From the IMG/VR virus record IMGVR_UViG_3300034071_001673: a stretch of DNA of 20,000 nucleotides; one strand, 5' to 3'. This stretch comes from an uncultured virus (IMG/VR IMGVR_UViG_3300034071_001673) (Duplodnaviria; Heunggongvirae; Uroviricota; Caudoviricetes). How positions within the stretch are numbered: the stretch's first letter is position 1; every line of letters begins with the position of its first letter. Shown piece by piece: positions 1 through 20,000 of the stretch. The translations under genes were made by a program, and so were the position numbers. The notes under the pieces are model-generated. The model was not told the origin of the DNA and ran no database searches. It saw only the letters and a program-made list of their open reading frames with translations.

Positions 1-128
1 ATAGTTTAAGTGAACTCGAAAATATGCTCCCGTGGGAAAGAGCGACATATGTTGCATTAGTGGCGCAACATGTGAAAGAAGAAAATGATAAGATAAGAGA
101 ACGACAATTACAGAGAAAGAATAAATGA
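1..128 (+). CDS. 3' end of T4 gp51-like baseplate hub assembly protein (partial)
   Basis: Frame from nt 3 reads SLSELENMLPWERATYVALVAQHVKEENDKIRERQLQRKNK*. The (Y)SLxExENMxPWER motif is typical of gp51 homologues. The TGA overlaps the next ATG (ATGA). Not in the ORF track. Confidence 0.8.
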   Translation, partial: SLSELENMLPWERATYVALVAQHVKEENDKIRERQLQRKNK

Positions 129-1477
129 TTGATCGATCAGAATTTATGTCTCCTTTTGCAAAAAAAGGTGATCAGTTAAAAAACGGATTTGCCAAACGAT
201 TTGGTGGCGGAACGTTTGCATCAGCTGATCTAGTTGACATGTTTAAGCCTGATGCATCTCAAATGATGAAAGATGCGGTTGGTACAGACACAAAGATGAT
301 CAACGATATGATTTCATCTGCAATCGACGAAAGGTTGGGTGAGATGCCAGAGAAGGCTGAAGAACCAACATATTCAAAACAAGACATTCAATTTGACCCG
401 AGTCAAATGCCTCAATCGTTCTCTAATTTAGAGGACATTCAAGAGGCAATGAGAAAAACCTTTAATTCTGGTGCACAAGATCCAACAATGCAAAATGCTG
501 CAGCTGCATTGTCAACAACAGACACTGGAACATTAGCTGGATTGGAAGGTTTAGATTTCAATTTCAATGATGGTACGTGGGACTTTCTGCAAAACATTCA
601 GCCAAATAGTGCGCAGGAAGAACCAGTTCTAGAACAAACACAAGTTGAACCATTTGTTCAACCAATTATAGATTCATTAGTAGAACAAGATTTTGTTCAA
701 ACACCGACTGATGACACAGAGCAACCTACACCATCATACATTAATGACAAATTCAATGAAACGTTAGATAACATATATGATGAGATTGAAGAAATAAAAG
801 TCATTGGTAAGACGCAAGATGATACTCTAGATGACATCTATGATGAGATTGAGGATATTACTGTAATTGGAAAAACCCAAGACGAAAATATCGATGATCT
901 TTCTGAAGAAATTGAAAGCATTGATGTTGAGGGATTGACTGACGAAGAAGATATAGAAGATATCTTAGTAAGTGGGAAACGAGAAGAAGAATCATATTGT
1001 AAAAAAGTGTATAAAGATGTTAGTGATATGAAAGAAAAAAATGAAGAAGAGGAAAGTAATAACCCATGGGAAAGATTTAAACGATTGTATGCTGACTTTT
1101 ATGGCGGAGATAATGCAGGAGAAATTTTAAAACAAGTCAAGATGCGAGAAAATGAATATGATGCATCGCTCGAAGAATCATCTGCAGCAGATTTAGATGA
1201 ATCTTCGATGAACCCAATTACATCTGACACACAACAAATTTTAAATGCTAAGAAAGAGAAAGACGATTTAGATGCTTTCTCAGAAATGCTTGATGATTAT
1301 AAGAGTTCAACAGAAGAAAAGAAATCGTCAGCACCAATTGTAATCAATAACAATAGAACAATCACTGCAAAGGCAGCAGACGCAAAAACTGAAAGAGTAT
1401 TCAGTAACGAAAATACTTTCAATCGTCTTGCTGGTGCAGACTCTAATCACCCACAATACATTGGTTATGGAAGATAA
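125..1477 (+). CDS. Acidic 450-aa protein, probable virion/baseplate-hub-associated protein with internal 21-aa repeats
   Basis: Long ORF translationally coupled to the gp51-like gene. It is D/E-rich, has a 63-nt-period repeat at 758-994 and a C-terminal PIVINNN segment. Function inferred from position only. Confidence 0.5.
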   Translation: MIDRSEFMSPFAKKGDQLKNGFAKRFGGGTFASADLVDMFKPDASQMMKDAVGTDTKMINDMISSAIDERLGEMPEKAEEPTYSKQDIQFDPSQMPQSFSNLEDIQEAMRKTFNSGAQDPTMQNAAAALSTTDTGTLAGLEGLDFNFNDGTWDFLQNIQPNSAQEEPVLEQTQVEPFVQPIIDSLVEQDFVQTPTDDTEQPTPSYINDKFNETLDNIYDEIEEIKVIGKTQDDTLDDIYDEIEDITVIGKTQDENIDDLSEEIESIDVEGLTDEEDIEDILVSGKREEESYCKKVYKDVSDMKEKNEEEESNNPWERFKRLYADFYGGDNAGEILKQVKMRENEYDASLEESSAADLDESSMNPITSDTQQILNAKKEKDDLDAFSEMLDDYKSSTEEKKSSAPIVINNNRTITAKAADAKTERVFSNENTFNRLAGADSNHPQYIGYGR

Positions 1478-1500
1478 AAAAAGGGGACCGAAGTCCCCCT
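1476..1500 (-). terminator. Intrinsic terminator after gp32 (UUCG tetraloop)
   Basis: The - strand reads GGGGAC-TTCG-GTCCCC followed by a T-run, between convergent genes. Confidence 0.9.
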
Positions 1501-1528
1501 GAAAACATCTACGGTTTTCTAATCGAAA

Positions 1529-2428
1529 TTACTCAGCAGCAAGTTTCTCGAAGAATGCCATATCGTCATCATCGACGCTGACTTCTTCAGCAGTTACTTT
1601 CTTGGCTGGAGCAGAGCGAATGACAGGAGCGGCTGCTTCCTCATCATCAACTCGCTTGGCGGTTGCGCCAGACACGCCACCAGCACCAAGAACCTTGTCC
1701 AACTTCGCTTTAAGTTCATCATAGGTCTTGAAGTTTTCAGGCTTCAGGAAATCCTTGAGTGAATATGCAGACTTCCAAACCTGCTCAATCTTCGCATCAT
1801 CACCATTCAACAATGCAGCAGGAGCCTCAAACTCCGACTTGTCATAGTTGCGATAGCCTTCGACGTTACGAATCTTGACCTTGAAGTTCGCACCCTTCCA
1901 GAAGTCAAACGGATTCATTGGAGTCTCATCAGCAAACTGCGGCTCAAGTTGCTCCTTGATCTTGTCGAAAATTTTCTTTCCGAACTTGAACAAGAAAACC
2001 TTGCCTTCATTTTGCGGACGCTTGGCGTCAGAGATCACAAGAACGTTTGCAATGTACGTCAACTTGCGCTTTTGTTTGCGAGCAATTTCTTTGTTTGCTT
2101 CGATACCTGAGTTCCACAGAACAGTGTTGTACTCAGAAACAGGATCGGTCTTGCCAAGTGTAGTGAGAGAATTCTCAATGTACCAACCACCTGGACCTTG
2201 GAAACCGTGTGACCAGATTTGTACCCACGGTAGACCATCTTCACCGTCAACGGCTGGCGTATCGAGGAAACGGATAACTGCGTATCCGTTGCCAGCAGCG
2301 TCAACTTCTGGTTGCCAAAAACGCTCATCAACGTTCTTGCCACCACCGTTACCAGCAGAGGATTGCTCAACTGCCTTCTTCAACTTATCAAGAGAAGAAC
2401 TCTTGTTCTTTAGATTTGCTAGACTCAT
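1529..2428 (-). CDS. 32: T4 gp32-like single-stranded DNA-binding protein
   Basis: Motifs DERFWQP, GNGYAVIRFL, HGFQGPGGWYIENSLTTLG, PFDFWKGANFK, YRNYDKSEF, and acidic C-terminus DDDDMAFFEKLAAE. Confidence 0.97.
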   Translation of the reverse strand: MSLANLKNKSSSLDKLKKAVEQSSAGNGGGKNVDERFWQPEVDAAGNGYAVIRFLDTPAVDGEDGLPWVQIWSHGFQGPGGWYIENSLTTLGKTDPVSEYNTVLWNSGIEANKEIARKQKRKLTYIANVLVISDAKRPQNEGKVFLFKFGKKIFDKIKEQLEPQFADETPMNPFDFWKGANFKVKIRNVEGYRNYDKSEFEAPAALLNGDDAKIEQVWKSAYSLKDFLKPENFKTYDELKAKLDKVLGAGGVSGATAKRVDDEEAAAPVIRSAPAKKVTAEEVSVDDDDMAFFEKLAAE

Positions 2429-2496
2429 TTGTATTCTCCGTATAGCGTAGTATTAATGTATATCGACTTGTCCACTTTTTTCATCATCACAACATC

Positions 2497-2525
2497 ATTA
2501 TATAGTATTTTCGTCAGCAAGTAAA
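2497..2525 (-). promoter_or_regulatory. sigma70-type promoter for gene 32
   Basis: TTTACT-17 nt-TATAAT on the - strand, at the end of gene 59. Confidence 0.65.
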
Positions 2526-3106
2526 GTTTCCTTTGTCAATTGCTTATACTTGTCAACGTTCACCGCAAGAAAAGCACCATACTTGCGCACCTTTCTTGAC
2601 ACTTTGGGATAGATGATATCATCTGAAATCTTCTTGTCCCAAATTTGTATAAAGTTGAAGATGTTATTAAGAATCACAAGAGTCTCAATCGTTACATCTT
2701 TTTGGAGGAATGCGACTAACAATTTTGGAAATTGTCCATCTTCAACTTTAAATAAATTGTTAAACTCTTTTGGATCTGGACAAATCTTCTGCAGATCTTC
2801 CAAATATACTTTGCTCATGGAATCGGTGGTTCGTTTCCAATACCGATAAGTTTCTTCAGCCTGGTCTTCAAGCAATGACTTGGTCCAGTTATCATCACTG
2901 TGTACAAAATTAGCAACCAGAAATGGAACCATCTCATCGTCGCGATACTTGCGCGCAAGGCGGTGGAATAGAAACTTGTCACGGCGTTTTTGAAATGCAT
3001 CTACTGATACTCGAGTTTTGCCATCATATTGAAAGAAGTTATAACTCTCTGAAGTGAAATGCAACTTGATGGCTTGATAGATGCAATACAAATCGTATCC
3101 ATTCAT
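2498..3106 (-). CDS. 59: T4 gp59-like helicase loader
   Basis: Y.AIKLHFT..SYNFFQYDGK, F.KRRDKFLF..LARKY and IETLVIL motifs; conserved 33-59-32 gene order. Confidence 0.93.
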   Translation of the reverse strand: MNGYDLYCIYQAIKLHFTSESYNFFQYDGKTRVSVDAFQKRRDKFLFHRLARKYRDDEMVPFLVANFVHSDDNWTKSLLEDQAEETYRYWKRTTDSMSKVYLEDLQKICPDPKEFNNLFKVEDGQFPKLLVAFLQKDVTIETLVILNNIFNFIQIWDKKISDDIIYPKVSRKVRKYGAFLAVNVDKYKQLTKETLLADENTI

Positions 3107-3324
3107 AGAGGCAATCGACTTCCTCGCGGCAAGAATCTCAACTCCATTGCTTCACCTTCAATGATACTCTTTAGAGAATCATTGATCAAACTTGCAGCAA
3201 CTTCAATCTCAAGATTGTTACGCTCGCAGTATGAAGTGATTGCATCCATGTGATCAATCTTTTCTTGAATCGCCAAATTCATGATCATCATAGAAAAGTT
3301 ATTTTTTTCTTCGCGACTTGCCAT
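3103..3324 (-). CDS. 33: T4 gp33-like late promoter transcription co-activator
   Basis: MDAITSYCERNNLEIE...LINDSLKSIIEGEAMELRFLPRGSRLPL. Start placed at the ATG just after the guaC stop. Confidence 0.88.
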   Translation of the reverse strand: MASREEKNNFSMMIMNLAIQEKIDHMDAITSYCERNNLEIEVAASLINDSLKSIIEGEAMELRFLPRGSRLPL

Positions 3325-3325
3325 A

Positions 3326-4348
3326 TTAGATCTCATATTCACTCAAGGAATTGTTCAACTGCTGAGTCACACGAACAAACGTTGTGCGCTTACTCAACTC
3401 TTTCAATTCACTTGCTCCCACATAAGTACATGCCGAACGTAATCCACCCAAAATATCTTGCATAGTTCGTTTTACCTCACCGCGATATGGAATCTCTACA
3501 GTCTTGCCTTCAGATGCTCTGTAATTGGCAACACCACCATTATGCAGATCCATTGCAGTATCAGAACTCATTCCGTAGAATTTATTTCCGCCCAGTGCAC
3601 TCGCTCCGCCTTCCTTATGACCTGCCAACATTCCACCAAGCATCACGAAATCGGCTCCCGCAGCAAATGCTTTCACAACGTCCCCAGGAACGGAACACCC
3701 TCCATCCGCTATGATATGACCCTTGAGACCATGAGCAGCATCCGCACACTCAATCACTGCACTCAACTGCGGGTAGCCGACGCCTGTCTTTTTGCGTGTA
3801 GTGCAAACAGAGCCAGGACCAATACCAACTTTCACGATGTCAACACCGCCGATAATTAGTTCTTCTGTCATTTCTGGTGTGACAACATTACCTGCCATCA
3901 ATACAACATAAGGATAACGATCGCGAAAATGACGAACGAAATTTACAAAGGCTTGTGTATAACCATTCGCAACATCAATACAAACTCTCATGTTTCGATT
4001 TCCGACGATATTATACACTTCATCGAATTTCTTTAAATCTTCGCCAGAAGTGCCAAGAGAATAGATGCTACTGTCTAATCTTCGCGCAAAGTGACTGTTT
4101 AATTCAGACTCACCATAATGTTTGGTCAAAGCAACCATACAATTATGTTTGGCAAACTCTAAATCCATCTCTAGAGTGCCAATACCATCCATGTTTGCAG
4201 CAATAATTGGAACGCCTTTCCAACTGTTGCCACTTCTGAAAGTGAATATTCTTTCTAGATTTACTTCGCTTCTTGAAGAAAGGTTAGAACGTTTCGGAGT
4301 GATGAGGACATCTTTATAGTCCAACTTAACGTCTTCAATAATTCTCAT
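3326..4348 (-). CDS. guaC: GMP reductase
   Basis: [84 protein letters not shown]. Confidence 0.96.
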
Positions 4349-4354
4349 AAAGCC

Positions 4355-4993
4355 TCAATGATAAAATATATGATTGCCAATCTTGCGAATCAGTTTCTTT
4401 TTCTCTGCCCAAGATGGATCAACATAGTCTGCGTGAAAATACTTTGCAGATCCAATTATACCGTACTTCCTGTCTAAAATCAATATAGTCTCAGCAATTT
4501 GCAAAGACTCTTTCCATGCTGCACGATTGCGAATTACTTTCTTTCCCTCACACACCCAAGAGAATTGGCAAGTGCCTTTGGTCTTTTGATAAACTACTGC
4601 ACAAACAGAACGAGGGAATTGCTTGCTCTTTACACGATTCATTGTGACTTCAGCCACGGCAATTTTACCTGCGCGTGGTTCACCCTTTGCCTCGAAGTAA
4701 ATGTTTTTTGCAAGGCAATCAACTTCTCGCATGACGTTTTGCTTTTCGTCATAACTGAGTTTCAAAAATTTCATTTCATGAGACATATCATTGACCTGAG
4801 TGGCAAGATATGAATTTTGAGTTTGGTATGCTGACAATTGAGCATTAAGATTTGCTTCTTGTATTGCCAACATTCTGTATGGGATAAAGATTCCGAAAAA
4901 TATTAGGGAGAATAATCCACCCCACATACAGAACAAATTGTGATTGCGATCAAAATATTTTTCAACATTATGTAATATATCTACTGCATTCAT
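4355..4993 (-). CDS. SleB/CwlJ-like cell wall hydrolase (Hydrolase_2) with N-terminal membrane anchor and coiled coil
   Basis: CLAKNIYFEAKGE...AVAEVTMNRV...FP.SVC.VVYQ...CQFSW...FHADYVDPSW...IGNHIFY. Start set at ATG 4993, downstream of a GGAGG RBS. Confidence 0.92.
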   Translation of the reverse strand: MNAVDILHNVEKYFDRNHNLFCMWGGLFSLIFFGIFIPYRMLAIQEANLNAQLSAYQTQNSYLATQVNDMSHEMKFLKLSYDEKQNVMREVDCLAKNIYFEAKGEPRAGKIAVAEVTMNRVKSKQFPRSVCAVVYQKTKGTCQFSWVCEGKKVIRNRAAWKESLQIAETILILDRKYGIIGSAKYFHADYVDPSWAEKKKLIRKIGNHIFYH

Positions 4994-5020
4994 GTTAGTT
5001 GCCTCCATTATTGCAGTGGA

Positions 5021-5051
5021 AAGAAAAGGTTGGTGGTTCGCACCACCAACC
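5021..5051 (-). terminator. Hairpin/terminator at the 3' end of the tmRNA coding piece
   Basis: GGTTGGTGG-TGCGAA-CCACCAACC followed by TTTTCTTT on the - strand. Confidence 0.65.
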
Positions 5052-5332
5052 CAGACCTTTCTGTTACCAAGCGGTCAACTCTGGTAATCTCATACTGCAA
5101 TTAAGCAGCGAGAGCCATTTCGAAGTAATCGTCGTTTGCGTTTACTTTGTTTGCGCTGATTAAGTCAGTCGCCTCACTGGTTGCTGTCAGGTTATTACTT
5201 GCCCTGTCGAAGCCAAATTCATCCCCATAAGATAGCCACCACGTACATTAATGCAGAGGTGATGGGCATTTGGTGGAGATGTCGGGGGTCGAACCCGAGT
5301 CCAGAACACCTTTAATTGTCAGTTTACAACCA
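5025..5332 (-). ncRNA. ssrA: Circularly permuted two-piece tmRNA
   Basis: The acceptor piece comes first (~5332-5271), ending in a T-arm TCGGG-TTCGACC-CCCGA then CATCTCC-ACCA. A 44-nt intervening segment (5270-5227) follows. The coding piece starts GGGGATGAATTTGGCTTCGAC at 5226. The acceptor stem has G3.U70. The tag frame 5139-5101 reads ANDDYFEMALAA*. Outer boundaries are approximate. Confidence 0.93.
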
Positions 5333-5491
5333 TTAATCAACTAGAAACTGTGGCTTTGTCTGTTCATTCAATGATTTCTGTTGCTCTTCAAGATACTTCT
5401 TGTATTGCTCAGATGTCATTGCATGCAAACCAATGCAATAGCCAGTCGGACTGCGTCCGCATGCGCATGGATATTGTTTCACTTCAGACAT
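5333..5491 (-). CDS. 52-aa CDGSH-like (putative Fe-S/metal-binding) mini-protein
   Basis: MSEVKQYPCACGRSPTGYCIGLHAMTSEQYKKYLEEQQKSLNEQTKPQFLVD*, with a C-x-C-G-R-S-x4-C-x-G-x-H ligand pattern and a GGGAG RBS. Absent from the ORF track. Confidence 0.75.
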   Translation of the reverse strand: MSEVKQYPCACGRSPTGYCIGLHAMTSEQYKKYLEEQQKSLNEQTKPQFLVD

Positions 5492-5526
5492 ATTATACTC
5501 CCAATAATAGAAAAAGGTAGTATTAT

Positions 5527-6039
5527 TTAGCCAGCAAGAACTTTTGCGACTGAATTGACAACAGCAGCAATTCGACCAATGTCGCGGAGTTGCTCAACTG
5601 TCATACCCTCTTTCTTGAGAGTATCATAGTGAGCCTTGACACAGAATTGGCATTTGCCTACGATTGAGGCAGCGAGAGAGTATGCTTCAAAATTGACCTT
5701 TGAAGTGCCACCATGATTGATGATTCCGTTCATACGAAGTAATGCAGGAAGTCCCTTCAATGCAGGATCTTCTACCATTTCAATGTATGGATACCAAACA
5801 TTATTCTGTGCCATAATAGAGGCAGCAGTCAACGCAGCGTCGGCTTCCTTACGATCCTCAAACTCTGCGTCGATTGCTGTTGCTAATCGAGAATTTCCTG
5901 CAGCGAATGCCGCTGCAAGTGCGCATCCTTGCGCAACCAAAGGGTCAAGTGAACTGCGAAGCAGAACTGCATCAAGATTCAATCTTGTATCTTTTGCATA
6001 TTCTGGTAAACCTTCTTTAACTACATTGACCCAATTCAT
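5527..6039 (-). CDS. ahpD: Alkyl hydroperoxide reductase AhpD
   Basis: LPEYAKDTRLNL, AASIMAQNNVWYPY, LRMN, and FEAYSLAASIVGKCQFCVKAH (CxxC..H active site). Confidence 0.95.
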   Translation of the reverse strand: MNWVNVVKEGLPEYAKDTRLNLDAVLLRSSLDPLVAQGCALAAAFAAGNSRLATAIDAEFEDRKEADAALTAASIMAQNNVWYPYIEMVEDPALKGLPALLRMNGIINHGGTSKVNFEAYSLAASIVGKCQFCVKAHYDTLKKEGMTVEQLRDIGRIAAVVNSVAKVLAG

Positions 6040-6040
6040 A

Positions 6041-6289
6041 TTAAGCGTCCTTTGGTACTTCTGCGCAGCGTGAGAACAAATAGGCTTTTGCTTGACGCAT
6101 TTCTGAGTTGCTCAAAAAGCCATCTTGATTTTTGTCTGCTCTTTCAAACAAACCACTCGTTACTGTGCAGTAACGATTTACATCTTCAAATGAAACTTTG
6201 CCGTCCTTGTCAAAGTCATACTGAGCCACACGATCTTGAGCCATCGCTGGCGCAGATAACATCATCAATCCAATGATTAGTTTTTTCAT
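6041..6289 (-). CDS. Secreted EF-hand protein
   Basis: Signal peptide MKKLIIGLMMLSAPAMA and two EF-hand loops, DFDKDGKVSFED and DKNQDGFLSNSE. Confidence 0.85.
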   Translation of the reverse strand: MKKLIIGLMMLSAPAMAQDRVAQYDFDKDGKVSFEDVNRYCTVTSGLFERADKNQDGFLSNSEMRQAKAYLFSRCAEVPKDA

Positions 6290-6304
6290 TTAAGTTTCTT
6301 TCCT

Positions 6305-6886
6305 TTATTTTGAGAGAGTTGCTTCACCAACCTGACGATTGCACTGGCAAAGTTCACCCGTCTGCAATGCATCGAGGATACGAAGTGTTTCCTCAGGATT
6401 GCGTCCGACGTTTAGATTATTCACAGTGACATGCTGAATGATTCCATCTGGATCAACGATAAACGTTGCGCGAAGAGCAGCACCTGCTGGCTTGTAGAAC
6501 ACACCGAGTTGCTGAACGAGGCTGTTTGTATCTTCATCCCATACATCTTCAAGATCGCGTGCTGTGTCAGCAAAGAACCAGCAAGTGGTTTTCTTGAGAT
6601 CTTCGTGAGCATTTTTCCATGCCAACTTACAGAATTCGTTGTCTGTTGAACCGATCAAAAGAACCGCATCGCGGTCAGCGAAATCTTTGTTCAACTTATC
6701 ATAGGCAACAATTTCTGTTGGGCAAACAAAGGTGAAGTCCTTTGGATAAAACACAACGACCTTCCATTTGCCTTCAAAAGAAAGATCTGTAATAGTTTCA
6801 AAAGCATTATCTGGAGTGAGAGCACCAGGCTTGACACCAGTAACTGCGAAATTCTTTACCTTATCTCCAACTGTCTTCATGTTCAA
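6305..6886 (-). CDS. ahpC: Peroxiredoxin AhpC
   Basis: FYPKDFTFVCPTE (peroxidatic Cys), RATFIVDPDG, VGRNPEETLRILDALQTGELCQCN. The start may be the second ATG (6880). Confidence 0.96.
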   Translation of the reverse strand: MNMKTVGDKVKNFAVTGVKPGALTPDNAFETITDLSFEGKWKVVVFYPKDFTFVCPTEIVAYDKLNKDFADRDAVLLIGSTDNEFCKLAWKNAHEDLKKTTCWFFADTARDLEDVWDEDTNSLVQQLGVFYKPAGAALRATFIVDPDGIIQHVTVNNLNVGRNPEETLRILDALQTGELCQCNRQVGEATLSK

Positions 6887-6968
6887 ACTCCTGTATAATG
6901 AAAACCTATACGAAACCTATACGAGTAATTATATATGACAAAAGATGCCTCTGTCGCATCTTTTTGCG

Positions 6969-7005
6969 ATAATTTAATTCAATAGAAATGATTGATAGAG
7001 GCTAT
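6969..7005 (-). promoter_or_regulatory. OxyR-type binding site upstream of ahpC
   Basis: The - strand reads ATAG-N7-CAAT-N7-ATTG-N7-TTAT versus the consensus ATAG-N7-CTAT-N7-ATAG-N7-CTAT (13/16 with exact spacing). TATAAT lies at 6928-6933. Confidence 0.72.
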
Positions 7006-7169
7006 TAGGCGACGAGATTATACTCTTCGCGGAGAATCTTCTTGTATGGTTTGCCTTCTTTGATCAATTGCTCGACAAGAGCGAGACGATCACGCAATTC
7101 CCAACGACCATCTCGCTGTAGTGCTTCGATGATCACACTCAATTCATAATCATTAATTGGCAGGTCCAT
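7005..7169 (-). CDS. Small hypothetical protein
   Basis: MDLPINDYELSVIIEALQRDGRWELRDRL...; start chosen after GAGGA, overlapping the stop of the upstream gene. Confidence 0.6.
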   Translation of the reverse strand: MDLPINDYELSVIIEALQRDGRWELRDRLALVEQLIKEGKPYKKILREEYNLVA

Positions 7170-7554
7170 AATATCCATCCTCATATGCTTCACGTTCAAG
7201 TTCACGTTGTTGACGATTCAATCGACTCACGCAACCAGAAATCCACTGGTTGCGCAAATTTCTATCATAATCATATCGATGAGGAACTCGGTGTTGACAC
7301 CATCTTCGAAAGTCATGATGATCTAATCTCGAGAATTCGTCTCGATAATTTGAATTCAAGACTTGATCACCCATATTGTAGCCAAGAATCGCGCCAATTA
7401 CAGTCGCAGCCTTACGACCATCACCGTCGCCGATAGTGCTGCCAAGTGCGCCGCCAGCAATTGCACCCAACACTTGTTCCGTACTTTGAGCGTTTGCTAC
7501 GATGCTTGAGCAACCAAGCAGGAGGGTGGCAGTGATAGCAGGAAAACATTTCAT
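7153..7554 (-). CDS. Glycine-zipper 2TM envelope protein
   Basis: Hydrophobic N-terminal signal, then LGAIAGGALGSTIGDGDGRKAATVIGAILG. Confidence 0.85.
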   Translation of the reverse strand: MKCFPAITATLLLGCSSIVANAQSTEQVLGAIAGGALGSTIGDGDGRKAATVIGAILGYNMGDQVLNSNYRDEFSRLDHHDFRRWCQHRVPHRYDYDRNLRNQWISGCVSRLNRQQRELEREAYEDGYYGPAN

Positions 7555-7577
7555 TTAACTCTCCAACTGATAGGATT

Positions 7578-7606
7578 ATTATACTAAATTACACAAGCAA
7601 AGGCAA
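7578..7606 (-). promoter_or_regulatory. sigma70-type promoter
   Basis: TTGCCT-17 nt-TATAAT. Confidence 0.7.
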
Positions 7607-8275
7607 GTTATTCTTGGTTCGATATGCCTCGATGTATTTAAGCAATTCTTGCTTGTGTGATTCTAACTCATCCTCTTTGACCACAAGAGTTTGGCAAAAA
7701 TTAGCGGTATCAACGCCGATGAGGATAATGACTTGCTTGGCATCTAGACCAGTCATCTCGTAGAACATCTGGCGATAGGCAGCGGCTTGCATAAAGTAGT
7801 TGCCGATGTTCTCTTTCTTCTTGAGACGAACTGAAGTCTTAAAGTCGATTACAGAAAGGATCCCGTTATGCTCAGCAATACAGTCTACAGTCCCAGCAAG
7901 TTTGAGTTCGTGAGAGAAAAGGCGATCTTCCAAGCAATGGATGTTATTGACCTTTGCGTCTATTTCTTGCTTCATTCGAACGAAAAGAGACTTGACGTTC
8001 GGTAACATTTCGAGAGAGGAGATGTCCTCATTCTTAAGATACATCTCGAGTGCTTTGTGGACGCTAGTCCCTCGAGTGGTTGCTTTGCGAGAGACTTCGT
8101 TTGCTTTGGCTTCACCGACTCTCTTGCGCCATTCTAGAATTGCTTCTTTCCCATAATCAGAAAGAACTGTGGTGACAGACGGATACCTCTCACCAGTCGG
8201 AGTGACGTAACAGCGAGTGCCGTCGACGTTCTCTTGCAAGAGTTTGGGGAAATCATGGTGTATATGGTTAAACAT
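7589..8275 (-). CDS. PD-(D/E)XK exonuclease (T4-like phage family)
   Basis: YPSVTTVL, WRKRVG, RGTSVH, E..L, AGTVDCIA, IDFKTS, YFMQAAAY. Confidence 0.9.
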   Translation of the reverse strand: MFNHIHHDFPKLLQENVDGTRCYVTPTGERYPSVTTVLSDYGKEAILEWRKRVGEAKANEVSRKATTRGTSVHKALEMYLKNEDISSLEMLPNVKSLFVRMKQEIDAKVNNIHCLEDRLFSHELKLAGTVDCIAEHNGILSVIDFKTSVRLKKKENIGNYFMQAAAYRQMFYEMTGLDAKQVIILIGVDTANFCQTLVVKEDELESHKQELLKYIEAYRTKNNLPLLV

Positions 8276-8308
8276 TATAAAGTATCTCTATCATGACCGA
8301 CATAGTCT

Positions 8309-8337
8309 ATTGTATAACAAAGTCAAGTAAAAGTCAA
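8309..8337 (-). promoter_or_regulatory. sigma70-type promoter
   Basis: TTGACT-17 nt-TACAAT. Confidence 0.65.
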
Positions 8338-9089
8338 GTATTTTCTTGCTTTTCATATTTCTCAACAGCAATCAAGAAGTCTTTGACAAGACTACTGCGA
8401 ACGATATCTTCTGTTGTGAATTCGATATTCGTAAACGAGTTCATAGTCTTGGCAACTTCGTGGAACTTTCGAAGTCCACTCTTGTCTTTGGTATTGCGAT
8501 AAAGATCTGTTTGTTTGTAATCACCACAGAAGATAATCTTCGAACGATGACCAACTCGAGTCATAATTGTCGTCAATTCTTCCCAAGTCATATTCTGACA
8601 TTCGTCGACGATGATGACAGCATCATCGAAACTCATACCGCGAATGAAACTAGTAGAGATGAATTCAATACGACCACATTCTTTCATTGCGTCATATGCA
8701 TCACGACGACCGAACAACGTATGACAGATCTGCATATAAGGTTGTTCATACAGACTCATCTTTTCTTCTACGGATCCTGGAGTAAAACCAAGATCACGAG
8801 ACTGAACAGCAGAACGTACAATCACGATGCGATGAAATGGTGACGAACGATCGAGGACTTCTTCAATGGCTTTATAACAGGCAATGAATGATTTACCAGT
8901 ACCTGCTGAACCACAGAGCATCGTGAAGTAATCTCCACGAGCATATGCCTCGAAAAACTTTGCTTGATTTGGTGTGAGTGGTTCGAACTTTTTTAATTCC
9001 GCTGCTTTGATTCGCGGCGGTTTCTTCTCAGTAACCTCTGAAGTGATTTCTATGTAACTGTTTGAGTTTCCATTTTTCTTCTTAGACAA
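8334..9089 (-). CDS. phoH: PhoH-family ATPase
   Basis: PLTPNQ, Walker A GSAGTGKS, RSAV, GFTPG, FIRGMSFD, IVDECQN, GDYKQTDL, DIVRS. TTG start. Confidence 0.95.
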   Translation of the reverse strand: MSKKKNGNSNSYIEITSEVTEKKPPRIKAAELKKFEPLTPNQAKFFEAYARGDYFTMLCGSAGTGKSFIACYKAIEEVLDRSSPFHRIVIVRSAVQSRDLGFTPGSVEEKMSLYEQPYMQICHTLFGRRDAYDAMKECGRIEFISTSFIRGMSFDDAVIIVDECQNMTWEELTTIMTRVGHRSKIIFCGDYKQTDLYRNTKDKSGLRKFHEVAKTMNSFTNIEFTTEDIVRSSLVKDFLIAVEKYEKQENT

Positions 9090-9091
9090 AA

Positions 9092-9403
9092 TTATCCCCC
9101 CAATACTTTATGTTTCTTTAGAACCTGCTCTGTCTTAATTTGTTTTGTTTTCTTCTTCAAAACTTTATCTGCAAGTGGGCTGATTGGATTCTGTTCAGCA
9201 ATTTTGTGCATGACTTCTTTCCAAGTATTATCTGTTTTCTTTCCAGCCATATCACCAGTGCCACTGTAACTGAATAGTGGTGCTTCACTGTAATATCTTT
9301 CTAGGTGCGGATTCTCTGCCTTGAATGAATCATAGGCAGTAATTGACATCGTATGTTCTTCGATCGCTTTTGTTTTCGTATTCAAAAACTCATAAATTGG
9401 CAT
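9092..9403 (-). CDS. FmdB-like phage protein (no Cys ligands)
   Basis: MPIYEF N-terminus and ENPHL/WKEV motifs, typical of the small gene found upstream of phoH in T4-like phages. Confidence 0.6.
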   Translation of the reverse strand: MPIYEFLNTKTKAIEEHTMSITAYDSFKAENPHLERYYSEAPLFSYSGTGDMAGKKTDNTWKEVMHKIAEQNPISPLADKVLKKKTKQIKTEQVLKKHKVLGG

Positions 9404-9406
9404 AAC

Positions 9407-10021
9407 TCACCCACTATATCTTTTTGACTTCCCATCTGGCTTGACATGATGAGCAACAAACTTCACGTTTGGAAATTCATTCTTAAGAGCAAGAAAATGG
9501 TTTAAATTTTCTTCGCTGTCATCATGAAGGCTTACATGAGTAAAGTCTCCGTTTGACAATTGATTTCGAATAATATCTGTTTTCTTTTGCGCAACTGTTC
9601 CTTCGCCTTTGTTGCCTGCGCGATAGACATGAATGTTATCGATGTCTACCTTTTGTTTTCTAAAGGCATCTAGGAAACGATCTTTGTCATCGAAGTCTGC
9701 TCGAGCGGTGTTAATAATCACTTTGCCGCCAGTTTCTTTCGTGCGATCATGGAGGCGACGCATCTTTTCGAGCATGCGCTGATTCGGTTTCGATTCAGTA
9801 TCGAACTTCTCTGCAGAACGAAACTCCGAGTAATCGTACTGGTGACCTGGAGGAAGTTTGTGTGTGTTATATTCGGAGTTTGAGAGAGACTGAACGACCT
9901 TATTGTCCTTCATTACGCGAATCTTTGCTGTGGTGTGAAACAGCGTATCGTCCACGTCAAAGACATGGAGTCCGCGACCTTGACTTTTCTCTTCCAGTAA
10001 AAAGGTATAAAAATCTAGCAT
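9407..10021 (-). CDS. HAD-superfamily phosphatase-like protein, late-expressed
   Basis: Motif I FDVDDTLF, motif II TAR, K, motif IV HDDSEENL. Start moved to ATG 10021, just after TATAAATA. Confidence 0.8.
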   Translation of the reverse strand: MLDFYTFLLEEKSQGRGLHVFDVDDTLFHTTAKIRVMKDNKVVQSLSNSEYNTHKLPPGHQYDYSEFRSAEKFDTESKPNQRMLEKMRRLHDRTKETGGKVIINTARADFDDKDRFLDAFRKQKVDIDNIHVYRAGNKGEGTVAQKKTDIIRNQLSNGDFTHVSLHDDSEENLNHFLALKNEFPNVKFVAHHVKPDGKSKRYSG

Positions 10022-10025
10022 ACCT

Positions 10026-10574
10026 TTATTTATACCAGGAAGGCACCTCACGATTCGTCCATCGAGCAAAACGTTTCTTGTAGACTCGATAATAGTTATG
10101 ATAAGCAGCGATCGAGTTCCCAGGAACCTTCACATCCTCTGGCATGGCTTGCGGAGGCTCAGAGAATATACCCGTTCGAGGAATATTGTCAGGAGCGAAA
10201 CTGAGTTTCTGAATGACCAACGACGACTTGTGCTGCTTATCATTCGCGCCGCCATAGCGGTGGCGATATTCCTGACAGAGTTCAGAAGCCATATTCCAGA
10301 GCCACTGGTAGTGATCGAAAGACTCACGAACCCAAATAGCAGAAGGATGATTCCAACTCACTGCATGATACATCGTATCTTCGCGATACTGATCTAACTT
10401 CCAGCGATGAATCTTGCGATTGTTTTTGCTTTTGTCGAAATAATGATTGCCATCTAGAATACGATGTGCTGTTGAAAGCAATTGCGCATACTCAACAATC
10501 ATCTTGACAACATGTTTGTCGCAATGATGTTGCGCGCAGGTTTTATGATCCGTATCCAGGTAGAAGATGTTCAT
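10026..10574 (-). CDS. Pyrimidine-dimer DNA glycosylase-like (DenV-related) protein
   Basis: MNIFYLD...HCDKHVVKMIVEYAQLLSTAH...NHPSAIWVRES...PPQAMP...AYHNYY...WTNREVPSW. Confidence 0.8.
   Translation of the reverse strand: MNIFYLDTDHKTCAQHHCDKHVVKMIVEYAQLLSTAHRILDGNHYFDKSKNNRKIHRWKLDQYREDTMYHAVSWNHPSAIWVRESFDHYQWLWNMASELCQEYRHRYGGANDKQHKSSLVIQKLSFAPDNIPRTGIFSEPPQAMPEDVKVPGNSIAAYHNYYRVYKKRFARWTNREVPSWYK
10027..10034 (-). promoter_or_regulatory. T4-type late promoter TATAAATA
   Basis: Exact TATAAATA ending 5 nt upstream of ATG 10021. Confidence 0.8.
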
Positions 10575-10806
10575 GTGGCACCTCTAAAGTTCTATCTTTA
10601 TCTTCCCAATATTCTTCAATTGCACGTTTGGCGTATTCAAGTTCAACGTACTGACCAAGGATCAATTCCTCAGCAGCATTGATTGGAATCTTGGCACCCC
10701 AAACAATCGTATGAACAACATTGTACGCATGACCTACAATTAATCCATTATGCGATTGATGATAGTAATGATTGTTTTTATCGGCAAGACGCCATTGACG
10801 TTTCAT
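10543..10806 (-). CDS. Hypothetical protein
   Basis: The ATG overlaps the upstream stop (TAATG); reads MKRQWRLADK... Confidence 0.6.
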   Translation of the reverse strand: MKRQWRLADKNNHYYHQSHNGLIVGHAYNVVHTIVWGAKIPINAAEELILGQYVELEYAKRAIEEYWEDKDRTLEVPHEHLLPGYGS

Positions 10807-11009
10807 TATTTGACTCGAGTGATTAATGCACCACACTTATTTGTGTAGATGCTTGGTGAGATTTTGTTGATTCTAAATTTTCTATTGGTCATGTGATGGG
10901 CGATAGAACGAATCGTGCTCAAATGATTTTGTAACGTTAAGTTAGATTTTCGATTGATAAAGGTTTGTTGTTTTGGTTCTAACGACATTATGATCTTTGT
11001 GATGTTCAT
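10806..11009 (-). CDS. Hypothetical protein
   Basis: 67-aa ORF coupled to both neighbours by TAATG overlaps. Confidence 0.55.
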   Translation of the reverse strand: MNITKIIMSLEPKQQTFINRKSNLTLQNHLSTIRSIAHHMTNRKFRINKISPSIYTNKCGALITRVK

Positions 11010-11536
11010 TAGTTTGTACTCAATACTCTTTTAACACGACCGTTGACTTTGTAAACCAGACGGCAGCGATTTTCTGAACGAGAGTCGTTGGAAAGGAAAT
11101 TATCGAACATGGACTCAGCAACACTTTCGTTGTTTGATCCAGGACCATCGATCCAACTACCATGACGACGATATTGTATCACATATGAACCATAACCATC
11201 ACTGGAGTAAGAAGATGAACCACCACCTTTCGAAAAGGCACCAAACAATCCTTGCAAAAATGCTCGTTGATGTTCGGGATTAGACCAGTCCATTTTACGA
11301 AATGCAATAATGATTAATGCAAGAACATTAATCGCAACAAAGCAGAACGCAAAGATTAATGATAGTGCAAATCCGAGACTGAATAATTCACTACCACTCT
11401 CATCGGCAAGACTTAAAAATGCACCAAACAATCCAATTGGAACATATAGAAACAAACTATACTTTCCGACTTTGTCACCCCAGAACATTTTAGTCAACCA
11501 CCAAGCAAGAGTGATTGTAATGATGAAAATGATCAT
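11009..11536 (-). CDS. Hypothetical membrane protein
   Basis: About three hydrophobic segments, a G/S-rich linker and a soluble C-terminal domain. Confidence 0.65.
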   Translation of the reverse strand: MIIFIITITLAWWLTKMFWGDKVGKYSLFLYVPIGLFGAFLSLADESGSELFSLGFALSLIFAFCFVAINVLALIIIAFRKMDWSNPEHQRAFLQGLFGAFSKGGGSSSYSSDGYGSYVIQYRRHGSWIDGPGSNNESVAESMFDNFLSNDSRSENRCRLVYKVNGRVKRVLSTN

Positions 11537-11787
11537 CAGTTCAATCTTCCTGAACTTCCATATTCTGTAAAAGACTTGATCTTATCTCGATTGTCAGAGA
11601 TTTCATTGATCATTGTATCATAATCTTCAGCATTCAATGAAGTCTTGTAGATCATGAATGCTAACTTGGTCATCACAGCAGCACAGGCAAATGGATTGAT
11701 GCCTTCTTCTGCGAATCTTCGAGTCAACTCGCCATATGACATTTCAATAGCAAGCAACTCATCATCACTAGTCGTAATTTTGCTCAT
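11536..11787 (-). CDS. Hypothetical protein
   Basis: AGGTG RBS; stop overlaps the next ATG (TGATG). Confidence 0.65.
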   Translation of the reverse strand: MSKITTSDDELLAIEMSYGELTRRFAEEGINPFACAAVMTKLAFMIYKTSLNAEDYDTMINEISDNRDKIKSFTEYGSSGRLN

Positions 11788-11800
11788 ATTTCACCTGTAG

Positions 11801-11829
11801 AAAAAAGTGGGGACCGAAGTCCCCACTTT
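11801..11829 (-). terminator. Intrinsic terminator (UUCG tetraloop)
   Basis: AAAGTGGGGAC-TTCG-GTCCCCAC-TTTTTT; same core as the terminator at 1476-1500. Confidence 0.9.
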
Positions 11830-11842
11830 GTTAGCGCGACTC

Positions 11843-12262
11843 TCACTCAGAGTAAGAATCGCTCAGACCCAACTCAGCCTTCAACGAGGCAAGTTCATCA
11901 TCACCAACTTCCTCAACGTCTACAGTCGGAACCTCATCGGCGGCGACCTTTGACTTACGAGTCACAGTGGTCTTGGTTTTCAGCACAGCAACCTTCGCAG
12001 CCTTCGGTGCCTTGGTTGCCTTTGCCTTACCGACCATCTTGCTCGCAATAGCAGCAGCATTATGCAACTGATACGAGTCAACCTTACGACCATCGCGGAT
12101 CGTCTCAATATCGGCATTGCAGTCACGCTTCAATGCACAGATCAAGACCATCGCAGTCACAGGCTTACAGCCGAGTCGGGAAACAAGAGTGTCAAACTTC
12201 AGCGGCTTGCCGTCCTTCAACATCTCATACACTTCAATCATCTTACGAGTAGGATTAGCCAT
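11843..12262 (-). CDS. Putative early DNA-binding protein (wHTH-like N-terminus, K/A-rich linker, acidic tail)
   Basis: MANPTRKMIEVYEMLKDGKP...LVSRLGC...RDGRKVDSYQL, then KAKATKAPKAAK. GGAG RBS, with its own promoter and terminator. Confidence 0.6.
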   Translation of the reverse strand: MANPTRKMIEVYEMLKDGKPLKFDTLVSRLGCKPVTAMVLICALKRDCNADIETIRDGRKVDSYQLHNAAAIASKMVGKAKATKAPKAAKVAVLKTKTTVTRKSKVAADEVPTVDVEEVGDDELASLKAELGLSDSYSE

Positions 12263-12303
12263 AATATAAAAACTCCATAACAAATTAACAACGGACAATA
12301 ACA

Positions 12304-12352
12304 ATCATACTATAAACAATCGCAAAAGTAAAGCAGGGGAAAATCCCCTGCT
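12304..12352 (-). promoter_or_regulatory. Terminator hairpin overlapping a sigma70-type promoter
   Basis: Hairpin AGCAGGGGA-TTT-TCCCCTGCT (12332-12352) runs into TTTACT-17 nt-TATGAT (12332-12304). Confidence 0.7.
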
Positions 12353-12363
12353 CCATCAACCAC

Positions 12364-12738
12364 TTACGCATTCAGCGCAGCAATTTCTTCCGCCGACCAA
12401 ACCTTCACAGGGCTGGCTTTGCGATAATTCTTGCGGATCTGCTTCGGCGCGTTTGCCTTATCGCGCAGAGCCTGAAGACGAGCCTCCGCTTTCGCGATAC
12501 GAGCAGCAACCTTCTCGGCTCGCTTCGCCGCACGTGCTTCCTTCACAGCCCGACGATGATCTTCCTTCACGACGCGATTAATCTGCATCTCGCGGCGAAT
12601 CTCAGCGCGGAGAGCACTCTGCATCTGTCGCGATACCTTGATCGCCTTGCGAGTCTCTTTCATCGCAGAGATCATATCCTTCACAACCTGACGCTCACGA
12701 GCCAGATTCGCCTTCATTTGATTTAGAGTGAAACCCAT
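12364..12738 (-). CDS. Highly basic K/R/A-rich coiled-coil early protein
   Basis: MGFTLNQMKANLARERQ...KEARAAKRAEKVAARIAKAEARL. Start set after the AGGAAGGA RBS. Confidence 0.7.
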   Translation of the reverse strand: MGFTLNQMKANLARERQVVKDMISAMKETRKAIKVSRQMQSALRAEIRREMQINRVVKEDHRRAVKEARAAKRAEKVAARIAKAEARLQALRDKANAPKQIRKNYRKASPVKVWSAEEIAALNA

Positions 12739-12789
12739 AATAATATTCCTTCCTATATCGGGGGGACCAATTTCCCATCCCATAAGACT

Positions 12790-12849
12790 ATTGTCGCTGA
12801 AATGAGTGAAAAAGGCAAGTTTAAAAACCCGAATAAAATCAATAACTTA
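12790..12849 (-). promoter_or_regulatory. sigma70-type promoter with upstream IHF-consensus box
   Basis: TTGCCT-17 nt-GACAAT (12818-12790). AATCAATAACTTA (WATCAANNNNTTR) at 12837-12849. Confidence 0.7.
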
Positions 12850-12909
12850 CGAGTGTGAAAAACCCACGTGGTTTTGTGTAAAAAACCTGAATAAAATCAA
12901 TAACTTACG
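12822..12909. repeat. Direct repeat of ~29 nt, 58-bp period, each copy with an IHF consensus
   Basis: AAAAACC(C/T)GAATAAAATCAATAACTTACG at 12823-12851 and 12881-12909, flanking the near-palindrome AAAACCCACGTGGTTTT. Confidence 0.9.
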
Positions 12910-13001
12910 TCTCTCCTCTCGCCGAGCGAGAGCCTCGGAGAGCGGCGACCTCCGAGGGAAGGGATAGGGTTGGGGTAGGAAGAGAAAACGGCTCAGATAG
13001 C

Positions 13002-13997
13002 CTATCGGTTCGATGACAAGAATACATCATGGAAGACTCTCATGACGTTTGCTGGGGTGAACTGCTCGACGATTTTAGAATAGTCGACCGTCTTGTCTCT
13101 TTCTCTGAAGTTGACGATCTTTGCATACAAATCGGATTCATCTTTATAGAGCAAATCATAATTGCTCAACCAGTTGACATGATTGCGATCAAAGCCACCT
13201 TCCCATGCAAGAACTGGTTTGTTGTGATATAAGAATTCAGCAATTGCCAGTCCAAATGATTCTCCAAGATTTCTTCCATGAAGCATGGCATCGCAGGCAG
13301 AAACAAAATTTGAAATCATATTTCGATCAAAGATCGGATTGATGAATATAACATTCGGATGATCCATAAACTTTTCAGTATTCATAAACAAGAATACAAT
13401 ATCATCTCTTTCACTCACAATGCGCGCAATGACTTGTTTGACAAAGGGAATGTCAAATGTATTATTGCCACCATGCCTTCCGAAAACTAGTTTGTTCTTT
13501 GGAATCCCAATTGCCTCTCGAATGTTGTATGTTGGCTTTGGCAGATCAACAATGTATGGAACAAACGGATGCAATGGAGCATTATAAGTTATTGAAACAT
13601 TCTTAGCAAGCCACTCAGAAATGTAAGCATATACATCGCCATGTGGGTTGTAGTATTGAAAGACGCAATGCACTCCGAATTTTGTCGATGTTATAACAGG
13701 CAGCGTGATACCACCCATATCAACTATGGTTCCTGCTCTTTGACTGTAACAGAAATCATAATTGGATGCAATATCGTTTAGATGATCATTCGAATCATAT
13801 TGTAGCAGTTTAAATTTACTGGCAAACTTGTTTACAACAGAAGGAACAGATCCTGTGTCTAATCCCTCTGGGCTCTTAGAACTATAAACAATTACACTTT
13901 CGTTGCCAAGAACTTCTTGATTGTACAAAGCATAATCACAAACAGAATTGGTTGTGCCGCGATAGTTTAACTGCTCACAGTGAAATAGTATTTTCAT
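13002..13997 (-). CDS. GT-B fold glycosyltransferase (GT4-like)
   Basis: RGTT, HCVF, GRHGG..TFD, and the CDAMLHGRNLGESFGLAIAE (E-x7-E) motif. Confidence 0.85.
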   Translation of the reverse strand: MKILFHCEQLNYRGTTNSVCDYALYNQEVLGNESVIVYSSKSPEGLDTGSVPSVVNKFASKFKLLQYDSNDHLNDIASNYDFCYSQRAGTIVDMGGITLPVITSTKFGVHCVFQYYNPHGDVYAYISEWLAKNVSITYNAPLHPFVPYIVDLPKPTYNIREAIGIPKNKLVFGRHGGNNTFDIPFVKQVIARIVSERDDIVFLFMNTEKFMDHPNVIFINPIFDRNMISNFVSACDAMLHGRNLGESFGLAIAEFLYHNKPVLAWEGGFDRNHVNWLSNYDLLYKDESDLYAKIVNFRERDKTVDYSKIVEQFTPANVMRVFHDVFLSSNR

Positions 13998-14731
13998 AAT
14001 GTTTGAATGTTATTCTCTTCTATAAAATTTGAAATGAACTTATGGTAGTTATCAAATGATTCGTTTTGTTTATATTCTTCTGTTTGCTGATACTCTGAAC
14101 TAACTCCAATTTTAGATGCTGCATTCCATGGAGTATGGTAGAAAACGTTTTTCATCGCATAGTTCTTTCTACCAAGCAGTCGCTGAATATCAAACGTCCA
14201 TGTATCACCAAAGTATATTTTAAATGATTCTGGAATGTCAATCCAATTTTCTTTGTGTATGAAGAATAGAGATCCTGCAGCAACTGGCACACTACGCACA
14301 GGATGTTCTGTAATTTGTATATCACCAGAGATCATTATGTTTTGAATATTCGTGACATATTCATATTGAGAATTTAATGCTCTGAAATACTCATGATGTA
14401 TTTCAATACCAAGTGCACCAACTTCTTTAGTCACAAATTTATCGGCTTCAAAGAATGCTCGCAAATCAACTAGAACATCATCGCTCAAGATACACAATAA
14501 ATCATTTTCTGCTAATGATGCACCCATGTTCCATGAAGGATTCACAAATATGTTTTCCTCCATGATATGATGCTTTACTTTGCTATGTTCTAACACCTCA
14601 TCATGAGGTGTTAGTTGCCTGTTGTTGTTAATTAAGATCACTTCTCCAACAACAGGCAACTCCACTAGATTAGAGAGAAAATTGACAAATGGTTTAAAGC
14701 CCCAACAAATTGGAACAATTACAGAAATCAT
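13994..14731 (-). CDS. GT-A fold glycosyltransferase (GT2-like)
   Basis: ISVIVP, EVILINN, NIFVNPSWNMG, LCILSDDV, KIYFGD. The start could be GTG 14737. Confidence 0.8.
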   Translation of the reverse strand: MISVIVPICWGFKPFVNFLSNLVELPVVGEVILINNNRQLTPHDEVLEHSKVKHHIMEENIFVNPSWNMGASLAENDLLCILSDDVLVDLRAFFEADKFVTKEVGALGIEIHHEYFRALNSQYEYVTNIQNIMISGDIQITEHPVRSVPVAAGSLFFIHKENWIDIPESFKIYFGDTWTFDIQRLLGRKNYAMKNVFYHTPWNAASKIGVSSEYQQTEEYKQNESFDNYHKFISNFIEENNIQTL

Positions 14732-14744
14732 TCTCACTCCAAAA

Positions 14745-14820
14745 TGGTAGCGGGGGTAGGATTCGAACCTACGGAAACTGGATTATGAGTCCAGTGACTT
14801 GACCGCTAGTCTACCCCGCA
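14745..14820 (-). tRNA. tRNA-Met(CAT), initiator-like
   Basis: Cloverleaf with anticodon arm CTGGA-CTCATAA-TCCAG, unpaired 1:72, A11-U24 and encoded CCA. Confidence 0.9.
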
Positions 14821-14821
14821 A

Positions 14822-15034
14822 TTATTTAAATTTTCTAACAATTATAATTCCATACAAACTTTTATCAATCTCACAATCGAGTCTCTTTAAGACTCTCATT
14901 ACCAATGACATCATCCTAGAACTATTTCCGCAAATTATTTCGACTGGAAAGTCTCGTTGATGTTCAAAAATATAATTCTCAACCAATAGATCCACTTCGC
15001 GATGACGAACTCCGTGAAGATCTAGTTTTCGCAT
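14822..15034 (-). CDS. Stand-alone Smr-domain protein
   Basis: MRKLDLHGVRHREVDLLVENYI...VEIICGNS...G.IIV matches the Smr pattern LDLHG...I(I/T)xG. Start set after AAGGGG. Confidence 0.72.
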   Translation of the reverse strand: MRKLDLHGVRHREVDLLVENYIFEHQRDFPVEIICGNSSRMMSLVMRVLKRLDCEIDKSLYGIIIVRKFK

Positions 15035-15131
15035 TGTTCCCCTTCTTAAAGATTCTGTCCCAATTTTCATCGAACTTTTTTCTCGGAACACTCAATGGGC
15101 GTGGCTTGCTTCCCTTTCCGCCAGTGCTCAT
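14979..15131 (-). CDS. 50-aa basic mini-protein
   Basis: MSTGGKGSKPRPLSVPRKKFDENWDRIFKKGNNAKTRSSRSSSSRSGSIG*. The ATG overlaps the HNH stop (ATGA), with GGAG upstream. Absent from the ORF track. Confidence 0.65.
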   Translation of the reverse strand: MSTGGKGSKPRPLSVPRKKFDENWDRIFKKGNNAKTRSSRSSSSRSGSIG

Positions 15132-15700
15132 ATCATATTTCTCCATACTCTACTATGTTTAGGAATGCTCGCTTTCAGAAATTCCATTTGATCAGCGAGA
15201 ACTTTACGATTCTTTAGTAAGATTCTCTCATGTACAGTTGGAGCATAAGGAACGTATAGAAGATGCATCTTTGCTTCTTCTGGCGTCTTCCATCCCTTTT
15301 TATGGTTACATGGACGACAAGCAGTGACGCAATTTGTCCACTGATTCGTGCCACCACGAGACTTTGGCTGAACGTGATCAATTGTCAATTGACTAGTGCT
15401 AAATTCATCTCCACAATAAGCACAGATGTGCCAATCGCGAGCATATAATGTCATACGATCGGCGAATACAGTTTGCTGATTATAGAATTTGTCGCCTAGT
15501 AATGGACCACTCACACCAATGATGCAAGAGATATCGATGCGCGACTGTTCACCATGCTGATTGTGACCACCGAGCATGGTTTTCATCTTTTCACCCAATT
15601 CCCAGAGAACTTTATTCTTGGCATAGTAACACGCTGCCATTTCAAAGTTCACCCAGTCTTTGGGCATTCCACCTTTGTCTACAACTAATACTAAACTCAT
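15128..15700 (-). CDS. HNH endonuclease
   Basis: RDWHICAYCG...TIDHVQPKSRGGTNQWTNCVTACRPCNHKKG. Confidence 0.93.
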   Translation of the reverse strand: MSLVLVVDKGGMPKDWVNFEMAACYYAKNKVLWELGEKMKTMLGGHNQHGEQSRIDISCIIGVSGPLLGDKFYNQQTVFADRMTLYARDWHICAYCGDEFSTSQLTIDHVQPKSRGGTNQWTNCVTACRPCNHKKGWKTPEEAKMHLLYVPYAPTVHERILLKNRKVLADQMEFLKASIPKHSRVWRNMI

Positions 15701-15706
15701 AATGTA

Positions 15707-16549
15707 TTATTTATCTTCGACCAATTCGAGTTTCATAAACTTTTCACCACGAAGATCTTCGTTGATATAAGTTGCTTCAGTGAGCATCCACAGTGCGGTT
15801 CCCACTTCGTCAGCATATGATAATAGTGCAGATGTGTCTTTCGGAAAGCAACTTCCACCGAATCCGTATTGTCCGTCTGGACCAGGAACACGCCAGTGCG
15901 TATGTCCTAATCGTTTATCAAGAACAGCCAGTTCTGCAATACGACCATAATCAACGTCGACTTTATCGCAAAGAATTTTAAACTCATTTGCGAAAATAAC
16001 TTTCGTTGCCAAGAAACTATTTGCAAGATACTTGAACAACTCGGCTTCTTTCGTTGTACGTTGAATCACATGAGCATGATTGTCGACTGCTGAATTGAAC
16101 TCATAGTATAATTGAGTCATTACAGTAGCAAGACCAGAATCATCTGCACCAATAACAATCAACCGTTGATTTCGAAAGTCATTGTGTGCATTGACTTCTG
16201 TGAGAAATTCAGGATTGAATCCAATTGTCATGTTGAAATCGGATGCGTAACGCGATGTTGTTCCAGGAGTTACTGTGGATTTAATTACAACATATTTGCG
16301 ACGATCGACTTGAGCAATATCGTCTAAGACTGATCCAACAATACTAGTATCGCAAGAACCATCTTGTCGGCTTGGTGTTGGAACACAAACAAAAATAATC
16401 TCAGACTGTTCAACAAACTCTTTAAATGTTGCAACGTTACGTTTCGACTCATCAGTATCCCAAACAAGTGTATTGAAAACATCTTTAAAGTTTTCATACA
16501 TTGCGCCACCGACAAATCCTTTGCCGATAATTCCAATTGTGTAACTCAT
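15707..16549 (-). CDS. UDP-glucose/GDP-mannose dehydrogenase family protein (lacks the C-terminal domain)
   Basis: GKGFVG, FVCVPTP, IKSTVTPGTT, FNPEFL, AELFKYLANSFLATKVIFANE, GFGGSCFPKD. Start moved to 16549 because the upstream part lies in tRNA-Leu. Confidence 0.92.
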   Translation of the reverse strand: MSYTIGIIGKGFVGGAMYENFKDVFNTLVWDTDESKRNVATFKEFVEQSEIIFVCVPTPSRQDGSCDTSIVGSVLDDIAQVDRRKYVVIKSTVTPGTTSRYASDFNMTIGFNPEFLTEVNAHNDFRNQRLIVIGADDSGLATVMTQLYYEFNSAVDNHAHVIQRTTKEAELFKYLANSFLATKVIFANEFKILCDKVDVDYGRIAELAVLDKRLGHTHWRVPGPDGQYGFGGSCFPKDTSALLSYADEVGTALWMLTEATYINEDLRGEKFMKLELVEDK

Positions 16550-16563
16550 AATCTTCTCCAAAC

Positions 16564-16647
16564 TGGTGCCCATAGAGGGACTCGAACCCCCACGCTTTCG
16601 GCAATGGCTTCTAAGACCATCGTGTCTACCAATTCCACCATATGGGC
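16564..16647 (-). tRNA. tRNA-Leu(TAG)
   Basis: Anticodon arm ATGGT-CTTAGAA-GCCAT, long variable arm, CCA. Confidence 0.95.
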
Positions 16648-16662
16648 ATTGATTTCAAATTT

Positions 16663-16752
16663 TGGCGGAAGGGGTGAGATTCGAACTCACGGTCCCCGTA
16701 AAGAGACGTCAGTTTTCAAGACTGATGCATTCAACCGCTCTGCCACCCTTCC
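16663..16752 (-). tRNA. tRNA-Ser(TGA)
   Basis: TCAGT-CTTGAAA-ACTGA, long variable arm, GCCA end. Confidence 0.95.
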
Positions 16753-17069
16753 TAATTCATGCACTTATTATATTCTTTTAATATGAAAATGTCAAGTGCT
16801 TCGACAATTTTACCAACTCTATGGTACTGATTATTCATTGCTGCATCAAGTGTTTGAACTCGAAGTGCAGAAAGATCACAAAGCAATCCATCAAATGTAT
16901 ATTCTTTTGCACGCACCTGAGCAAGTATATATCTGTATTTGTCAGCAAATGGATACACCTCTAGATTTGGAATTCCACTAGAGGATGCTCCTTTGTTTTC
17001 TAAAGCATCACACAGCATATCTACATGCGGTTGAAGATCTTCAAATTTTAATTGTTTTGTTTGACTCAT
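16752..17069 (-). CDS. Hypothetical protein within the tRNA cluster
   Basis: 105-aa ORF filling the gap between tRNA-Arg and tRNA-Ser; no recognised motif. Confidence 0.6.
   Translation of the reverse strand: MSQTKQLKFEDLQPHVDMLCDALENKGASSSGIPNLEVYPFADKYRYILAQVRAKEYTFDGLLCDLSALRVQTLDAAMNNQYHRVGKIVEALDIFILKEYNKCMN
16767..16795 (-). promoter_or_regulatory. Perfect-consensus sigma70 promoter upstream of tRNA-Ser
   Basis: TTGACA-17 nt-TATAAT embedded in the 3' end of ORF 16752-17069. Confidence 0.85.
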
Positions 17070-17074
17070 AATAG

Positions 17075-17150
17075 TGGCACGCTCGGCAGGAATCGAACCT
17101 GCGACCCACAGCTTAGAAGGCTGTTGTTCTATCCGCTGAACTACGAGCGC
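17075..17150 (-). tRNA. tRNA-Arg(TCT)
   Basis: ACAGC-CTTCTAA-GCTGT, GCCA end. Confidence 0.95.
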
Positions 17151-17154
17151 AAAA

Positions 17155-17228
17155 TGGAGCGGGATGAGAGAATCGAACTCTCGACCGAAGATTGGAAATC
17201 TGCTGTTTTACCATTAAACTAATCCCGC
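17155..17228 (-). tRNA. tRNA-Gly(TCC)
   Basis: Anticodon loop TTTCCAA, acceptor GCGGGAT/ATCCCGC-TCCA. Confidence 0.93.
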
Positions 17229-17229
17229 A

Positions 17230-17314
17230 TGGTGCGACTGGTCGGACTTGAACCGACATGGCTAACGCCGTGACATTTTAAGTGTCATGTGTATACCGAT
17301 TCCACCACAGTCGC
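17230..17314 (-). tRNA. tRNA-Leu(TAA)
   Basis: TGACA-CTTAAAA-TGTCA, long variable arm, ACCA end. Confidence 0.95.
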
Positions 17315-17319
17315 GAAAA

Positions 17320-17889
17320 TTATTTCAACGACTCCATAATGTCATTGTATACCTGATCTTGTTTGTCATGAACAAGATCCCAAATATGATCTGACCAAAT
17401 ACCAAAATATACATCGCTCTGTTCTTCTTGATCTAATTCACGAAGTGATGGGACCATTTCATGCATCATCTCGGTGATTTCATCATCTTCGCCCCACTCG
17501 CATCCATCAATGATACCATCTTTATTGTAGACATAAACACCAAAGAAGTTTGGCATTTCGTCTTCATACATCACAGAGGCAATGAAGTCAGGATCAACAG
17601 AAGCAATCTGCTCAAAGAGCCATTCTAATCCTGTTTGTGGAAAACTCCAAGCAGAAACTGTATTGAAATAATCTTCACCGCGATCTTCGAAGTAACACCA
17701 CTTCGGACCAACGTTTTCTACGTTCCACTCATAGAGATTGCTGGTTTCACGATCAATACCAAAAATATCACTGAACCATTCATAGCCTTTATCTTCTCGT
17801 TGAATGCGAGAATAAAGTTCTTGCAACTTTGCTTTACCAGCATCGTTGAGTTTCTCAAACCGAACCGAAGTATTCACATGATTTGCCAT
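17320..17889 (-). CDS. Hypothetical protein, YubB/DUF1281 ferredoxin-like fold candidate
   Basis: MANHV...[10 protein letters not shown]...SAWSFP...YEDE pattern. Start moved to 17889 (GGAG RBS) because the upstream part lies in tRNA-Pro. Confidence 0.6.
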
Positions 17890-17905
17890 AACAATCTCCA
17901 AAAAT

Positions 17906-17982
17906 TGGTCGGACAGAGAGGATTCGAACCTCCGACCCTCTGCTCCCAAAGCAGATGCACTACCAGGCTGTGCTACTGTCCG
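17906..17982 (-). tRNA. tRNA-Pro(TGG)
   Basis: TCTGC-TTTGGGA-GCAGA, C1-G72, ACCA end. Confidence 0.95.
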
Positions 17983-18230
17983 ATTCTTAGATTAGTAATA
18001 TACCTTAAATTCTTCTCGGCGTCAACTTTATTCTTATATCCTTCGCAAGAGGCAGCAATAATATCACCATTGCGTGCAGTGATACGCCACCGCCACTCTT
18101 TCTTGGTGTCCTTATAAATTTCATGCGTAGGCTTGAGAACTTGCGGTCGATTTTCCACAAGTCTATCAGGAGTTGTATTGCGAACAACTTTTGGACTTAG
18201 ATATTCAAGTAATTGATTTAACATATTCAT
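17973..18230 (-). CDS. DUF1508/YegP-like protein
   Basis: [39 protein letters not shown]. The stop lies within the first 10 nt of tRNA-Pro. Confidence 0.8.
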
Positions 18231-18240
18231 ATTCTCTTAT

Positions 18241-18474
18241 TTATTCTACAATTTCAATTTCGCTTTCTGTAACTACAGCAACTCTTGCACCACAAGGAAG
18301 AAGTAATTTCTCATTTCCTGAGTATACAACTTCACTTGGTCCGTGAATCTTCACACGATGACAATAAGTGTTCTTCCTGCCTTCCTTGATGGTAAGCACA
18401 GGATTATTCTCATTGTTCTTTTTATTTGATCTAATTATATGTTGATTGACATGAATATATTTTTTCATAATCAC
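18241..18474 (-). CDS. Conserved-looking phage hypothetical protein
   Basis: IHVNQHIIRSN...PVLTIK...NTYCH.V.I.GPS.VVY...L.CGARV, with a GGAG RBS. Confidence 0.7.
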   Translation of the reverse strand: MIMKKYIHVNQHIIRSNKKNNENNPVLTIKEGRKNTYCHRVKIHGPSEVVYSGNEKLLLPCGARVAVVTESEIEIVE

Positions 18475-18481
18475 TCCAAAC

Positions 18482-18556
18482 TGGTGCGCGATGAGAGGGT
18501 CGAACTCCCGACATTCGCCGTGTAAAGGCGCTACTCTACCACTGAGTTAATCGCGC
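18482..18556 (-). tRNA. tRNA-Val(TAC)
   Basis: CGCC-TTTACAC-GGCG, ACCA end. Confidence 0.93.
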
Positions 18557-18562
18557 ATAAAC

Positions 18563-18637
18563 TGGAGTTGCGGACTGGAATCGCACCAGCATAAAAGAGT
18601 TTTGCAGACTCTTGCATAACTTTTCTGCCACCGCAAC
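18563..18637 (-). tRNA. tRNA-Cys(GCA), non-canonical D/T loops
   Basis: AGAGT-CTGCAAA-ACTCT, U73 discriminator, T-loop TGCGATT, no GG in the D-loop. Confidence 0.88.
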
Positions 18638-18641
18638 AAAA

Positions 18642-18727
18642 TGGTGGGTGAAGTAGGATTCGAACCTACTCAGCCAATGGCAGCGGATTTACAGTCCGAC
18701 GCGACTCTCCAACTTCGCCGTTCACCC
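18642..18727 (-). tRNA. tRNA-Tyr(GTA)
   Basis: CGGA-CTGTAAA-TCCG, long variable arm, ACCA end. Confidence 0.93.
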
Positions 18728-18731
18728 AATA

Positions 18732-18805
18732 TGGCTGAGGAGCATGGATTCGAACCACGATAAGCAGGATCAAAACCTGCTGTCCTGCCGTTAGACGACT
18801 CCTCA
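18732..18805 (-). tRNA. tRNA-Gln(TTG)
   Basis: GCAGG-TTTTGAT-CCTGC, U1-A72, GCCA end. Confidence 0.93.
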
Positions 18806-18811
18806 ATAAAA

Positions 18812-19082
18812 AGTGCTGGATGAGACAACTGGGTTTGCTCGTTCTGGGCATCCGATGAAGGCGACACATTACTGCTCGCCACATCCAGCGATCCTAAATT
18901 AGTTGCTTCCTCTTTGCGGCGGTTTTTGTCATCCCACCACAAACACTTATGTGGTATCCGCATCCCGACCAAAGAGGATTCTCGCATTGCCAGCGCCAGT
19001 TCGGTTAGACTGGAACCACCCTACGGCTATCACACCGTTTCTCATCATCTGGGTAGACTATCCGCTGATTAGACGGAACGTT
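18812..19082 (-). ncRNA. Putative structured non-coding RNA(s) between tRNA-Ala and tRNA-Gln
   Basis: GC-rich 270-nt spacer without a credible ORF. Many nested helices: CTACCC/GGGTGG, ACGGT/GCCGT, CCAGT/ACTGG, TCCTCTTTG/CAAAGAGGA, ACCACA/TGTGGT, GCTGGATG/CATCCAGC, GGCGA/TCGCC. Confidence 0.6.
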
Positions 19083-19083
19083 T

Positions 19084-19158
19084 TGGTGGAGGATGAGAGA
19101 ATCGAACTCTCAACTCTGCGATGCAAACGCAGCGTGTTCCCATTAGCACTAATCCCCC
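19084..19158 (-). tRNA. tRNA-Ala(TGC)
   Basis: CTGCG-TTTGCAT-CGCAG, G3.U70, ACCA end. Confidence 0.95.
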
Positions 19159-19163
19159 AAAAA

Positions 19164-19316
19164 TGGCGTGGGCTACCATTTAAGGTTCGTTCTTATCTAT
19201 GCCCCCACGCAACATAGAATGCATTCCGTTCGCTCTCATATATCGTTGGTGCTATTCAAACGGAAAAGTCTTTGCACCGACGGATGACTCACAGTGAATT
19301 CCCTGCAAGCACCAAG
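19164..19316 (-). ncRNA. Putative double-pseudoknot RNA ending in CCA, between tRNA-Asn and tRNA-Ala
   Basis: Two H-type pseudoknots can be drawn by eye. The 3' end is ...CCCACGCCA followed by a T-run, like the neighbouring tRNAs. Confidence 0.55.
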
Positions 19317-19317
19317 A

Positions 19318-19392
19318 TGGCTGGCGAGGTTGGGATCGAACCAACGACCTAATGATTAACAGTCATTTGCACTGCCGCTGTGCTACTCGCCA
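19318..19392 (-). tRNA. tRNA-Asn(GTT)
   Basis: AATGA-CTGTTAA-TCATT, GCCA end. Confidence 0.95.
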
Positions 19393-19408
19393 AAACCGTT
19401 TCACAATT

Positions 19409-19482
19409 TGGTAGGACTGGAGGGTAACGCTCCCTCTTTTACGGATTAAAAGTCCGTTACATCACTTTAATGTTTCAGTCCC
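19409..19482 (-). tRNA. tRNA-Lys(TTT), non-canonical core
   Basis: ACGGA-CTTTTAA-TCCGT, acceptor GGGACTG/CAGTCCT-ACCA, T-loop AGCGTTA, A8/U14. Confidence 0.85.
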
Positions 19483-19503
19483 AAAAATCTCATAACAAAA
19501 ATT

Positions 19504-19578
19504 TGGTGAACCCAAGGGAATTCGAATCCCTATTCCAGCCGTGAAAGGGCTGTGTCCTGACCGTTAGACGATGGGTCC
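19504..19578 (-). tRNA. tRNA-Glu(TTC)
   Basis: CAGCC-CTTTCAC-GGCTG, ACCA end. Confidence 0.93.
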
Positions 19579-19579
19579 A

Positions 19580-19655
19580 TGGTGCCGCCGATAGGACTCG
19601 AACCTACAACCCCCTGATTACAAATCAGGTGCACTACCAGTTGTGCTACAGCGGC
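19580..19655 (-). tRNA. tRNA-Thr(TGT)
   Basis: CCTGA-TTTGTAA-TCAGG, ACCA end. Confidence 0.95.
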
Positions 19656-19714
19656 AATAATATTTTTAAACAGCAAGAGCAATCGCGAAGGACGCTCATC
19701 AACCTTATACATAT

Positions 19715-19774
19715 ATTCTAACGTACAAGGCTGCAAAAGACAACAACTAAAAACCTTTTAAAATCAACACCTTA
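19715..19774 (-). promoter_or_regulatory. tRNA-operon promoter with upstream IHF-consensus box
   Basis: TTGTCT-17 nt-TAGAAT (19743-19715). AATCAACACCTTA at 19762-19774. Confidence 0.72.
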
Positions 19775-19880
19775 AAAAGATCGCGGTTTTCGGTGCGGGA
19801 GGGGAAATTCATAGGCACCGTGGAACTCTTGTCCCACCTCAAGAAGATGAGGGCGTCGCGAATCACGCAGGAAAATTCTT
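19775..19880 (-). ncRNA. Putative ~105-nt small RNA, four-way junction with C-rich loop
   Basis: The closing stem TCGCG/CGCGA encloses three hairpins: CCTCA/TGAGG, TGGGAC/GTTCCA and CGGTGC/GCACCG. It ends in a T-run and has its own promoter upstream. Confidence 0.62.
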
Positions 19881-19885
19881 CAAAT

Positions 19886-19914
19886 AGTATATAGTACAAT
19901 ATCAAAAAAATCAA
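19886..19914 (-). promoter_or_regulatory. sigma70-type promoter for the putative sRNA
   Basis: TTGATT-17 nt-TATACT. Confidence 0.65.
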
Positions 19915-19923
19915 GGATGTTCT

Positions 19924-20000
19924 TTATAAAATCGAATCAAATTCCAAACTTGCCAAAGCACCAAGAGTGTGCACATCCAACCGATTAATGTTCCACGATT
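19924..20000 (-). CDS. 3' end of an unidentified CDS (partial)
   Basis: Open frame ...SWNINRLDVHTLGALASLEFDSIL* runs off the window edge. Confidence 0.4.
   Translation of the reverse strand, partial: SWNINRLDVHTLGALASLEFDSIL

Follow-up and report, generated by a model that had tools for sequence, protein, structure and literature searches.

The window analysed here is a 20,000-nt stretch of a 108-kb IMG/VR virus record whose completeness is rated 63%. Its protein families, among them a gp32-like single-strand-binding protein, a gp59-like helicase loader, PhoH and an exonuclease, place the phage in the T4-like type. A tRNA array occupies the minus strand from about 14.7 to 19.7 kb, with 15 tRNAs called by ARAGORN and 16 by Rfam (the extra Rfam call lies at 19412-19482). 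A promoter consensus scan returned four sites, against 2.2 expected. Within the array, between genes for tRNA-Asn and tRNA-Ala, lies a non-tRNA RNA gene (Table 1). It ends in GCCA (19167-19164), followed by TTTTT and then by tRNA-Ala from position 19158.

Table 1. Positions of the RNA gene, its parts and neighbouring features in the window, and of second modules in other loci
Feature	Position	Strand	Remarks
Whole RNA gene, about 154 nt	19164..19317	-	first base past tRNA-Asn CCA to CA past last helix
P1, 5' hairpin	19283..19313	-	GGUG...CAUC base, bulged U, 8-nt loop
Pseudoknot 1 stem 1, 5' strand CGTCGGTGC	19274..19282	-	
Pseudoknot 1 stem 1, 3' strand GCACCAACG	19244..19252	-	one C/A mismatch in the window
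Pseudoknot 1 stem 2, 5' strand TTCCGTTTG	19257..19265	-	in hairpin loop
Pseudoknot 1 stem 2, 3' strand CGAACGGAA	19224..19232	-	GAACGGAA invariant
Unpaired invariant AUGAG, pseudoknot 1 linker	19235..19239	-	columns A82-G86 of alignment A1
Pseudoknot 2 stem 1, 5' strand	19212..19218	-	includes CTATGT, 19217-19212
Pseudoknot 2 stem 1, 3' strand	19196..19202	-	includes GCATAG, 19202-19197
Pseudoknot 2 stem 2, 5' strand GCGTGGG	19204..19210	-	
Pseudoknot 2 stem 2, 3' strand CCCACGC	19166..19172	-	contains G and first C of GCCA
Pseudoknot 2 loop 3, conserved A-rich 5' part UAAGAACGA	19187..19195	-	T126, A128, A131 and A134 invariant in A1
P3, small hairpin within loop 3, ACC-UUAAAU-GGU	19175..19186	-	
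Upstream tRNA-Asn(GTT)	19318..19392	-	encoded CCA abuts RNA gene; ARAGORN, Rfam
Downstream tRNA-Ala(TGC)	19084..19158	-	5 T after RNA gene; ARAGORN, Rfam
Promoter-like sites upstream of tRNA array	19715..19743, 19886..19914	-	consensus scan only
Second pseudoknot-2-like module	L095 454-528		
Second pseudoknot-2-like module	L079 1654-1728		
Second pseudoknot-2-like module	L313 753-826		
Second pseudoknot-2-like module	L271 416-489		
Second pseudoknot-2-like module	L302 417-490		
Second pseudoknot-2-like module	L303 114-187		

The window has several other features. The extra Rfam call (minus strand, 43.7 bits), missed by ARAGORN, is a tRNA-like gene whose anticodon loop reads UUU (Lys) by eye and which has an odd T-loop, AGCGUUA instead of UUCGAAU; a comparably odd tRNA-Asn-like gene, with the T-loop AGCGUAA, is found in locus L008. 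An HNH endonuclease gene (15128-15700, minus strand; phrog_16726, E 8e-26) sits amid the tRNA genes, a placement like that of the homing endonucleases of the T4 tRNA region (segB). The phage also encodes a permuted, two-piece tmRNA of betaproteobacterial type at 5010-5385 on the minus strand, with the tag ANDDYFEMALAA (ARAGORN; Rfam 138 bits).

The 278-nt spacer between tRNA-Ala and tRNA-Gln (18806-19083, minus strand) is likewise kept in relatives, at 77-95% identity. Its consensus fold comprises several helices, with both-side changes at 7 of the 62 pairs predicted, and its sole Rfam match is weak (wcaG-like, 18.3 bits, E 0.8). The stretch probably represents at least one further non-tRNA RNA. 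A second spacer of about 115 nt, also conserved and starting TTGTTGCTTG.AAGCCCAGAGGC, occurs at 3057-3174 of locus L351 and recurs after tRNA-Ala in L248, L251 and L106.

Fold and covariation

The first-pass annotation of this DNA had described four pairings that build two tandem H-type pseudoknots, and all four are present on the minus strand. It had not described P1, which was found in the present analysis. The predicted fold is thus a 5' hairpin, P1, followed by pseudoknot 1 and pseudoknot 2. As had also been noted, there is no cloverleaf: ARAGORN and Rfam call no tRNA in 19164-19317, and the RNA has neither a T-loop nor an anticodon-like arm.

We find that these helices are maintained by compensatory change. 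Alignment A1, made with MAFFT and not fitted to the structure, comprises the window and 39 full-length homologues. Across it, 94.2% of the cells of the 42 pairs in five helices are standard pairs, compared with 35.5-43.5% when the partners are slid by 1-3 columns. Changes on both sides are seen in 18 of the 42 pairs (shuffled mean 9.8), and the covariation score is 0.220 (0.133 shuffled); none of 500 shuffles reaches either value. In alignment A3 (40 rows), which was fitted to the nested helices only, the paired share of cells is 95.7% overall, with both-side changes in 24 of the 42 pairs. The pairings therefore covary in homologues, far above the slid and shuffled controls, and the two tandem pseudoknots of the first-pass annotation hold.

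Helix by helix, P1 (13 pairs) is 92.6% paired in A3, with nine pairs changed on both sides; in L344, a more divergent member, it is a shortened but perfect 7-bp hairpin. Stem 1 of pseudoknot 1 (8 pairs) is 96.5% paired with four such changes, and stem 2 of pseudoknot 2 (7 pairs) is 92.5% paired with five. Stem 2 of pseudoknot 1 (8 pairs, 99.4% paired, one both-side change and six invariant pairs) and stem 1 of pseudoknot 2 (6 pairs, 100% paired, five both-side changes) lie outside the model to which A3 was fitted, and thus serve as independent tests.

The predicted stem 2 of pseudoknot 1 is the weakest helix and rests mostly on complementary invariant segments and one swap. Its covarying pair is UA in 36 rows and AU in three, and another pair departs from invariance by a single unpaired cell. 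Part of this invariance is ascertainment, since three of the search patterns fixed both strands. In L344, which was found around relatives of a neighbouring protein with no sequence pattern used, the 5-bp core of the helix alone pairs.

Thermodynamics alone would not single out this stretch. The nested minimum free energy (MFE) has an unremarkable z-score of -1.57, and 13 of 200 shuffles fold equally well. The helices found only in the nested MFE structure were rejected, with 77.8% paired, equal to the shuffled mean (77.8%), and so was a competing MFE hairpin, with 63% paired and no both-side changes. An all-against-all column scan for tertiary pairs gave mostly phylogenetic noise, from which we took only a seventh pair in stem 1 of pseudoknot 2 and a hint of P3.

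Pseudoknot 2 is predicted to be a compact knot of the H-type, in which an A-rich loop 3 holds a small hairpin, P3. The seventh stem 1 pair is also kept (UG 27, CG 5, UA 8), which gives the pseudoknot 7-bp stems and 1-nt crossing loops. In five sequences of the L095 type, stem 2 by eye pairs perfectly or nearly so once the register is moved by 1 nt (UAGUAAC with GUUACUA is one case); this shift explains most of the unpaired cells of the helix. A model, R2, failed to re-register these five sequences in this stem. Among the folds of 20 distinct loop-3 sequences, 17 show the base of P3 at the same position; the exceptions are L002 and L331, whose minimum-energy structure is a different one, and L003, which has the inner stem only. 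P3 takes either a 3-bp or an extended form, and the extended form has AGUA opposite GAA, which we take to be a sarcin-ricin/loop-E signature. Seven members (L003, L004, L112, L268, L296, L319 and L344) have a loop 3 that is 16 nt longer and carries the extended hairpin, whose stem and base helix covary (AUC/GAU versus AUG/CAU).

Distribution and genomic setting

Homologues were collected from viral and metagenomic DNA. A 19-mer of pseudoknot 2 gave 11 viral loci, two more specific patterns gave 22 and 17, and a pattern scan of metagenomes gave 46 loci; two looser patterns had at least 120 matches each, mostly by chance, and were screened by nhmmer. An nhmmer profile picked 118 of 337 loci, corresponding to 45 distinct sequences. 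Six truncated unique sequences, L101, L300, L315, L215, L302 and L303, were left out of A1. A single pattern match in the genome_contigs set fell in coding-like, G+C-rich MAG DNA that nhmmer did not match, and was rejected as chance. The pairings are kept in 40 full-length homologues, all distinct, that come from contigs of lake phages. Public runs that hold DNA of the RNA region are labelled as lake, freshwater and drinking-water metagenomes, and 14 DNA runs, one of them perhaps the source sample, hold at least 76% of the sampled words.

Catalogued sequences and families gave no counterpart. By blastn, 79 records of deposited phage genomes match the window; the best 40 of these 79 match only in the flanking tRNA or tRNA-like parts and none in the RNA, and one of the 40 is annotated there as a hypothetical protein. 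Rfam at gathering score returned only tRNAs and the tmRNA in the window, with nothing over the RNA gene. With E up to 10, 18700-19500 gave tRNAs and weak unrelated matches only, and six diverse homologues searched with E up to 1 gave no family match and no tRNA. A literature search, mostly outside subscription journals and older T4 papers, found no description of the double-pseudoknot RNA. We conclude that it is a real structured RNA family, previously uncatalogued.

The RNA is closely tied to the tRNA array. An upstream tRNA is called in 37 of 41 distinct sequences (Asn in 30, Gln in 7), and its CCA is followed by the RNA with a gap of 0 nt in 35 of these 37; of the remaining four, two are cut by the locus end, one follows an odd tRNA and one is L328. 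Downstream, tRNA-Ala is present in 33 of 41. In L106 and L330, about 93 extra bases with several hairpins separate the RNA from tRNA-Ala, which lies at +255/+256 instead of +162.

Model R1 scores 169.3 bits on the window, over 19152-19320. The window's genome has one copy of the RNA, as does a 173-kb record whose completeness is rated 100%. In a related array (L351, 2822-2976), tRNA-Asn-CCA-TTTTT-tRNA-Ala is read with the RNA cassette exactly missing and no model match, which makes the RNA accessory. With R3, a model of pseudoknot 2 only, the window shows a single module; L079, L095, L313, L271 and L302 have a second one in tandem, and L303 has the second module only. Weak extra R3 matches in L351 and L345 lie inside a coding region and were rejected as chance. 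The first and second modules are about 50 nt apart, the second being downstream, and the subgroup with this arrangement follows tRNA-Gln. Together, the absence from L351 and the module variants indicate that the RNA behaves as an accessory, modular cassette in a tRNA slot. Among the genes tested, none was found to co-occur with it.

Transcription and proposed maturation

In six metatranscriptome runs, 20-32% of the words sampled from 18700-19700 are present. One RNA-library contig covers 19133-19231, from tRNA-Ala into the 3' half of the RNA, and continues into a relative's pseudoknot 1, and others run, by eye, from the 3' ends of tRNA-Asn or tRNA-Gln into variant P1 sequences. The uncovered bins at 19244-19277 reflect divergence from the relatives' variants, not absence. 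These contigs, assembled from four runs, are open to DNA carry-over and are silent on ends, strand and level; the forms that they show are joined rather than processed. They fit co-transcription with the tRNAs. Of the first-pass reading as a processed stable RNA, a structured non-tRNA gene in a tRNA transcript stands, and processing from that transcript is most likely.

We give about even chances to the view that the RNA is a discrete stable species released from the tRNA precursor and acting in trans, probably by binding a protein. The enzymes in the following scheme are modelled on E. coli and T4. The RNA would be co-transcribed with the neighbouring tRNAs, and the RNase P cut at the 5' end of the downstream tRNA would free its 3' side. 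An endonuclease, probably RNase E, may cut the single-stranded, conserved NCUU just past the upstream CCA and so free the 5' side. Exonucleases would then trim to the terminal helices, and with helices capping both ends the RNA would accumulate, as is the case for T4 RNA C and RNA D. The invariant unpaired bases (AUGAG, the loop-3 adenines and UAG) would be presented to a partner, which is most likely a protein of the host or of the phage. A trans-acting RNA that binds or sequesters such a partner would help the phage in some hosts.

More tentatively, the RNA may be a phage counter-measure, a pseudoknotted decoy that is made in bulk through tRNA processing and sequesters or inhibits a host RNA-binding enzyme; this is a minority possibility. 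Candidate targets are a tRNA-targeting defence nuclease and an RNA-decay or processing factor. Such a role would explain the accessory status of the RNA, the swapping of modules and its presence in only some near-identical arrays.

Alternative readings and comparable RNAs

The RNA might instead be a cis element of the tRNA precursor, that is, a processing guide, a block to 3' exonucleases, or a terminator or insulator, that governs how the neighbouring tRNAs mature or how stable they are. We consider this unlikely, though it accounts for the direct joining to the tRNA CCA in 35 of 37 sequences and for the T-run that follows the G+C-rich last helix. The unit also ends the array in L095 and L079, where promoter-like sequence comes next (by eye), and in L301 the T-run is followed by ATAAAATG, with the next tRNA 484 nt from the start of the RNA. 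However, the tRNA-Asn/tRNA-Ala junction of L351 does without the RNA, so that these two tRNAs do not need it, and ordinary tRNAs of the window's array also have T-rich spacers after them. A canonical terminator scan of 18400-20000 found no sites, and the last helix encloses a 35-nt loop, where an intrinsic terminator has a hairpin loop of 3-8 nt before its T-run. In addition, two pseudoknots and many invariant unpaired bases would exceed the needs of a block.

It is improbable that the RNA mimics a tRNA acceptor arm, with pseudoknot 2 stacked as a helix of some 14 bp that leaves a 3' overhang, and so engages enzymes that depend on CCA or serves as a decoy for defence nucleases that target tRNAs. 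The RNA does occupy a tRNA slot, and its 3' strand would be the end of a quasi-continuous 7+7-bp helix, with a 1-nt crossing loop as its 5' side. Plant RNA viruses carry tandem H-type pseudoknots in the tRNA-like structures and upstream pseudoknot domains at their 3' ends (TYMV and TMV type), and there the 3' strand closes a coaxial acceptor-like helix of the kind that pseudoknot 2 might form. The first-pass annotation had likened the CCA end to those of the flanking tRNA genes; as a defining tRNA-like feature it is not supported by the homologues. After the last helix, 13 of 41 distinct sequences read CA: the dinucleotide is CT in 21 rows of A3, CA in 12, TA in 6 and CG in 1, and the thirteenth CA is that of L344. 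Two bases of the GCCA in the window, the G and the first C, are moreover base-paired, covarying positions, and the helix overhang is 2 nt only and not NCCA. The CCA resemblance is thus not a feature of the family, and a tRNA mimic is a weak reading. Unlike the plant viral structures, the RNA has no conserved CCA, T-loop or anticodon-like arm and is encoded by a DNA phage, in a tRNA operon; nor does it have a tRNA score or a conserved identity element like G3:U70.

We give little credence to a new self-cleaving ribozyme that would cut at its own 5' edge and release the upstream tRNA in the fashion of theta ribozymes. The constant 0-nt spacing from the tRNA, the double-pseudoknot architecture and the invariant junction bases would suit it. 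There is also a precedent: the HDV-like theta ribozymes are small pseudoknotted RNAs directly downstream of phage tRNAs (PMC10879173). However, the RNA lacks P3/L3 of those ribozymes, where only 1-2 nt separate the 5' strand of stem 2 from the 3' strand of stem 1, as well as the context of the J4/2 catalytic cytosine. Its first four bases are unpaired and not part of a P1, and no Rfam ribozyme matches 18700-19500 of the window (E up to 10) or six homologues (E up to 1). The upstream tRNAs encode CCA, which only 4.5% of theta-associated tRNAs do in that paper. Self-cleavage would leave a 2',3'-cyclic phosphate on A76 that should block charging. These last two points together disfavour a ribozyme.

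Phages can escape host defence by encoding antitoxin look-alikes. It is nonetheless very improbable that the RNA imitates a pseudoknotted type III antitoxin RNA and neutralises an abortive-infection ribonuclease of the host. Type III antitoxins are described as RNA pseudoknots in phage defence, the RNA is accessory, and its pseudoknot 2 module is doubled in some phages. Against this, a search for tandem direct repeats found none, pseudoknots 1 and 2 are unrelated in sequence, and the doubled modules differ in helix sequence. No Rfam antitoxin family matches 18700-19500 of the window or the six homologues, and only spurious frames overlap the region, where a toxin gene would be expected beside such an antitoxin.

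A negligible chance is left for a non-functional spacer with fortuitous complementarity or a tiny protein-coding gene, in spite of the modest MFE z-score (-1.57) and a 19-codon frame that starts at an invariant ATG, since all helices covary far above controls and 20 of the 40 sequences interrupt the frame with a stop at its third or seventh codon.

The nearest known counterparts of the RNA are RNA C and RNA D of T4, which at about 120-140 nt are likewise encoded within the tRNA cluster of a T4-type phage without being tRNAs. RNA D, the first of the two, starts 1 nt after tRNA-Arg, a layout that matches the butt-joined one seen here, and RNA C follows it. The role of both is described as unknown (PMC3014915 and PMC9697503). 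T4 RNA C has a T-arm-like GGTTCGAATCC hairpin, whereas the RNA described here has none and is built of pseudoknots. R1 run unfiltered over positions 69500-74500 of AF158101 gave no meaningful match: the best (7.7 bits, E 0.2) falls in the tRNA-Ile gene, on the opposite strand, and over rnaC there is only a 0.8-bit match (E 9.7).

Other RNAs share single traits with this family. GOLLD and ROOL are conserved, structured RNAs of unknown function that are often found near tRNAs, with which they are possibly co-transcribed, and in phages (PMC5737381); they are multi-domain RNAs of 500-800 nt, unlike the RNA of about 150 nt reported here, which has no Rfam match. Like tmRNA, the RNA has consecutive H-type pseudoknots and would be a stable RNA matured by tRNA-processing enzymes, but it has no tRNA-like domain or tag frame, and the tmRNA of this phage is a separate gene (5010-5385).

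Knowledge of stable RNAs other than tRNAs in the tRNA clusters of phages dates from T4 RNA C and RNA D, and the family described here is a second, unrelated example. Its covariation-backed fold, its presence/absence and duplication variants and its spread across lake metagenomes make the question of the role of such RNAs testable by comparison and simple biochemistry. The family is a clean candidate for a new Rfam family, and pseudoknot 2, with its embedded hairpin, is a candidate for structural study of a compact pseudoknot.
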